From NCBI GenBank assembly GCA_958296245.1, contig OY282458.1:926440-990439 (forward strand): DNA of 64,000 nucleotides, written 5' to 3'. The DNA is from an uncultured Dehalococcoidia bacterium (GTDB lineage: Bacteria > Chloroflexota > Dehalococcoidia > Lucifugimonadales > G958296245). A program made the position numbers and the translations under genes. The notes below the pieces were generated by a model that did no database searches, was not told where the DNA came from, and was given only the letters and a program-made list of their open reading frames with translations. Shown here piece after piece: positions 1 to 64,000 of this stretch; positions within the stretch are counted from its first letter, which is position 1; each line of letters starts with the position of its first letter.

Positions 1-1451
1 GGGTTGTAGGCGAAGCGCGTGTCCCATTCAGGCTTGTAGACGAACGACTGGAACAGGGGCGAGCCTTTGACATTGCAAAGGCCGCCGTAGAACCGGTCGC
101 ATATCTTTGCCCAGTCCACGCCAATCCAGAAGGCCTCGCGGATCCGAGGGTCCCTCAGGCGCTCAATGCGCTGGTTCCAAGCGTAGGAGGAGATCAGGCC
201 AGCCTGGGTCCCGTACACGTCGAACCGCGGGTCCTGGAAGAACTCCTTGTTCGCGGCCAGCGACACGCCGCCGCGCACCGTCGTATCGACCTCCCCGCGC
301 TGCAGGGCGATCTGGGTCGCGTCGGCGGAGGGGATGATCTCCAGGATCAACCTGTCGATGTTGGGCCGCCCGAAGTAGAAATCGTCGAACGCCTCGAGGA
401 CCATGGCCTGCTGGGGCACCCAGCTCACGAACTTGAACGGGCCGGAGCCCATCAGCCCCTGGGACCAGAAGTCGTGCTCGAATAGCTGGTCGTCCGGGAT
501 GTCCTTCAGCGCGTGCTCAGGCAGGATGGGCGCAGGGCTCAGAGCCGCGACGACGACAAGCTCGTCCAGGAACGTCACGTTGGGACGCTCCATGATCAGC
601 TTGATCGTATGGTCGTCTACTATCTGTATCCCCTCTACGTCCGTTGCCGTGCCTTCCTGGAAGGCCTTGGCGCCCTTGACGGAGGCGTAGGTGTTCACCA
701 TCCACTCGGCACTCTGGGGGTTCAGCAGCGACCTGACCGTGAACGCTACGTCGTTGGCCGTCACGGGCGTTCCGTCATGCCACTTGGCGTGTTTCTGGAG
801 GTAGAACGTGTACTCGGTCGCGTCCTCGTTGACCTCCCAGCCCGCCGCCAGGTCCGGGGCCCACGTCCCCGTTGCGGGGCCGGGCTGCACCAAGCGCGAG
901 AACGTCCAGCCGAGCGTGATCGTCACGGCGCCGCTGCCCCCGGTGTGCGGATTGAATCCCGGCGGCATGTTGGCCATGCGGACGCGGAGCACCTTCTCCT
1001 CGGTTGGCCTCTCGACCTCCACGGTCTTCACCACCTCCTTCTCCACGACCACCTCCACCGGCACCTCCTTCACCACCTCTTTCTCCACGACCACCTCTAC
1101 CGGCACCTCCTTCACCACCTCTTTCTCCACGACCACCGTCTCGCCGGGCACCTCCACGGTCTTCACCACCTCTTTTTCCACGACCACCGTCTCGCCGGGC
1201 ACCTCTACGGTTCTCACCACCTCCTTCTCCACGACCACCTCCACCGGCACCTCCTTCACCACCTCTTTCTCCACGACCACCGTCTCGCCGGGCACCTCCA
1301 CGGTCTTCACCACCTCTTTCTCCACGACCACCTCTACCGGCACCTCCTTCACCACTTCCCTGGTGCCGCAGGCTGCCAGGAATAGAAAGGCGGCGACCAC
1401 AGCCATAATGCAGACCAATACCATTCGCGGCGCTTTCCAGAACGTATTCAT
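1..1451 (-). CDS. ABC-transporter substrate-binding lipoprotein, family 5 (Opp/Dpp/Nik type); C-terminal end lies outside the window
   Basis: Absent from the ORF track because it runs off the window. My translation of the minus strand from ATG 1451 (GGAGGAG just upstream): [30 protein letters not shown] (signal peptide + lipobox), a V/E/K-rich repeat linker, then ...[19 protein letters not shown]...[19 protein letters not shown]...[30 protein letters not shown]..., the usual family-5 SBP pattern. The listed ORFs at 775-1500 are other frames of the repeat. Confidence 0.85.
1010..1365 (-). repeat. in-frame tandem coding repeat (two interleaved units of 14 and 17 codons) forming the SBP linker
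   Basis: Minus-strand translation gives alternating [14 protein letters not shown] and [17 protein letters not shown] units, about 8 units; on the plus strand seen as repeated ...ccacctccttctccacgaccacc.../...ccaccgtctcgccgggcacctcc... blocks. Confidence 0.9.
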
Positions 1452-1748
1452 TTGCTCCTCCAGTGCTGAGCTCCAATCCTCCGTATACAACCCACCTTGA
1501 GTAAGGCGCCCCTAATCTATACGTGACCTACACGGATGTCAACTTGAGGGATCTCGTTCACAGTACCCGCAGTGCCTAGCTGCCGAGCGTAACTGTTTCA
1601 GCCTTGGCGAGAATACAGGGCCGCCCTCTCGTGTTGGTGATTTCTGAGGAGTGCAGCGACGAAGAATATGATGAGCAAGCGCCCCGTGCGGTTGATCTAC
1701 GTCGATGCTACAATAGGCGCCGCTGTACATCTTCCTCGGAGGTCGACG

Positions 1749-2663
1749 ATGACCGAATTCCGCGGCGTCTTCCCCGCGATAATCACACCGATGACTCAGG
1801 ACGGCCACGTGAACGAGGCCGCGTTCCGCGAGGTGCTCGAATTCAACATCAGGGGCGGCGTTCATGGATTCTGGGTGGCCGGCGGCACTGGCGAGGGCGT
1901 CCTGCTCACCGACGATGAGAACCGGCGCATATCCGAGATAGCCGTCGATCAGAACCGCGGCCGATCCAAGCTAATCATGCACGTCGGCGCCCCAACGACA
2001 GAGCGCGCCGTGGGAATGGCGGAGCACGCCGCCCGGGCGGGCGTAGACGCCATCTGCGCCGTGCCCCCCTTCTTCTACAGGCCTGGCGACGACGCCATCG
2101 TCGAGCACTACCGCGCGGTGGGGGCCGCTGCCGGGCTGCCCCTGTTCGTCTACAACCTGCCGCAGTCCACCGGCGTGGAGATCACCCCTGAGCTCATGCA
2201 CAAGCTGCAGGACCGCATACCGCAGCTCAAAGGACTGAAGCACTCGTCGTTGATCTTCGCCAACATACGTACCTTCGCCGACATGGGCCTGAGCTGCTTC
2301 ACCGGCAGTTCGGTTCTCATGCTGCCTGCGCTGACCATCGGTGCCAGCGGCATTGTGGACGGACCGCCTTGCGCGGCGCCTGAGCGGTGGGTCGAGATAT
2401 GGAACGCGTACAACGACGGCGACTTGGGCCGCGCCGAAAAGGCCCAGCGGGAAGCTCACGAGCTCTTCGAGGCGGCGACGGGACTCGGCTTTCACGTCTA
2501 CTTCGCCACCCTTCACGCCATCGTCAGTGAGAGACTCGGCATCGACTGCGGCAGCCCCCGGCCGCCGCTCCCAGCCCTAACCATCGCCCAAAAGGCGAAA
2601 GTTGCCGAGAAAGTCGCGGAATTGGGCCTGTCTGCCGTACCAGTCGGCGCCGACGGCTCCTAA
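1749..2663 (+). CDS. dihydrodipicolinate synthase / N-acetylneuraminate lyase family class I aldolase (substrate unknown)
   Basis: ORF 1668-2663; start moved to ATG 1749 (GGAGG 1738-1742). MTEFRGVFPAIITPM..., GFWVAGGTGEG, CAVPPFFY, VYNLPQSTG are family signatures. Confidence 0.85.
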   Translation: MTEFRGVFPAIITPMTQDGHVNEAAFREVLEFNIRGGVHGFWVAGGTGEGVLLTDDENRRISEIAVDQNRGRSKLIMHVGAPTTERAVGMAEHAARAGVDAICAVPPFFYRPGDDAIVEHYRAVGAAAGLPLFVYNLPQSTGVEITPELMHKLQDRIPQLKGLKHSSLIFANIRTFADMGLSCFTGSSVLMLPALTIGASGIVDGPPCAAPERWVEIWNAYNDGDLGRAEKAQREAHELFEAATGLGFHVYFATLHAIVSERLGIDCGSPRPPLPALTIAQKAKVAEKVAELGLSAVPVGADGS

Positions 2664-2753
2664 CCGCTCCCGGTGTACCTTAGGAATCCCGGGAGCGCCC
2701 GTTGACCCCGCATGGCGCGCCCCTATGAGGGCGCCCAGGATAAGGAGCGCGCA

Positions 2754-3614
2754 ATGGCTGACCAACTGTCCCTGAAACACCCCCTGTCGGCGCCCGTCGA
2801 GTCTGGCCTGGACAATCTGGAGCGCTTGGGCCTCAAGGCCGAGGCCTCTATGGGCGACGACATAGAGGCCATAGACGAGTTCGCCGGCGTGCTGATCAGC
2901 GCCCATGCTCCGGTGACCATCGGCAGCATGCGTCTCAACTACGGCGCGACCGACAAGGGCTTCCGCGACAGGTCCATTGCTCACGTCATCGACTACGTCG
3001 AAAAGGCGCGGCGCTACCCCAACGTCAGGCAGATCAACATGCACCCCGGCCCCAGGCAGTGGCTGAACGAGGAGCAGACCGAGGGGCGCCAAGGCGACTA
3101 TGATCTTATGATCGACGGTATCCGGCAGATCGCGGCTCACGCAGCCGGATTCGGCTTGGAGATCGTCCTTGAAAATAACAACGCATACTGGGCGGGTGTG
3201 CCGGACGCGACTGCGGCGGCGGCCGTCGACTGGTCCCAACGCAATATATCCTTCGGGTCGTCGCCCCAGGAGTGGATCCAGATATGCGAGGATACTGACC
3301 GGGACAACGTGGGGCTCTGCCTCGACTCCAGCCACACTTGCACCTATGCCCACACCTTCGCGGACCCGGTTGAGCGCGAGGACGTGGTGATGCGGTTCTT
3401 GGCCAAGCCGCACCTGATCCGCCACGTGCATTGGAGCGACAACCACCTCTACGACCTGAGGGGCCGGAGCGACGCCCACGCGGTCTTGGGCCAAGGGTCG
3501 CTGCCGATAGAGATGCACCGCGTCATCAAGGACCTCGACGCGACCCTACTTCTCGAGCATTTCTACACCACCGAGGAGCTGGAGGGCGAGTTGGAGTTCA
3601 TCGCGAACCTGTAG
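2754..3614 (+). CDS. sugar phosphate isomerase/epimerase-like (xylose-isomerase-like TIM barrel) protein
   Basis: ORF 2712-3614; start moved to ATG 2754 (AAGGAG 2742-2747). INMHPG, VLENN, LCLDSSH, HVHWSDN motifs typical of this TIM-barrel family. Confidence 0.75.
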   Translation: MADQLSLKHPLSAPVESGLDNLERLGLKAEASMGDDIEAIDEFAGVLISAHAPVTIGSMRLNYGATDKGFRDRSIAHVIDYVEKARRYPNVRQINMHPGPRQWLNEEQTEGRQGDYDLMIDGIRQIAAHAAGFGLEIVLENNNAYWAGVPDATAAAAVDWSQRNISFGSSPQEWIQICEDTDRDNVGLCLDSSHTCTYAHTFADPVEREDVVMRFLAKPHLIRHVHWSDNHLYDLRGRSDAHAVLGQGSLPIEMHRVIKDLDATLLLEHFYTTEELEGELEFIANL

Positions 3615-3649
3615 CGCATGACGATAGAGCGCAAGCAGGAACCAGCCGA

Positions 3650-4678
3650 ATGATCGGGGTATCCATCGGATCCGGGGGGACTGCCGCCGCAGCCGCTGCC
3701 CTGCGGGAGACCGCACGCGCCGCGGACGTCGCCGAGCTGCGGCTGGACATGATGGACGAGTACGACCTCGCAACACTGCTGAGCGGACGCCCGTGCCCCG
3801 TGGTGGTGACCAACCGCGCTGCACGCGAAGGCGGGCGTGCCGTTGGCGGCGAGCGCGAGCGGGCGGCGCCGCTCCTGCAGGCCATAGAGATGGGCGCCGA
3901 ATACGTTGACGTCGAGCACGACGCCGTTGACCTGATCCCGGACAGGAAGAACACCCGCCTGATCGTGTCGAGTCACGACTTCCAGGGGATGCCCCGCGAC
4001 CTGCCGGGCCTTCACCTCAGCCTCGCAGCCAGAGGCGCCGACGTGGTCAAGGTAGTGGGGACGGCCCGCCGCATTTCCGACAACGTCGGCGTGCTCGACC
4101 TGCTCTCGAAGACGGACGTGCCCACCATAGCCATAGCCATGGGCGGGGCCGGACTGGTAAGCAGGGTGCTGGCGCTCCGGTACGAGTCGTGCCTGCTCAC
4201 GTACTGCACCCTGGATACGGGAGAGGCGGTCGCTCCCGGGCAACTGGCCGTCGAAACGATGCGCCAAGTCTACTGTGCGGACCGCATTGGGACGGGGACG
4301 GCCGTCTTCGGCGTGCTGAGCGCCGAACCCGTAGCCTGCGAGCCGGTGGCGTCGCTGAACGCGGCGACGCGGGACGCAGGGGTCGATGGCGTGTGGGTGC
4401 CTATGCCGGCACTGTACGACGGCGAGTCGCCGGCGGACGTCGTCCGCGCCTTCCGTCGAATCGCCGTCGCGGGCTACGCCGTCGTGGGCGCTGCCCAAGC
4501 CGCCGTGATGCCGGCCCTGGACCGAGTGGAATCCTCAGGCCCTGCAGGCCGGACCGACGCCATACGCCTGGATGGCGAAGCACTGGTGGGGGCGTGGACC
4601 GGCGGCCTTCAGGCCTCCTTCACGCTGCTCACCGGCCGCCAAGCCCCGCCTCGGCTCGTAACCGTTCAGTCTCCATGA
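3650..4678 (+). CDS. aroD: type I 3-dehydroquinate dehydratase fused to a degenerate shikimate-dehydrogenase N-terminal-like domain
   Basis: ORF 3431-4678 has an implausible Arg/Pro-rich N-terminus; likely start ATG 3650 (MIGVSIG). ELRLDMM, IVSSHDFQGMP and GADVVKVVG (catalytic His and Lys contexts) match type I dehydroquinase. The last ~110 aa (TAVFGVLSAEPVA...GYAVVG) resemble only the substrate-binding N-domain of AroE, with no Rossmann GxGxxG part. Confidence 0.65.
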   Translation: MIGVSIGSGGTAAAAAALRETARAADVAELRLDMMDEYDLATLLSGRPCPVVVTNRAAREGGRAVGGERERAAPLLQAIEMGAEYVDVEHDAVDLIPDRKNTRLIVSSHDFQGMPRDLPGLHLSLAARGADVVKVVGTARRISDNVGVLDLLSKTDVPTIAIAMGGAGLVSRVLALRYESCLLTYCTLDTGEAVAPGQLAVETMRQVYCADRIGTGTAVFGVLSAEPVACEPVASLNAATRDAGVDGVWVPMPALYDGESPADVVRAFRRIAVAGYAVVGAAQAAVMPALDRVESSGPAGRTDAIRLDGEALVGAWTGGLQASFTLLTGRQAPPRLVTVQSP

Positions 4679-4735
4679 GTTGACAGGAAGGGAAGGGGTA
4701 ACGATCTCTGGCCGCTTTGCAGGCACCCCCTGTCC

Positions 4736-4866
4736 GTCATTTCTGAGGAGCGCAGCGACGGAGAATCCTAAAGTCCTTGCGCACCGCACCAGGCCGTCTG
4801 GGAATGAACCATCCCACTGACAGGCCTCAGATTCCTCACTCCGCTGTGCGCTGCGTTCGGAATGAC
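4736..4866. repeat. inverted pair of a short interspersed repeat (GTCATTYC...GAGGAATCC family)
   Basis: GTCATTTCTGAGGAGCGCAGCGACGGAGAATCC (4736-4768) and inverted GATTCCTCACTCCGCTGTGCGCTGCGTTCGGAATGAC (4830-4866). Related copies at 1637-1667 (GTGATTTCTGAGGAGTGCAGCGACGAAGAAT) and 31885-31921 (GTCATTCCGAACGCAGAAGCCATCGGAGTGAGGAATC). Confidence 0.7.
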
Positions 4867-4980
4867 AATTTGGGTGGCTGGCGCTGTGTTCGGGATGACG
4901 GTTTGGGGTGGCTGGCGCCGCGTTCGGGATGACGGTTTGGGGTGGCTGGCGCTGCGTTCGGGATGACAGTTTTGGAGAGG
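4850..4980 (+). repeat. 33-34-nt tandem repeat, about 3.9 copies
   Basis: Units at 4850-4882, 4883-4916, 4917-4950, 4951-4980 (partial): GCYGYGTTCGGGATGACGGTTTGGGGTGGCTGGC. Each unit contains GTTCGGRATGAC, the reverse complement of the GTCATYCCGAAC half of the interspersed repeat. Confidence 0.9.
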
Positions 4981-5092
4981 CCCTCACGATTCGACTCGGC
5001 GAGACTGGACAATTGGGGAGATCCTCACGATTTATCTCACAGAGACTGAACAGCTACGCTTGACAATGCGGATGGGCGGGTGGTACCGTTGA

Positions 5093-5191
5093 ATGGTCAT
5101 GGAAGTCATGGGTGCGGCCCGTTATTGGCGCTTTTATTTTACTCCCGGCCTCGTGGCCGCCGGTTACGTCCAGGTGTGTGCAAACAGGTAA
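5093..5191 (+). CDS. putative attenuator leader peptide rich in aromatic residues
   Basis: ATG 5093 (alternative ATGs 5099, 5108) to TAA 5189-5191: MVMEVMGAARYWRFYFTPGLVAAGYVQVCANR. The codon run TAT TGG CGC TTT TAT TTT (5123-5140) carries Tyr, Trp and Phe, and uses AT-ending codons in a GC-rich genome. It lies between a TTGACA box (5060-5065) and a terminator immediately upstream of DAHP synthase. Confidence 0.5.
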   Translation: MVMEVMGAARYWRFYFTPGLVAAGYVQVCANR

Positions 5192-5218
5192 GTTAGAGAC
5201 GAGTACAGGCAAGACCAG

Positions 5219-5251
5219 GACCCCTACCGGCGCCGGAAGGGGTCTTTTTTT
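5219..5251 (+). terminator. intrinsic terminator (attenuator) upstream of DAHP synthase
   Basis: GACCCCT (5219-5225) pairs with AGGGGTC (5238-5244), with inner CCG/CGG pairs. It is followed by seven T (5245-5251); the T-run ends 14 nt before the aroG GTG start. Confidence 0.75.
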
Positions 5252-5265
5252 GTGGAGGTTAAAAC

Positions 5266-6339
5266 GTGTCTACCGCAACGGAAAGAAAGCAAGCCATTCG
5301 AGATGTCAACGTGAGTGTTACAGAGCCGCTGATGCCGCCGTCCGCGCTGCTCGCGGAACTGCCCCTCGCAGGGGAGGCGGAGGAGGCCGTGCTGGAGGGC
5401 AGGCGGAGCATTCGGCGCGTGCTGGACGGCGAGGACCGGCGCTTCATCGTGATTGCCGGCCCGTGCTCGATTCACGACTACGACGCCGCTCTGGAGTATG
5501 CAGAAAGGCTGGTCCGCTTGGCACAGCCGCTGAGCGACCGGATACTCACGGTCATGCGCGTCTACTTCGAGAAGCCGCGCACGACGGTGGGATGGAAGGG
5601 CCTTGTTTACGACCCGCACCTGAACGACAGCTTCGACATCGTCGCCGGCCTGCGGCAGGGCCGGTCGCTGCTCTTGGAGGTCGCCAAGATGGGCATCCAT
5701 GCCGCGACCGAGTTCTTGGACCCCATCGTGCCCCAGTACTTCGCCGATCTCGTGTCGTGGGCTGCGATCGGGGCCAGGACAGCCGAGAGCCAGACCCACC
5801 GCCAGATGGCCAGCGGGTTGAGCATGCCCGTGGGCTTCAAGAACGGCACCGGAGGCAGCGTGCAGCTCGCCGTTGACGCCGTCATCTCTGCGCGCGCCTC
5901 CCACGGTTTCCTTGGCATCGACCTGGACGGCCACGCGTCCGTGATCCAGACTAGGGGTAACCCGTACGGCCACGTGGTGCTCCGGGGCGGCAGCCGCGGC
6001 CCTAACTACGACGCCGAGTCCGTGTCCGGCGCACAGGGCACGCTCTCCAAGGCCGGACTGACTCCGAATCTCCTCGTCGATTGCAGCCACGGCAACTGCG
6101 ACAAGGACCACACCAAGATGCGCGTCGCCTTCCAGGACGTCGTCGAGCAGCGGACCGCCGGAAACGCAGGCATCATCGGCTGCATGTTGGAGAGCAACCT
6201 CAACCCCGGCAATCAGAAGCTCAACGGCGGGCGTGAAGGCCTCGCGCACGGCGTTTCGATCACCGACCCGTGCATTGGCTGGCAGGAGACGGAGGAGCTG
6301 TTCGGCTGGGCCTACGACCGCCTCGGGGCCACGGCCTAG
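5266..6339 (+). CDS. aroG: 3-deoxy-7-phosphoheptulonate (DAHP) synthase, class I
   Basis: GTG 5266 with GGAGG 5254-5258. IVIAGPCSIHD, VMRVYFEKPRTTVGWKGL, DPHLNDSF, WAAIGARTAESQTHRQMASGLSMPVGFKNGTGG align along the whole length with E. coli AroG/F/H. The isozyme/feedback type is not determinable. Confidence 0.95.
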   Translation: MSTATERKQAIRDVNVSVTEPLMPPSALLAELPLAGEAEEAVLEGRRSIRRVLDGEDRRFIVIAGPCSIHDYDAALEYAERLVRLAQPLSDRILTVMRVYFEKPRTTVGWKGLVYDPHLNDSFDIVAGLRQGRSLLLEVAKMGIHAATEFLDPIVPQYFADLVSWAAIGARTAESQTHRQMASGLSMPVGFKNGTGGSVQLAVDAVISARASHGFLGIDLDGHASVIQTRGNPYGHVVLRGGSRGPNYDAESVSGAQGTLSKAGLTPNLLVDCSHGNCDKDHTKMRVAFQDVVEQRTAGNAGIIGCMLESNLNPGNQKLNGGREGLAHGVSITDPCIGWQETEELFGWAYDRLGATA

Positions 6340-6387
6340 CAGGGTCTCTTTGGCGCCGTGCAGGCCCGCGCGGCGCGGAGGCGCAGC

Positions 6388-7236
6388 GTGTACACACCCG
6401 TCAGGGTTGCCGCGATTTCGATCAAGCCCACACCGTGGGCCAAGGACGCGAACGCCGACAAGATGGAGGCGTTCTTCAGGGAGGCCGCCGACGGCGAGCC
6501 GGACTTGGTATTGACCACGGAGGGCGTCCTCGAGGGCTACGTCGTCATGGACGCGGTCATGGACCCTGAGAAGGGCGGGGCCATGCTCGAAGTCGCAGAG
6601 CCCATCGACGGGCCGTATATCGCGCGCTTTCGCAAGCTCGCCAAGAGTCTGGGGACGAGCCTCGCGTTCGGATTCGCCGAGCGGATAGACCGGGATGTGT
6701 ACAACACGGCTGTCTTCATTGGCCCGGACGGCGAGATATGCGGCAAGTACCACAAGGTACAGCTTGCAGAGGGCGCCCACGAGTCGTGGTACTTCAACAG
6801 GGTTGGCAAGTCGCTCCGGGCGTTCGACACGCCCCTTGGCCGCGCAGGCTTCATGATCTGCAACGATAGATGGAACCCGCTCATCGCCCGGACCCTGGTG
6901 CTGGACGGGGCGCGGCTTCTGCTCATCCCGTCCTACGGCGACAAGTCGAAGCGCCAGAACGAGGCGGTGGTGGCGCGTTCGCGCGAGAACGGCGTGCCGG
7001 TCGTCGAGGCGAACGTGGGCGTGAACCTGATCGTCAGCAAGGGCGAGCAGGTCGCGTACGCGTGGGGCAATGACCGCATCACGACGGCGTACGTGGAGAT
7101 GCCCGCGTTCCCCTCCACGTCCTTGGCGCGCTCGTCGGAGGCCGAGTACCTCGCCCGGCAGGGCCCGGAGATGAGACGCCGGTACGACGAAACGGCCCGC
7201 CGCCTCGCGGAAGACCCCACGCGGCGGCCCGCGTAA
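6388..7236 (+). CDS. carbon-nitrogen hydrolase (nitrilase superfamily) protein
   Basis: ORF 6358-7236; probable start GTG 6388 (GGAGG 6 nt upstream). VRVAAISIKP..., LVLTTEG (Glu), CGKYHKVQL (Lys), GFMICNDRWNP (Cys) form the E-K-C triad pattern. Confidence 0.8.
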   Translation: MYTPVRVAAISIKPTPWAKDANADKMEAFFREAADGEPDLVLTTEGVLEGYVVMDAVMDPEKGGAMLEVAEPIDGPYIARFRKLAKSLGTSLAFGFAERIDRDVYNTAVFIGPDGEICGKYHKVQLAEGAHESWYFNRVGKSLRAFDTPLGRAGFMICNDRWNPLIARTLVLDGARLLLIPSYGDKSKRQNEAVVARSRENGVPVVEANVGVNLIVSKGEQVAYAWGNDRITTAYVEMPAFPSTSLARSSEAEYLARQGPEMRRRYDETARRLAEDPTRRPA

Positions 7237-7258
7237 CCGGGGGCGGCAGTCACCCGGC

Positions 7259-7669
7259 TCAGCTTCTGAAGACGGCGCTCTCCGGCGCAAAGCTGACTAT
7301 TACGCGGTTCTCGCTCCGTAGCTGGGCCATGCGCGCCTCGACCCCTTCGGGGGGCACGTAACGCTCGACTATCGTCCTGGTCACAGGCCAGATCGAGTCG
7401 CCGTCGCTTATCTCGGCTCGGCCTCGTATCGTCACGTACATCTCGGCGAGCGGCCCTGAGTAGACGCATACCGAGATGCGGTCGTTCCGGGACAGGTTCT
7501 TGTACTTGACCCGCTCCTTGGTAGTCGAGAACGACAGGCGGCCGTCCTGGTAGACGTACCAGTTGGGCGTGAGCTGCGGCATACCGCTGGGGCTTATCGT
7601 CCCGACGACGGCGATCCTGGACGGCGCCAGGAAGGCTTCCAATTGGGCTGCCTCTTCGGGGTCCGACAT
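7259..7669 (-). CDS. pyridoxamine 5'-phosphate oxidase-like (PPOX-class, possibly F420-dependent) protein
   Basis: C-terminal part of ORF 7259-8269; start ATG 7669 with GGAGGAAG upstream. MSDPEEAAQLEAFLAPSRIAVVGTISPSGMPQLTPNWYVY...VCVY... is a typical split-barrel PPOX pattern. Confidence 0.7.
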   Translation of the reverse strand: MSDPEEAAQLEAFLAPSRIAVVGTISPSGMPQLTPNWYVYQDGRLSFSTTKERVKYKNLSRNDRISVCVYSGPLAEMYVTIRGRAEISDGDSIWPVTRTIVERYVPPEGVEARMAQLRSENRVIVSFAPESAVFRS

Positions 7670-7680
7670 GTTGCTTCCTC

Positions 7681-10188
7681 CTATTGGATGTTCACGCCGA
7701 GCTCGCGCGCCCGGCGGTGGATGGCGTCCTGGGCCTCCAGGAAGGGCCTGTTCAGAAAGCCGACGTGGTCGTCTTCGCCGTGGCGGTGGGTGACTGTGCC
7801 GTGCTTGTGCTGCCCCGACGTGTGCTTTATGTATGCCAGGTCGCCCTCGATGAGCGTCAGCATGTACTGGGCGACGGCCTTGTCGAACATCCACCAGTCG
7901 CCGCCGCAGGCGACGTATACGGGGGAGGTGTGCGCGAACACGCCTCGGTTCCAGCCGTCGTGGTGGGCGATGCCGTAGTACTGCGGTCCGCCGCAGCGAG
8001 CGGCCAGCCACGTGTGGCCATCGATCCGGACGCGCTCCCGTATCTCCAGCCGGCGCGCGCCTCCGCTCGACTGCGCGGACGCCACAACCCTGCCGGCCTG
8101 CACCAGCTCGAGGGTGTGGATGGGGATCGTGCTCTCGGCCGTTGCCTCCACCTCCACCTTGCCGGGGGCCGACATCTCCACGGTGTCGCCGATCTCCTTG
8201 CCGTCCACCCTGAGGCTGATGATCGGGCCGCCGCTCAGGAAGGTTCGCCCATTGGCGACGTTGCGGCACCAGCTCTCGTAGCTGAACTCCTCGTCCGGGA
8301 TGCGGACGTAGGTACGGTACAACCCCACGGGCACGTCGCTGCTCATCTTGTCCGTTCCGCCGACGAGCGGCAGCCTGTAGCCGCAGTTCAGGTACTTGTA
8401 GTATTCACTGTGGTTGAACGGGTTCTGGCGGAGCATCTCAATGGCGTCGAGGCGGCCTGCTGCCACGAGGGCGGCCGGCTCGCCGTTGGGGTTGGGGAAG
8501 TGGGGGCTGACCACCCAGCCGCCCTGCCCGTGGGCTTCGTCTGCCCAGTGGGCGAGCGCGGTCTCCATAGCACCGCCCATCTCCGCTTCCATCAGGCCGT
8601 CCGTACACCACGGCATGATCGGCTTCTTCAGGCCCCACAGGATCATGTGGCCCAGGAAGTGTTGCCGGTTCTCCTGTCCGACGTAGACGATATTGTCGCC
8701 CTCGCGTGAGACGCTGGCAGACCCCGTAAAGTCCTCCGTGTTCGTGAATAGGCTGCCCCATTGCGACTGGAGCAGGTTGACCACGTTCAGGTCTTCGCAC
8801 TGGGACTCGCGGTGCGCCCCCTGGGGTGACAGGAAGTGGACGTGCGAGTCGCCGCTGTACCAGCCCTTGGCGTTCATGTGGGCCCAGCGCTTGATGCGCA
8901 GCGTGAGATCGCGCTGGCCCGGCTCGATGCTTACCGTCTTCCTCAGGGGCTCGTACTCGAAGCCGCGTGCGACGTCGACGATCACCTCCCCGTGCGGCAG
9001 CCAGCCCTCGCAGGTCCCGTCGATGCAGGCGTAGGTGATCTGGCCCAAGCGCACGTCGCCGCCGACGTCGATGTGCCAAGTGTCCAAGTTCGAGTTGACC
9101 TGGTTGTGGAAGCCGTGGGGCTGGTACGGCACTCCGTCCGGCGTGCGGAAGTGGACCCTGCACGGTACGGGCCTGCCGGTGTCGTCGTCCAGGATGGTGA
9201 CGTTGACCCAGTTCTTGCCGGGATCAATGAGCTCGAACCGCACCCCTGGAGCGTCCACGCTACCCGATTCGGCCACGTCGCCCCACCTCGCGCTGCCCAC
9301 CTCCTCGCCGCCCTGCTCTACGGTGACCGTGGCCGACGGCACGGCGGAAACCTCCACGTAGGACGAGCCGGAGCCGGCGTTCTGCTCCTCTCCCCAGCCC
9401 TTGAACGAGTCTGCCACGAAGCCCGCGGCGTCGTTCTCCGGGAGAGGGTGGGCGTACGTGGCTGTGCCGCGGTTCACTTTGACGTTCAGGTCGAACGGCC
9501 TTGCGGCGCGCTCGGGGTCTGTCAGGACGACCTTGACCGGCCGACGCGCCTCCCGTGCGAAGGGGTGCTCGTCGACGTGCCCCAGCGTTACCGCGGCCAC
9601 CAAGAACCGCGGCCCCTTCGATGCCAGACCCATGGACTCGATGATCTTCTCAGGGTGAGGGTTCTCCCACGCCCAGAGGTAGTACGATTTGGCGAAGGGA
9701 CGGGCTGCCTCGGTCTGACGCCGCCCCGTTTCGTCCCATGGGCCTTCGAATCGGGGATAGAGTTCAGCGTCCTGCTCCGGGACCGCGAGGAAGGGCTCGC
9801 CGGGCACGCCCGGTATATCAGATTTCCCCGGGAGGGCCGCGATCTCGAACCTCTCCCGGATAACCGCCCGCTCCTCCGAGCCGTCGGCGTAGCGGAAGAC
9901 GTACTCCGCGACGTCGATGCCTAGAGGGCCTCCCTGTGCGACGTTCGTCTCCAAGAGCCGGTGGACGACCACGACGCGATGCGTGGTCTTGCCGATGGGT
10001 ACGGTTACGCCGTCGTCTGCTCCGCCCAGCACGATGAAGCGGTCCCCCTCGCCGTCGGCGTCGGCTGCACCGATGAGGAAGGGAAGCCCTCGTAAGGTCT
10101 GGCGCCCGACCGCCGCCTCGTCGTCATCCAGCACGGATAGGTCTGCGTTACATAGAGGGCCTATGTCGATGGGCTCGTAGTCCGTCAT
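7681..10188 (-). CDS. large conserved hypothetical protein with metal-dependent (PHP / CehA-McbA-like) hydrolase region
   Basis: 835-aa ORF, ATG 10188 with AGGAGG 9 nt upstream. WYSGDSHVHF... and later HF/HH clusters resemble PHP/CehA-type metallohydrolases. The function call is weak but coding is clear. Confidence 0.5.
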   Translation of the reverse strand: MTDYEPIDIGPLCNADLSVLDDDEAAVGRQTLRGLPFLIGAADADGEGDRFIVLGGADDGVTVPIGKTTHRVVVVHRLLETNVAQGGPLGIDVAEYVFRYADGSEERAVIRERFEIAALPGKSDIPGVPGEPFLAVPEQDAELYPRFEGPWDETGRRQTEAARPFAKSYYLWAWENPHPEKIIESMGLASKGPRFLVAAVTLGHVDEHPFAREARRPVKVVLTDPERAARPFDLNVKVNRGTATYAHPLPENDAAGFVADSFKGWGEEQNAGSGSSYVEVSAVPSATVTVEQGGEEVGSARWGDVAESGSVDAPGVRFELIDPGKNWVNVTILDDDTGRPVPCRVHFRTPDGVPYQPHGFHNQVNSNLDTWHIDVGGDVRLGQITYACIDGTCEGWLPHGEVIVDVARGFEYEPLRKTVSIEPGQRDLTLRIKRWAHMNAKGWYSGDSHVHFLSPQGAHRESQCEDLNVVNLLQSQWGSLFTNTEDFTGSASVSREGDNIVYVGQENRQHFLGHMILWGLKKPIMPWCTDGLMEAEMGGAMETALAHWADEAHGQGGWVVSPHFPNPNGEPAALVAAGRLDAIEMLRQNPFNHSEYYKYLNCGYRLPLVGGTDKMSSDVPVGLYRTYVRIPDEEFSYESWCRNVANGRTFLSGGPIISLRVDGKEIGDTVEMSAPGKVEVEATAESTIPIHTLELVQAGRVVASAQSSGGARRLEIRERVRIDGHTWLAARCGGPQYYGIAHHDGWNRGVFAHTSPVYVACGGDWWMFDKAVAQYMLTLIEGDLAYIKHTSGQHKHGTVTHRHGEDDHVGFLNRPFLEAQDAIHRRARELGVNIQ

Positions 10189-10269
10189 TGGGCGTGGCCT
10201 CCTGTTCGTGCTACATGCTTTGCGGCTCGTAGTCGTTAACCGTACCTACCGCTGCCTGACTGGTAGGCC

Positions 10270-11259
10270 CTATCGGGTCTTGCGGCTGGGCGCGGCGGCC
10301 GTCTGTGCAGCATCCCTGGCGCATCGGAACCCTACGTGGCCCGTGGAGCTGTCAGGCGTAGCCGAGCTCCGAGCCGCCGGTCTGTACCGGTTGCAGTAGG
10401 ATGCGTGGCATAGGTAGGAGCCGCCCTTGATAACGCGATTCGTTCCGCTGGGGGGGCCGGCCGGGTCCTTGCGTCCGCCGCGCGCGTGGTGGTCCGGGTT
10501 AAACCAGTCGGAGCACCACTCCCATACGTTGCCGACGGCATTGTACAGGCCGTAGCCGTTGGGCTCGAAGAAACGCGCGGGGGCGGTCCCCAAATAGCCG
10601 TCGCCGAGGGTGTTGCGCTCGGGGAAGCTGCCCTGCCATACGTTGCACATGTGCTTGCCTTTGGGCGTCAATACGTCGCCCCAAGGGTATCTTCTCTGCT
10701 CAGCTCCGCCGCGCGCCGCGAACTCCCATTCCGCCTCGGTGGGGAGCCGTTTGCCGGCCCATCTCGAATACTCGTCGGCGTCGGCCCACGAGACGTGGAC
10801 GACGGGGTGGCCCATGCGTCCGTCGAGCCCGGAGTCCACGCCCTCGGGGCGCCTCCAGTCGGCGCCGTCCACGCGCCACCACCACGGCGCGGCGGCCACG
10901 CTCTGCCTGACCGTTCTCTTCACGGCATCCGAGACGAGCAGCTTGAAGACGAAGGACCAGCCGTACCGCTCCGCCTCCGTCACGTAGCCCGTATCGTCCA
11001 CGAAGGCGGCGAACATCTCGTTCGTCACCGCCGCCTCGTCGACGTAGAACGGCTTCAACGTCACCTTGCGGACGGGCCCCTCTCCGTCGCCGGGAAACTG
11101 GGAGCTGTCGTTGTTCCCCATGAGAAACGAGCCTCCCAGCAGCACCATTGCCTGGTCTCCGCTGCCTCCGTTCCGCGCGCGGACGGCTGGCCGTTCCAGC
11201 CGGCGCCCCCTCTCGCCGCTCTCCCGGCTGGCGGCGCAGCACGGCTGCCGTGTGTTCAC
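10270..11259 (-). CDS. formylglycine-generating enzyme (SUMF1/FGE family)
   Basis: GGSFLMGN, GEGPVRKVTLKPFYVDEAAVTN, GYVTEAERYGWSFVF, HPVVHVSWADADEYSRWAGKRLPTEAEWEFAARGG, GNVWEWCSDW, RVIKGGSYLCHASYCNRYR. Start proposed at GTG 11259, which overlaps the sulfatase TGA as GTGA; ATG 11150 is an alternative. Confidence 0.9.
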   Translation of the reverse strand: MNTRQPCCAASRESGERGRRLERPAVRARNGGSGDQAMVLLGGSFLMGNNDSSQFPGDGEGPVRKVTLKPFYVDEAAVTNEMFAAFVDDTGYVTEAERYGWSFVFKLLVSDAVKRTVRQSVAAAPWWWRVDGADWRRPEGVDSGLDGRMGHPVVHVSWADADEYSRWAGKRLPTEAEWEFAARGGAEQRRYPWGDVLTPKGKHMCNVWQGSFPERNTLGDGYLGTAPARFFEPNGYGLYNAVGNVWEWCSDWFNPDHHARGGRKDPAGPPSGTNRVIKGGSYLCHASYCNRYRPAARSSATPDSSTGHVGFRCARDAAQTAAAPSRKTR

Positions 11260-12842
11260 GAGCTGCCCATCCTGCGCGGGAGGGGGTAGTCGGTGGACAT
11301 GATCTTGTCCAGCAGCTCCAGCCGCAGATCGTCGCGTATCGACCTGTAGTCGGGATTGTCCCACAGGTTCCACACCTCCTGCGGGTCCTCCTGGAGGTCG
11401 AAGAGCTCGCCGTAGGGCTGGCCGGAGTACGCCGTAAGGCGGTACCGCTGCGTGACCAGCGTCCTGAGGCGGAAGCCGAGACCGTCTTGGTCGTCCTCCA
11501 CAAGCGCCGTGCCGGTCGTGCCCTTCTCGTTCCCGGTGAGGATGGGCACGAGGCTCCGGCCCGGCCAGGGCTCCGGCTCGTGGGCGCTGACGGATATCGG
11601 CGGCTTAGGGCCCTCCGGGATAGGCACGCCCGCGATGTCCAATATCGTCGGCGCGAAGTCGACGAGGCTCACCACGCCCTCGTGGGTCTGGCCCTGCGCG
11701 AAGCGGCCCGGCGACCGTATGATGAACGGCGCCCTGATGACGCTGTCGTAGTGGTAGGGGCCCTTGCCCCACATGCCGTGGTCGCCCAGCGCCTCGCCGT
11801 GGTCGGTGGTGAACAGCACGACGGTGTTCTCCTCGAGGCCGTTGTCGCGCAGCGTCTGCATGATGCGCCCGACGTTGTGGTCGATCATCTCGATCAGGCC
11901 GTAGTAATGGGCCGCGCACTCGGCATGATACGGGTCGATGTCGATGCCCTTCCTGTTGTACAGGTCGAGGATGTGGGGCGGCAGGTCCTCCAACTCGCCC
12001 TCCCGCTTGATCGGCGGGGGCGAGTCCGCCGGATCGTACTTGTAGCACCACGGCGCCGGGGGCGCCAAGGGTACGTGCGGGTCCTGGTAGGACGTCCAGA
12101 GCACGAACGGCTCCCGCGCCTGGTTGCGGTTGTGCCCAGCCTCCCGGTTGTTTCTGCCCACGCCGTTCAGGAAGTCTATCGCGCGGTCCGTTATCCAGCT
12201 TATGGGGTGCAACTCCTGAGGGAGCGCCCACTTGTACGAGGACGAGTAGAAGCTCACGGCGGGGCTGGGCGGCTCCAGTGGAGTCGCGTTGTGGAAAAGG
12301 TCGGCCTCCTTGGGGTGCTCCTCGTTCAGCCAGTTGACGTACTGCCCCCAAGAGCCGTGGCCGTGGCCGTTGACGAAGTCGACGTTCTGGAAGCCGTAGT
12401 AGGGCGTCGGGAGATGCCTGATGCGGCCCGAGTGCCACAGGTCGCGGGCTTCCGAGAACTCATTCGGGTCCACCCGGTCTATGGGTGTGCCGTTCGAGGC
12501 TCTGGAAATGCGCAGGTGGGGCTTCCCCGAGTAGTGCGTGGCGTACCCCGCCTGCCTGAGCGCCTCGGGCCAGGTCGGCACGTCGGGCCGTAGCTGGATG
12601 CCGTTCATCCTCACGCGGTGCCCCCGCGTGGTGAGCCCCGTGAAGAGGCTGGCGCGCGAAGGCGTGCAGAGTGGATGGGCGACGTACGCCCTGGAGAAGT
12701 TGGTGCCGCTGGCGGCCAGCGAGTCTATGTTGGGCGTGCGCACGACGGGATGTCCCGCGTACCCGAAGCAGGTCGGGTTGTGCTGGTCGTCGGTGATCAC
12801 GAGGATATTGGGGCGTCGTCCGTCAGATTGCGTCACGTGCAC
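11256..12842 (-). CDS. arylsulfatase-family sulfatase (Cys-type)
   Basis: NILVITDDQH and the signature PLCTPSRASLFTGL (CxPxR formylglycine site), later TTDHGEALGDHG. The start is GTG 12842 or, with better SD spacing to AAGGAGG, GTG 12836. Confidence 0.9.
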   Translation of the reverse strand: MHVTQSDGRRPNILVITDDQHNPTCFGYAGHPVVRTPNIDSLAASGTNFSRAYVAHPLCTPSRASLFTGLTTRGHRVRMNGIQLRPDVPTWPEALRQAGYATHYSGKPHLRISRASNGTPIDRVDPNEFSEARDLWHSGRIRHLPTPYYGFQNVDFVNGHGHGSWGQYVNWLNEEHPKEADLFHNATPLEPPSPAVSFYSSSYKWALPQELHPISWITDRAIDFLNGVGRNNREAGHNRNQAREPFVLWTSYQDPHVPLAPPAPWCYKYDPADSPPPIKREGELEDLPPHILDLYNRKGIDIDPYHAECAAHYYGLIEMIDHNVGRIMQTLRDNGLEENTVVLFTTDHGEALGDHGMWGKGPYHYDSVIRAPFIIRSPGRFAQGQTHEGVVSLVDFAPTILDIAGVPIPEGPKPPISVSAHEPEPWPGRSLVPILTGNEKGTTGTALVEDDQDGLGFRLRTLVTQRYRLTAYSGQPYGELFDLQEDPQEVWNLWDNPDYRSIRDDLRLELLDKIMSTDYPLPRRMGSS

Positions 12843-12970
12843 ATCCTCCTTTTCCTCTCTTCTCGCTCTGGCTGAGGCCCCTCTCTAGGCCCCGACATGG
12901 AGTGGGAGAGGTCAGTCTATGACCAACATGGTCTTCCTTATGGGTGTATCCCAGTTGAACACCGTCAACC

Positions 12971-14008
12971 TCAATGTGTGTAGATTAGATCTATTTCCCC
13001 AGGCTTCGGCCTATGATCCCCGTACAATGCGGTCTGTGTCTTGCTTCTGTAAGGTGCTTGCTTTTCCTTAAGCCTGTGGTCCGGTAACAGTTCCTTTAGA
13101 ACGCTAGTTATAGCGTCTCTCGTCTTGGCCCTAGCGTCCGAACGAATATACCATGTAGCATCGTCCAGTGCTCGTGCCTTAGTGGCCTCGAAGACCTTCC
13201 TGAGCATGTGGACATATTTGTCGATATCGAGGAATTTCTGCTCTGGACTCCAGTCAGGCTTGCTGGGACCTTCTCCGATTGCCCATAGCCTGAGCCAGTT
13301 GTCGGATCTGTAGTTGGTCACTCCGCTGTAGGGTGGAGATGTCAAAACGAGGTTAGCAGGAAGAGCACTGTCAGGAAGAGATTCGGAGGCGTCGCCGAGC
13401 AATACATCGGGACGTTCAGTCACAGATGGTAATGGTATACCCCTGGCATAGCGCCATTGAGCGCGTTTGGTCAGGAACTCCCTTGGGTCGATTTCAGGAG
13501 CTTTATCATATCCGTTGCGTTTCCACCACTTGACGGAATAATTTGGGGACATGGCGCGGGAGTGTCGCATCTGGTTTGATAAGCCACGTCCTAGTTTGTC
13601 ATGCAGGTGTTGAGTCATCAAGGTGGTTACCGTCCGGTCAAGCCTGCTTTCTCTCCAATCGAGAGTCCTCTTCGCCGCTCGGATGAACGCGAGAACATTT
13701 CCGCAGAATGCCAGCTTCTGAAAATCATGTTCCGGCTTTTCATCCTCACTCTTGACACTTTCCCATACTTCCGTGATTCGACTCGAAACTTCCTTGAGGT
13801 CGGGATGCGGATCGGTTTTTGTACGCGCGTAGAGCCAAGCAACTGGGTTGATATCGCATCCTACGGCTCTTCGTCCGTTTACCATAGCTATAAACGGCGC
13901 TGTTCCGCGTCCGCAGAATGGGTCGATCACGGTCTGGCCCGGTTTTGTTCGTCTATCTATGACCTCCTCTACGAACGGTATGGGGAACATCGCATAGTAA
14001 GGTCCCAT
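12971..14008 (-). CDS. DNA methyltransferase (N4-cytosine or N6-adenine), motif order I then IV
   Basis: Motif X/I region AMFPIPFVEEVI...GQTVIDPFCGRGTAPFIAMVNGRRAVGCDINP at the N-terminus; catalytic motif IV LVLTSPPYSGVTNY about 190 residues later. It is the last gene of the low-GC operon and no adjacent classical restriction endonuclease is seen. Confidence 0.75.
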   Translation of the reverse strand: MGPYYAMFPIPFVEEVIDRRTKPGQTVIDPFCGRGTAPFIAMVNGRRAVGCDINPVAWLYARTKTDPHPDLKEVSSRITEVWESVKSEDEKPEHDFQKLAFCGNVLAFIRAAKRTLDWRESRLDRTVTTLMTQHLHDKLGRGLSNQMRHSRAMSPNYSVKWWKRNGYDKAPEIDPREFLTKRAQWRYARGIPLPSVTERPDVLLGDASESLPDSALPANLVLTSPPYSGVTNYRSDNWLRLWAIGEGPSKPDWSPEQKFLDIDKYVHMLRKVFEATKARALDDATWYIRSDARAKTRDAITSVLKELLPDHRLKEKQAPYRSKTQTALYGDHRPKPGEIDLIYTH

Positions 14009-14056
14009 GCGTGCCCATCTGCCTACGGCTGTCGCAAAGTTCAGGATGTTCTTCCC

Positions 14057-15367
14057 TTAGCCATTGTTGACTTCTCCGGCGCGGTCGAAGATACTGTCTA
14101 ATATCCTCTGCCCGGTTCTGAGCGGTATTGCGGCGTGTGCGTTTGCTCTCACAAGGGGAACGAACCCATCTCGATATAGGTGCGTATAAAGGTCGTCGAC
14201 AATGTCCAAAGCCTCACCTAGCCGCGGAAACGCTTCCGGGCTGACGCTGTTCGGCTCTCGACCTATTGCATTCACGATGGGAGTCATTACTACCGCATGC
14301 TGTCCCGCCTTGTTCTTATAGAGAATTTTCCGGCCATAGTAGACGGCCTCGCCGTAGGCTTTGTCGGTATTGGGATTTGGGTTGACGTAGCGATATATGT
14401 ACTCAGTCGTTGGGACAAGTGCCGTGCCGTTCTCGAGTCTCTGTCGTGGTCCTTCTTCCTCCAACCAGTCTAGTTCTTCTAAATGAGATACGAACTCGCC
14501 AGTTTTCTCGATGCCCATCAAAAAGAGCCCCCGACGTCCTTGTCCTATCAGATCTTGGTGAATCCTGCCGACCTCGTTCTGTATATGTCCCTTAAGCCAG
14601 GCCGGCATTGCGAAGATCGCGAGTGGACCATCCATCACGAATGCTATTTCGTCGAACATAATTGAATCACACTGCTGGTGAAAGTATCTGAGAATGTTGA
14701 TCAGCAGTAAGTGTTCAGTCACTTGGCGGAAAGCGGTGTATGCTTGTTGGCTGCTTCTGTTGTCATAGAATCTCTCATGTGCTCGTAGGCTGTCGGTGGA
14801 GTATATCTGTTCCCGCTTCTCACAGGAACAGACGGTATCGGCGACAGGGCGCGTAAGCAGTTGGGTACAATCTTCTATTGGACACTGGAACTTGGCTGTC
14901 GCCCCCTGTGCAAGGGTTGTAATCGATAGGAATGTCTCCAGCAGTGATTCATGGTCAGGATCCAGCTTGAAATCAAGCTCCCTGCGCAGTGTCCAGCGAA
15001 AGAACTTCTTTGGTGTTTCCTGCCCTGGCGCTACTCCCACTACATTCGGACCGGGCAGGACGGCGCTCATAGTCTTCACCGTTTCGAGTTCGCGCAATCG
15101 GCTGGGACTGGGTATTTCGTCACGTCCAATCTTTCTCAACTCATCAGTCTTAATCACCAGTCCGGCGATGTTCAGCAGCGCTGCTTCAGCTTTCGGAAAC
15201 CCATTTTGTACTTTATATGGAACTTCTGAGCCGTCAATGGCAATGATCCTGTTTACCGGACTGCTCCCCCGTGGGGGGCATATGCCGGGTGGAAACTCGT
15301 GAGGCTCCGGCGCGTTGCGCACCAGAATAGTTCCTTTGAACTGCTTTACACTTTCGTTATCGAGCAA
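14057..15367 (-). CDS. NurA-like nuclease-domain protein
   Basis: IIAIDGSEVPY, FVMDGPLAIF, MGIEKTGEF and C-terminal ANAHAAIP follow the acidic-residue pattern of NurA (RNase-H-fold) nucleases. There is a Cys cluster CPIEDC...CSC. The track start is TTG 15367 with a poor SD; a non-canonical upstream start is possible (see findings). Confidence 0.6.
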   Translation of the reverse strand: MLDNESVKQFKGTILVRNAPEPHEFPPGICPPRGSSPVNRIIAIDGSEVPYKVQNGFPKAEAALLNIAGLVIKTDELRKIGRDEIPSPSRLRELETVKTMSAVLPGPNVVGVAPGQETPKKFFRWTLRRELDFKLDPDHESLLETFLSITTLAQGATAKFQCPIEDCTQLLTRPVADTVCSCEKREQIYSTDSLRAHERFYDNRSSQQAYTAFRQVTEHLLLINILRYFHQQCDSIMFDEIAFVMDGPLAIFAMPAWLKGHIQNEVGRIHQDLIGQGRRGLFLMGIEKTGEFVSHLEELDWLEEEGPRQRLENGTALVPTTEYIYRYVNPNPNTDKAYGEAVYYGRKILYKNKAGQHAVVMTPIVNAIGREPNSVSPEAFPRLGEALDIVDDLYTHLYRDGFVPLVRANAHAAIPLRTGQRILDSIFDRAGEVNNG

Positions 15368-15460
15368 TCTCCAGAGAGATTCACCCGTAGCGTATTCGTT
15401 CTCGTAAGGAATGACAGAACTCCTTGATCCGTCACGTCGAATTAGTTAGCCGCTGATCAA

Positions 15461-17581
15461 TCAGGGCCTTCGGGTAGAGGTAAACATGTCCATCTGGACA
15501 GGTACGGTGTATTGACGGGAGCGAGTTCTGACCCTGAGTAGCCCGGGTTCCGTCACGGTGACGATGCTTTCGGTGAAGTCGCTGAAATCCTTGTATTTCT
15601 TAATCTGGTTGGTTTCGTCAGTGCTACTGAGGTGTGCAATAAACCAGTTCTCGGTGTTGGTCAGAATATTTCGCTGGAGTGATGAGGGCTCTTGGGTTGA
15701 GTAAACCATGCCGATATTGAACTTGGCCCCTTCCTTTGCTAGTCGAGCCCAGATGTTGCTGTTGTCGTCCTCTTTAGCGGCTGGCAAAAGTGTATGGGCC
15801 TCCTCCGCATAGATTATTACCGGCGGAGGCTTACGAACCTCTCCTGTATCCAGATCAATCTTTGGTTCGATGAATGAACGTTGTTGTGCTTCAAAGATTC
15901 TGCGAGCGATTCTCTCGGCGGCCTGACGATTCATGTCCGGGTCTCCCAGTAGCTGGTCTACTATTACCAAATTGCCATCTCGAACCTGGTTAACGATCTT
16001 CTCTGCGTAATCGGCACTTGATCCCAGGTCGTGCCAGTCGCGAGTCTTCTTTATTACGCTGATGCCCCGGGTGTTGTCATAGATTTGAAGCAAGCCGATC
16101 AGGTGACTATCACTCCAGTTGCGGCCATCAGGCTTACTCTGCGCATACTCTCTGTCAAAGTCCTTGAACTCTGTACCCTTCACCCACTTAGCAAACGCCT
16201 TGCTGAAATCCGCCGCGATGTCCCAAGACATTGAATTCGATTCGAGGAGTGGAACGAATTGCAAGAGCTCCGGATCAGATGACATTGCTTTGCGTATTTT
16301 TTTGCCGAACAGGTCTTTTGTGTTGGTGGGCCATTCCGGAGATGGGAACCCTGCTTCCGCCAGAATTGCCCTATACAAGAATGTCCGTCGCCTGAGTCTT
16401 GTGTAATCACCACGTGTAGGAGCGGAGCTACCACCTGATATGTCAGCCGTTCTAAATGCGGATACGTAGCCACCTGATTCTTCCGCTAATGCGTCATCTA
16501 TTATCTGCTTACCTTGGTAGAGGGTTTGCAAGCTGACCCGCACCAATTGTTGGTCAGGATTAGAGGTTATTGGCTCCTGGTCTCCATAAAAGTTGAACTT
16601 GGTGATGTTGCGATCCGGATCATGAGGATGGCGATATGATCCATACGTTTGTACATCCCCCACCGTGTTTGGAACCTCGTGCTGGATGTTCCGAAGGCAG
16701 CCTTGGTCCTGTGGGTTATCGTTGGCATACTCTCCATTAGGGTCGAATATCAACTGGCCCACACACTGGCCGCCTGCTTCAGTGCGCAATTTGAATATGG
16801 CTGCTGCTATTATCTTGGTCGTGTTGGACTTGCCGGAGCGGGTCATGCCGAAGAGGGCCGTGCGTTGCGCTATCATGTCGTCTGCCGTGATTTCCACAGG
16901 TACCGACTCAGGCGTATTGTCGTCCTTGACGGCGGCGGCGTACCGAAGACGGCCGATTCGAGTAGGCTTAGCCTCGCCTTCACTCGAACTCCGGAAGTTT
17001 ACGATCCTCTCCAACGCATTGTCACGCGGCTTATATATCTTCATACCTTGACCAGCGTAGAAGTTGTCGATGTCTCCCCCGAAGTGCATCCGCCATTTGC
17101 CGTCCGATGCCTCATGATACATGCGGAACGTACCTAGTATGCGACATTTCGCCCCGGCGTATCGCAACATGTTCAGGGTGAACTGATCCGTCTTACCGGA
17201 TTCGTCATAATTCTGCGCCGTATCATTGGCACGCTTCACGGCTTCGAGACGTGCCCTTGCAACATCAATATCAGAACTGAGCGGACTGCTCCCCGTTACT
17301 CTCAGCAAGAGTAACGACATTCGCTGGTGAGTAGGGTCTTCGATATCGGGTTCTTCTTGAGTAATACGAGTAGCAATAAGCAGGCAACCGTGGGGTATTC
17401 CGCCCACTGAGAACTTTTGAGAATCGTGTACTAGAATGTTGGCGAAGCCATACTCCAAACTTATCAAGTCACCAACATATCTCTGAGAGTCTACAAGGCT
17501 GATCAGTTCCTTTACTGCGACTCTGCGTCTGTCGGATTGCCAATCATCGCGTATGCCAGTTAGGAATCCATCATCAGTCAT
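15461..17581 (-). CDS. HerA-like (DUF87-type, HerA/FtsK clade) ATPase
   Basis: Walker A ALFGMTRSGKSNTTK, HerA-type LIFDPNGEY, Walker B PPVIIYAEEAH, YSTQEPS; N-terminal barrel-like region (VGDLISLEYGFANILVHD...GCLLIA). 706 aa, ATG 17581. Confidence 0.8.
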   Translation of the reverse strand: MTDDGFLTGIRDDWQSDRRRVAVKELISLVDSQRYVGDLISLEYGFANILVHDSQKFSVGGIPHGCLLIATRITQEEPDIEDPTHQRMSLLLLRVTGSSPLSSDIDVARARLEAVKRANDTAQNYDESGKTDQFTLNMLRYAGAKCRILGTFRMYHEASDGKWRMHFGGDIDNFYAGQGMKIYKPRDNALERIVNFRSSSEGEAKPTRIGRLRYAAAVKDDNTPESVPVEITADDMIAQRTALFGMTRSGKSNTTKIIAAAIFKLRTEAGGQCVGQLIFDPNGEYANDNPQDQGCLRNIQHEVPNTVGDVQTYGSYRHPHDPDRNITKFNFYGDQEPITSNPDQQLVRVSLQTLYQGKQIIDDALAEESGGYVSAFRTADISGGSSAPTRGDYTRLRRRTFLYRAILAEAGFPSPEWPTNTKDLFGKKIRKAMSSDPELLQFVPLLESNSMSWDIAADFSKAFAKWVKGTEFKDFDREYAQSKPDGRNWSDSHLIGLLQIYDNTRGISVIKKTRDWHDLGSSADYAEKIVNQVRDGNLVIVDQLLGDPDMNRQAAERIARRIFEAQQRSFIEPKIDLDTGEVRKPPPVIIYAEEAHTLLPAAKEDDNSNIWARLAKEGAKFNIGMVYSTQEPSSLQRNILTNTENWFIAHLSSTDETNQIKKYKDFSDFTESIVTVTEPGLLRVRTRSRQYTVPVQMDMFTSTRRP

Positions 17582-17633
17582 TCTACGAACCTTAATACTT
17601 CATCCGATTCTTGTTCTGGGGGCCGACAGGCAG

Positions 17634-18611
17634 TCAGTACACCTCGGGATTCACAGGCGTCAGGAGCCGTTCGCCGTTCAGGCCGTTGATCAGATTCTGC
17701 GCGGCGATCCTGGACATCTCGCCCCGCGTCTTGACGCTGGCGCTGGCGATGTGCGGCACGATGACGCAGTTGTCCAACGTCAGAAGCGGGTCGGAGGCGG
17801 GTATCGGTTCGGGATCGGTCACGTCCAGGGCCGCTGCGCCGATGACGCCGTTGCGGAGGGCGTCGTAGAGCGCCTCCGGGTCCACGACAGGGCCGCGCGA
17901 GGCGTTGACCAGCACCGCCGTGGGCTTCATCTTAGCCAGCTCCACCTCGCCTATGAGGTGGTGCGTACTGTCGTCCAAGACGGTGTGAAGGGTGACGAAG
18001 TCGGACTCGGCTAGGAGCGTGTCTTGGTCGACGTACCTGTAGCCTAACTCGGCCTCCAGGTCCTCGCGGCGGTAGACGTCGTCGTAGAGCACCTGCATCT
18101 CGAAGCCCCTGGCGCGCTTGGCGACCTCGATGCCTATTCTGCCCATGCCAATGACGCCGAGGGTTGCGCCGTAGATGTCCTGACCCAAGAAATGGAGCGG
18201 GTGCCACGTCCGCCACTGACCGGCGCGGACGGCGCGCTCGCCCTCGGTGATGCGTCTTGCGGCGGCCATCATGAGCGCCCACGCGGCGTCGGCGGTCGTG
18301 TGCGTCAACACGTCAGGCGTGTTACCCACGGGTATCCCGCGGCTCGTGGCCTCCGGGACGTCGATGTTGTCGAATCCGACGGCGATCTGGCTGACGACCT
18401 TGAGCTGCGGTCCCGCAGTGTCCATCAACTCCGAATCCACCTTGTCCGTGAGCAGGCAGAGCAGGCCGTCTACGCCTCTGACCCTCTTCAAGAGCACGTC
18501 CCGCGGCGGGGGCATCTCGCTTTCCCAGAGGTCGACGTCAGCCACGGAGCTGATCATCTCCAGCGCCTCCGGGAAGATCTGTCTTGAAACGAACACGCGC
18601 GGCCTCGCCAT
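17634..18611 (-). CDS. D-isomer-specific 2-hydroxyacid dehydrogenase (glyoxylate/hydroxypyruvate reductase-like)
   Basis: ORF 17634-18794 trimmed to ATG 18611 (GGAGGG upstream); MARPRVFVSRQIFPEAL...; NAD motif LGVIGMGRIGIEVA; ...NASRGPVVD...; ...VPHIASAS.... The discarded N-terminal extension is translation of a repeat element. Confidence 0.85.
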   Translation of the reverse strand: MARPRVFVSRQIFPEALEMISSVADVDLWESEMPPPRDVLLKRVRGVDGLLCLLTDKVDSELMDTAGPQLKVVSQIAVGFDNIDVPEATSRGIPVGNTPDVLTHTTADAAWALMMAAARRITEGERAVRAGQWRTWHPLHFLGQDIYGATLGVIGMGRIGIEVAKRARGFEMQVLYDDVYRREDLEAELGYRYVDQDTLLAESDFVTLHTVLDDSTHHLIGEVELAKMKPTAVLVNASRGPVVDPEALYDALRNGVIGAAALDVTDPEPIPASDPLLTLDNCVIVPHIASASVKTRGEMSRIAAQNLINGLNGERLLTPVNPEVY

Positions 18612-18654
18612 TGCGCTCCCTCCGGGTCGTCGAGTCTGGGGCACCATTCTAGCG

Positions 18655-18770
18655 GCCACAGAGGCTTTTTTCCATCGACAGGCACCCCCCCCTTGATAAT
18701 TGGGGGCACAGTACCAGAGGGGAGAATCTCTCTGGCTTCCTCCTTCGGTCTCACAGGGTCTGAACAGCTT
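18655..18770 (+). mobile_element. truncated copy of the MITE-like element (right two-thirds)
   Basis: CCCCCTTGATAATTGGGGGCACAG...CCAGAGGGGAGAATCTCTCTGGCTTCCTCCTTCGGTCTCACAGGGTCTGAACAGCTT aligns with copies at 31639-31829 and 35998-36171. It lacks an internal segment and the left end. Confidence 0.6.
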
Positions 18771-19042
18771 CGGCTGCTCGTCCACCCTTCCCAAAAACGG
18801 ACATTCCCTAAAGATAGGAGAGAAGAGGATGCCGCTCTAGAAGAGATGTGCCGAGAAGCGGACATGGACGTTGCCGCCTACTCCCGGGCCGGTCGAACAT
18901 TCCGGTCTTCGACATGTTGGGGTGACCTCGCTACTGCGGCGCGACGGGATTGTCGAGTACCTGGCGGACATGTTGGCTTCCTACAACGAGGATCCGAGTA
19001 ATGGGTTCCACGTACTAAGGATGGTGCGGAGGTCTGCGGTGG

Positions 19043-19339
19043 TTATGCCAGGTACAGAGTCATCCCGGCGTGGGGAAACGACACGCCGAGGTTGGCCTGG
19101 AAGCGCCGCTGGAGCGTGAGGACGTAGGCTTCACAGCCGCTCCCGGCGTCCTCCGGCCGGTGGGGGCATGGCTGCCCGAGTTCCTCCTGAGGGCACAGAT
19201 GCATCCCGGAGGCGTCTTCCCACAGGCCAACGACCCGCATAGGAGCGTAGAGCGCCTCGACGCAGTCGCGGAGCTCGGGGATGGTCTCACTGGCGCGGAA
19301 CGGGCCGTCCGTCTTGATCTCTACTACGACGTGCTCCAA
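19043..19339 (-). CDS. hypothetical protein (98 aa)
   Basis: TTG start 6 nt after the thiL stop, GC-rich third positions, no recognisable motifs. Confidence 0.4.
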   Translation of the reverse strand: MEHVVVEIKTDGPFRASETIPELRDCVEALYAPMRVVGLWEDASGMHLCPQEELGQPCPHRPEDAGSGCEAYVLTLQRRFQANLGVSFPHAGMTLYLA

Positions 19340-19345
19340 GGGCTG

Positions 19346-20386
19346 CTACCCCTTCCCTCCGCCGCCGGGGAGGAAGTGGTCCCAGCCCCCGGATGGAAGC
19401 TTCATGGGGCGGCCGGCGCCGTCGAGGACGTTCACGCCGCCAGCCCTGTCCGCCACCTCGCCGACTACGGTAATGGGGGTGTCCATCTCCCGGCGCGCCC
19501 GCCGGACGACCTCTTCCGGCGCAGTGAAGAGCAGCTCGTAGTCTTCGCCGCCTGAAAGGGCCAGCTCCAGCGCGTCGGCACGGTATGCCGCTTGCAGGTA
19601 GTGGTCCGTGGGGACGCGTTCGGCGTGCAGCACTGCGCCTACGCCGCTGGCCTCGCATAGCTTGCGGAGGTCGTCGATGAGGCCGTCGCTCACGTCGATG
19701 GCCGCACGCACGCCGCATCGGGCCAGCTCGATGGATTCGCGTACTCGGGGGATGGGCCGGTCGTGGGCGTCTGACAGATGCGCGGAAACGTCCGCGGGAA
19801 GGCGCAGACCCGCGCTCTTCATTTCCAGGCCGCCGGCGGAGCAGCCCAGATTTCCGGTAACGGCAATCACGTCGCCGGCCTCGGCGGCGCTGCGCGACAG
19901 GACCGGCGAATCGGCTCCCTCCGGCGGGGCCCCTGCCACGGCTATGGTGATGAAGAGGACGGGGGAGCTGACGGTATCGCCTCCAACCACGACGCAGCCG
20001 TAGCTGCGGCCGGCGTCGGCCATGCCCAGGCACGCTTGCTCTAGGCCGGCGGTGGGCACGTCGCCGCGCAGCCCCACGGTTACTAGGGAGTAGAGCGGCT
20101 CACAACCCATGGCCGCGACGTCGCTCAGATTGACGGCCATCGCCTTCCAGCCAAGGTCGGCCCACGTCGTGGACTCGAGCTTGAAGTGGACGCCTTCGAC
20201 CATCGTGTCCGTGGCGGCCACCATCGGGCCGGCCGGACCGTCCCATACCGAGGCGTCGTCGCCGATGCCCTGGCGCAGCCGGTATCCCAAGCGCTTCTGA
20301 TTCCGGAGCGCCGCGGCGCTTCCGCTTTCGAAAGCCTTGGTCATCATCGCGATCAGCGCGAATTCACTCGTGTCTCGGACGAGCAT
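19346..20386 (-). CDS. thiL: thiamine-monophosphate kinase
   Basis: EFALIAMM..., GIGDDASVWDG, VAATDTMVEGVHF, AMAVNLSDVAAMG, GGDTV: AIR-synthase-related fold with ThiL-specific motifs. Confidence 0.85.
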   Translation of the reverse strand: MLVRDTSEFALIAMMTKAFESGSAAALRNQKRLGYRLRQGIGDDASVWDGPAGPMVAATDTMVEGVHFKLESTTWADLGWKAMAVNLSDVAAMGCEPLYSLVTVGLRGDVPTAGLEQACLGMADAGRSYGCVVVGGDTVSSPVLFITIAVAGAPPEGADSPVLSRSAAEAGDVIAVTGNLGCSAGGLEMKSAGLRLPADVSAHLSDAHDRPIPRVRESIELARCGVRAAIDVSDGLIDDLRKLCEASGVGAVLHAERVPTDHYLQAAYRADALELALSGGEDYELLFTAPEEVVRRARREMDTPITVVGEVADRAGGVNVLDGAGRPMKLPSGGWDHFLPGGGGKG

Positions 20387-20395
20387 TGCCGGCGT

Positions 20396-21568
20396 CTATC
20401 CGGCCTGCCGAGGCCGGCGGTCGAAGGCGGGGATGACCTCCTTGCCGAACCATGCAAGCTGCTCGAGGACGACGCTCTGAGGTGTGCCCACAGCGTGGCC
20501 GACGCTGACGTGCTCGAGGCCGGGGAATTGCGCTTGGAGTTCTTCGAGCCGCTCGACTATACGCTCAGGCGGGCCGCACAGCCAGGCCCCCCCTTTCACG
20601 GCGTCGCGCAGTGTGGGCAGGCCCGCCCCGGCGGCCATGACGGGGTCCTCAAGCGCTTTGAGCTGCTCCTGCGTGACGTCACGCACGAACCCCAGGGGGG
20701 CGAACACCTTGACGTTCTCCTCGAAGAACGCCGATGCCTCCGCTATAGCCTTCTCCTCGGTGTCGGCGACGTGCATAGGGATGCCTATGGCAAGGTCTGT
20801 GCCCAACTCGGCCTCCCGTCCCACCCTGAGCAGGGCATCTCTCCAAGCCGTCATGACCTGTTGGGCCTGATCACCCCCGGCCGCCCCGCCGATGAACCCC
20901 TTCATCCCGTACTTGGCCATGAAATCGACTCCCCTGCGGCTGGCGCTTACGATGGGCTGCCAGCATTCGACCGGACGCCCCGACTTGGGCACGAGCGTGA
21001 TCTCCTCCAGCTCGTAGCCGCGGTAGGGGACCCGCGGCGGGATGTCGTAATACTTGCCGTGGAAGGAAAAGGACGGCTCGTTGAGGGCCCTGAGGACTAT
21101 TTCTACCTGCTCCTCGAACAACTCCCTGTTGGCGTCGCTGTCTCGCAGCGGAGCGCCAAAGGTCTCCACCTCGCGGGTGTGGTACCCGCGCCCAACGCCA
21201 AGGATGAGCCTTCCGCCGGTCAGGATATCGGCGGCGGCGTAGTCCTCAGCAAGCCGCAGCGGGTGCCACATGGGCGCCACGTTGAACGCGCAGCCGAATT
21301 TGATCCCCTCGGTGAGGTGCGCTAGGTGAACGGCCAGCATCGGGATGTTGGGGATGCATTCGTGGCCTTCCCTCTGGAAGTGGTGCTCAGCGAGCCAGAA
21401 TATGTCAAACCCCGACTCGTCCAGGACCTTTGCGATGGCCGCCGCCTTCTCGAAGACCGTGGCGAGCTGGTCGTCCGGAAGCCTACGGCTGTTTACCGGG
21501 ATGCCCTGGAACCCGATATCATCCATGTCTACGTGGCCGGCGTACAGGCTGCCAAAGGAAGTGATCAA
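20396..21568 (-). CDS. LLM-class (luciferase-like) flavin-dependent oxidoreductase
   Basis: FDIFWLAEHHFQREG..., GRLILGVGRGYHTREVETFG... are typical luciferase-like monooxygenase family motifs. Confidence 0.8.
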   Translation of the reverse strand: MITSFGSLYAGHVDMDDIGFQGIPVNSRRLPDDQLATVFEKAAAIAKVLDESGFDIFWLAEHHFQREGHECIPNIPMLAVHLAHLTEGIKFGCAFNVAPMWHPLRLAEDYAAADILTGGRLILGVGRGYHTREVETFGAPLRDSDANRELFEEQVEIVLRALNEPSFSFHGKYYDIPPRVPYRGYELEEITLVPKSGRPVECWQPIVSASRRGVDFMAKYGMKGFIGGAAGGDQAQQVMTAWRDALLRVGREAELGTDLAIGIPMHVADTEEKAIAEASAFFEENVKVFAPLGFVRDVTQEQLKALEDPVMAAGAGLPTLRDAVKGGAWLCGPPERIVERLEELQAQFPGLEHVSVGHAVGTPQSVVLEQLAWFGKEVIPAFDRRPRQAG

Positions 21569-21841
21569 GGGTCCTCCTATACTGTGTCTGGGGGCATTTT
21601 ACCCGACGCGGTGACACCTTCAGCAGGTCGTTGAAGCTCCTCCACTAATCCCCTTCCTGCTAGAGGATTATAATTGAATCTGCGGGCGACCCCTCAGACT
21701 CCCACCTTTAGGGGCTGGGCTGTTCAGCAACCCCGCGTCCGGGATCTCGCGTGCCGTCCGTATGGCCGTTTCCTGGATTATAATGGAGCCGTGGCCTACG
21801 CCCCTCCAGAGCGCTCCGATCTCGCCCCCCTTCCGGGGTCG

Positions 21842-22522
21842 ATGCCTGAGCCGTTCGCCATTGCCATTGATGGGCCGGCGGCGTCGGGCAAGACGTCCGT
21901 CGGCAGGCGCACGGCTGAGCTGCTCGGTTTTCGCTTTCTGGACACCGGCTGGATGTACCGCGCGGCAGCTTGGGCCGCCCTGCGGGGACGCGCAGCCCTC
22001 GGGGACGAGGACGGGCTGATAGCCTTGGCGGAGGGCCTCGCATTCGATTTCGTACTGTGCGGCGGTGAGCACCGCGTTCTAGTCGACGGCGCCGACGTAA
22101 CGGACCGCCTCAAAGACCGTGTGGTGGCGGGCGCGTCCTCCGCCATCGCGGCGGTCTCCGGCGTGAGGAGGGTCTTGGTGGCTCGGCAAAGGGCCATCGC
22201 GCGGCAGGGTCCCATCGTCATGGTGGGCCGGGACATAGGGACGGTAGTCTTAGCCGACGCCCCCGTCAAGGTCTATCTCACGGCCTCGGTTGAGGTCCGC
22301 GCCGCCCGGCGCCACCGGGAGTTCCGAGCCGCCGGCAACCCGGTGAGCTATTGTCAGGTAGTGAGCGACCTAATGCGGCGTGATAAGATGGACTCGGAAC
22401 GTGACGATTCCCCACTGCGGCCTGCCGGCGGCGCGATTCACGTAGGTACTGACGGGGTGTCCGTGGACGAGTTGGCGCAGAAGATCGCCGGAGTCGCCGC
22501 GAGGGCCGGATGGAAGTCGTAA
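21842..22522 (+). CDS. cmk: cytidylate kinase
   Basis: ORF 21674-22522 trimmed to ATG 21842: MPEPFAIAIDGPAASGKTSVGRRTAELLGFRFLDTGWMYRA..., MVGRDIGTVVL, KVYLTASVEVRAARR. Confidence 0.85.
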   Translation: MPEPFAIAIDGPAASGKTSVGRRTAELLGFRFLDTGWMYRAAAWAALRGRAALGDEDGLIALAEGLAFDFVLCGGEHRVLVDGADVTDRLKDRVVAGASSAIAAVSGVRRVLVARQRAIARQGPIVMVGRDIGTVVLADAPVKVYLTASVEVRAARRHREFRAAGNPVSYCQVVSDLMRRDKMDSERDDSPLRPAGGAIHVGTDGVSVDELAQKIAGVAARAGWKS

Positions 22523-23160
22523 ATCCCACTGCCAACTTCCTACAGGGTCTCATGCTCCGCCTGCTCGCCGACTGGCGCGTCAGCGGGAGGGAGAACGTGC
22601 CGCCCATGGGCCCGCTCATCGTGGTAGCCAATCACCGGAGCAACTTCGATCCGTCCCTCCTGTCTACAAGTCTGCCGCGCCGGATACGATTCCTCGCCAA
22701 GGAAGACCTCTTCAGGCAGCCGCTGGCCCGCTGGTTCCTGCGCTCCTACGGAGCCCACCCGTTGAACCGCGGCAGGGTGGACGTGTCCGCCTACCGCTGG
22801 ACGCTCGATCAACTCGCGCTCGACCAGGCCGTCGTGCTGTTCCCTGAGGGCACCAGGGCGCGCGGGGGCATGAAGAAGGCAAAGACGGGGGTTGCCCGGA
22901 TAGCCCTCAAGACTCAGGCGCCCATCCTACCGGTGGGGATCACCGGCACCGAGCGCCTCCGCTCGCCGGCCAGGGTTTTTAATCCAACGGGAACGCTGCG
23001 CGTTAACATAGGGACTGTCTTCACCGTGCCCAACATCGAAGGTCGGTTGGCCGTGGAGGTCCTCGATTCGATCACGTCGATGATCATGCAGCGCGTCGCC
23101 GCGCTGCTGCCGCCCGACCAGCGCGGCGCTTACAACCTGACGGGAACCTCCTCACCGTAA
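22510..23160 (+). CDS. plsC: 1-acyl-sn-glycerol-3-phosphate acyltransferase
   Basis: VVANHRSNFDP (HX4D motif) and LFPEGTRARGG; overlaps the cmk end by 13 nt. Confidence 0.8.
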   Translation: MEVVNPTANFLQGLMLRLLADWRVSGRENVPPMGPLIVVANHRSNFDPSLLSTSLPRRIRFLAKEDLFRQPLARWFLRSYGAHPLNRGRVDVSAYRWTLDQLALDQAVVLFPEGTRARGGMKKAKTGVARIALKTQAPILPVGITGTERLRSPARVFNPTGTLRVNIGTVFTVPNIEGRLAVEVLDSITSMIMQRVAALLPPDQRGAYNLTGTSSP

Positions 23161-23165
23161 CGGCT

Positions 23166-25010
23166 ATGTGCGGGATTATTGCATATACCGGCTCCAAGGC
23201 CGCCGCGCCCATCCTGATGGATGGACTCTCCCGGCTCGAATACAGGGGATACGACAGCGCCGGGGTCGCCGTGATCGGGTCGTCAGGTGAGGTCGCGATA
23301 CGAAAGGCGGCGGGTAAGATGCCTCAGCTCGCGGACGTGGTGAGCAATAACCGCCCCGGCGGCTACAGCGGCATAGGGCACACCCGGTGGGCGACCCACG
23401 GCGCGCCGACCTATGAGAATGCCCATCCTCACACCGACTGCCGGGATGAGGTTGCGGTCGTACACAACGGCATCGTAGAGAACTTCGTCGAGTTGAGAGA
23501 GGAACTGCGGAGCCGGGGGCACGTCTTCTCGTCCTATACGGACAGCGAGTGCATACCGCACCTGATCGAGTCATACATGGCTGAGGGTCTGCCCTTGGAG
23601 GAGGCGGTCAGACGAACGGCGCATCGCATCGAGGGCGCCCACGCCGTCGTGGCCGTCAGCCGCCTGAACCCGGGGAAGCTCGTCGCGTTCAGGCTGGGCA
23701 ACGCAGGCGGGCTGGTTGTCGGCTACGGCGCGGACGAGATGTTCATCGCCAGCGACCTGCCCGCCATCCTGCCGCACACTCGCAGAGTGGTCTACCTAGT
23801 GGACGGCGAGACCGTATCGGCGACTCGAGCCGGAGCTTCATACCGCCTGCTGGACGGCTCGCCCGTCGACAAGTCGTCTGTCCATGTCCCGTATGACCCT
23901 GTCTTGGCGACCAAAGGCGGCTACAGACACTTTATGCTGAAGGAGATCAACGATCAGCCCGAGGTTGTTACGGACGCGATGCGGAGGAGGGCCTTGTTCG
24001 ACACGAACGAGGTCGTGCTGGAGGGCTTGTCCCTGTCGGACCGGGACATTGCGGACATCCGGCGCGTCGTCTTGATTGGGATGGGGAGCAGCCTACACGC
24101 GGCGATGGTGGGGCGGTTCTGGATCGAGGCATTGGCCCGGATACAGGCCGAGGCCGACAACGCTTCGGAGTTCAGGTACCGCGACCCGGTCATCGATCGA
24201 CACACGCTGGTCGTGTCGGTGTGCCAGTCCGGAGAAACCGCTGATACGCTGGCCGCCATGGAGCTCGCGGCCAGGAAGGGGGCCAAGCAGGTCACGCTGT
24301 GCAACTACGAGGGCACGCAGGCCACCCGGATAGCGGACGGGTCTGTGATGGTGCGGGCGGGCCTGGAGGTCGGCGTCGCCGGCAGCAAGACGTTCACGTG
24401 CTCGTTGACCACGCTCTATCTGCTCGCCATCTACCTCGGGCTGAAGAGGGGGACCCTGACGCCTGAGCGTCGGGCGGAACTGATCCGGGAGCTGATGCGG
24501 TTGCCGGGAATGCTCAGCGCACTTCTCGACGGGAGCGAGTCGTACGAGAATCTTGCCCGCCGCTACGCGGCCTACCCGAGCTTCTTGTTCCTTGGGCGCG
24601 GCATCCAGTTCCCCATGGCAATGGAGGGGGCGCTCAAGCTCAAGGAGGTGAGCTATGTCCACGCCGAGGGTTACGCGGCTGGCGAGATGAAGCACGGGCC
24701 TATAGCCCTGATCGACGACGGCATGCCCGTCGTCGCGTTGGCCCCACGGGATGCGCTGTACCAAAAGATGGTTGGTAACATCAACGAGGTTAGGGCGAGG
24801 GGCGGCAAGGTCATCGCCATCGCTACCGAGGGCGACCAGCAGATAGAGGACAGCGTCGACGACGTGATATTCATACCCGCCGCGTCCGGCCTGATCACGC
24901 CGATGTTGACGGCCGTCCCGATGCAGCTCTTGGCCTACCATGTCGGCGTGCGCTTGGGGTGCGACGTGGACCAGCCGAGAAACTTGGCCAAGTCGGTTAC
25001 GGTCGAGTAG
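23166..25010 (+). CDS. glmS: glutamine--fructose-6-phosphate aminotransferase (isomerizing)
   Basis: N-terminal MCGIIAY (Ntn Cys), GHTRWATHG, two SIS domains, C-terminal ...DQPRNLAKSVTVE. Confidence 0.97.
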   Translation: MCGIIAYTGSKAAAPILMDGLSRLEYRGYDSAGVAVIGSSGEVAIRKAAGKMPQLADVVSNNRPGGYSGIGHTRWATHGAPTYENAHPHTDCRDEVAVVHNGIVENFVELREELRSRGHVFSSYTDSECIPHLIESYMAEGLPLEEAVRRTAHRIEGAHAVVAVSRLNPGKLVAFRLGNAGGLVVGYGADEMFIASDLPAILPHTRRVVYLVDGETVSATRAGASYRLLDGSPVDKSSVHVPYDPVLATKGGYRHFMLKEINDQPEVVTDAMRRRALFDTNEVVLEGLSLSDRDIADIRRVVLIGMGSSLHAAMVGRFWIEALARIQAEADNASEFRYRDPVIDRHTLVVSVCQSGETADTLAAMELAARKGAKQVTLCNYEGTQATRIADGSVMVRAGLEVGVAGSKTFTCSLTTLYLLAIYLGLKRGTLTPERRAELIRELMRLPGMLSALLDGSESYENLARRYAAYPSFLFLGRGIQFPMAMEGALKLKEVSYVHAEGYAAGEMKHGPIALIDDGMPVVALAPRDALYQKMVGNINEVRARGGKVIAIATEGDQQIEDSVDDVIFIPAASGLITPMLTAVPMQLLAYHVGVRLGCDVDQPRNLAKSVTVE

Positions 25011-27102
25011 CCGCCCCTTCGTCCGCCGGGTCGGCGGTTGGCCGCGAGGCTTGCCAGCGCCGTATGTATGCCTCGGCGTTGATCTTTTGCGGGCGGTGCA
25101 AGTTCCTGTTCGGATTCGAGGCCTGCTTCTTACGGCCGCGAAAGACCAGGGCGAACACGAGAGCCAAGGCCACCAGGACCGCGAAGAAGGACGCGGACGC
25201 CTTTCTGCCAACCACCTTCCGGAAGCCGAGGACCGAGCCCTCGCCGCCGGCCGTAAAGGCGTTCCTATCGTCGATGACCAAGACGTAGTGCAGGTCGACT
25301 TCCGTCCCGCTTTCGTCTGCTTCCCAATCCCTGCCGCCGTTCTTGGTGAAGATGATGGTCCCGCCCTCACCCACTGCCCAGCCGGTCTTGCGGTCGATGA
25401 AGCTGACGGCCTCGAGCCGGGACGTAGTTTCCGTCTGCAACAGCTCCCAGGTTATGCCGCCGTCGGTGGTCCTGACGGCGGAGCCCCTCGCTCCAACCGC
25501 CCATCCATGCGTCTCGTCGACGAATGCCACCGCCTCCAGGTCCGAAGCCGTGGAGCTCTGCTGGGGGGACCAGGAAGCCCCGCCGTCCGCCGTGGCCAGT
25601 ATCGTACCGGCTTGGCCGACCGCCCAGCCGATCTTGTTGTCCACGAAGTCGGCGCCCAGCAAGCTGCGGTTGGTCCCCGTCTCCTGCCTAGTCCAGGTTA
25701 TGCCGCCGTCCGCCGTGGAGACGACGGCGCCGGCTTCTCCCAGGGCCCAGCCCGTCAGCGCGTCGGCGAATGTTACCGCGTGAAGGGTCTCCGTCTCGCT
25801 CGTTGGCCGCTTCAGCCACAGCTTCCCCCCGTCCTGGGTCCTCAGTACTGTTCCCGACTCGCCCACGGCCCAACCGGTGCCTTCGTCGGCGAAGAAGACG
25901 CCGTTCAGATCATGCGGCGTCCCGCTGACCTGCCTGAACATGGTCCGCCCTCCGTCGGGGGTGTGGAATATGGCGCCGCCCGGGCCAACCAACCATCCGT
26001 TCCGCATGTCTAGGAAGTGGGCATCCGCCAGATCCGTGCTGCCGACGTCGTGCCAGACCAGGTCCCAGGTGCCGCCGCCGTCCTGCGTTCTCAGGATCGT
26101 CTCCCTAGCGCCGAGAGCCCATCCCGTCTCTTCGTCCACGAAGTGGACGGCCAGCAGGGAGGCGGTCGTGCCGCTGGACTGGGGTATCCACGTCATGCCC
26201 CCGTCGGCCGTGTTCAGGATAACGCCGCCGCGGCCCACAGCCCACCCGTTGTTGGGATCAATGAAATCGACATTTAGAAGGAACGCGCCGGAGCCGCTGT
26301 CCAGGGCGGTCCAGCTCTCTCCCCCGTCCTCCGTCTTTAGCACTGTCCCCAGCCGACCGACAACCCATCCCCTCTGCTGGTCCACGAAGTCTGCCGCCAA
26401 CAGGAACTGACTGGAGCCGGAGCTTTGCGTCTCCCAAGTCGCGCCGCCGTCGCCGGTTCGCCTGACGGCCCCAAAGCTGGCCACGCCGAAGCCCGTACGG
26501 GCTTCCATGAGATGCACCCCTGAGAGCCACTCGCCCGACCTGTCGGAGAGCGGGCTCCAGCTTGCTCCGCCGTCCGTCGAGTGGTAGGTGACCGAGAGGG
26601 AACTGACGGCCCATCCGTTGCGGGGGTCGTCGAACCGCACGCCTAGCAGATTGGCGCGCTCGACGTACTCTTCATCCGTATCCTCGCCGGTCTGCTTCCC
26701 CGCGGCCAGGGCAGGGTCCAGCGGAGGCGCCTCGCGCAGGTCCCAGGTCTCCCCTCCGTCCTCCGTGAGGACGACGACACCCTGAGCGCCCACCGCCCAG
26801 CCGGTGTTGCGGTCCAGGAAGTGGACCGACCTGAAAGGCGCGCGGGCGCCGGTATCCTGTAGCCTCCACGTCTCCCCACTGTCGACCGTCTTCATGATGG
26901 TGCCGAAGGTGCCCACGGCCCAACCTGTCTCGGCGTCTACGAACGTCGCGTCGATGAAGGATGGCGACAGACCCAGCTTCATCGACCATATCTTGGATTC
27001 CGGATTGTGCAGGAATACGGCGGCGCCTAGTCCCACCACCCCGATCAGGGCGCCGATCAAGACGAAGATGTTGAGTGGGTAGAATCTACCAAGCACGGTC
27101 AA
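24997..27102 (-). CDS. membrane-anchored beta-propeller repeat protein (Ycf48/BNR-like repeats)
   Basis: N-terminal TM (FYPLNIFVLIGALIGVVGLGAAVFL), many copies of ...GWAVG..G.I..T.DGG.TW..., C-terminal TM (FFAVLVALALVFALVF) and basic tail. TTG 27102 start is uncertain. The 3' end overlaps the glmS 3' end by 14 nt. Confidence 0.8.
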   Translation of the reverse strand: MTVLGRFYPLNIFVLIGALIGVVGLGAAVFLHNPESKIWSMKLGLSPSFIDATFVDAETGWAVGTFGTIMKTVDSGETWRLQDTGARAPFRSVHFLDRNTGWAVGAQGVVVLTEDGGETWDLREAPPLDPALAAGKQTGEDTDEEYVERANLLGVRFDDPRNGWAVSSLSVTYHSTDGGASWSPLSDRSGEWLSGVHLMEARTGFGVASFGAVRRTGDGGATWETQSSGSSQFLLAADFVDQQRGWVVGRLGTVLKTEDGGESWTALDSGSGAFLLNVDFIDPNNGWAVGRGGVILNTADGGMTWIPQSSGTTASLLAVHFVDEETGWALGARETILRTQDGGGTWDLVWHDVGSTDLADAHFLDMRNGWLVGPGGAIFHTPDGGRTMFRQVSGTPHDLNGVFFADEGTGWAVGESGTVLRTQDGGKLWLKRPTSETETLHAVTFADALTGWALGEAGAVVSTADGGITWTRQETGTNRSLLGADFVDNKIGWAVGQAGTILATADGGASWSPQQSSTASDLEAVAFVDETHGWAVGARGSAVRTTDGGITWELLQTETTSRLEAVSFIDRKTGWAVGEGGTIIFTKNGGRDWEADESGTEVDLHYVLVIDDRNAFTAGGEGSVLGFRKVVGRKASASFFAVLVALALVFALVFRGRKKQASNPNRNLHRPQKINAEAYIRRWQASRPTADPADEGAATRP

Positions 27103-27571
27103 GCTTCTCTGCGCTGACGCTGCGCCCGCCAGACCTCTCTGAAAAGGCGCGGCAAGTTGCCCCCGGCGCGCTGTTTACGTCGTCTTTGGAGGCCCCCCGT
27201 GTCATCAGGCCGTCTGCCAGCGCCGGCATGGGGTCTCGAAGCCTAGGGGACTTTGGGTAGAGAAAGCGTTCTGCCAGCCGCAGCGCGCGTCGTCCGGCCT
27301 GTTGCCCTTCAATCGCGGCGGGGTCTCCGTACACTTGCGCGACGTCGTTCTGAAGTGCCAAGAATCAGCGACCTCCAATAGAAACTGCCTCTCCAAAAGG
27401 ATAACGGCGGCGCACGCCATTGGTCAACGTGAACTCCCGCGTCGAGGGCAGGCATCCCTTCCATCGCGGCGGTATGCGGCCCCCGCCGGCGCTAACGCTC
27501 GGCGCTTGGCGATTGCGCCCATGGGTGGCGTTAAATACAATGGGGGCCTATGTCTTGGCAGGAGGCTATGA

Positions 27572-29626
27572 TTGGCAACTTCCCGTACCGAACGCCTGCG
27601 TAACGTAGTTCTGCTCGCCCACAGCGGCGCCGGCAAGACGATGCTGGCCGAGGCGATGCTGGCCGAGGCGGGCGTGACCACTCGATTGGGCAGCATCGAG
27701 GACGGCACCACCGTCTCGGACTATGAGCCGGAGGAGCAGCGCCGCCAGTCCAGCATCCAGACTTCCATACTGTCCTGCCCGTGGCGGGACCACAAGATCA
27801 ACATCATCGACACGCCCGGGTACGCCGACTTCAGGGGCGAGGCTATCTCGGGGACCTGGGTCGCCGACAGCGCGATCGTCGTGGTCGCCGGCCAAACGGG
27901 CGTGGAGGTGGGCACCAAGCAGATGTGGGGTCTGGCCGACGATCACCGCATGGCGCGCTTCATCTTCATTAGCAAGATGGATCGCGAGAACGCCGACTTC
28001 CAACGGGCCATGAGCTCCATAAACGAAGCCTTCGGCAGGAAGTGCGTCCCAATCCAGATCCCCATTGGCGCCGAGGCCGCCTTCGAGGGGGCCATCGACA
28101 TCATGGACCCCGACGCCGACGTGCCGGCCGGGATGGAAGACGAGGTGGAAGAAGCGAGGGAGCGCCTCACTGAGGCTATCGCCGAGTCCGACGACGACCT
28201 GGCTACGAAATATCTGGAGGGGGAGCCGCTCACCCAGGAAGAGCTCACCAGAGGGCTGAGGGCCGGTGTGATCTCCGGGAAGACCGTCCCCGTTCTGGTC
28301 GGCTCTTCCCCTGCACAGATCAGCTCGCGGGTCGTCCTCGACGCAGTTATAGACCTGCTGCCGTCACCCGCCGAGGCGTCACCCGCCGCTGCCACCGACG
28401 GCGACGGCAATCTCCTCTCCCTGACCAGCGACAGCACCGGGCCCCTGGCTGCGCTCGTCTTCAAGACCTCCGCTGACACGTTCGTCGGCAAGCTCTCTTA
28501 CTTCAAGGTATTCAGCGGCGTCTTCAAGGCCGACTCCCAGACGTGGAACGCCAGTAGGGGAGAGGCGGAGCGCATCGGGCAGGTCTTCACGCTGCTGGGC
28601 AAGTCACAGGATAGCGTCAGCGAGCTGGCCTCCGGAGACATCGGCGCCGTGGCCAAGCTGTCGGTCACGACCAGCAGCGACACACTCTGTCTGCGCGAGC
28701 GCCCGCTCACCCTCACCCGCCCCGTCTACCCCAATCCTGTCTTCGAGATGGCCGTCTTCCCCAAGTCGAAGGCGGACGTGGATAAGCTGTCCTCCGCTGT
28801 GGCCCGCATAAGCGAAGAGGACCCCAGCCTTGCGGTAACCAGGCAGCCTGACACCCTCGAGATGATTTTGGGCGGCTTGGGGGACACCCACGTTGAGGTC
28901 GCCGTAGAGAAAGCGCAGCGCAAGTTCGGTGTCGAGATCCTGCTTCGGACGCCGAAGGTACCCTACAAGGAGACCATCTCCGCCGGCAGCAGGGTCGAAT
29001 ACCGGCACAAGAAGCAGTCCGGCGGCCACGGCCAGTTTGCCCACGTATTCCTTGAGCTCGAACCCCTGGAGAGGGGCGCCGGCTTCACGTTCGACGAGCG
29101 CGTGGTCGGCGGCAACGTGCCGCGCGAGTACATCCCTTCGGTCCAGAAGGGCGTCGAGAAGGCCAAGGTGGACGGCACTCTGGCGGGGTTCCCCATCGTG
29201 GACTTCAAGGCCACGCTCTACGACGGGAGCTCCCACCCAGTGGATTCGTCGGGGGTTTCATTCGAGATCGCGGGCAGCCACGCCCTTTCCAAGGGGATCC
29301 AGGCGGCGTCACCCATATTATTGGAGCCGATCATGAAGGCGGCGATAACGGCTCCCGACTCCGACACCGGCGACGTCATGGGCGACCTGAACAGCAAGCG
29401 GGCGCGGATATTGGGCATGAACCCGAACGGGGACGGCACGACGACCGTCGACGTGGAGGTGCCCCAAGCCGAGATGCTGCGCTACGCTACCGACCTGCGT
29501 TCCCAGACCCAGGGTCAGGGGTCCTTCACCATCGAGTTCGACCACTATGACGCTGTGCCGGGCCACCTGATGCAGCGCGTCATAGAGTCCTTGGAGGAGC
29601 TTGAAGGGGAGGGATCTCACGCCTGA
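27572..29626 (+). CDS. elongation factor G family GTPase (EF-G paralogue)
   Basis: TTG 27572 with GGAGG 27561-27565. G1 AHSGAGKTML, G3 IIDTPGYADF, NKMD-like SKMD, domains II-V recognisable (..GQGSFTIEFDHYD..). Confidence 0.9.
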   Translation: MATSRTERLRNVVLLAHSGAGKTMLAEAMLAEAGVTTRLGSIEDGTTVSDYEPEEQRRQSSIQTSILSCPWRDHKINIIDTPGYADFRGEAISGTWVADSAIVVVAGQTGVEVGTKQMWGLADDHRMARFIFISKMDRENADFQRAMSSINEAFGRKCVPIQIPIGAEAAFEGAIDIMDPDADVPAGMEDEVEEARERLTEAIAESDDDLATKYLEGEPLTQEELTRGLRAGVISGKTVPVLVGSSPAQISSRVVLDAVIDLLPSPAEASPAAATDGDGNLLSLTSDSTGPLAALVFKTSADTFVGKLSYFKVFSGVFKADSQTWNASRGEAERIGQVFTLLGKSQDSVSELASGDIGAVAKLSVTTSSDTLCLRERPLTLTRPVYPNPVFEMAVFPKSKADVDKLSSAVARISEEDPSLAVTRQPDTLEMILGGLGDTHVEVAVEKAQRKFGVEILLRTPKVPYKETISAGSRVEYRHKKQSGGHGQFAHVFLELEPLERGAGFTFDERVVGGNVPREYIPSVQKGVEKAKVDGTLAGFPIVDFKATLYDGSSHPVDSSGVSFEIAGSHALSKGIQAASPILLEPIMKAAITAPDSDTGDVMGDLNSKRARILGMNPNGDGTTTVDVEVPQAEMLRYATDLRSQTQGQGSFTIEFDHYDAVPGHLMQRVIESLEELEGEGSHA

Positions 29627-29772
29627 TCCGGCCCGGCGGGCTGCCGAATTACAGGGCAGAGGAGCAACCCCATACACCTGGAGTCTGAGGGTGTCCCTCA
29701 GATAACTTCGCCCCATTCCTAACCGGGAAGGGGCGCCTCATGGAAACTGGAGCGCTTTCCCCCGGCAGCCTG

Positions 29773-30762
29773 CTAAGACCTGACCAGGTCGCGCACGGCT
29801 TCCATGAACGAGGGCAGTACCTTGCTCCAGTCCCCGACCACGCCAAAGGACGCCTCCTTGAAGATGTTGGCGTCGGCGTCCTTGTTGATCGCGACGATTC
29901 GCTTGGCGCCGGAGCAGCCGGCCATGTGCTGGCTCGCCCCCGAGATCCCCACGGTCACGTAGAGGTCGGGCCTGATGGTAGCCCCGGTCAGCCCGATCTG
30001 GTAGCTGTGGTCAACCCAGCCGGCGTCGCACGCCGCCCGAGAAGCGCCTACCGCCCCTCCGAGCAGCCCCGCCAACTCTTCCAGCATCGCAAAGGGCTCA
30101 GGGCCCCTCAGACCGCGGCCGCCTGAAACCACGACCGAGGCCCCGTCGAGCCGCATCCGTTCGCTCTCCTTCCGCACCGTTTCGACGTGCCTGACCTTGC
30201 GAATGGACTCGTCCAGTTCGACCTCGATGGCCTCGGCCTCCTCAGCCACTCCCTCCCCGGCTCCCGGGACGCTGCCGCGCTCGACGGCCCCGGGCCGCAT
30301 TATGACCACTTGCGGGTTGCTGCTGCCAAAGGTGACCTTCGCCATGGCGGTCCCACCGTAAACCGGTCTCGTCGCTACGATTCGCCCTGTCTGCCCGCCG
30401 GCCTCCACGGCAACGCTGTCTTGGGCCGCCCCGACACCGAGTCGGAACGCCACGCACGGGCCAACGTCGCGCCCTATAGCCGTCTTACCCAGCAGCAACA
30501 CACGGGGCTGTACCCGCCGGCATACTTGCTCCAAGGCAGATACCAGCATGTCAACGGACTCGCCGGCCAGCAACGGGTGCTGCACCGTGTAGACCTTGTC
30601 CACGCCCAGCGGCGCCGTTTGCGCCTCCAATCCGGTCAGGTCGCCGCCCATGAGGACCACCGCAACGCGGCCGCCAACCCCGCGGGCCGCGGCGATCAGG
30701 TCCGCTGTGATGGGGGCGATCTTCCCCCCGGCGTGCTCGCCGAACGCCAAGACGTCGACCAT
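29773..30762 (-). CDS. etfA: electron transfer flavoprotein subunit alpha
   Basis: ORF trimmed to ATG 30762 (one-base overlap with the etfB TGA, reads TGATG). ...VVSGGRGL..., ...GASRAACDAGW....QIGLTGATIRPDLYVTVGISGASQHMAG.... Confidence 0.9.
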   Translation of the reverse strand: MVDVLAFGEHAGGKIAPITADLIAAARGVGGRVAVVLMGGDLTGLEAQTAPLGVDKVYTVQHPLLAGESVDMLVSALEQVCRRVQPRVLLLGKTAIGRDVGPCVAFRLGVGAAQDSVAVEAGGQTGRIVATRPVYGGTAMAKVTFGSSNPQVVIMRPGAVERGSVPGAGEGVAEEAEAIEVELDESIRKVRHVETVRKESERMRLDGASVVVSGGRGLRGPEPFAMLEELAGLLGGAVGASRAACDAGWVDHSYQIGLTGATIRPDLYVTVGISGASQHMAGCSGAKRIVAINKDADANIFKEASFGVVGDWSKVLPSFMEAVRDLVRS

Positions 30763-31622
30763 CAGATGAGCTTCTCTTCCCTGAGCCGGAGAGCCAGGAG
30801 ACGTCCGGAGTCGGCGTCGTCCTCGCCTTGGATAACCTCGCATTGCCTATCGCGCACCGGCAGGAACAGGTCCATAATCCGGATCCTGCGTTCGAGCCGG
30901 GCACGGTCGATCCCCAGATCGTCCGCACTCCAGACAGTCGGCTGCTTGCGGCCGGCGGTCATGATCCCTCTGAGCGTAGGATAACGCGGCTCTCCCAACT
31001 CGTTGCTTACCGTAACCAAAGCGGGCATGTCCGCTTCCACGACCTCGTATCCGCCGCTCAACACCCGCTCCGCCACCACAACCCCGCCGTTGATCTCGAC
31101 CTTCTGGGCGACGGTGATGCATGGGATGCCAAGAAGCTCGGCAATGCCCAGCGGCGCTTGGGCGTTGTCCCAGTCCGACGCCTGCCTCCCACAGAGGACG
31201 AGGTCGAATTCGCCGATTCTCTTCAAAGCCTCGGATAGGACAAGGGCCGTCCCGTAGGAGTCCAAGTCGTCGAAGGTCTCGTCCTGCAACAGCACGAGGT
31301 CATCGGCGCCCATGGATAGAGGCTTCTTGACGACGTCCGCCGCGAATGCGCTGCCCAGCGACAGCACGGTAATCCTGCCGCCGGCAGCGTCCTTGATGCG
31401 CAACGCCGCCTCGACGGCGTTCTCGTCGAAGCCGTTGAGGACGGAGGAGACCCCTGGGCTGTCGGCTATCCGCTTCCCGCCGTCGTCGATGCGGAAGGCG
31501 GAAGGCGGCGCCTCCGGGTCCGGGACCTGCTTTACACAGACGATTATGTTAGCTACGGCATCCCTCCGTACCGCCACTCCGTGAGGCGTTGGGAATATAG
31601 CATCAGGCCCCTGGAGCGTCAA
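30762..31622 (-). CDS. etfB: electron transfer flavoprotein subunit beta
   Basis: NIIVCVKQVPD..., ...DLVLCGRQASDWD.... The N-terminus is uncertain (TTG 31622 or GTG 31577). Confidence 0.85.
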   Translation of the reverse strand: MTLQGPDAIFPTPHGVAVRRDAVANIIVCVKQVPDPEAPPSAFRIDDGGKRIADSPGVSSVLNGFDENAVEAALRIKDAAGGRITVLSLGSAFAADVVKKPLSMGADDLVLLQDETFDDLDSYGTALVLSEALKRIGEFDLVLCGRQASDWDNAQAPLGIAELLGIPCITVAQKVEINGGVVVAERVLSGGYEVVEADMPALVTVSNELGEPRYPTLRGIMTAGRKQPTVWSADDLGIDRARLERRIRIMDLFLPVRDRQCEVIQGEDDADSGRLLALRLREEKLI

Positions 31623-31638
31623 CGATTCCCAGACCAGG

Positions 31639-31829
31639 GTAACTGCTCAGACTTCGTGAGGTCTTTTCGACTTGCGTAGTCCCGGTAAAGAAGGCGGCTT
31701 TGATCCCCAACCCGCCCGCCCCTTGGTAACTGGGAGCGCAGGCGTCTCGCCTGCATACCAGACCCCCTTGCCAGAAGGGAGGACCTCTTGTACTTCCTTC
31801 TTCGGGTCTCACAGAGTCTGAACAGTTTC
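31639..31829 (+). mobile_element. MITE-like non-coding element, full-length copy A (about 190 bp)
   Basis: Ends GTAACTGCTCAGACTTCGTGAG ... CTCACAGAGTCTGAACAGTT form about 22-bp imperfect terminal inverted repeats. It is collinear along its full length with copy 35998-36171 (shared TTTTCGACT, CCCGCCCGCCCCTTGGTAACTGGG, TGCCAGA, CGGGTCTCACAGAGTCTGAACAGTT). Confidence 0.65.
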
Positions 31830-31884
31830 AGACCCAGGCGACTGTCCGGCCTTGATGAGATGAACGCGATACCTCCCCAAGATT

Positions 31885-31921
31885 GTCATTCCGAACGCAG
31901 AAGCCATCGGAGTGAGGAATC
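31885..31921 (+). repeat. copy of the short GTCATTCCGAACGC...GAGGAATC interspersed repeat
   Basis: GTCATTCCGAACGCAGAAGCCATCGGAGTGAGGAATC is nearly identical to the reverse complement of 4830-4866. The downstream ATTCTCGCCAAGGCTGAACAGTT (31962-31984) also matches the reverse complement of 1593-1616. Confidence 0.7.
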
Positions 31922-32083
31922 CCAAGGCCTACCATTGTTGGAGGCCCATTCCTCGGCGCCCCTGCATTCTCGCCAAGGCTGAACAGTTGCAGACTGGGCG
32001 GCGGCGGGGGCTGCCGCAGACGGAATTAAGGGGCTGGTATCGCCCCAACTTCGAAATCGACATATAAAGAGGCGTACGGTGCA

Positions 32084-32112
32084 TTGACATCGTACGATAT
32101 ATTTCTTATACA
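32084..32112 (+). promoter_or_regulatory. candidate sigma-70-type promoter
   Basis: TTGACA (32084-32089), 17-nt spacer, TATACA (32107-32112; TACAAT 2 nt further), in a locally AT-rich patch upstream of the 32285 gene. Confidence 0.35.
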
Positions 32113-32284
32113 ATGGCTACCCTCGGGGGTAGTTTTCGGGGAGTCATCGTTCAGCATATTCGGAGTCGGCGCCCACTCTCGGCTCGCGGGGCGCAATCCC
32201 GCGATTTGGGCGCCAGGCTCTCTCCTTGCAAAACTCCCACCAAACAACATCGGGCAGCGCTTTGCCGCTGAATAGGAGGATCGT

Positions 32285-32755
32285 ATGGTCACGGCCGTCG
32301 AATCGGGACCGCAGTCTGACACCATCTTTGGCGCCGCCGCCGTCGCGGCAGCAGAACCCTCACACCGTACCGGCTCGCCGCTTGCCTGCGAGAGGTGCGG
32401 CACGAGGCTGGTTCTGGGGTACGATGAGCCGGAGTGCATCACTTGCGGGTGGAGTGACTACAGCAAGGCGAGCACGAAACAGCGGAGCGTCAACGTGTTC
32501 AGCGCGGCGACCCGTTACATACTGCGGTACGTCGGGGACTTTCCTACGCTGGCCCACACCTTGGTCCACGTGAGGCTCGTGAGGGCGCGAAATCGGTCCG
32601 TCTTCACTGTCGCGTGCCCCTTCTGCCGGAAGCAGATGGACGAGTCGTCGCTGTCAGGCAGGAGGCCGGACCTCCGCGAGCAACGCTACAGATGCATCGA
32701 CGGACATAGGATTTCCTTGGTGCCGATCAAGGGCGGCCTCTTCGGCTGGCGATAG
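32285..32755 (+). CDS. hypothetical zinc-ribbon protein
   Basis: ATG 32285 with AGGAGG 6 nt upstream. CERCG-x13-CITCG and CPFC-x21-C-x3-H Cys/His pairs; no other recognisable family motifs. Confidence 0.6.
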   Translation: MVTAVESGPQSDTIFGAAAVAAAEPSHRTGSPLACERCGTRLVLGYDEPECITCGWSDYSKASTKQRSVNVFSAATRYILRYVGDFPTLAHTLVHVRLVRARNRSVFTVACPFCRKQMDESSLSGRRPDLREQRYRCIDGHRISLVPIKGGLFGWR

Positions 32756-32811
32756 TTGACCCTGGGGTCCCGGGCAGGGTGACGCTACAGTTACTCCGGC
32801 TCTGAGGCTCG

Positions 32812-33678
32812 ATGACAACAGTAGTAGAGAAGCGCTGTCAGAGCGGGGACTCGCTCCTCGTCATCTGCGACTTCTCGCCGCCGCGCGGCTCCGATCCAGC
32901 CCTCTTGGAGCCGGCCCTCCACGTCGGGGCCGATTTCATCTCCGTCGCCTACAACCCGGGGAGGTCGGCGCGCGTCAGTTCCCCGCTCGCGGCACACTGG
33001 GTCCGCGAGCGCTCTGGCCGGGATGTGGTGTTCACCCTGGCCACCCGCGACGTGAACAAGGTCGCGGCGCAGAGCCTCCTCATGGGCGCGTCCCTGCTGG
33101 GTCTCGAGAACCTCGTCGTCGTCAAGGGTGACGGCTTCACGGAAAGCGATCTCGGAGGGGTGAAGTCGGTGGACGACTTCACCCCCACCGGGCTAATGAG
33201 GGCCACCACCGAGATGGGCGAGGGCATTGATTTCAGAGGACGCAAGCTCCGCAGCCTGTCCAGGTTCTGCGTGGGGGCGGCAATCGACTTGGGCAAGGGA
33301 CCCAAGCGAGAGATGGCCCTGGCGCGAAGGAAGGTCGAGGCGGGCGCGGAGTTCTTCTTGCTCCAGGCCCTGTTCGAGCCGGCCCGCCTGCGGCGCTTCC
33401 TCGACGACTACGCCGAGCGCTACGGCCACCCTCTTGAGCAGCCCATCTTCTGCGGCGTGCAGGTCCCGGCCCCCGACGGCCTGTCGTTCGGCGCCGTTCC
33501 CGAGTGGGTGGGCAACGACCTAGAGAAAGGCAGGCCCGGCGAGCAGATCGCCCTCCAGCTAATCTACGAGTACAGGGATGCGGGCTTCAACTCGATCTAC
33601 CTGGTGCCCCCCGTATTTCGAGGCGGCAGGCGCGACTACGAGGCGGCGCAGCGCGTCCTAGAGGACCTGGAGCGATAA
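32812..33678 (+). CDS. methylenetetrahydrofolate reductase family protein
   Basis: ICDFSPPRG, DFISVAYNPGRSARVSS, VFTLATRDVNK, GLENLVVVKGD parallel the MetF pattern (FFPPR.., FVSVTYGA.., HLTC.., ALRGD). Confidence 0.65.
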   Translation: MTTVVEKRCQSGDSLLVICDFSPPRGSDPALLEPALHVGADFISVAYNPGRSARVSSPLAAHWVRERSGRDVVFTLATRDVNKVAAQSLLMGASLLGLENLVVVKGDGFTESDLGGVKSVDDFTPTGLMRATTEMGEGIDFRGRKLRSLSRFCVGAAIDLGKGPKREMALARRKVEAGAEFFLLQALFEPARLRRFLDDYAERYGHPLEQPIFCGVQVPAPDGLSFGAVPEWVGNDLEKGRPGEQIALQLIYEYRDAGFNSIYLVPPVFRGGRRDYEAAQRVLEDLER

Positions 33679-33714
33679 CACGTCCTGAAATCAGGTAGAG
33701 TTGAGGCGGGTATC

Positions 33715-33925
33715 ATGGCAAAGAGCGGGCCGGGCAAGAGTTACCGCAAGGCATCACGCTGATAAAAGGTCGTCGAGCGATTCGACACCGAGCAAGCAGC
33801 CGAAGCGTAGCTCATAGAGCAACGTTGTCCTAACGGCGTAGTCCGCCCTCACTGTGGCAGTGGCGTTGCAACCATCGCCAACCGCAAGCCACAACCTTTC
33901 CGTTGCCGTGATTGCCGCAAAAGAC
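33715..33925 (+). pseudogene. remnant of an IS1595-family transposase N-terminal zinc-ribbon region
   Basis: MAKSGPGKSYRKGITLI.. then, after a frameshift, ..VVERFDTEQAAEA(TAG)LIEQRCPNGVVRPHCGSGVATIANRKPQPFRCRDCRKR. This matches the RWPNG..CPHCGS...YRC..C motif of IS1595 transposases but has a premature stop, a frameshift and no catalytic domain. Confidence 0.6.
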
Positions 33926-34121
33926 TGAAACAGTTACACTCGGCAGCTAGACACTCTCTACCCGCCAATCATCAGTGGGAGTACCCCCAAGCCGCATAGG
34001 ACGGGCCGGTGTATCGCTGCTCGGACTGCCACGTGAGGTTCACTACCCGGACACCCGGCGCGACGGGCGCTGTGAAGCGCGTCACACAGCCGTTACGGTT
34101 CGCGTCTAGGGGGTTGTCAAT

Positions 34122-34484
34122 ATGGGAACGTTCAAGGCGCGCCTCGGAGTAAGCAACGGGAACGGCTGCCCTGCCGAGTTCGTCGAAGCAATGGTAGACA
34201 CTGGCGCGGTCTACACCATGCTTCCCGAATCCCTGTTGCGCGAGCACGTGGGCATAAGGCCCAAGCGGTACATGGAGTTTGGCTTCGCAGACGGTAGTAA
34301 GAAGTCCCTACCGGTTGGGGAAGCCCGCTTCATGGCAGCCGGTGAAGATGCAATGAGCTTAGTGATTTTTGGGGCGGAAGGCCAGTACCTACTCGGAGCT
34401 ACTACATTGCAGGAATTGGGCCTGATAGCCGACACTACCAATCATCGGCTCATACCTGCCCCGCCGTCTTTCTTCACTATCTAG
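34122..34484 (+). CDS. retropepsin-like (clan AA) aspartyl protease family protein
   Basis: 120 aa, AMVDTGAVYTMLP (DTG active-site motif), later LLGATTLQELGL, as in small bacterial retropepsin-like proteins. Confidence 0.7.
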   Translation: MGTFKARLGVSNGNGCPAEFVEAMVDTGAVYTMLPESLLREHVGIRPKRYMEFGFADGSKKSLPVGEARFMAAGEDAMSLVIFGAEGQYLLGATTLQELGLIADTTNHRLIPAPPSFFTI

Positions 34485-34531
34485 CAGGTGCGTACCGTGA
34501 GCGGCTTGCCCCCATCTCCAACTCACCACCC

Positions 34532-35197
34532 CTAGGCGCTCTCCGCTGCCCAAGACCAGAGCGACGCTAGGCTGACGCCTGCGAGGGTATCGACCCGCAC
34601 GTCGGCTCCGCCGATGGGCAGGCCGCGGGTCATGGGGTTGGGTACGGCTACGCAGAAGAGGCCGGCAGCCGTGGCCGCCGCGATGCCGTTGGGCGAGTCC
34701 TCGACGGCCACGGTACGGGCCGGTACGGTGCTCAGGGCCTCTACGGACTTCGTGTAGACCTCCGGGTCGGGCTTGGTGGACGACACGTCCTCGCGGCATA
34801 GGACCGAGTCGAACCTTTCCAGGAGCCCGACTCTCGCCAGGTGCCCCGTCACCCATTGGCGGGAAGAGCTGGAAGCGACCCCAACGGGTATCCCCTGCTC
34901 GCCGGCCTCACACAGCAGGCCGAGCACGCCCGGCAGCACCGGGCTCGCTTCCACCATCTCCACGTGGCGCCGCCGCCGCGCGGCCCGTATGGCGTCGCGG
35001 TCCAGGGGCCTCCCAACCTCCGTTTCCAGGAGTCCGTAGACGTCGAATAAGCCGGAGCCGCGGCCGATGAACTGCGACCACAGCGACCTGTCGAGACGCG
35101 CCCCGTGGGAGTGGAAGACCTCCTCCCATGCTTGGAAGTCGGAGGTCTCCGTGTCGATGATGACGCCGTCGAAGTCGAAGACCAGCGCCTCTATCAT
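34532..35197 (-). CDS. HAD-superfamily hydrolase (beta-phosphoglucomutase-like subfamily IA)
   Basis: ORF trimmed to ATG 35197: MIEALVFDFDGVIIDTE (DxDG motif), ..GVASSS.., ..KPDPEVY.., ..VAVEDSPNGIAAA... Confidence 0.8.
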   Translation of the reverse strand: MIEALVFDFDGVIIDTETSDFQAWEEVFHSHGARLDRSLWSQFIGRGSGLFDVYGLLETEVGRPLDRDAIRAARRRRHVEMVEASPVLPGVLGLLCEAGEQGIPVGVASSSSRQWVTGHLARVGLLERFDSVLCREDVSSTKPDPEVYTKSVEALSTVPARTVAVEDSPNGIAAATAAGLFCVAVPNPMTRGLPIGGADVRVDTLAGVSLASLWSWAAESA

Positions 35198-35255
35198 CGC
35201 CGAACCTGAGCAGGCGGTTCTCGATTCTGTCCAGTTCGGTGGGTGCTGGGCGTAG

Positions 35256-35882
35256 TCAGGCCGTCTCTCGCCGCGACAGGTCGAGCGCAGCCGATTCACG
35301 TGCAGGCGCTAACTCGAAGTCGGGCCTGGAGGGCTCCATGTAGGTAACGGCTTCGTAGAAGTCATCCAGTGCAACGAAAACGCCGTTCTCCTCCGCCCAA
35401 GAACGCATTCGCTGGTTGCAGGAATGCGCCCATGACAGGATCTCCACACGCCAGCCCCGCTTGTGCATCCGCTCCAAGGTGCTGTGGAAGCCCGCGCCTT
35501 CAAGGTATCCCGCGCCGTCGCCGGTCAGCAATACTACTGTGCCAGGGTTCCCATTGTGGTCCAGAGCATCTTCCAGCATGCGCAGTTGCAACACGCGGTC
35601 GGGCATATTCTGTTCGCCACGCTCCGGGTCGCCGCGATCGAACAACCTGACTTCTATACCACTGCTCTCCATGCGGTTCCACAACTGGCGCATTTCCGGC
35701 GGCACTGAACCGGCAGCAATCGCTTTTTCCACCGGCCGGTCGGCACGAGCCAGACGCAGCATGTTGTCGAAGTTGACGCGTACACGATAGCGCGCACCGG
35801 GACCTTCGCTTCGCTCCTCCGCAAGACGCTGAGCCTCATAAAAGATGTTAGAGTTGTCCCAGTAGATGAAGACGCTATCCAT
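35256..35882 (-). CDS. NYN-domain (LabA/DUF88-like, PIN-fold) protein
   Basis: Start set at ATG 35882: MDSVFIYWDNSNIFYEA..., ..VVLLTGDGAGY.., ..RGWRVEILSW... The upstream part of ORF 35256-36095 runs into the MITE copy and is not credible. Confidence 0.65.
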   Translation of the reverse strand: MDSVFIYWDNSNIFYEAQRLAEERSEGPGARYRVRVNFDNMLRLARADRPVEKAIAAGSVPPEMRQLWNRMESSGIEVRLFDRGDPERGEQNMPDRVLQLRMLEDALDHNGNPGTVVLLTGDGAGYLEGAGFHSTLERMHKRGWRVEILSWAHSCNQRMRSWAEENGVFVALDDFYEAVTYMEPSRPDFELAPARESAALDLSRRETA

Positions 35883-35997
35883 TCCAAATGGCCTCACGAT
35901 CCATATTCGGCGCTCGTTGGGCAAGTACGTTAAGGCGAACGAGGGCTCAACCCAGTGTAGCATTTCAACGCAGGGGTTGCTCTCAGTTTCTCTGTCG

Positions 35998-36171
35998 GTA
36001 ACTGTTCGGAGTTCGTGAGGTCCTTTTCGACTGGCATAGCCCCGATAAGAGCAGACGTCTTTGACCCCCGCCCGCCCCTTGGTAACTGGGGGCACAGCCC
36101 CCAGACTCCCTGCCAGAGGTGAGAACCTCTCTGGACTTCCCCCTCGGGTCTCACAGAGTCTGAACAGTTAC
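35998..36171 (+). mobile_element. MITE-like non-coding element, full-length copy B (about 174 bp)
   Basis: GTAACTGTTCGGAGTTCGTGAG ... CTCACAGAGTCTGAACAGTTAC terminal inverted repeats. The right end supplies or overlaps the TAA stop (36168-36170) of the B12-binding subunit gene. Confidence 0.65.
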
Positions 36172-36560
36172 ATCACGGCGCCGCGTATGAACTCGGCGAC
36201 CTCGGAAGTGGTGGCGCCGGGGCCGAATATGGCCCTGACCCCCATAGCCTCCAGGGTTGGGCGGTCTGCCTCCGGGATGATGCCCCCGGCAACGACCACC
36301 ACGCCCATGCCGCGCTCTTCCAGGGCGTCGAAAATCTTGGGGAATAGCTCCATGTGAGCGCCGGACAGGATGCTGAGCCCGATGACGTCCACGTCCTCTT
36401 GGAAGGCCGCCTCGGCTATCATCTCCGGCGTCTGCCGTATGCCGGTGTAGATGACCTCCATACCGGCGTCGCGCAGCGCCCTCGCGATGACCTTGGCGCC
36501 ACGGTCGTGCCCGTCCAGCCCCGGCTTGCCCACCAGCACCCTGATCACGTCCGGGGGCAT
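36168..36560 (-). CDS. methylmalonyl-CoA mutase, cobalamin-binding (C-terminal domain) subunit
   Basis: [34 protein letters not shown] (DxHxxG B12-binding motif), ..GLSILSG.., ..VVAGGIIP... Confidence 0.9.
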
Positions 36561-36564
36561 TCTT

Positions 36565-37005
36565 CTACCTCCCGACCGAGTTGCTGTCTACGAGCTCTAT
36601 CAGCACGCCCCGGGTCGCGCGGGGATGGATGAAGGCGATCATTCCCGACAACCCCTGCCGAGGCGTCTTGTCGATGAGCTGCACGTCCTCGGCTTCCAGC
36701 CGTTTCAGGGTCGCCGCCAGGTCGTCCACCTCGAAGCAGACGTGATGCATTCCCTCGCCCCGGCGCTCGATGAACCGGGCCACGCCGCCGCCGGCGTCAG
36801 TGGGCTGGATGAACTCGATCTGGGTCCCCCCCACCTTGACCAAGGCCGCCCTGACCTGCTGGTCCTCTATGTCCTCGACCTCCGCTTCCCCGATGCCGAA
36901 CAGGCCCTGGTAGAAGCGGAGCGTGTCTTCTATGTCGCGGACGGCCAGACAGACGTGGTTGACGTGTTGCGCGGTGCATGGGCTGTCGCTCATGGCTGAT
37001 TGCAT
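36565..37005 (-). CDS. methylmalonyl-CoA epimerase (VOC/glyoxalase fold)
   Basis: [12 protein letters not shown]..., [19 protein letters not shown], ..AFIHP....GVLIELV. Confidence 0.8.
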
Positions 37006-37027
37006 CCTCCGGTCGCGTTCATGGCTG

Positions 37028-38182
37028 TCACAGACCGAGGACTGCGCGGGCTATAATCAGGCGCTGCACCTCGGACGAGCCCTCGTATATCTCGGTCACC
37101 CGCGCATCGCGGTACAGCCGCTCCGAGGGGGTGGGCGCAAAGTAGCCGACGCCGCCGTGTATCTGCACCGCGCTGTTGGCGGCCCTATTGGCCGCCTGGG
37201 AGGCGAACAGCTTGGCCTTGGAGGCCTCGGTAGCAAACGGTTCACCTCTGTCCATCAGGGTGGCGGCGCGGAGCACGAGAAGGCGCGCCGCGTCGACCTC
37301 GGTGGCCATGTCGGCGACCATCCACTGGACCGCCTGGTGCTCGGCTATCTGCTTGCCGAAGGTCTGCCTTTGCTTGGCGTAGCTGAGGGACGCCTCGTAG
37401 GCGGCCTGCGCAATGCCGACGCACTGGGCCGCTATGCCTATTCGGCTGCCGTTGAGCATCTGCATCGTCTGGCGGAACCCCTCGCCCTCCGAGCCTAGCC
37501 GGTTCTCCACCGGCACGGGGCAGTCCTGGAAGACCAACTCGGCTGTGGACGATGCCCTGACGCCCATCTTGCCGTGCTGGGGGTTGATGGTGAAGCCCTC
37601 GCTGTCTCTCTCCACGATCAGGGTCAGCACCCCTCGGCTTCTGAGGGTTGCGTCCTGGGTAGCCAGCACCACGAAGGTGTCGGCCTCGGCGCCGTTGGTG
37701 GTGAACAGCTTGGCGCCGTTCAGCACGTAGTGGCCGTCCTTCCTCGCCGCCGTGGTGGAGATGGCTGCCGAATCGCTGCCCGCGCCGGGCTCCGTGAGGG
37801 CGAAGGCGCCTATCCTGCGGGCGTTGGCAAGCTGCGGGATGAACCTGCGTTTCTGGCCCTTCGTGCCGAACGCCTGGATGTACTGGGCGCACAAGGAGAG
37901 GTGCGCGAGGTATATGACGCTGGTCGCCGCACAGCCGCGGGCGATCTCCTCTATGGTGATCGCAAGCTGGCGGGCGGTGCCTCCGCTGCCGCCGTACTCC
38001 TCGTCGATGGTGAGCCCGAACAGGCCCAGATCGGCCATGTCCCGGACGTTGTCCCACGGGAACTCGCCCGCCTCGTCGTAGTCGGGCGCACGGGGCGCCA
38101 GGGCCCTGTCGGCCAGGTCCCTGACGGTCGATCTTATGAGCCGCTCATCTTCGGTCAGGAATAGGTCTTCCATCGTGTTCAT
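37028..38182 (-). CDS. acyl-CoA dehydrogenase
   Basis: ..GAFALTEPGAGSD.., ..QTFGKQIAEHQAVQ.., ..IYEGSSEVQR.. are canonical ACAD motifs. Confidence 0.9.
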   Translation of the reverse strand: MNTMEDLFLTEDERLIRSTVRDLADRALAPRAPDYDEAGEFPWDNVRDMADLGLFGLTIDEEYGGSGGTARQLAITIEEIARGCAATSVIYLAHLSLCAQYIQAFGTKGQKRRFIPQLANARRIGAFALTEPGAGSDSAAISTTAARKDGHYVLNGAKLFTTNGAEADTFVVLATQDATLRSRGVLTLIVERDSEGFTINPQHGKMGVRASSTAELVFQDCPVPVENRLGSEGEGFRQTMQMLNGSRIGIAAQCVGIAQAAYEASLSYAKQRQTFGKQIAEHQAVQWMVADMATEVDAARLLVLRAATLMDRGEPFATEASKAKLFASQAANRAANSAVQIHGGVGYFAPTPSERLYRDARVTEIYEGSSEVQRLIIARAVLGL

Positions 38183-38216
38183 CCCTGTGCGACGTGAATT
38201 GCTCTCCCGTGGGTCG

Positions 38217-39872
38217 TCAGAAGCCGGCGGTCTCGCGCTGCTCGCCGAAGACGCTGCGGAGTACGTCGGCTATCTCGCCCACGGTTGCGTAGGCTTCGAC
38301 GCACTCCAGGATGGCGGGGACGGTGTTCTCGTCGCCGCGCGCCGCGCCTTCGAGCCGCTTCAGGGCGGTCGCGGCGGCCTCACCGTCCCGCTCGCTTCTG
38401 ACGCGCTGCACCCGGTCGATCTGCCGTCTCGTCTCCTCGGGGTCTATGTTCTGTAGCTTCTCTATGGGCGGCGTGGGGGACCGAAAGCGGTTTACGCCGA
38501 CCACGACGCGCTCCTCCGCTTCCACCTCCCGTTGCATCTTGAACGCGCTCTCGTGCAGCTCCCGGGTCTGGTAGCCCTCCTCCAGCGCGGCGACGGCGCC
38601 GCCCATGCGGTCGATCTCGCGGATGTACTCTAGGGCCGCCGCCTCCAGGCGGTCCGTCAGGCTCTCCACGTAGTACGAGCCGGCCAGCGGGTCCACCGTA
38701 CCGGTGACGCCGCTCTCGTGCGCGATGATCTGCTGGGTCCTCAGAGAGAGCTGGACCGAGTCCTCCGTCGGCAGGGCGAGGGCCTCGTCCCTGGAGTTGA
38801 CGTGCAGCGACTGGGTGCCGCCCAGAACGGCGGACAGGGCCTGTATCGTGGTGCGGATGACGTTGTTGTCCGGCTGCTGGGCGGTCAGCGTCACGCCGGC
38901 TGTCTGGGTGTGGAACCGCAGCATCCAGGACTTGGGGTTCGAGGCGGAGAACCGTTCACGCATGATCTTGGCCCACATCCGGCGCGCCGCGCGGAACTTG
39001 GCGACCTCCTCCAGCAAGTCGCTCTGGGCCACGAAGAAGAACGAAAGCCTGGAAGCGAAGCTGTCGACGTCTAGGCCGGAGTCCACGGCGGCTTGGACGT
39101 AGGCTATGGCGTTGGCGAAGGTGAAGGCCAGTTCCTGGACGGCGGTGGCGCCGGCCTCGCGCATGTGGTAGCCGCTGATGCTGATCGTATTCCACCGAGG
39201 CACGTGCTGTGGGCAGTATTGGAACACGTCGGTAACGAGTCTCATGGCCGGGAGCGGCGGGTAGACGTAGGTCCCCCGGGCGATGTACTCCTTCAGGATG
39301 TCGTTCTGGATGGTGCCGTCGAGCTTGGCCGGCGGGACGCCCTGCTTCTTCGCCACCGCGACGTAGAGCGCCAACAGTATGGATGCGGTGGCGTTGATGG
39401 TCATCGAGGTGCTGACCTTGTCCAGCGGGATGCCGTCGAACAGGGTCTCCATGTCCACGAGGCTGCATATGGGGACCCCCGCCCGGCCCACCTCGCCCAG
39501 CGCCAACGGATGATCGGAGTCGTACCCGGTCTGGGTGGGCAGGTCGAAGGCGACGCTCAGGCCGGTCTGACCCTGCTCCAAGAGGTACCTGTAGCGGCGG
39601 TTGGACTCCTCCGGGGAGGCAAACCCGGAGTATTGGCGCATCGTCCAGACGCGCCCGCGGTACATGTTGGGCTGTACGCCTCGGGTGTAGGGGTATTCTC
39701 CCGGGTAGCCCAGCTTCTCGTCGTAGCTGTCGCCGTCCAGGTCCTCCGGCGTGTACACCGTGTCGACGTCGAGCCCCGACCCGGTCTCGAAGCGCTCCCG
39801 GCGTTCGCCGAACCGCTTCTTCAGCGGCTCCAAGGTCTTGGCGCGCCACTCACCCTTGCTTGCAGCGGTCAT
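38217..39872 (-). CDS. methylmalonyl-CoA mutase, large (catalytic TIM-barrel) subunit
   Basis: ..[10 protein letters not shown].., ..WTMRQYSGF.., ..[11 protein letters not shown].., ..[14 protein letters not shown].., ..[12 protein letters not shown].., ..[15 protein letters not shown]... Confidence 0.93.
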
Positions 39873-40036
39873 GGTCGTGCTCTACCAGATGCAGTCGACG
39901 ACACGGGACTACCTGATCCCCCGATCCGCCGTGACGAGTCTACGCCCAGAAGCGGCTATGCATCCGTGTAGCTCAAGGGTCGGAATGCTTGACAAGTGTC
40001 GTCTTCGCCCGTCGGCGCCCCTCATGGTTTGTCTCG

Positions 40037-40561
40037 TTACACCGTCGTTATAGTCACGTCTACACCTAGCTTCTCGCCGAGGGCGCGCAGGTACTGGTCT
40101 ATCGTGGCGGTTTGGCCCATGATCAGGCGTGAGATGAAGCGTAGCGCCGGGTTGTCTATCTCGCCGTCCTCGGTGACCGTCAGCGCCGTGACCTCACCGA
40201 ATTCGGCCACCTCCATGGTCCATCTTCCTGAGAAGGGGAGATTGTCGTTGGCGATGCGCCGCACGAGACGGCGCGGCGCGGCCATCTCCATCGTCTCCAT
40301 GTCCAAGGACCGGCCTGATTTGTCGGTCTCCCGCCACACGTCCCGGCCCGCGCGGCCGGCTATGCGCTCTACGCGCTTGAGGTCGGCGCGCCAGGCCGTC
40401 TGCCCAGGAAAGTCCGATATGACCATCCAGATCGCGCGAGGCGAGCGGTTGAAGTGAGCCATCCGCGAGACTGAATGCGCCCGGGGCAGCAGGGAGCCTA
40501 CGCCGAAGACCAGCACAACGACGCCCACCAAGGCCACACCGGTTACGACGAGCCAGACCAT
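40037..40561 (-). CDS. SRPBCC-family (polyketide cyclase/dehydrase-like) protein with N-terminal TM helix
   Basis: MVWLVVTGVALVGVVVLVFGV then a ~150-aa domain of START/Bet v1-like length and pattern. Weak functional call. Confidence 0.5.
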   Translation of the reverse strand: MVWLVVTGVALVGVVVLVFGVGSLLPRAHSVSRMAHFNRSPRAIWMVISDFPGQTAWRADLKRVERIAGRAGRDVWRETDKSGRSLDMETMEMAAPRRLVRRIANDNLPFSGRWTMEVAEFGEVTALTVTEDGEIDNPALRFISRLIMGQTATIDQYLRALGEKLGVDVTITTV

Positions 40562-40564
40562 GGC

Positions 40565-41671
40565 TCAGCCCACCGCCGCCCCGGCGGGCGCGAAGCCCAC
40601 CTTCGCCAGGGAGCCGCTTATGGCCTCGAGCATCTCGGTGATCTGCCGGGGATCGACCATGCCGAGATGTCCTATGCGGAACATCTTCCCTGTCAGTTCG
40701 CCATAAGCGCCGGCGAGTACGACGTCGTAATCCTTGCGCACGGCGGCCCTCAACTCGTCCGCGTCCATACCGTCCGGCACCCTAACGGCGGTGACGGTGT
40801 TGGATGCTATCCGCTCATCGGGGAAGATGGAAAGACCAAGCGCCTTGATTCCTTCGCGCGTCATCCGCCCGATCTCCGCATGGCGGCGGAAGACGTTCTC
40901 CATCCCCTCGTCGGTGATCTGTTGCAGCGCCAAGTCCAGCGCGAACATGGCAGACAAGGCTGGCGTGTAGGGCGGTTGGCCCATCTCTAGGTACTTCTTG
41001 TACTGTGCCGCGTCGAAGTAGAACCGGGGCATCGCGGCCTCGGCGTGAGCCTGCCACGCCCGTTCGCTGAAGCTGATGAACGCCAGGCCCGGCGGAAGCA
41101 TCCATCCCTTTTGGGAGGCGCTCGTAACCACGTCGCAGCCCCAAGCGTCGGTGCGGAGAGGCAGAGAACATACGCTGCTTATGCCGTCTACCAGCAGCAG
41201 CTTGTCGAACTCGCCTTTGACCACCGACGCTATCGACTCCAGGTCGTTGGTTACGCCGGTGTTGGTCTCGTTGTGAGTAACCAGTACCGCCTTGACGTCC
41301 GGGGCGCCGCTAAGGGCCGCTCTCAGCGCGTCCACGTCTACCGCCTCACCCGCGGGGAACCTCAGGGTCGTCACGTCGGCCCCGAAGATGTCCGCGATCT
41401 GGCCGAATCGGTCTCCGAAGGAGCCTATGGTCGCGCAGATGACCTTGTCCCCGGGTGAAAGGGTATTGACTACCGCCGCCTCCATCGCCCCGGTCCCGGA
41501 GGAGGTCAGGATGAAGACGTCTCCGCTGGTGTCGAAGACCGTCTTCAGGCGGTCTGTGAGCCGGTGCAGCAGTTCCTGAAACTCCGGTCCTCGGTGGTTC
41601 ATCATAGGCGTCGCCATTGCGCCGAGGATATCGTCGGGGACCGGTATGGGGCCGGGAATGCGAAGGTTCAC
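40565..41671 (-). CDS. class V aminotransferase (serine-pyruvate / alanine-glyoxylate type)
   Basis: MNLRIPGPIPVP.., ..TSSGTGAMEA.., ..LLVDGISS.., ..SASQKGW (PLP Lys context). Confidence 0.8.
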   Translation of the reverse strand: MNLRIPGPIPVPDDILGAMATPMMNHRGPEFQELLHRLTDRLKTVFDTSGDVFILTSSGTGAMEAAVVNTLSPGDKVICATIGSFGDRFGQIADIFGADVTTLRFPAGEAVDVDALRAALSGAPDVKAVLVTHNETNTGVTNDLESIASVVKGEFDKLLLVDGISSVCSLPLRTDAWGCDVVTSASQKGWMLPPGLAFISFSERAWQAHAEAAMPRFYFDAAQYKKYLEMGQPPYTPALSAMFALDLALQQITDEGMENVFRRHAEIGRMTREGIKALGLSIFPDERIASNTVTAVRVPDGMDADELRAAVRKDYDVVLAGAYGELTGKMFRIGHLGMVDPRQITEMLEAISGSLAKVGFAPAGAAVG

Positions 41672-41785
41672 TGATGCCTCCTAAAGGTTGTGCCGGATGA
41701 GGAGATTCTAGCACACGCTATGAGGCGGACCGGTATGCTCCGCCCCGAGTAGAGCGCGTCGAGACTGGCGCAGCCCGCCCTCCGG

Positions 41786-43900
41786 CTAGACGTCTCCCCC
41801 AAACTGTCGAATCTCGGCCCGCGCCGACTCCGGAAGATCCTTGGGCACGTCGCCGGCCTTCACCTTGGCGCTCTGGACCGCAATCCTCACCTCATCGACG
41901 ACTTCCGGGTTGGCGAGGGTCGTGGTGTCGCCGACGTCCATGAAGTTGGATATGGACGCGATGACGCGGCGCATGATCTTCCCTGAGCGGGTCTTGGGCA
42001 GGTCGGTAGTGACCCAAACGTGGGCTGGCCGCGCAATGGGGCCGATCATCTGCCTTATTGCGCTCTTGACCTGATCCTCCACCTCGGAGGATGCTTCATA
42101 GCCCGGCTTCAGCGAGACGTACATTTCGGGCACCCGTCCCCGGAGCTCGTCGTAAGCTGGGACGGCGGCCGCCTCGCCTACGGCCTCCACCGTGAGGGCG
42201 GCGGACTCCAGCTCCTTAGTGCCCAGCCGGTGGCCTGCCACGTTGATCACGTCGTCCACTCGGCCCACGATGCGGAAGTAGCCGTCGGCGGCCTGCATGG
42301 CCCCGTCCCCGGTGACGTAGGGCCAGTCCCTCCAATCCTTGCTGTTTGGGTCCTTGCAGTACTTCTCGAAGTAGGTGGCTACGAAACGGTCGGGGTCGCC
42401 CCAAACCGTCTGCATGAAGCCCGGCCATGGGTTGCTGATGCAGATGTTGCCGGCCCTTCCCGAGCCTGGCTCAACCTCGTTCCCGTCCTCGTCGAGGATG
42501 ATGGGGAATATACCGAGCGCACCGGGGCCGCAGCTTCCCGGCTTCATGGGCTGGAGGGCCGGAAGCGTGGTGCCGATGAAGCCGCCGGTTTCCGTCTGCC
42601 ACCAGGTGTCGACGATGGCAGCGTCTCGCTTGCCGACCACCTCATAGTACCAGCGCCACACCTCGGGCTCGATTGGCTCGCCCACCGTGGTCATGTGCTT
42701 GAAGCGGTAGTTGTGCTTCTGGGGCTCGTCGGGGCCAGCCTTGCGCAGCATTCTGATGGTCGTGGGCGCCGTGTGGAAGATGTTCACGTCGAGCCGCTCG
42801 GCGATGCGCCACGGCCTGCCCGGGTCCGGGTAGGTGGGCACGCCTTCGTACAGCACGCCGGTGGCCGCGTTCGCCAAGGGGCCGTAGACGATGTAGGAGT
42901 GGCCCGTAATCCAGCCGATGTCCGCAAAGCACCAGTAGACGTCCTCAGGGTGAATGTCCTGATAGTACCGCGCCGTGCCGGCGACGTATGCAAGGTAGCC
43001 GCCCGTACTGTGCTGGCAACCCTTTGGCCTGGCAGTGGTCCCGCTGGTATACATTAGGAATAACGGCGCCTCGGCGGGCATGGATACCGGTTCGACCCGC
43101 TGGCCCCTGTAGTCCTTTAGCAGATCGTCCACGTAGAAGTCCCGACCGTCGATCATAGGCGTGGGAGATGAGTCCCTGCCGGGGTACCGGCGCCACACCA
43201 GTACCTTGTCGACACTGGCCCCTCCCTTCTCCGCCTGGGCCACGGCTTCGTCCGCTTTGACCTTGTGGTCGAGCAGGTCTCCGTTCCGGTAGTAGGCGTC
43301 CATGGTAATCAGGACGCGGCTTCCCGAGTCGACGATACGGTCTCCGCAGGCGGCGCCGCTGAAGCCGCCGAAGACCTGGGAGTGGACCACGCCGAGCCTG
43401 GCGCAGGCGAGCATCGCAACGGGGAGCTCCGGGACCATCGGCATGTGGAGGGTGACGCGGTCGCCAGCCTTGACCCCGCAGAAGTCCCGCAGCAGGGCGG
43501 CGAACTCGTTGACTCTCACGTATAGGTCCTGATAGGTGATGACCCGGTCCTGCTCGTCCTCGGGCTCCGCTACCCATATGAACGCCGCCTTGTTCTTGTG
43601 GGCGGCGACGTGCCTGTCGACGCAGTTGTAAGAGGCGTTGAGCTTGCCCCCCGCGAACCACTTCCAGAAGGGCGGGTTGGAGGTGTCCAGGGTGGTATGC
43701 CAGTACTGGTCCCAGGTGAGCAGGTCTGCGTACTCCCGGAAGTATTCGGGATAGTTTTCTATCGCGAACCTTTCGAGCACCTTGGCGTCGGCCATGTTGG
43801 CCTGGGCGATGAAGCCCGCGCCAGGGCTGATGAACTCTTCCTCTCGCCAGTGCGAGGCGATCTGGGACTCGCTTATCTGGTCCTGCTCTCCTCTAGACAT
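41786..43900 (-). CDS. AMP-forming acetyl/propionyl-CoA synthetase
   Basis: ORF trimmed to ATG 43900 (GGGAGGAG 6 nt upstream). ..LMYTSGTTARPKG.., ..YWCFADIGWITGHSY.., ..WWQTETGG.., ..YVTGD.., ..LPKTRSGKIMRR... Acetate versus propionate specificity is not determinable. Confidence 0.9.
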   Translation of the reverse strand: MSRGEQDQISESQIASHWREEEFISPGAGFIAQANMADAKVLERFAIENYPEYFREYADLLTWDQYWHTTLDTSNPPFWKWFAGGKLNASYNCVDRHVAAHKNKAAFIWVAEPEDEQDRVITYQDLYVRVNEFAALLRDFCGVKAGDRVTLHMPMVPELPVAMLACARLGVVHSQVFGGFSGAACGDRIVDSGSRVLITMDAYYRNGDLLDHKVKADEAVAQAEKGGASVDKVLVWRRYPGRDSSPTPMIDGRDFYVDDLLKDYRGQRVEPVSMPAEAPLFLMYTSGTTARPKGCQHSTGGYLAYVAGTARYYQDIHPEDVYWCFADIGWITGHSYIVYGPLANAATGVLYEGVPTYPDPGRPWRIAERLDVNIFHTAPTTIRMLRKAGPDEPQKHNYRFKHMTTVGEPIEPEVWRWYYEVVGKRDAAIVDTWWQTETGGFIGTTLPALQPMKPGSCGPGALGIFPIILDEDGNEVEPGSGRAGNICISNPWPGFMQTVWGDPDRFVATYFEKYCKDPNSKDWRDWPYVTGDGAMQAADGYFRIVGRVDDVINVAGHRLGTKELESAALTVEAVGEAAAVPAYDELRGRVPEMYVSLKPGYEASSEVEDQVKSAIRQMIGPIARPAHVWVTTDLPKTRSGKIMRRVIASISNFMDVGDTTTLANPEVVDEVRIAVQSAKVKAGDVPKDLPESARAEIRQFGGDV

Positions 43901-44021
43901 ACTCTGCTCCTCCCTCGATAGATATGTGTTAGGCGTCTGAGAGTCGTGGAGATGCCGACTGGGCCCGCCCTTCTCCGGGTCCATGGCTTGCTGAACGGAA
44001 GAAAGGCGCTGTTCTGCCGTC

Positions 44022-44522
44022 CTAGGCGTCTGTTCTGCCGCTGCGCCAGAGATGGTTGCCGGTCGTGAGGGCGACGCACGTGAAGAGTGCGTCTGTGATT
44101 GGAAAGTAGATCAAGTGAGAGGTTACGGCGTCTCCGGTCTCGCTATCGGGATTCAGGGTCCAGAACCATTCCCAGAAGAACAGCATCGCCAGCACGATGG
44201 CCCCGTAGTAGGCGGCGTTGACCCCCACGTATTCCGTGATACTGGGCTGGCCGTCCCCCTTTTTCAGGTGGATCTTCCGGATGCAGCTCACGACCAACGC
44301 AATCAACGCCGAGGCGGCCATGAACCAGTTTATTATCTTCCAAACCGGGTAGTCCGGCGACCCATCGTGATATACGGGCGTGAGTATGAGGTTGGCGAAC
44401 GTAGCCGCCGCCGTCGCTATCAGAAAGACCGCCAGAATCCGCTTCGCTATGTCCATGATGTGGTGATGCCTCCCTTCGGCTCCTGTGCTTGTTGCGGCTG
44501 ATCTTCGGGTGGGTTCTGCCAT
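44022..44522 (-). CDS. hypothetical integral membrane protein
   Basis: Four hydrophobic segments (ILAVFLIATAAATFANLIL, INWFMAASALIALVV, AAYYGAIVLAMLFFWEWFW, IYFPITDALFTCVAL); the real start may be ATG 44456. Confidence 0.55.
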   Translation of the reverse strand: MAEPTRRSAATSTGAEGRHHHIMDIAKRILAVFLIATAAATFANLILTPVYHDGSPDYPVWKIINWFMAASALIALVVSCIRKIHLKKGDGQPSITEYVGVNAAYYGAIVLAMLFFWEWFWTLNPDSETGDAVTSHLIYFPITDALFTCVALTTGNHLWRSGRTDA

Positions 44523-44542
44523 CGCGCCAATGTTATCCCACG

Positions 44543-45460
44543 TTATCGCCCGGCGGCAAGATGGAATGAAGCTGACAGCCGCTCACGCACCAACTCCCGG
44601 GCCCGGCCGGCGTCGACGTCCACGGCGACCCTGACGGGACCGCCGCTATATACGGCAGAGGTCTTGCCGCGCCGTTCCGGGTCCCGGGTCTCCACCCCGG
44701 CGCGCGCACGCTTATATTGGAGCAGACCCGGCTCTACAACCGCCGCCACAGCCAGGACGTCGTGAAGATGGTACCGGCATGAGCTCGGATGTGTCCTGAA
44801 CCAACTGCCAAGCACCCGGTTGGCGAGCCCCGCCGATACGCTGCCGCCGGCTGCCCAGGGGGCGCCGTTCCGGCTGAGATGTAGTTTCATGGTCACGTCT
44901 AGGCCGATCAGCCGGGCCTGCGCCCCCGACGTGAGCACCTCCTGAGCCGCCTCCGGGTCGTTATAAACGTTGAACTCCGCATGGGGCGTGACGTTGCCGG
45001 GCGCCTCTACCGCTCCTCCCATGATGACAACCTCCTCGACCCACTCGGCAAGCCTGGGCTCGCGCCGCATCGCCCTTGCGACGTTCGTTAAGGGGCCCAG
45101 CGCTATTAGAGTGAGGTCTCCCCTGCGCTCCGATGCGGCGCGCAGTATCCGTTCGGCTGCGCGCTCGGTCGTGGGCTTTGCTCGCGGGCGCGGCAGTCTC
45201 ACGCCCAGGCCCGCGGCGCCGTGGACGTGATAGGCGTACTCGAACCGGCCCCTCAGGGGACGCGCCGCGCCGCGCGACACCGGCGCATCCGAGCCCAGGT
45301 GATCGAGCAGCCGGAGCGCGTTGCGGGTGGTGTCGGCAAGGGTGGCGTTGCCCCCGACGGTGGTCACGCCCTCGACGTCCAACTCGGGGGAGTTGAGCGC
45401 CACTATGAGGGCTAGGGCGTCGTCCGTACCGGGGTCCGTGTCGATGAATACTCTCTTCAT
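44543..45460 (-). CDS. nucleoside hydrolase (inosine/uridine-preferring family)
   Basis: MKRVFIDTDPGTDDALALIVAL (DxDxxxDD fingerprint), ..VTTVGGNA... Confidence 0.88.
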   Translation of the reverse strand: MKRVFIDTDPGTDDALALIVALNSPELDVEGVTTVGGNATLADTTRNALRLLDHLGSDAPVSRGAARPLRGRFEYAYHVHGAAGLGVRLPRPRAKPTTERAAERILRAASERRGDLTLIALGPLTNVARAMRREPRLAEWVEEVVIMGGAVEAPGNVTPHAEFNVYNDPEAAQEVLTSGAQARLIGLDVTMKLHLSRNGAPWAAGGSVSAGLANRVLGSWFRTHPSSCRYHLHDVLAVAAVVEPGLLQYKRARAGVETRDPERRGKTSAVYSGGPVRVAVDVDAGRARELVRERLSASFHLAAGR

Positions 45461-45557
45461 CCTTGCCCCGCCGGAGGAGTCGGATCGGAGGCGCGCCGCG
45501 GCCCCGGCTGGGGATTGAGCATGAGGGCAGCCCTCGTCACGGCAACGCGGCGCCGGC

Positions 45558-45929
45558 TCATTCGTCCATCACCGTATCGGTGAAGTCGAACCGGAGCATC
45601 CCCATGCCGGGGACGTCGAGACCCATTTCCACTCTGTGCGGCCCCGGCTCCAGCGTTACGCCGTCGACCCATATCGTGATGCCCGCGTTCATGGCAAGGG
45701 TGAAGGTGTTCTCCTCGGATACCGAACTGAAGGCCACCTCCCGCCCATCGAGGTAGAAGAAAGCGGAGCCGAGAGGAATCTCTCTGCCGTCCACGGTGAT
45801 GGGCGACATCCTACTGGCGTACCCCGATCCTAAGGTGTTCTTGATCTGGAATTCGAAGCCGCCCACGGCGTTCTTCAGGCTCCCTTTGACGTATAGGCGG
45901 CGCAGCAGGAAACCGGGCACAGACACCAT
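45558..45929 (-). CDS. hypothetical protein (123 aa)
   Basis: Clean ORF with GC-rich third positions, co-directional with its neighbours; no motif I can name. Confidence 0.5.
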   Translation of the reverse strand: MVSVPGFLLRRLYVKGSLKNAVGGFEFQIKNTLGSGYASRMSPITVDGREIPLGSAFFYLDGREVAFSSVSEENTFTLAMNAGITIWVDGVTLEPGPHRVEMGLDVPGMGMLRFDFTDTVMDE

Positions 45930-45946
45930 TTGTAGCTCCTCTCAAC

Positions 45947-46627
45947 TCAAGCTTCTGAGTCAAGCCGCGTCCGGAATACCTCAGACTCAGCGTCGACGAC
46001 TTCTTTCGGCAGTTCGTCCACGTTCCCGAGCAGCTTTGCGTATATGAATATCTTTGAGACACGCTCGACCAGCATACAGACGTCGAGAGCTTCCGCGAGG
46101 TTGCGGCCCACGCCGACGGCGCCGTGGTTCTTGATGATGGCGGCCTTCCGGCCCTCCAAGGCCGCGCATACGCTGTCGGCCAGCGCCTGAGTGCCCGGGT
46201 AGGCGTACTTGGAGACCCGTATACTGCCGCCCAGCGTGACGGCCATCTCGTCAATGATAGGAGGCACGTCCAAGCCGGAAACCGCCGCGACGCTGGTAAA
46301 CGCCGAGTGGGTATGAATTACGGCTCCGACGTCGGGCCGGCTCCTGTACACTGCGGCGTGCATCAGAGACTCCGACGAGGGGGCCAGGTCGCCCTCTACC
46401 GGCTCCACGTTGAAGTCGGTCACGACAACGCCGCTCTCGTCCAACTCCGAGTATCGCTTTCCTGATGGCGTGACCGCAAGGAGGCCGCGGGTGTCATGGG
46501 AGGGCAGCCTTACGCTGATGTTGCCGCTGGACCCACTGACCAGGCCGAGGTCGCACATCCTCCTCGCTGCCTCCGCGACGGCTCGCCTCTCGGCTGTCCA
46601 TCGGCCGGTCGTTCGCGGACCCGTCAT
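45947..46627 (-). CDS. class II aldolase/adducin-family protein
   Basis: ORF trimmed to ATG 46627, which overlaps the upstream TGA as ATGA. ..SGSSGNISVR.., ..VTPSG.., ..PSSESLMHAAVY.., ..AVIHTHS.., ..KNHGAVGVG... Confidence 0.85.
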   Translation of the reverse strand: MTGPRTTGRWTAERRAVAEAARRMCDLGLVSGSSGNISVRLPSHDTRGLLAVTPSGKRYSELDESGVVVTDFNVEPVEGDLAPSSESLMHAAVYRSRPDVGAVIHTHSAFTSVAAVSGLDVPPIIDEMAVTLGGSIRVSKYAYPGTQALADSVCAALEGRKAAIIKNHGAVGVGRNLAEALDVCMLVERVSKIFIYAKLLGNVDELPKEVVDAESEVFRTRLDSEA

Positions 46628-47625
46628 AGCGCGATTGCCTCGGGGTTGACCAGACGGTCCGGCCGCTCGCCGTCCACCCATCGAAGCACGTCGTCCGCCA
46701 TCATTGCGGAGTGGCGCTCGACAGTCTCCTCGGTGGCCCCGCCGAGGTGTGGGGTCAGAATGACGTTTTCTAGCTGGAGCAAGGGGCTGTCGGGGGCGAT
46801 GGGCTGGGTCTCGAAGACATCCAGGGCGGCCCCGGCGATCCGGCGCTCGGAGAGAGCCTGCACCATGGCCCGTTCGTCGACAATGGCCGCGTCGGCGAGG
46901 CTGATGAGGTAAGCGGTTGGCTTCATCAAGCTCAGCCGGCGCGCGTCTATCATCCCCCTGGTCTCCGGGGTCAGCGGGGCGTGGATCGAGACGAAGTCGG
47001 ACTCCGACAGCAGATCGTCGAGCGCCGCGAGCCGGGCGCCCTGAGCGGGCGCTGATGCGTGGGGGCCGTAGGCGATGCATGACATTCCAGCAGCGGTTGC
47101 GATGGACGCCAACCTGCGCCCAATGGCGCCGAATCCGACGATGCCCAGGGTCCGGCCAGCCAGCTCCACCCCCCTCAGGGTCAGGTACGGCTCCAGAGGG
47201 TTTTGCCAGCGCCGCCCCTTTACGTAGGCGTGCGCCTCCGGGATGCGGCGCGCCAAGGATAGCATCAGCCCCAAGGCATGCTCGGCTACGGCCTGAGCGT
47301 TGCGCCCGGGGGTGTTGACCACCATCACGCCGCGCCGGGTCGCGGCCTCCACGTCCACGTGGCTAGTGGATGCGCGGCACACGCCCACCAGCCCGAGGCC
47401 CGGAGCTGCGTCGAAAACCTCATCGAACACGAAGTCCACCTCGACGACGAGTATATCGTAACCCTCTTCGTCGAGCCTTGCGCCCAACTCCTCCGGGTCC
47501 TTGAGCTGACGGGTCTCCATCCAGCTCTCGTAGCTCACGTAGAACCGCTGCCGCAGCCGGACGAGTTGCGTTTCGCTGAACGGCGCGAGTATCAGAGCGC
47601 GATGGTCTCCTCCGGGGGCTCTCAC
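46624..47625 (-). CDS. D-isomer-specific 2-hydroxyacid dehydrogenase (phosphoglycerate dehydrogenase-like)
   Basis: ..GIVGFGAIGRRLA.., ..ISLADAAIVD.., ..TPHLGGAT... Start proposed at GTG 47625 (GGAG 8 nt upstream); the ORF track start 47724 is less likely. Confidence 0.75.
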   Translation of the reverse strand: MRAPGGDHRALILAPFSETQLVRLRQRFYVSYESWMETRQLKDPEELGARLDEEGYDILVVEVDFVFDEVFDAAPGLGLVGVCRASTSHVDVEAATRRGVMVVNTPGRNAQAVAEHALGLMLSLARRIPEAHAYVKGRRWQNPLEPYLTLRGVELAGRTLGIVGFGAIGRRLASIATAAGMSCIAYGPHASAPAQGARLAALDDLLSESDFVSIHAPLTPETRGMIDARRLSLMKPTAYLISLADAAIVDERAMVQALSERRIAGAALDVFETQPIAPDSPLLQLENVILTPHLGGATEETVERHSAMMADDVLRWVDGERPDRLVNPEAIAL

Positions 47626-47761
47626 AGTGTTCACTCCAACCCGGGCCGAAGCCCGCCTAGGCGCCTTCCGCCAAGCCAGGCGCGCTCGTTCAGTCCATCG
47701 ACATCCTGGAATGCCAGGGTACACACGCCGCCGGTCTTAAGGTAGGGGCCCAGCGCGGCGG

Positions 47762-49192
47762 TCATCTCGAACCGGATGCCAGCGCGTCGGCAGCGAAGAC
47801 ACCGCTGCGCACGGCGCCCTCCATGGTGGACGGCCAGCCGGTGTCGGTCCACTCGCCGGCTAGGAACAGGTTGGGCAGGGGCGTCGCCTGCGGCAGTCGG
47901 CACTTGCCGGCGCCCGGCGCCGACCGGAAGGTCGCGCGCGTCTCCTTGACCACCAGGGAGCGTTCCAACGCTGCCTCTCGCGCCTTGGGCAGCAGCCGCG
48001 CCATCTCAGCGCCGAACTCTTCCACGAGGTCGTCCTTAGGGCGGTCGATGTAACGCCATGCGCCGCTGAGCGAGATGCACAGGTACTGCCCCCGCCCGTT
48101 GGACCCCTGTATCAGGCTCTTGTTGAACACGAACTGGACCGGACTATCCAGAAACGCCGCTAAGGGGCTGTCCATCACCGGTCTGTCGTACCATAGGTGG
48201 ATATCGACGATCGGCGACGACGTAAGGCGGGAGGCGGGTTCGAAGAAAGGGCTCCCGGAGACCTCCGGCGGCAGGACGTCCAACAGTGCGCCGAAGGGCA
48301 GGGCGCTGACGTATGCGTCGGCCTTCGCTGCGCGGCCGCCGGATAGCTCTACCCCTGTAACCCCGCCGTCTTCTACCCTGATGGCTCTGACCGACCTGCC
48401 CAAAGCGAGCTCCCCCCCTGCCTTCTCTATGCAGCGCTGCGACGGCTCGCCGTTCAGCGGCGTGAGCCCCACCGTCGGGTACCCGAGCGCCGCGTCCTCC
48501 GGCTTGCTGAGGAGTCCTTCTTGGAAAATCATCAGCGCCATGTCCGCGCTGGTGTCACGCACGCTGTCGTTGAGGGCTGGGAGGACTATCAGTTCCCACA
48601 GATTGTCTATGGTGCGCTCCGTCTGGTGGTGACGTTTCAGCCAGTCGTAGCAACTCTCGGCGTCGAGGGCCGCCCCGTGCTTCGACCGGTCCGCCAGGCC
48701 CGCCTTCGTCAATCCGTAGAGCGCCAGCAGCTTATCGCGGAGTCCGACGTGGGGATACCGGAGGAATGACGGCAGCAGGTGGAACCTGCCCAGCCACGGG
48801 GTGCTGGCGAGCACCCCGGCCCTCCCGTTGCGCACCACCTCGACCCTCAACCGAGGCTGGAAGTACACCCTGTCCAGGACCCCCACGGCCTTGAGGAAGT
48901 CTACGTAGTAAGTGCAGCAGCCCGTGAAAACGTGCTGGCCGTTGTCCACCTCCTCGCCGGTCTCGTGGTCGCGGAACGAGAAGGCGCGGCCGCCAAGGAA
49001 AGGGCGCTTTTCTACCAGTGTAACCCGCATCCCGTGTTGCAGCAGCCGCAACGAAGCCGAGAGGCCGGCGAGGCCGCCCCCGAGGACCAGGACGGATTCC
49101 GCTTTACCTCGGCCCGTAGTCGGGCGCCGGCTTCCCGACAGCGGGGTCAGGCCCTTCCCGGAGCGTTCTTCGATATGAGGCTTGCTGCCCAT
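47762..49192 (-). CDS. hpnE: FAD-dependent desaturase-like oxidoreductase, likely hydroxysqualene dehydroxylase
   Basis: VLVLGGGLAGLSASLRL dinucleotide fold, amine-oxidase/phytoene-desaturase-like length and C-terminal ..LFLAGEWT... Assignment rests on its position after two tandem squalene/phytoene-synthase paralogues. Confidence 0.65.
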   Translation of the reverse strand: MGSKPHIEERSGKGLTPLSGSRRPTTGRGKAESVLVLGGGLAGLSASLRLLQHGMRVTLVEKRPFLGGRAFSFRDHETGEEVDNGQHVFTGCCTYYVDFLKAVGVLDRVYFQPRLRVEVVRNGRAGVLASTPWLGRFHLLPSFLRYPHVGLRDKLLALYGLTKAGLADRSKHGAALDAESCYDWLKRHHQTERTIDNLWELIVLPALNDSVRDTSADMALMIFQEGLLSKPEDAALGYPTVGLTPLNGEPSQRCIEKAGGELALGRSVRAIRVEDGGVTGVELSGGRAAKADAYVSALPFGALLDVLPPEVSGSPFFEPASRLTSSPIVDIHLWYDRPVMDSPLAAFLDSPVQFVFNKSLIQGSNGRGQYLCISLSGAWRYIDRPKDDLVEEFGAEMARLLPKAREAALERSLVVKETRATFRSAPGAGKCRLPQATPLPNLFLAGEWTDTGWPSTMEGAVRSGVFAADALASGSR

Positions 49193-50022
49193 GTTTTCGC
49201 CATGATGAAGAGCTTGCGGCGGGTGCTCAGGCCGATGCGGCGTTGGAAGACGTCGTACCCGGACCGCTCGATGCTGGTCAGAAGGGCGCTATAGATGCCG
49301 GTCAGGACTTCCGGGCACGCCCTGGCCCGAAGTCCCAATAGGGGCATCAGGCGGCTGCCGCTGTCGAAGTACCGCCGAGCCCGGGCCGTCTGAAACCGCA
49401 TCAGGTCTTTGAACTGCTCGTTGACCGTCCCGTCCATGAGCTGTTGCTGAGTGTAGCCGAAGGCGGCAAGCTCGCCCAGGGGAATGTATATCCTGCCGCG
49501 TTCAGCGTCTTCCTTGACGTCGCGCAGGATGTTCGTGAGCTGCATAGCTATGCCCAGATCGACCGCGTATCCCTTCGCGGCCTCGTCGCGGTAGCCGAGC
49601 ACCTCTATGCCGATCAGACCCACGGAGGACGCCACGCCGGAACAGTACTTGCGGAGTTCCTCGAAGGTGTCGTACCTGATCTTGACGAGGTCCATCTCTA
49701 CGCCGTCCACCACCTCCTCGAAGAGGCTGACCGGGATGGAGAACGTCGCGATGGCGTGCCTCAGAGCTTCGAACACGGGGTCCGGGGGGGCGCCAACCTC
49801 TCCTCTCAGGCGCGCCCGCGTGTCACGCAGCGCCGCGCGTTTATCCTCAACGGTGTCCTCGCCGTCGGCGATGTCGTCGCACCGCCTACAGAAGGCGTAG
49901 GCCGCGTAGATGGCGCGCCGTTGCCGGGACGGCAGCGTACGGAAGGCGTAGTAGAAGTTCTTGGCCCGCGCCCTCGTGATGTTCCGGCAGATGGTGTAGG
50001 CTGCCTGCGGCTCAGTAGTCAC
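49147..50022 (-). CDS. hpnD: squalene/phytoene synthase family, likely presqualene diphosphate synthase
   Basis: YAFCRRCDDIADGE and NILRDVKEDAERGRIYIP Asp-rich motifs; second of two tandem paralogues, with a 4-nt overlap to the first. Confidence 0.65.
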   Translation of the reverse strand: MTTEPQAAYTICRNITRARAKNFYYAFRTLPSRQRRAIYAAYAFCRRCDDIADGEDTVEDKRAALRDTRARLRGEVGAPPDPVFEALRHAIATFSIPVSLFEEVVDGVEMDLVKIRYDTFEELRKYCSGVASSVGLIGIEVLGYRDEAAKGYAVDLGIAMQLTNILRDVKEDAERGRIYIPLGELAAFGYTQQQLMDGTVNEQFKDLMRFQTARARRYFDSGSRLMPLLGLRARACPEVLTGIYSALLTSIERSGYDVFQRRIGLSTRRKLFIMAKTWAASLISKNAPGRA

Positions 50023-50909
50023 AGGGCCCTTCCCCGTATCCGAAGCTTCAAAGCCGTGCGTATCATCAGCCCGATCTTGGCCCTCTTGGAGAGGACAGGC
50101 CGCTTCGAAAGTACGTCGAAGCGCTGACGCTCGATAGCATCCAGCACCCGCATGCCCCCGAGGCTGAACAATGCGGCGTCCAGCCTGATCCTGCCGTCCA
50201 ACGTCGAGACCAACTCCAAGCCTCGGTGGAACAGCACTCGAGCCCGCCCGACCTCGAAAGCCATCATGTCCCGAAACGCCGGCGTGAACTTCCTTCCGGC
50301 AAGCATAGCCTCAGAGTATCCGAAGCGTTCCATGTCCTCCAAGGGGATGTAGATTCGCCCCATCTCGTAGTCGCGGCGTACGTCCTGCCAGAAATTGGTC
50401 AGTTGTAGGGCCGTGCATGTGTAGTCGGATAGCATCTGACGATGGGCGTCGCGATATCCGAATAGGTGCAACACGATGCGCCCTACCGGGTTCGCCGAGT
50501 GTTGGCAATAGTACTCCAGGGCCTCGTAGTCCGGATACCTCTTTGTACGCTGGTCGATCCGGTTCGCCTCGACCAGCTTCAGAAACGGCTCGATGGGTAT
50601 ATCGTGCTCGCGTATCGTCTGTTGGAGGGCAACGAGATAGGGGTGGACAGGCGCGCCGCCGTAGCACAGGCGGACGCCGCGCTCCAGATCGTCCAGGGCG
50701 GCCAGTCGGTCCCCCTCGTACCTGTCCCCGAGATCGTCTACGTAACGGCAGAAAGCATAGACGGCGTATACGTGGCGGCGCTTCTCCTTGGGCAACAGCC
50801 AGGAGGCGACGGTGAAATTCTCATAGTGCCCCTCGGCCAGTTGCGCGCAGAGGGCGTACCCCTCCTCTGCCGTGTATCGCCGCGCCTGCGCCTGTAGTAC
50901 CGTTTCCAC
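50019..50909 (-). CDS. hpnC: squalene/phytoene synthase family, likely hydroxysqualene synthase
   Basis: YAFCRYVDDLGDRY and NFWQDVRRDYEMGRIYIP; first of the tandem pair. The C/D assignment follows the usual hpnCDE gene order only. Confidence 0.6.
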   Translation of the reverse strand: METVLQAQARRYTAEEGYALCAQLAEGHYENFTVASWLLPKEKRRHVYAVYAFCRYVDDLGDRYEGDRLAALDDLERGVRLCYGGAPVHPYLVALQQTIREHDIPIEPFLKLVEANRIDQRTKRYPDYEALEYYCQHSANPVGRIVLHLFGYRDAHRQMLSDYTCTALQLTNFWQDVRRDYEMGRIYIPLEDMERFGYSEAMLAGRKFTPAFRDMMAFEVGRARVLFHRGLELVSTLDGRIRLDAALFSLGGMRVLDAIERQRFDVLSKRPVLSKRAKIGLMIRTALKLRIRGRAL

Positions 50910-51028
50910 CTGGTCTCACGCACCCGTTAACCGGGCCTGGAGCCCCACGTTTCGAAGCCGCGCCCATGCCGACGGACTCGCCTTGGCCGCCTCGCCTCGC
51001 CGTGGTCCCGCGCCGCCCACTCTCGGCC

Positions 51029-51970
51029 TCAGTGTTCCCGCGCGACCAGGAAGCGGGTTAGCTCTTCCAGCCCGTCGTATGCTGAGGGCGCCAGGTCCAG
51101 GGGTCGGAGCGGCTCCAAGACCTGGCCGCTGTACTCCGTCGTCAGGGATTCGCAGTACCGCCGGGCCCCGGCGGCCTCCATGACGTCCAACACCGCCATG
51201 ACGTCGTCGTCCGTTACCCCGGGTTGGCCGTATACCTCGTGGAGCAGCCCCCGGCCTCCACTTCCGGCCTCCGACATGGTGTAGACCACCGGCAGCGAGT
51301 TCTTCTTACGCCTGATGTCGGCCCCAACCGGCTTTCCGGTGATCTCCTCCTTACCCCAGACGCCAAGCATGTCGTCTCTTATCTGGAATAGGAGCCCCAG
51401 GGAGCGCCCACAATTGGCAAAGGCGTCCACTATGGCCGCATCCCCGGATCCTATGGCGGCGCCTATGCTCATCGAGCATCGGATGAGGGCGGCTGTCTTC
51501 CTGGATATCATCTCGAAGTAGTCGTCCAACCCGACGTCGAGCCGTCCCTCGAACTCGATGTCCATGTACTGGCCCTCGATCATGTCCATGTGGGCGGCCG
51601 TCAATAAGGCAGCCACCTCCAGGGCGGAGGCGTGAGAGTGGCCGTGCTTGGACAGGTCCCATATAGAGAGGTCTGCGACCACCCGCATGACGTTCCCGGC
51701 TGCCAGGGCCTTAGCGTCGCCCCATATTGTCCATAGCGTGGGGCGATGGCGCCGCACCTCGTCGCGGTCCTGGATCTCGTCGTGGATCAGTGAGAAGTTG
51801 TGTATCAGCTCCAGGGCCACGGCGGCAGGGACGGCGCTGGCCGCCCGCCCGCCGGTAGCCTCACAGGCGAACAGGCACAGGGGCGGGCGCAGAAGCTTTC
51901 CCACAGGGGCGGAGACCTCTCTGCCCTGTGCGTCGCACCACCCCATCGTGTACCGGAGCATCCGGTACAC
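51029..51970 (-). CDS. polyprenyl diphosphate synthase (FPP/GGPP synthase family)
   Basis: First Asp-rich motif region LIHDEIQDRDEVRRHRPT (DE instead of DD) and second motif FQIRDDMLG. Confidence 0.8.
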   Translation of the reverse strand: MYRMLRYTMGWCDAQGREVSAPVGKLLRPPLCLFACEATGGRAASAVPAAVALELIHNFSLIHDEIQDRDEVRRHRPTLWTIWGDAKALAAGNVMRVVADLSIWDLSKHGHSHASALEVAALLTAAHMDMIEGQYMDIEFEGRLDVGLDDYFEMISRKTAALIRCSMSIGAAIGSGDAAIVDAFANCGRSLGLLFQIRDDMLGVWGKEEITGKPVGADIRRKKNSLPVVYTMSEAGSGGRGLLHEVYGQPGVTDDDVMAVLDVMEAAGARRYCESLTTEYSGQVLEPLRPLDLAPSAYDGLEELTRFLVAREH

Positions 51971-52201
51971 GCCTACTCTATCGGTATCCAGGCTTCTGCG
52001 GAGCGCCCCGTCGATCGCCGGCTTGAACCTGGAAAAGGGACGGGGAAGATCGGGAGCGATTCCGATGGTCTTGGCAGTTGGATCTGGCAGCGCAGCCTCC
52101 CCTCAGGGGCCTGATCGTAGAGGAGTTGGGCCGCGAGGGCCTCCCCCAAAGCCTAACCCGGCGCCTGAGACTGATTCGGTGAAGCCCCGGCGCACCGGCT
52201 T

Positions 52202-52633
52202 CTACGGAATAGCAGCGACCGCCGTGACCTCCGCCAGAGCCTCGGGGCCGTAGAGGGCGTCTATGATCAACAACGTGCTCGGCGGATAGTCGCCGTCGGG
52301 GAACAGCTCCTCGATGATCTTCGTCCGCTCCTCCAAGAAGTCGGCCACGTTCTCCCGGCCCACGACGTAGGTCGTGAACTGAACGACGTTTGCGAAGGAA
52401 GCCCCGGCGCTCTCCAGGATCCGGCCCATGTTGTCGTATATCTGCCGGACCTGCGCCTTGACGTCGCCTTCGCCCACGAAATTGCCCTCGGCGTCCACTG
52501 ACACCTGCCCGGCCAGGTGCAGGAGCTCGCGCGCCTTCACGCGGCTCAGGTGCGAGTAGTAGCCTGCGGGCGCGTGAACCGTGTCGGGATTTGTGCGTTG
52601 TATCTTCGGCATTGCGAGCGGGCTCCTTGGCAA
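52202..52633 (-). CDS. RidA/YjgF/TdcF-family protein
   Basis: ..APAGYYSH..LLHLAGQVSVD..GNFVG.., ..PPSTLLII..L....LAEVTAVA. Confidence 0.8.
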   Translation of the reverse strand: MPRSPLAMPKIQRTNPDTVHAPAGYYSHLSRVKARELLHLAGQVSVDAEGNFVGEGDVKAQVRQIYDNMGRILESAGASFANVVQFTTYVVGRENVADFLEERTKIIEELFPDGDYPPSTLLIIDALYGPEALAEVTAVAAIP

Positions 52634-52635
52634 AC

Positions 52636-53058
52636 CTACGCGGCGCCTGGTCCTGGCGCGACCGCCACCGCGGTAACCTCGATAAGCATGTCAGGGTCCT
52701 GTAGTCCCGGTATGACCAGCAGCGTGTTGGGCGGGTAGGCCCCGCCGGGGAACAGCCGCTCGAAGAGCGGGGCCCGCGCTTCGCGGTAACCCGGAATATA
52801 CTCGGCCCCCGTCAGGTACGTCGTGAGATGGACGATGTTACCAGGAGAGGCCCCCGCGCTCTCCAGAATCCTCTCTATGTTGCGGAAAGCCTCTACGGTC
52901 TGAACGCCCACGTCCCCCTTGCCGAGGAGGTTCCCGCCGCGATCGAGCGCCACCTGGCCCGCTAGGTACAGAATCTCGGCGGGCTCGGTTCGGGCAAGGT
53001 GGGAGTACATCCCAACGGGGGTGTGCAGACCGCCCGGGCTGATCATCGCGCGCGGCAT
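52636..53058 (-). CDS. RidA/YjgF/TdcF-family protein (tandem paralogue)
   Basis: ..TPVGMYSH..ILYLAGQVALD..GNLLG.., ..PPNTLLVI......LIEVTAVA; 2-nt gap to the next RidA gene. Confidence 0.8.
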   Translation of the reverse strand: MPRAMISPGGLHTPVGMYSHLARTEPAEILYLAGQVALDRGGNLLGKGDVGVQTVEAFRNIERILESAGASPGNIVHLTTYLTGAEYIPGYREARAPLFERLFPGGAYPPNTLLVIPGLQDPDMLIEVTAVAVAPGPGAA

Positions 53059-53072
53059 CCTCTAGGCTCCGC

Positions 53073-54026
53073 TCAGGACGCGGCGCCCGCCGCTGCGCGG
53101 GCGTCCTCGAGCAGCTTTCTGAAGCCGTCCTTGATTTCCGGCGTAACCGCTGCGTCCCGCGAGGGCCGCCGCGACACCCCGGCGTCGAGTCCGGCAGCCT
53201 CCAAGGCTGGGCGCACGAACACGCCCTCTCCGGCCGTCTCGGCCATGATCGCGTCCACCAGCGCATTGTACGGGGTCATGAACTCGTCGAAGACACCCTG
53301 CGCCTCCGCGTGCCGACCGGCTTCCATCAGGTCCCACACCCGCCATGGGTGCTGCGGGTAGAAGTTCAAGACGTGGTTGATCCAGCCCGTGCATCCCAGC
53401 ATATGACCGAGCACCGGCATCAACGAGTTGTCGAGGACAGCTACCTTCGGGTTGAACCTGATCACGCCCGCGTGGAACCTCTCCAGGAACCCCGATCCCC
53501 ACTTGACCGCAACGATATTGGGTATCTCTATCAGCCGGTCCATCACCTCCAGCGGCACGTCGTACTTGGAGCCGCTGTAGTAATGGCTATACGCGATGAG
53601 GGACGCGCTCGTGTTCTTTGCAACTTCTTCGTGCCACTCGATGACGTCGGAGTCCCGGCAGTCGTAGTAGAAAGCGTTGCTGATCTGGGCGGCGTCGACG
53701 CCGACCTCCTCGCAGAAGTTGCAGAGGTCGATCGTAACCCTGATGTCCGTGCTCTGCACCCCGGCCATTACCGGAATGCGCCCCCCGGAAACGTCGGCGA
53801 CGGTCTTGATGACCTGCATCCTCTCCTCGGGGGACATGGCGGTAAAGTCCCCCCCGGAGCCGGCTGCCAGGAAAATCGTGTTGCCCGGCGCCGCGCCCTG
53901 ATCGATGATCCACTGGACGTTGCGGGCGAGGGCGTCCGTGTCCACGGAGCCGTCCCCCGCAAAGATGGTCGGCAACGGGACCACAACACCCCTGAATCTA
54001 CTTCGTGCTTGCTCCCTGGTCAGCAT
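53073..54026 (-). CDS. dihydrodipicolinate synthase-family class I aldolase (substrate unknown)
   Basis: ORF trimmed to ATG 54026 (GAGGAG upstream). FRGVVVPLPTIF..DGSVD.., ..FLAAGSGGDF.., ..KWGS... Confidence 0.75.
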   Translation of the reverse strand: MLTREQARSRFRGVVVPLPTIFAGDGSVDTDALARNVQWIIDQGAAPGNTIFLAAGSGGDFTAMSPEERMQVIKTVADVSGGRIPVMAGVQSTDIRVTIDLCNFCEEVGVDAAQISNAFYYDCRDSDVIEWHEEVAKNTSASLIAYSHYYSGSKYDVPLEVMDRLIEIPNIVAVKWGSGFLERFHAGVIRFNPKVAVLDNSLMPVLGHMLGCTGWINHVLNFYPQHPWRVWDLMEAGRHAEAQGVFDEFMTPYNALVDAIMAETAGEGVFVRPALEAAGLDAGVSRRPSRDAAVTPEIKDGFRKLLEDARAAAGAAS

Positions 54027-54109
54027 GGGAACTCCTCGGTTATCGGTAATGCGAGCCGGCGGCGCCGCAGCGGTCGCGGCTCGTGGAAGACGGAAGCGCC
54101 TAGCGCCTC

Positions 54110-55075
54110 CTAGCCGGAGGTGGCCGCCGCGGCCTTGGCCGCCGTCGCCGCGACCGGCCATCCAAACCCCAGAAGCACGTCGCGCACCTCGTCCAACTCG
54201 CGCTCGTTCAGGGCCTTCGACGGTGGACGCGACGCCCCTACCGGCTGCCCCATGAGAGCCATTATCCCCTTCTTGAGCCTGGCCTGCCCCCCTGAGCGCC
54301 CCGTGAACTTCTCGTCGAGCACACGCAGAGGTTCGTTCACCGAGTCGTACAGCGCCTGCGCCTCGTCGTACTGGCCTGCTTCCAAAAGGTCCCAGACCTT
54401 CAGATCATGGGCCGGGTAAGCCTCCGCCGTCAGGTTGATGTACCCGCGCCCGCCGAGCTTGTGGCACAGCGCAGCCCCTCCGCCGTTGTCGATGACGCTG
54501 AAGATGCCGGAAAACCTCGACATCTCCGAGTAGTCGACCCCCTCGGGGGCGCTCCACTTGATGGCCGCGATCTGTTCCATGTCCGCCATCTTCATGATGG
54601 TGTCTACCTCGATCCGGCCTCCCGACATCCAGTGCGTATGGTAGACCATGATGCCTATGTCTATGGCGTCCGACAGCTCCCCGAAGTAGTCCAGCAGGTC
54701 GTCCTGGCTGGGCAAATTGAATATCGGAGGGCATACCTGCAGCCCAACCGCTCCCATGTCCTGAGCCCGCTTGGCGTCGTCTATGGTCCTCTTGGTGTCC
54801 TTATAGTGCAGGCCGCACACCACCGCGGCCCTGCCTGCCGACGCCTGAACAACCGTCCTGAGCAAGAACGGCCACTCGTCATCCCCAAGCATCGGCCCCT
54901 CTCCCATGGCCGCTGCAACTTTGATGACCGAGCGCCCTTTGACCAGTCCGTTCTCTACCCACCCCTCGGTGAGGTCGTGCATCCGCGAGAAGTCAACTTC
55001 GAAATTGTCATCGAACGGTGTGGGGACCGTTGCTATCGGCCCCACGAAAAGCGGCTTCAACTCGTCGCGCCTCAT
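54110..55075 (-). CDS. dihydrodipicolinate synthase-family class I aldolase (substrate unknown)
   Basis: ATG 55075 with AAGGAGAGGA upstream. ..GPIATVPTPFDDNFEVD.., ..AAMGEGPML.., ..GLQVCPP.., ..IKWSA... Confidence 0.75.
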   Translation of the reverse strand: MRRDELKPLFVGPIATVPTPFDDNFEVDFSRMHDLTEGWVENGLVKGRSVIKVAAAMGEGPMLGDDEWPFLLRTVVQASAGRAAVVCGLHYKDTKRTIDDAKRAQDMGAVGLQVCPPIFNLPSQDDLLDYFGELSDAIDIGIMVYHTHWMSGGRIEVDTIMKMADMEQIAAIKWSAPEGVDYSEMSRFSGIFSVIDNGGGAALCHKLGGRGYINLTAEAYPAHDLKVWDLLEAGQYDEAQALYDSVNEPLRVLDEKFTGRSGGQARLKKGIMALMGQPVGASRPPSKALNERELDEVRDVLLGFGWPVAATAAKAAAATSG

Positions 55076-55197
55076 TAAAGTCCTCTCCTTGGCCTCGGTC
55101 GTTGGGGATGTTTGCCCTCCTTCAGCCTGCCGTCGGCCTCAAGGAATTGGGCGCTGCAATTATATTGCCGCACCCGCTCCCCGGTCAACAAATCGCA

Positions 55198-56297
55198 CTC
55201 GTTCAGTACATCCCGTACACATCACCTCCTTTCCGATGATAGCACGGTCCGTTTCAGGTACTCGCTGGGGGTGAGGTATCCCAGGGACTGGTGAGGGCGC
55301 ACGGTGTTGTAGACCTGCTCCCACTGACGCAGTGCGCGGTTGAGAGGGCCTACTTGGAGGTCTCCGTCGTATATTTCGTAGAACTCCTCGGTGTGAGTGC
55401 GCTGTGCACGCTCTACGTGACCATTGAGCTTAGGTGAGCGCGTGGGCAGCACGAACAGCCTCACCCCGCGCCGCTCACACTCACGCTCGAACTCCGCCGC
55501 GAACTCACTTCCTCCGTCCACCTGTATGGCCCTGACCTCGAACGGCATCCTGTTTATCAACTGGTCCAGGAACCGTGTGGCCGTGGTCGCCGTGGCTCGG
55601 GTGTAGACTCCCACCACGTCCCAGCGTGAGGCCAGGTCGCGACCGGTGTAGTGCTTGAGCACCACTCCCGGCAGCGGTCGAACATCAAGGGTGTCCACCT
55701 CGACCAGGTCTCCGGGTTCGGTCGCCCTGTACTCCCTGGGCTTGCGGACCGCATACGGGCGGATGCGTGACCGCTTACGAGCTGATATGCCCACAGCCGG
55801 AGGCTCGCGGAGCGCCCCTGTCTGCTTCGCTCGCTTCAGTACCCGACCGACCATAGACGTGGACACCGCCCACCCTGCGGCTCTGAGAAGCACCACCAGC
55901 TTGTCCTTACCCCATCTCGGATACCGCTCCCTCATCTCCACCACCGCTTCGGCCAGTTCAGGACTCCAGGTGGGGCGCCTGACTACCTTCGGCCTGCGGC
56001 TACGATCTTCCAGGCTCGTCAGGTCATTGGGGTCGTAGCGCCTGAGCCAGCGGTAGAAGGTATCCGGCGATATGCTGAAGTGGCGGCACGTCTTACGGGC
56101 GTTTCTCCCGTGCGCTCTGTACCAGTCGACCCACTCCAGCCGCCGTTTCGCTTCCCGTGATAATTCGACGCCCAGTCCTGACAGTCGCTTGGCTTTGGGC
56201 ATGATGACTCCACCCACTCGTAGGCTGGAGCCAGAATATCGCTTCAGTCTGTGTCCATTCACTGCCCTCTATTGTGTACGGCATCTATCTGAACGAG
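55198..56297 (-). mobile_element. IS481-family insertion sequence (about 1.1 kb)
   Basis: Imperfect terminal inverted repeats: CTCGTTCAGTACATCCCGTACACA (55198-55221) versus the reverse complement of TGTGTACGGCATCTATCTGAACGAG (56273-56297). Flanking hexamers ATCGCA (55192-55197) and ATCACA (56298-56303) look like a 6-bp target duplication with one mismatch. One transposase gene inside. Confidence 0.75.
55222..56202 (-). CDS. IS481-family DDE transposase (integrase core domain)
   Basis: ORF trimmed to ATG 56202. N-terminal HTH (..TCRHFSISPDTFYRWLRRY..), DDE region ..DLVEVDT.. , ..AIQVDGGSEF.., ..PTRSPKLNGHVERAQRT.., ..YNTVRPHQSLGYLTP... Confidence 0.88.
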   Translation of the reverse strand: MPKAKRLSGLGVELSREAKRRLEWVDWYRAHGRNARKTCRHFSISPDTFYRWLRRYDPNDLTSLEDRSRRPKVVRRPTWSPELAEAVVEMRERYPRWGKDKLVVLLRAAGWAVSTSMVGRVLKRAKQTGALREPPAVGISARKRSRIRPYAVRKPREYRATEPGDLVEVDTLDVRPLPGVVLKHYTGRDLASRWDVVGVYTRATATTATRFLDQLINRMPFEVRAIQVDGGSEFAAEFERECERRGVRLFVLPTRSPKLNGHVERAQRTHTEEFYEIYDGDLQVGPLNRALRQWEQVYNTVRPHQSLGYLTPSEYLKRTVLSSERR

Positions 56298-56411
56298 ATC
56301 ACAGCCAATGTCAACGGCCTATGATTCACCGCCCGGCGCCAACTGCTCCATTGCTGATCTCAGGCCGAAGATAGCAGCGCCCAAGGCAGAACAGGAGGCG
56401 CCAACCCCGAG

Positions 56412-59400
56412 TCTTCAATAGGACCGCGACCGCTAGGTCGCGGATAGAGCCCAAGGTCGAAGGCGGGCGCGCCGCCAGTCGCTGCTTCAATGGGGCCGCG
56501 ACCGCTAGGTCGCGGATAGGCCGCTTGGATGCCGGGTTAACGCCGCCCAACTGCGTGCTTCAATGGGGCCGCGACCGCTAGGTCGCGGATAGGTTACCCG
56601 CGCCGGCAGCCCCGGCGCGGGAAGGAGGCTTCAATGGGGCCGCGACCGCTAGGTCGCGGATAGGGCCAGAACCGTCCACGGCATTGCTTGCCCGCCGGAG
56701 CTTCAATGGGGCCGCGACCGCTAGGTCGCGGATAGCGGGCGTCCGTCGTTGCCATGACAGAACCCTAAGGGGCTTCAATGGGGCCGCGACCGCTAGGTCG
56801 CGGATAGCCGACGGCTGCCCAAGCAAGTTGTCTGTTCGCGTCTCTGCTTCAATGGGGCCGCGACCGCTAGGTCGCGGATAGGTTCGGGCGCGACCACTTC
56901 CGCCGTGAAGTCATATGGCTTCAATGGGGCCGCGACCGCTAGGTCGCGGATAGCAGGACGCACAGGACTTCCGCGACGAGAGGGACGCGGCTTCAATGGG
57001 GCCGCGACCGCTAGGTCGCGGATAGAAGGCGACACAGAGGAGGATCAGCGTGACCACAGACAGGCTTCAATGGGGCCGCGACCGCTAGGTCGCGGATAGT
57101 CGGCTGATAAGGCTCCAGGAGACCTTGCCTTGTCCTGAGCTTCAATGGGGCCGCGACCGCTAGGTCGCGGATAGATGGCCGCGTCGTTCGCACCGGCGGC
57201 GACGGGCATATGCTTCAATGGGGCCGCGACCGCTAGGTCGCGGATAGCCCGGCGGCTTACTGAGGGCACAATGGGTTTGCTCTTGGCTTCAATGGGGCCG
57301 CGACCGCTAGGTCGCGGATAGGCGACGGATACAGCGGCAACGCGGCCAGACCCGGCGCTTCAATGGGGCCGCGACCGCTAGGTCGCGGATAGAATGACCC
57401 GGCTTCGGTTCGTGCCGGTCGCACAGACGCTTCAATGGGGCCGCGACCGCTAGGTCGCGGATAGGTCGGCCCATTTGTCCATGAGTTCGCGCCGTCGGTC
57501 GCTTCAATGGGGCCGCGACCGCTAGGTCGCGGATAGCGGACCCGGCCCGTTGGTCTTCCCCGGTCTCAGAGAGCTTCAATGGGGCCGCGACCGCTAGGTC
57601 GCGGATAGCATAGAAGAGATTGAAAGCGGCGCGTTGGCCGTCAGGCTTCAATGGGGCCGCGACCGCTAGGTCGCGGATAGGACTTCTGTAACGGGCACGC
57701 GCAGCAGCCTCTACAAGCTTCAATGGGGCCGCGACCGCTAGGTCGCGGATAGGCGGGCGTACTCGGTCGAGGACTTCGATGTCGACCGGCTTCAATGGGG
57801 CCGCGACCGCTAGGTCGCGGATAGTCGGTGGGGTCGGACTCGAACCGACGGCCTCTCGGCCCGCTTCAATGGGGCCGCGACCGCTAGGTCGCGGATAGCA
57901 CAGCATATGCAAAGGCCCGCGCCAATGCGTTCTGAGCTTCAATGGGGCCGCGACCGCTAGGTCGCGGATAGGCGGACTTCTGGGCGGCAATAGTCACGAA
58001 CGAGGAATGGCTTCAATGGGGCCGCGACCGCTAGGTCGCGGATAGTAAGTGCGCCATTGAACTCGAACGCCCACGTAATCCGTGCTTCAATGGGGCCGCG
58101 ACCGCTAGGTCGCGGATAGTAGCCAGCGAGAACGCGGGGGGCAAGACGGACGCGGAGCTTCAATGGGGCCGCGACCGCTAGGTCGCGGATAGGCAAACCC
58201 CCCGGTGCCCGGAGGCATGAGTTGCCTGCTTCAATGGGGCCGCGACCGCTAGGTCGCGGATAGGGAGGAGTTGACCAGCGGGTGGAACTTCTCGGTCATG
58301 CTTCAATGGGGCCGCGACCGCTAGGTCGCGGATAGACCTGCGAGACTGATGGATGCACGCGCAGCACGCGCGCTTCAATGGGGCCGCGACCGCTAGGTCG
58401 CGGATAGCTGCGACTGTCCAGCTGGCCGCGACTGCCGGGTCAAGTGGCTTCAATGGGGCCGCGACCGCTAGGTCGCGGATAGGACAATGTCAACGAGCTG
58501 CCAGGATTCGGATCGACGGGCTTCAATGGGGCCGCGACCGCTAGGTCGCGGATAGAAACCCTCCCTAACCCATGAGTCCTGATTCAGTAATGCTTCAATG
58601 GGGCCGCGACCGCTAGGTCGCGGATAGGCGGACGATGTGAGACCCCCTATTAGGAGACCCCGGCTTCAATGGGGCCGCGACCGCTAGGTCGCGGATAGCC
58701 GCCCGCCTACCGCGCACACGCGCTTGAGTCGTCGGCGCTTCAATGGGGCCGCGACCGCTAGGTCGCGGATAGGAAAGTTCACCGATACGTTCACTTTGCC
58801 AGAGGTTGCTTCAATGGGGCCGCGACCGCTAGGTCGCGGATAGCGCGCACGTCACCGACGCAAGCGCTAGTTCGTACCTCAGCTTCAATGGGGCCGCGAC
58901 CGCTAGGTCGCGGATAGACGTAGAAGCCTACCTCGCGCGTTCCGCGAAGTAAGCTTCAATGGGGCCGCGACCGCTAGGTCGCGGATAGAAGTGGCGACCG
59001 GATGGCGGCCCAGAGAAGTGGCGCAGCTTCAATGGGGCCGCGACCGCTAGGTCGCGGATAGTTCCCGCGCCGGGGCTGCCGGCGCGGGTAACTGCTGCTT
59101 CAATGGGGCCGCGACCGCTAGGTCGCGGATAGGCGGCAGGCTGGAACGCCTGGCCGTGAAAGGCCCCAAGCTTCAATGGGGCCGCGACCGCTAGGTCGCG
59201 GATAGCACTTCTGCCAGGTATCCCATCGTAGACCTCCGTCGCTTCAATGGGGCCGCGACCGCTAGGTCGCGGATAGTCGTTCATACCCCAGCCCACGAGA
59301 AGCACGCCACTCAGCTTCAATGGGGCCGCGACCGCTAGGTCGCGGATAGAGAAATGACCAACGGAAGAATCTGGCACGTCATCAGGCTTCAATGGGGCCG

Positions 59401-62400
59401 CGACCGCTAGGTCGCGGATAGGAAGTGGCGGCCCAGCAGGAGAGGCGGCGGCCCAGGGCTTCAATGGGGCCGCGACCGCTAGGTCGCGGATAGGTTGTAT
59501 ATGAAGAGACCCTTGAACAGAGGCTTGAGCGCTTCAATGGGGCCGCGACCGCTAGGTCGCGGATAGAGTGAACATGAGTTGGCCTATGCGCGATAACTCC
59601 CGCTTCAATGGGGCCGCGACCGCTAGGTCGCGGATAGTAGTTGTACGGCGTGCGGGAATCATCTCAATTGGGGAGCTTCAATGGGGCCGCGACCGCTAGG
59701 TCGCGGATAGGAGTGACCATCATACCCTTAAGGTTGAGTTGAACGGGCTTCAATGGGGCCGCGACCGCTAGGTCGCGGATAGGCCCCACGAAGCCGCGCA
59801 CGCCAGCGACGGCCCACGGCTTCAATGGGGCCGCGACCGCTAGGTCGCGGATAGGCAACTTAAGATGACGGCGCCAGCGCGCCAAGAAGAGGCTTCAATG
59901 GGGCCGCGACCGCTAGGTCGCGGATAGCTTCCGCGACGACGTCCACCTCGACGCCCGTCTCCTGGCTTCAATGGGGCCGCGACCGCTAGGTCGCGGATAG
60001 GCGCCATCATGACCGACGACACCTTCGCCAGCACCAGGGCTTCAATGGGGCCGCGACCGCTAGGTCGCGGATAGGTGCAGATCAGTTCGTACTTCCAAGA
60101 CGACGGTGATAGCTTCAATGGGGCCGCGACCGCTAGGTCGCGGATAGGCGCTGGATCAACATGATAGACGCGGAGCAGCAAAGAGCTTCAATGGGGCCGC
60201 GACCGCTAGGTCGCGGATAGCCCGATGTCAAATCCCTAGCGGATAGTATCGAGGCGCTGCTTCAATGGGGCCGCGACCGCTAGGTCGCGGATAGGAGGGT
60301 ATGCACGTCGGTTTGATTGAGGATTTGGACTGCTTCAATGGGGCCGCGACCGCTAGGTCGCGGATAGGATGTCGCAAAGGCCGCCAGTGAGGTCGCTGCC
60401 CAGCTTCAATGGGGCCGCGACCGCTAGGTCGCGGATAGGCCGGGTGTTGGCGCAGCTTGATGGCCGCGTCCTCGGCTTCAATGGGGCCGCGACCGCTAGG
60501 TCGCGGATAGGCCCGCTTGTGGCCGTGTCTTGAGTACCCAAATAAAGCTTCAATGGGGCCGCGACCGCTAGGTCGCGGATAGGACGCGCGACCTTGCTAT
60601 CCGCCGTTCGAAGGTCTGGCTTCAATGGGGCCGCGACCGCTAGGTCGCGGATAGTTCACCCGCGTGCTGGAAAGGGTGAATGCCTACCTGCTTCAATGGG
60701 GCCGCGACCGCTAGGTCGCGGATAGTTGGCCGCCGTGTGACGATGGCCGCGCCCGTGTAACGGCTTCAATGGGGCCGCGACCGCTAGGTCGCGGATAGAT
60801 AACTGGATGCTTGGACACTTCAAGCAGGGCCTGCGGCTTCAATGGGGCCGCGACCGCTAGGTCGCGGATAGCCGGCTAGAAGAGCACATAGAGCAACGCG
60901 GAAGTTGGGAGCTTCAATGGGGCCGCGACCGCTAGGTCGCGGATAGTATCTTGGGCGTGACGACGGCAACGTTGTATTCACGTTGCTTCAATGGGGCCGC
61001 GACCGCTAGGTCGCGGATAGCCCCCTCACTCTTCTTCGACCAATCCAAGATTACGGGTGGCTTCAATGGGGCCGCGACCGCTAGGTCGCGGATAGAAGGG
61101 TTGGTTCATCAACCCACTAAAGGGGGTCTCGCTTCAATGGGGCCGCGACCGCTAGGTCGCGGATAGGGTCCGACGCGGCTGGGTGACCGGATGCCTGGCT
61201 ATGCTTCAATGGGGCCGCGACCGCTAGGTCGCGGATAGGGCTTACAGCAGCCTTGGGCCTCTCCTGCGCTATGGCTGCTTCAATGGGGCCGCGACCGCTA
61301 GGTCGCGGATAGCACCGCGCCACCGTCCGGCAGGCGACGAATTGATCCGCTTCAATGGGGCCGCGACCGCTAGGTCGCGGATAGCAGGCGTGGACGGTCT
61401 CATGCCAGGGGCAGACGCGACGCTTCAATGGGGCCGCGACCGCTAGGTCGCGGATAGTCACGGAGCACGGCGAGGACTACCTGAACTGTGGCAAGCTTCA
61501 ATGGGGCCGCGACCGCTAGGTCGCGGATAGCAGCGGCTGGCCCGTCCAGGCGTTCCTGGCGCATCACGCTTCAATGGGGCCGCGACCGCTAGGTCGCGGA
61601 TAGACCCGCAGACGGCCCGTTGGTGTTGCAATCGAAGCACGCTTCAATGGGGCCGCGACCGCTAGGTCGCGGATAGGGCGGTCAAGCCGCCCCGCGTCAG
61701 GTTCTTGGAGCTGCTTCAATGGGGCCGCGACCGCTAGGTCGCGGATAGTCGCGGCGGACTATCCGACGGCGGGCTACACCGACGCTTCAATGGGGCCGCG
61801 ACCGCTAGGTCGCGGATAGCCGCGACGCCAGCCGGACTAGTCGGTGGCGGGTGCTGCTTCAATGGGGCCGCGACCGCTAGGTCGCGGATAGTAGAAGTGA
61901 GTGCATGGCTCCGTCGCAACCCGCACAGCGCTTCAATGGGGCCGCGACCGCTAGGTCGCGGATAGGCAAGCCGACCGAGGTAGTCGCCTGTGCCACCTAT
62001 GCGCTTCAATGGGGCCGCGACCGCTAGGTCGCGGATAGAGACCGGGCGGCTGGTGCCCGTATACCCGTAGGTGCAGCTTCAATGGGGCCGCGACCGCTAG
62101 GTCGCGGATAGCGACGGCCTCCACTAGGTGAATCACTAGGCAGATCGGGCTTCAATGGGGCCGCGACCGCTAGGTCGCGGATAGGCTGCAAGCCTGCCCC
62201 ACCCGGTAGAACTCGTCGCTGCTTCAATGGGGCCGCGACCGCTAGGTCGCGGATAGGGTGCTTGGGTGTTCATGTGCAGACGAGCGTCGCACCGCTTCAA
62301 TGGGGCCGCGACCGCTAGGTCGCGGATAGACCGAGGGCGAGATTCACAACTTCAACATATCGGTTGGCTTCAATGGGGCCGCGACCGCTAGGTCGCGGAT

Positions 62401-64000
62401 AGAACGGCGAGAGCGGATTGGTGACGACGGCGGTAGCGAGGCTTCAATGGGGCCGCGACCGCTAGGTCGCGGATAGAACGAGTCGACGCTGCCTGCTTCG
62501 TCAATGCCTATGCTTCAATGGGGCCGCGACCGCTAGGTCGCGGATAGGGGAAGTTACGCTGGACGCCCGGAAGTGCTACTCGTGCGCTTCAATGGGGCCG
62601 CGACCGCTAGGTCGCGGATAGAACGCCCGCGACTGGGACGGCAAGGCGGCGCATCCGGTGCTTCAATGGGGCCGCGACCGCTAGGTCGCGGATAGGTCGT
62701 AGCCGACGCGACCACAATAGGGACTGCCGTTGCTTCAATGGGGCCGCGACCGCTAGGTCGCGGATAGACCTCTGGCGGTCTGGCCGTGTCAAGGATTCTG
62801 GGGCTTCAATGGGGCCGCGACCGCTAGGTCGCGGATAGGAGGCAGCAGCAGCGGCACACCGCTCCCAGGACCGCGGCTTCAATGGGGCCGCGACCGCTAG
62901 GTCGCGGATAGCTGCCTGCCTGGTGTGTCGTTGAAGAGCGTAACGTCCTCGCTTCAATGGGGCCGCGACCGCTAGGTCGCGGATAGAAGCCCAGGGTCGC
63001 GGGTTCGAGGACGTTACGCTCTTGCTTCAATGGGGCCGCGACCGCTAGGTCGCGGATAGTTGCTTTTACCGATGCCATCGACGATTCGCCATCATGGCTT
63101 CAATGGGGCCGCGACCGCTAGGTCGCGGATAGTTTTCGTGCGAATGAACGGGGAAAAAGTGGCGTATGAAGCTTCAATGGGGCCGCGACCGCTAGGTCGC
63201 GGATAGTCGTCATATGGCGCGGCGCGGTGATCTGGCGTAGCTGGGCTTCAATGGGGCCGCGACCGCTAGGTCGCGGATAGCGCGGTCGTCAAGGCGGAAC
63301 CCGTCTGCTGGCAGTAGGCTTCAATGGGGCCGCGACCGCTAGGTCGCGGATAGGATGGAAGAGCGTCTGCGCGACGTGGTGACTGACGAGCTTCAATGGG
63401 GCCGCGACCGCTAGGTCGCGGATAGCGCGGTCGTCAAGGCGGAACCCGTCTGCTGGCAGTAGGCTTCAATGGGGCCGCGACCGCTAGGTCGCGGATAGGA
63501 TGGAAGAGCGTCTGCGCGACGTGGTGACTGACGAGCTTCAATGGGGCCGCGACCGCTAGGTCGCGGATAGCCCCGGGGGCCCGCGAGTTGAGGTGCTCAG
63601 GACGCCTCGCTTCAATGGGGCCGCGACCGCTAGGTCGCGGATAGCGTGCATCGTGCGCGACCCTAGGAGTTGCATCGTAGGCGCTTCAATGGGGCCGCGA
63701 CCGCTAGGTCGCGGATAGAAGTCGGTTCTCTCCATCTTCCAGCCAGTAATCGCCGCTTCAATGGGGCCGCGACCGCTAGGTCGCGGATAGGCCTATATGG
63801 GTCGAGAATCACACCGACGGCGGCCCGCTTCAATGGGGCCGCGACCGCTAGGTCGCGGATAGTTGAAGTCCCGTCCGCGCTTCGAAGCGGCGACGACGCT
63901 TCAATGGGGCCGCGACCGCTAGGTCGCGGATAGATGAGTTCCGTGTGTTGGTGGTGGGGCGAGGACAGCGGCTTCAATGGGGCCGCGACCGCTAGGTCGC
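56412..64000 (-). CRISPR. CRISPR array, 105 repeats (last one cut by the window end), 104 spacers of 35-39 nt
   Basis: 36-nt repeat GCTTCAATGGGGCCGCGACCGCTAGGTCGCGGATAG counted by hand, period about 72-73 nt. Repeat 1 (56412-56447) has 3 mismatches (TCTTCAATAGGA...); I saw no other variants. Minus-strand reading CTATCCGCGACCTAGCGGTCGCGGCCCCATTGAAGC ends in ATTGAAGC and has an 8-bp palindrome CCGCGACC/GGTCGCGG. Transcription is therefore inferred on the minus strand, with the leader beyond 64000. Confidence 0.98.

Follow-up and report, generated by a model that had tools for sequence, protein, structure and literature searches.

A putative ribosome-mediated transcription attenuator with a mixed aromatic leader peptide upstream of the DAHP synthase gene aroG in SAR202/Dehalococcoidia Chloroflexota

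The 64-kb stretch of DNA analyzed here (the window; G+C content 63.7%) carries an aroG gene (5266-6339, GTG start) that encodes a class-I DAHP synthase of 357 amino acids; all features discussed below lie on the same (+) strand unless stated otherwise. The name given to this gene in a first-pass annotation made from the sequence alone is borne out by a match of the encoded protein to the Pfam family DAHP_synth_1 (E = 7e-81). A Shine-Dalgarno sequence, GGAGG (5254-5258), precedes the GTG codon and is present at the same place in most aligned relatives. Homologues of 355-357 residues cover 99-100% of the 357-residue reading; the database gene call, P0001, has 335 residues, lacks 22 residues and covers only 94% of the query. 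In our reading, P0001 starts too late. A gene for a CN-hydrolase begins 19 nt downstream of aroG, and any attenuator control of aroG may extend to it. The gene on the upstream side ends at 4678, more than 500 nt away. The module described here consists of a promoter-like sequence, a small ORF containing a run of aromatic codons, and a hairpin followed by seven T residues, the last of which lies 14 nt before the GTG codon. The ORF, the aromatic codons, the hairpin with its T-run, and the Shine-Dalgarno sequence and start codon of aroG were all listed in the first-pass annotation and are present where it placed them.

The small ORF was originally delimited at 5093-5191, where it encodes MVMEVMGAARYWRFYFTPGLVAAGYVQVCANR, and ends in a TAA codon (5189-5191). 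For reasons given below, we favor a putative leader peptide ORF of 30 codons at 5099-5191, the translation of which is MEVMGAARYWRFYFTPGLVAAGYVQVCANR. Five of the six codons at 5123-5140, TAT TGG CGC TTT TAT TTT, specify aromatic residues (Tyr Trp Arg Phe Tyr Phe), and a single one of them is for tryptophan. All four of the Tyr and Phe codons are the minor synonyms: in the long ORFs of the window, a quarter (25%) of the codons for Tyr are TAT, and 13% of those for Phe are TTT. When all six frames of the 64-kb window are considered, at least five aromatic residues per six codons are found in two places only. The second of these (near 44180, - strand) was rejected as a leader because it falls within a 166-residue membrane-protein ORF.

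Comparative data were obtained from genome and metagenome collections. The closest named DAHP synthase homologues among the matches listed belong to the "SAR202 cluster" and to Dehalococcoidia MAGs; near-identical DNA is present in a few runs of one sample, and related words are found in metagenomes from sponges, coral reefs and biofilms. Scanning the genome collection with a 33-nt pattern identified six true Dehalococcoidia/SAR202 genomes, and a scan of the same collection with the degenerate pattern CCGGNYRYGTCCNNGTGYGTG gave chance matches only, in high-GC genomes. Protein-based locus searches of both collections also returned relatives of 50-63% identity among the matches listed, which are too distant for covariation analysis and were used instead as a survey set of DAHP synthase loci. 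The whole module, from the -35 box to the start of aroG, is present in 13 other distinct SAR202/Dehalococcoidia sequences, the AroG proteins of which are 69-92% identical to that of the window, and these 13 upstream regions were aligned with that of the window to give a set of 14 sequences. The genes upstream of the module in these relatives differ, and include those for an acetyltransferase, an NHL-repeat protein and a transposase, or trpA with chorismate mutase; in some relatives the upstream neighbor, a PLD-like gene or one for a beta-lactamase-fold protein, lies on the opposite strand.

Within the aligned set the ORF has 28-30 codons, its frame is kept and its stop codon is at the same position in all 14 sequences. 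Insertions and deletions inside the ORF are multiples of three (3 nt), as opposed to 1-2 nt past the stop codon. Residues 2-8 are unconstrained. The aromatic block reads YWRFYF, YWRYYF, YWRYHF, YWYTYF, LYYYF, YYYYY or YVYYYFYF, and its aromatic class is therefore maintained across the 14 sequences despite exchanges among Tyr, Phe and Trp and synonymous codon changes. Because the start spacing is fixed (see below), the indels are of 3 nt, the N-terminus is variable and the aromatic class is retained, the small ORF appears to behave as a translated leader rather than as a protein. The proposal that this leader senses all three aromatic amino acids can hold only for the part of the clade that has a Trp codon; Trp is absent from the leaders of three relatives (L086, L299 and L301), to which that proposal does not extend.

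These comparisons also bear on whether the ORF is a chance one that happens to lie beside the terminator of the upstream gene. Spurious ORFs are abundant in high-GC genomes, and consensus scans missed both the promoter and the terminator of this region. That upstream gene, however, is more than 500 nt away, the module is retained in relatives in which the upstream gene is different or divergent, the only other comparably aromatic place in the window is genic, and the ORF is conserved over the full range of AroG identities. The comparative data effectively refute this explanation.

Conservation in the alignment starts exactly at the hexamer TTGACA (5060-5065), of which TTGAC is invariant in 14 of 14 leaders. 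An 18-nt spacer separates it from TACCGT (5084-5089), which together with a TG at 5081-5082 makes up a candidate extended -10 element, TG-n-TACCGT (5081-5089); the four specified bases of TAnnGT do not vary among the 14 sequences. The first-pass annotation had noted the TTGACA and considered its -10 partner weak, a view that is difficult to maintain given the TG dinucleotide and the invariance of both boxes. A consensus scan of this region for promoters and terminators flagged neither element; we attribute this to the TACCGT box and to an internal mismatch in the terminator stem, which would fall outside the rules of the scan, and give the result no weight against either feature. The start codon of the leader, which is ATG in the alignment except for one GTG, lies 9 nt past the -10 box in 12 sequences and 10 nt past it in two. 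The intervening nucleotides are variable and contain no Shine-Dalgarno sequence, and position 7 past the box is a purine in most of the 14 sequences, as read by eye. Taken from the alignment, the transcription start would be at about G5096, giving a 5' untranslated region of about 3 nt (5096-5098) without a Shine-Dalgarno sequence and a leader mRNA that we infer to be nearly leaderless. The constant spacing of 9-10 nt between the -10 box and the conserved start codon makes ATG 5099 the likely start of the leader, two codons downstream of the start at 5093 that had been assigned to this ORF. We rejected the ATG at 5093, which relatives either lack or have out of register, and which lies 4-6 nt past the -10 box, upstream of the likely transcription start.

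No conserved promoter is seen in the 14-sequence alignment between the leader stop codon or the terminator and aroG, and positions 5192-5214 are variable. As judged from this arrangement, aroG would depend on read-through, there being no apparent room for a separate promoter. The ORF could alternatively encode a stand-alone micro-protein that has its own terminator, in which case aroG would rely on constitutive, leaky read-through or on an unrecognized promoter, and amino acids would not be sensed. In favor of this, the ORF is conserved, is followed by a strong terminator, and has a C-terminal half, AAG(Y/C)V.VR.N, with peptide-like conservation. Against this explanation, which we regard as very improbable, residues 2-8 are free of constraint, and the conserved C-terminal half coincides with an RNA helix. 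Moreover, the terminator ends only 14 nt from aroG, the module always accompanies aroG whatever its other neighbors are, the variability of 5192-5214 leaves no conserved internal promoter, and the enrichment of aromatic runs before DAHP synthase genes (see below) would be left without an explanation.

The intrinsic terminator (5217-5251) comprises a stem-loop at 5217-5246 with a predicted free energy of -19.8 kcal/mol and a run of seven T residues at 5245-5251. Of the cells of this stem in the alignment of 14 sequences, 99.4% are paired, and one pair, which is A-U in seven sequences and U-A in the other seven, is compensatory. A second, mutually incompatible helix can be formed by region 2 (5158-5181), which is the 5' strand of a putative antiterminator and lies inside the leader ORF, with region 3 (5209-5232), which is the 3' strand and at 5217-5232 overlaps the terminator left arm; the leader stop codon is located in the antiterminator loop. 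When folding was confined to the RNA between the 3' edge of a ribosome stalled on the final aromatic codon and the 3' limit of the terminator left arm, so that region 4 was absent, the antiterminator was the minimum-energy fold in 14 of 14 sequences, as a long, imperfect helix with energies of -19.5 to -32.6 kcal/mol. Its core, CCGGU:ACCGG plus GUCC:GGAC, is also predicted de novo by RNAalifold, and 79% of its cells in the alignment are paired compared with 21-46% when the partner strand is slid. Two pairings had been folded by hand in the first-pass annotation, 5146-5150 with 5155-5159 and 5158-5164 with 5226-5232, and RNAfold returns both, although the antiterminator proves to be far longer than the 7 bp then envisaged.

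Double-sided changes in the antiterminator affect three pairs in five cells, the CCGG/GUCC core being almost invariant. One of them, C5158-G5232 to U-A, speaks for the antiterminator helix specifically because 5232 sits in the terminator loop, and another replaces U5164-A5226 by G-C. With a core that does not vary and a helix derived from the same 14 sequences, we regard the covariation support for the antiterminator as real but thin. The comparison of upstream regions in relatives that had been called for thus yields a conserved aromatic run, a compensatory change in the terminator and three doubly changed pairs in the antiterminator. The anatomy of the element, its conservation, its pairing potential and the order in which its folds are favored are what the present data show. 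The fold of the whole region is no more stable than that of shuffled sequence (z = +1.1), a score that is uninformative for a two-state switch.

Modeling of the growing transcript places the antiterminator as the minimum-energy fold for 3' ends between 5222 and 5240, with the terminator taking over only from 5246. In full-length RNA the terminator fold is the global minimum regardless of ribosome position, and because this is so whatever the ribosome does, the switch must be kinetic. On this modeling, the choice of fold must hinge on region 2 being free at the time when region 3 emerges. We represented the ribosome by masks, which were assumed to cover RNA up to 5152 for a stall at Phe-14 and 5174-5203 for a ribosome terminating at the stop codon. 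The former leaves region 2 free and the latter covers the lower part of the antiterminator helix, a geometry that fits mutually exclusive antiterminator and terminator structures formed with a stalled ribosome and with one that reads on, respectively. This folding, which had been suggested as a check, thus agrees with the attenuator reading in that a stalled ribosome leaves region 2 available and the antiterminator is favored before region 4 appears. With a ribosome at the stop codon, the thermodynamic model still permits two sets of pairs, the GUCC:GGAC helix and the upper 7 bp; that the ribosome would exclude both of these is a steric argument.

The 5' side of the switch differs from the trp paradigm. 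A small GC hairpin predicted by RNAfold, CGGCC-UCGU-GGCCG (5146-5159), joins region 1 to the 5' edge of region 2, and its CCGGC/GCCGG strands are conserved with zero covariation. This hairpin and the antiterminator coexist in the minimum-energy folds, at a cost to the antiterminator of only 1-2 bp. We considered it as a trp-type 1:2 anti-antiterminator and rejected that role: because it coexists with the antiterminator, we do not regard it as a trp-style protector, and in this detail the pheL/trpL-type mechanism first proposed would not carry over. It may possibly serve as a pause hairpin. Since the antiterminator can form alongside this hairpin, the predicted default of an untranslated leader is read-through rather than super-attenuation, unlike the situation in trp.

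Given this evidence, it is likely, in our view, that the element is a ribosome-mediated transcription attenuator controlling aroG, and the attenuator reading of the first-pass annotation is largely supported, in that a leader ORF, an aromatic run, a terminator and an alternative pairing are conserved, and in part covary, in differing neighborhoods. In the model that we infer for the transcription start, ribosome stalling, its timing and the response to amino acids, transcription would initiate from the conserved TTGACA / TG-n-TACCGT promoter about 3 nt before ATG 5099, and the leader would be translated off an almost leaderless mRNA. Scarcity of charged tRNA-Tyr, tRNA-Phe or tRNA-Trp would stall the ribosome at codons 9-14 (5123-5140), where it would cover RNA to about 5152, and region 2 would then pair with region 3 once the latter had left the polymerase. 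The resulting antiterminator would occupy the left arm of the terminator, allowing transcription to proceed into aroG. When aromatic aminoacyl-tRNAs are plentiful, the ribosome would instead pass over region 2 to the stop codon and block the antiterminator, and the hairpin at 5217-5246 with its T7 run would terminate transcription 14 nt before the start of aroG.

The same terminator and antiterminator might also be operated by an RNA switch that does not depend on translation, such as a riboswitch, a T-box-like tRNA sensor or a TRAP-like protein-binding attenuator, with the ORF being incidental. Two observations would suit such a device. Nucleotide-level conservation is seen in the 3' half of the ORF, which forms the antiterminator helix, and the antiterminator is the default fold without a ribosome, so that some factor must disfavor it. 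Searches with the Rfam 15 covariance models (including Trp_leader, Phe_leader, T-box and the riboswitches), however, gave no family match for 4000-6500 of the window at E values up to 10, and none at gathering thresholds in the leaders of 16 related loci. The fixed spacing from start codon to -10 box, the frame-preserving indels and the conserved position of the stop codon would have no obvious place in a switch of this kind, and neither would an aromatic block that is kept by amino-acid class while its codons change. In addition, unrelated leaders in other phyla have only an aromatic run and a terminator in common with this one. A translation-independent switch is very unlikely in our view, if slightly less so than a stand-alone micro-protein. 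The Rfam search also returned a match to the fluoride model within aroG on the opposite strand, which we ascribe to chance.

Transcripts assembled from relatives of about 90% identity are available as contigs, which resolve neither strand nor ends and provide no leader-to-gene ratios. In six sponge runs of one metatranscriptome study (P6), the contig that carries the leader and aroG of such a relative starts between 5111 and 5215 in the numbering used here and never upstream, so that the promoter is not reached; these contigs run from inside the leader through the terminator into aroG. A 3.9-kb contig, X13, from another study extends 3.4 kb upstream. The contigs show that read-through transcripts exist in close relatives, and lend weak support to the dependence of aroG on read-through.

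Regulation of this kind has a precedent. In Corynebacterium glutamicum, the aroF operon, the first gene of which encodes a DAHP synthase, is subject to attenuation by aroR, a leader peptide that contains Phe-Tyr-Phe (Neshat et al. 2014, J Biotechnol 190:55, as described in PMC11802643 and PMC4046766). According to the account in PMC11802643, ribosome stalling at the aromatic codons raises read-through, and limitation for Phe is effective but limitation for Tyr is not. Judged from the Phe-Tyr-Phe content and location of aroR, the two systems are alike in placing a mixed aromatic leader peptide before a DAHP synthase gene. They differ in that aroR-aroF belongs to an actinomycetote and the present module to SAR202 Chloroflexota, and in that the run found here (YWRFYF) is longer and includes Trp. 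C. glutamicum also provides, as cited in PMC4046766, an example of a leader peptide made without a ribosome-binding site, that of ilvBNC (Morbach 2000). For Actinobacteria, a comparative analysis has reported an absence of RNA elements for Phe/Tyr (PMC1262725), and in Escherichia coli the three DAHP synthase genes are under the control of the TyrR and TrpR repressors and not of attenuation (PMC11802643). Within the open-access literature searched, attenuation at DAHP synthase is documented only in C. glutamicum; with aroR-aroF as a precedent, the novelty implied by the first-pass annotation is lower than it might have seemed.

The E. coli leaders trpL, pheL (pheA) and pheM (pheST) follow the same logic: a leader ORF contains codons for the end product, and an intrinsic terminator cannot coexist with an antiterminator whose 5' strand becomes available when the ribosome stalls and is hidden when the ribosome continues, as is proposed for the window. 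Those leaders, however, respond to a single amino acid, have an ORF led by a Shine-Dalgarno sequence, and in untranslated RNA prevent the antiterminator from forming by means of a 1:2 hairpin. The window, in contrast, encodes three aromatic amino acids on what would be a nearly leaderless mRNA, has its stop codon in the antiterminator loop, and possesses a 5' hairpin that does not exclude the antiterminator.

Similar modules recur at other DAHP synthase loci. Among the matches listed from the genome and metagenome collections, 153 loci for class-I DAHP synthase were surveyed, and in 12 of them the 300 nt upstream of the gene contain, on the sense strand, a small ORF in which five or more of six codons are aromatic; the corresponding count is 0 for the reverse complement and 2 in 765 for shuffled sequences. 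A hairpin and T-run separate the small ORF from the gene in 11 of the 12 loci. The loci with aromatic leaders are from other Chloroflexota (L001-L004) and Desulfobacterota (L040, L052 and L073), the rest (L218, L221, in which four of six residues are aromatic, L227, L236 and L241) including unassigned metagenome contigs. These leaders resemble that of the window in their order of aromatic small ORF, hairpin with T-run and class-I DAHP synthase gene, and several of them have a motif, ...Y-(F/Y)-T-G-L..., after the aromatic run. Outside this motif, however, their nucleotides are mostly unalignable with the window; they are mostly rich in Tyr and Phe, with Trp not being present in all, and three (L052, L221 and L241) have two successive terminators each. 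A segment near the leader stop codon is complementary to the left arm of the terminator with a mean z of -1.5 relative to mononucleotide shuffles over 16 loci that are not all independent. We found no description in the open-access literature of leaders of this type in Chloroflexota or Desulfobacterota.

It is conceivable, and we suggest it tentatively, that the window is one representative of a broad and uncatalogued class of Tyr/Phe/Trp attenuators at class-I DAHP synthase genes in several phyla, with members in SAR202 and other Dehalococcoidia, in Desulfobacterota and in metagenome lineages that are unassigned. Those of the SAR202 branch would use a nearly leaderless mRNA and only two RNA states, with the translating ribosome itself acting as the anti-antiterminator. 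The class would combine information on the charging of as many as three tRNA species at the point where the shikimate pathway begins. The module would lend itself well to a new leader family in Rfam. It could also be used as a regulatory signal in the annotation of MAGs, where it corrects gene starts, as for the aroG call that covers 94% of the ORF, and it offers candidate signals for promoters and start sites in a phylum for which transcription data are scarce.

Aromatic amino-acid synthesis begins with DAHP synthase, an enzyme that model bacteria regulate by means of repressors and feedback inhibition. What is described here is a known type of switch in a new lineage; no concept is overturned, and the added interest is modest and comes from the module being seemingly widespread and uncatalogued. 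The presence of a mixed Tyr/Trp/Phe module in uncultivated SAR202 Chloroflexota and of similar modules in Desulfobacterota nonetheless suggests that putative leader-peptide attenuation of the common aromatic pathway may be commoner than textbook examples imply.

The database protein P0001 (335 aa), which corresponds to the window aroG gene (5266-6339, +), covers only 94% of the query and therefore lacks 22 residues, the part of the window affected being 5266-5331. Homologues of the aroG product that are 355-357 residues long have 99-100% query coverage, and a GGAGG motif is present at 5254-5258, ahead of the start at 5266. On the basis of coverage and sequence, the gene call for P0001 most likely begins 22 codons too late.

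Upstream of the aroG leader, the type I 3-dehydroquinase gene (3653-4678, +) is a second shikimate-pathway gene adjoining aroG in the window. Its product has a Pfam dehydroquinase domain at residues 15-207 followed by a C-terminal extension of about 130 residues for which there is no Pfam match, and the position of this gene next to aroG is not kept in relatives. The intergenic region between the dehydroquinase gene and the promoter of the leader (5060-5089) contains a tandem repeat at 4843-4972, with a 34-bp unit (consensus GCTGGCGCTGCGTTCGGGATGACAGTTTGGGGTG) present in 3.8 copies with 89% matches. Depth in the RNA contigs of relatives is high as far as ~4867, in this repeat region, and ends there.

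Many leader peptides that cannot otherwise be aligned share the motif (Y/F)-T-(G/T/C)-(G)-L-(P/S) directly after the aromatic run. These include the window leader and those of nine surveyed DAHP synthase loci, namely L001-L004 from other Chloroflexota, L040, L052 and L073 from Desulfobacterota, and L221 and L241. In the RNA the motif is encoded as UAC/UUU ACC GGN CUN, a stretch that makes up the 5' strand of the small hairpin (5146-5159 in the window). The motif could have been inherited together with the gene, or it could have arisen convergently under constraints on the RNA. Leaders of the Desulfobacterota type are followed by two hairpin and T-run terminators in succession, at ~355-480 in L052 and in the equivalent regions of L241 and L221. 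The right arm of the first terminator (CCCACGGC) and the left arm of the second (GCCGTGGG) are complementary. This arrangement is a hint that leaders of this type may work as a more complex, multi-state switch.

Downstream of aroG, a carbon-nitrogen hydrolase gene (6358-7236) begins on the same strand 19 nt past the aroG stop. This gene may be co-transcribed with aroG in the window genome, and may thus be under the same attenuator; it is absent from that position in the fetched relatives with gene tables. The SAR202/Dehalococcoidia relatives L299 and L301 (AroG identity 69%) have the same leader as the window, with weak terminator T-runs (TCTCTTCAT, TCTTTTCAT), and in L299 the minus strand carries a gene for the bacterial large SRP RNA (1802-2068), ~230 nt upstream of the leader promoter. 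Behind the leader, these two relatives have a longer row of same-strand genes (2501-6062), which comprises aroG, the gene for an Rce1-like protease, trpA, and the genes for chorismate mutase and tyrosyl-tRNA synthetase, so that several genes of the aromatic pathway may be under attenuator control in these genomes.
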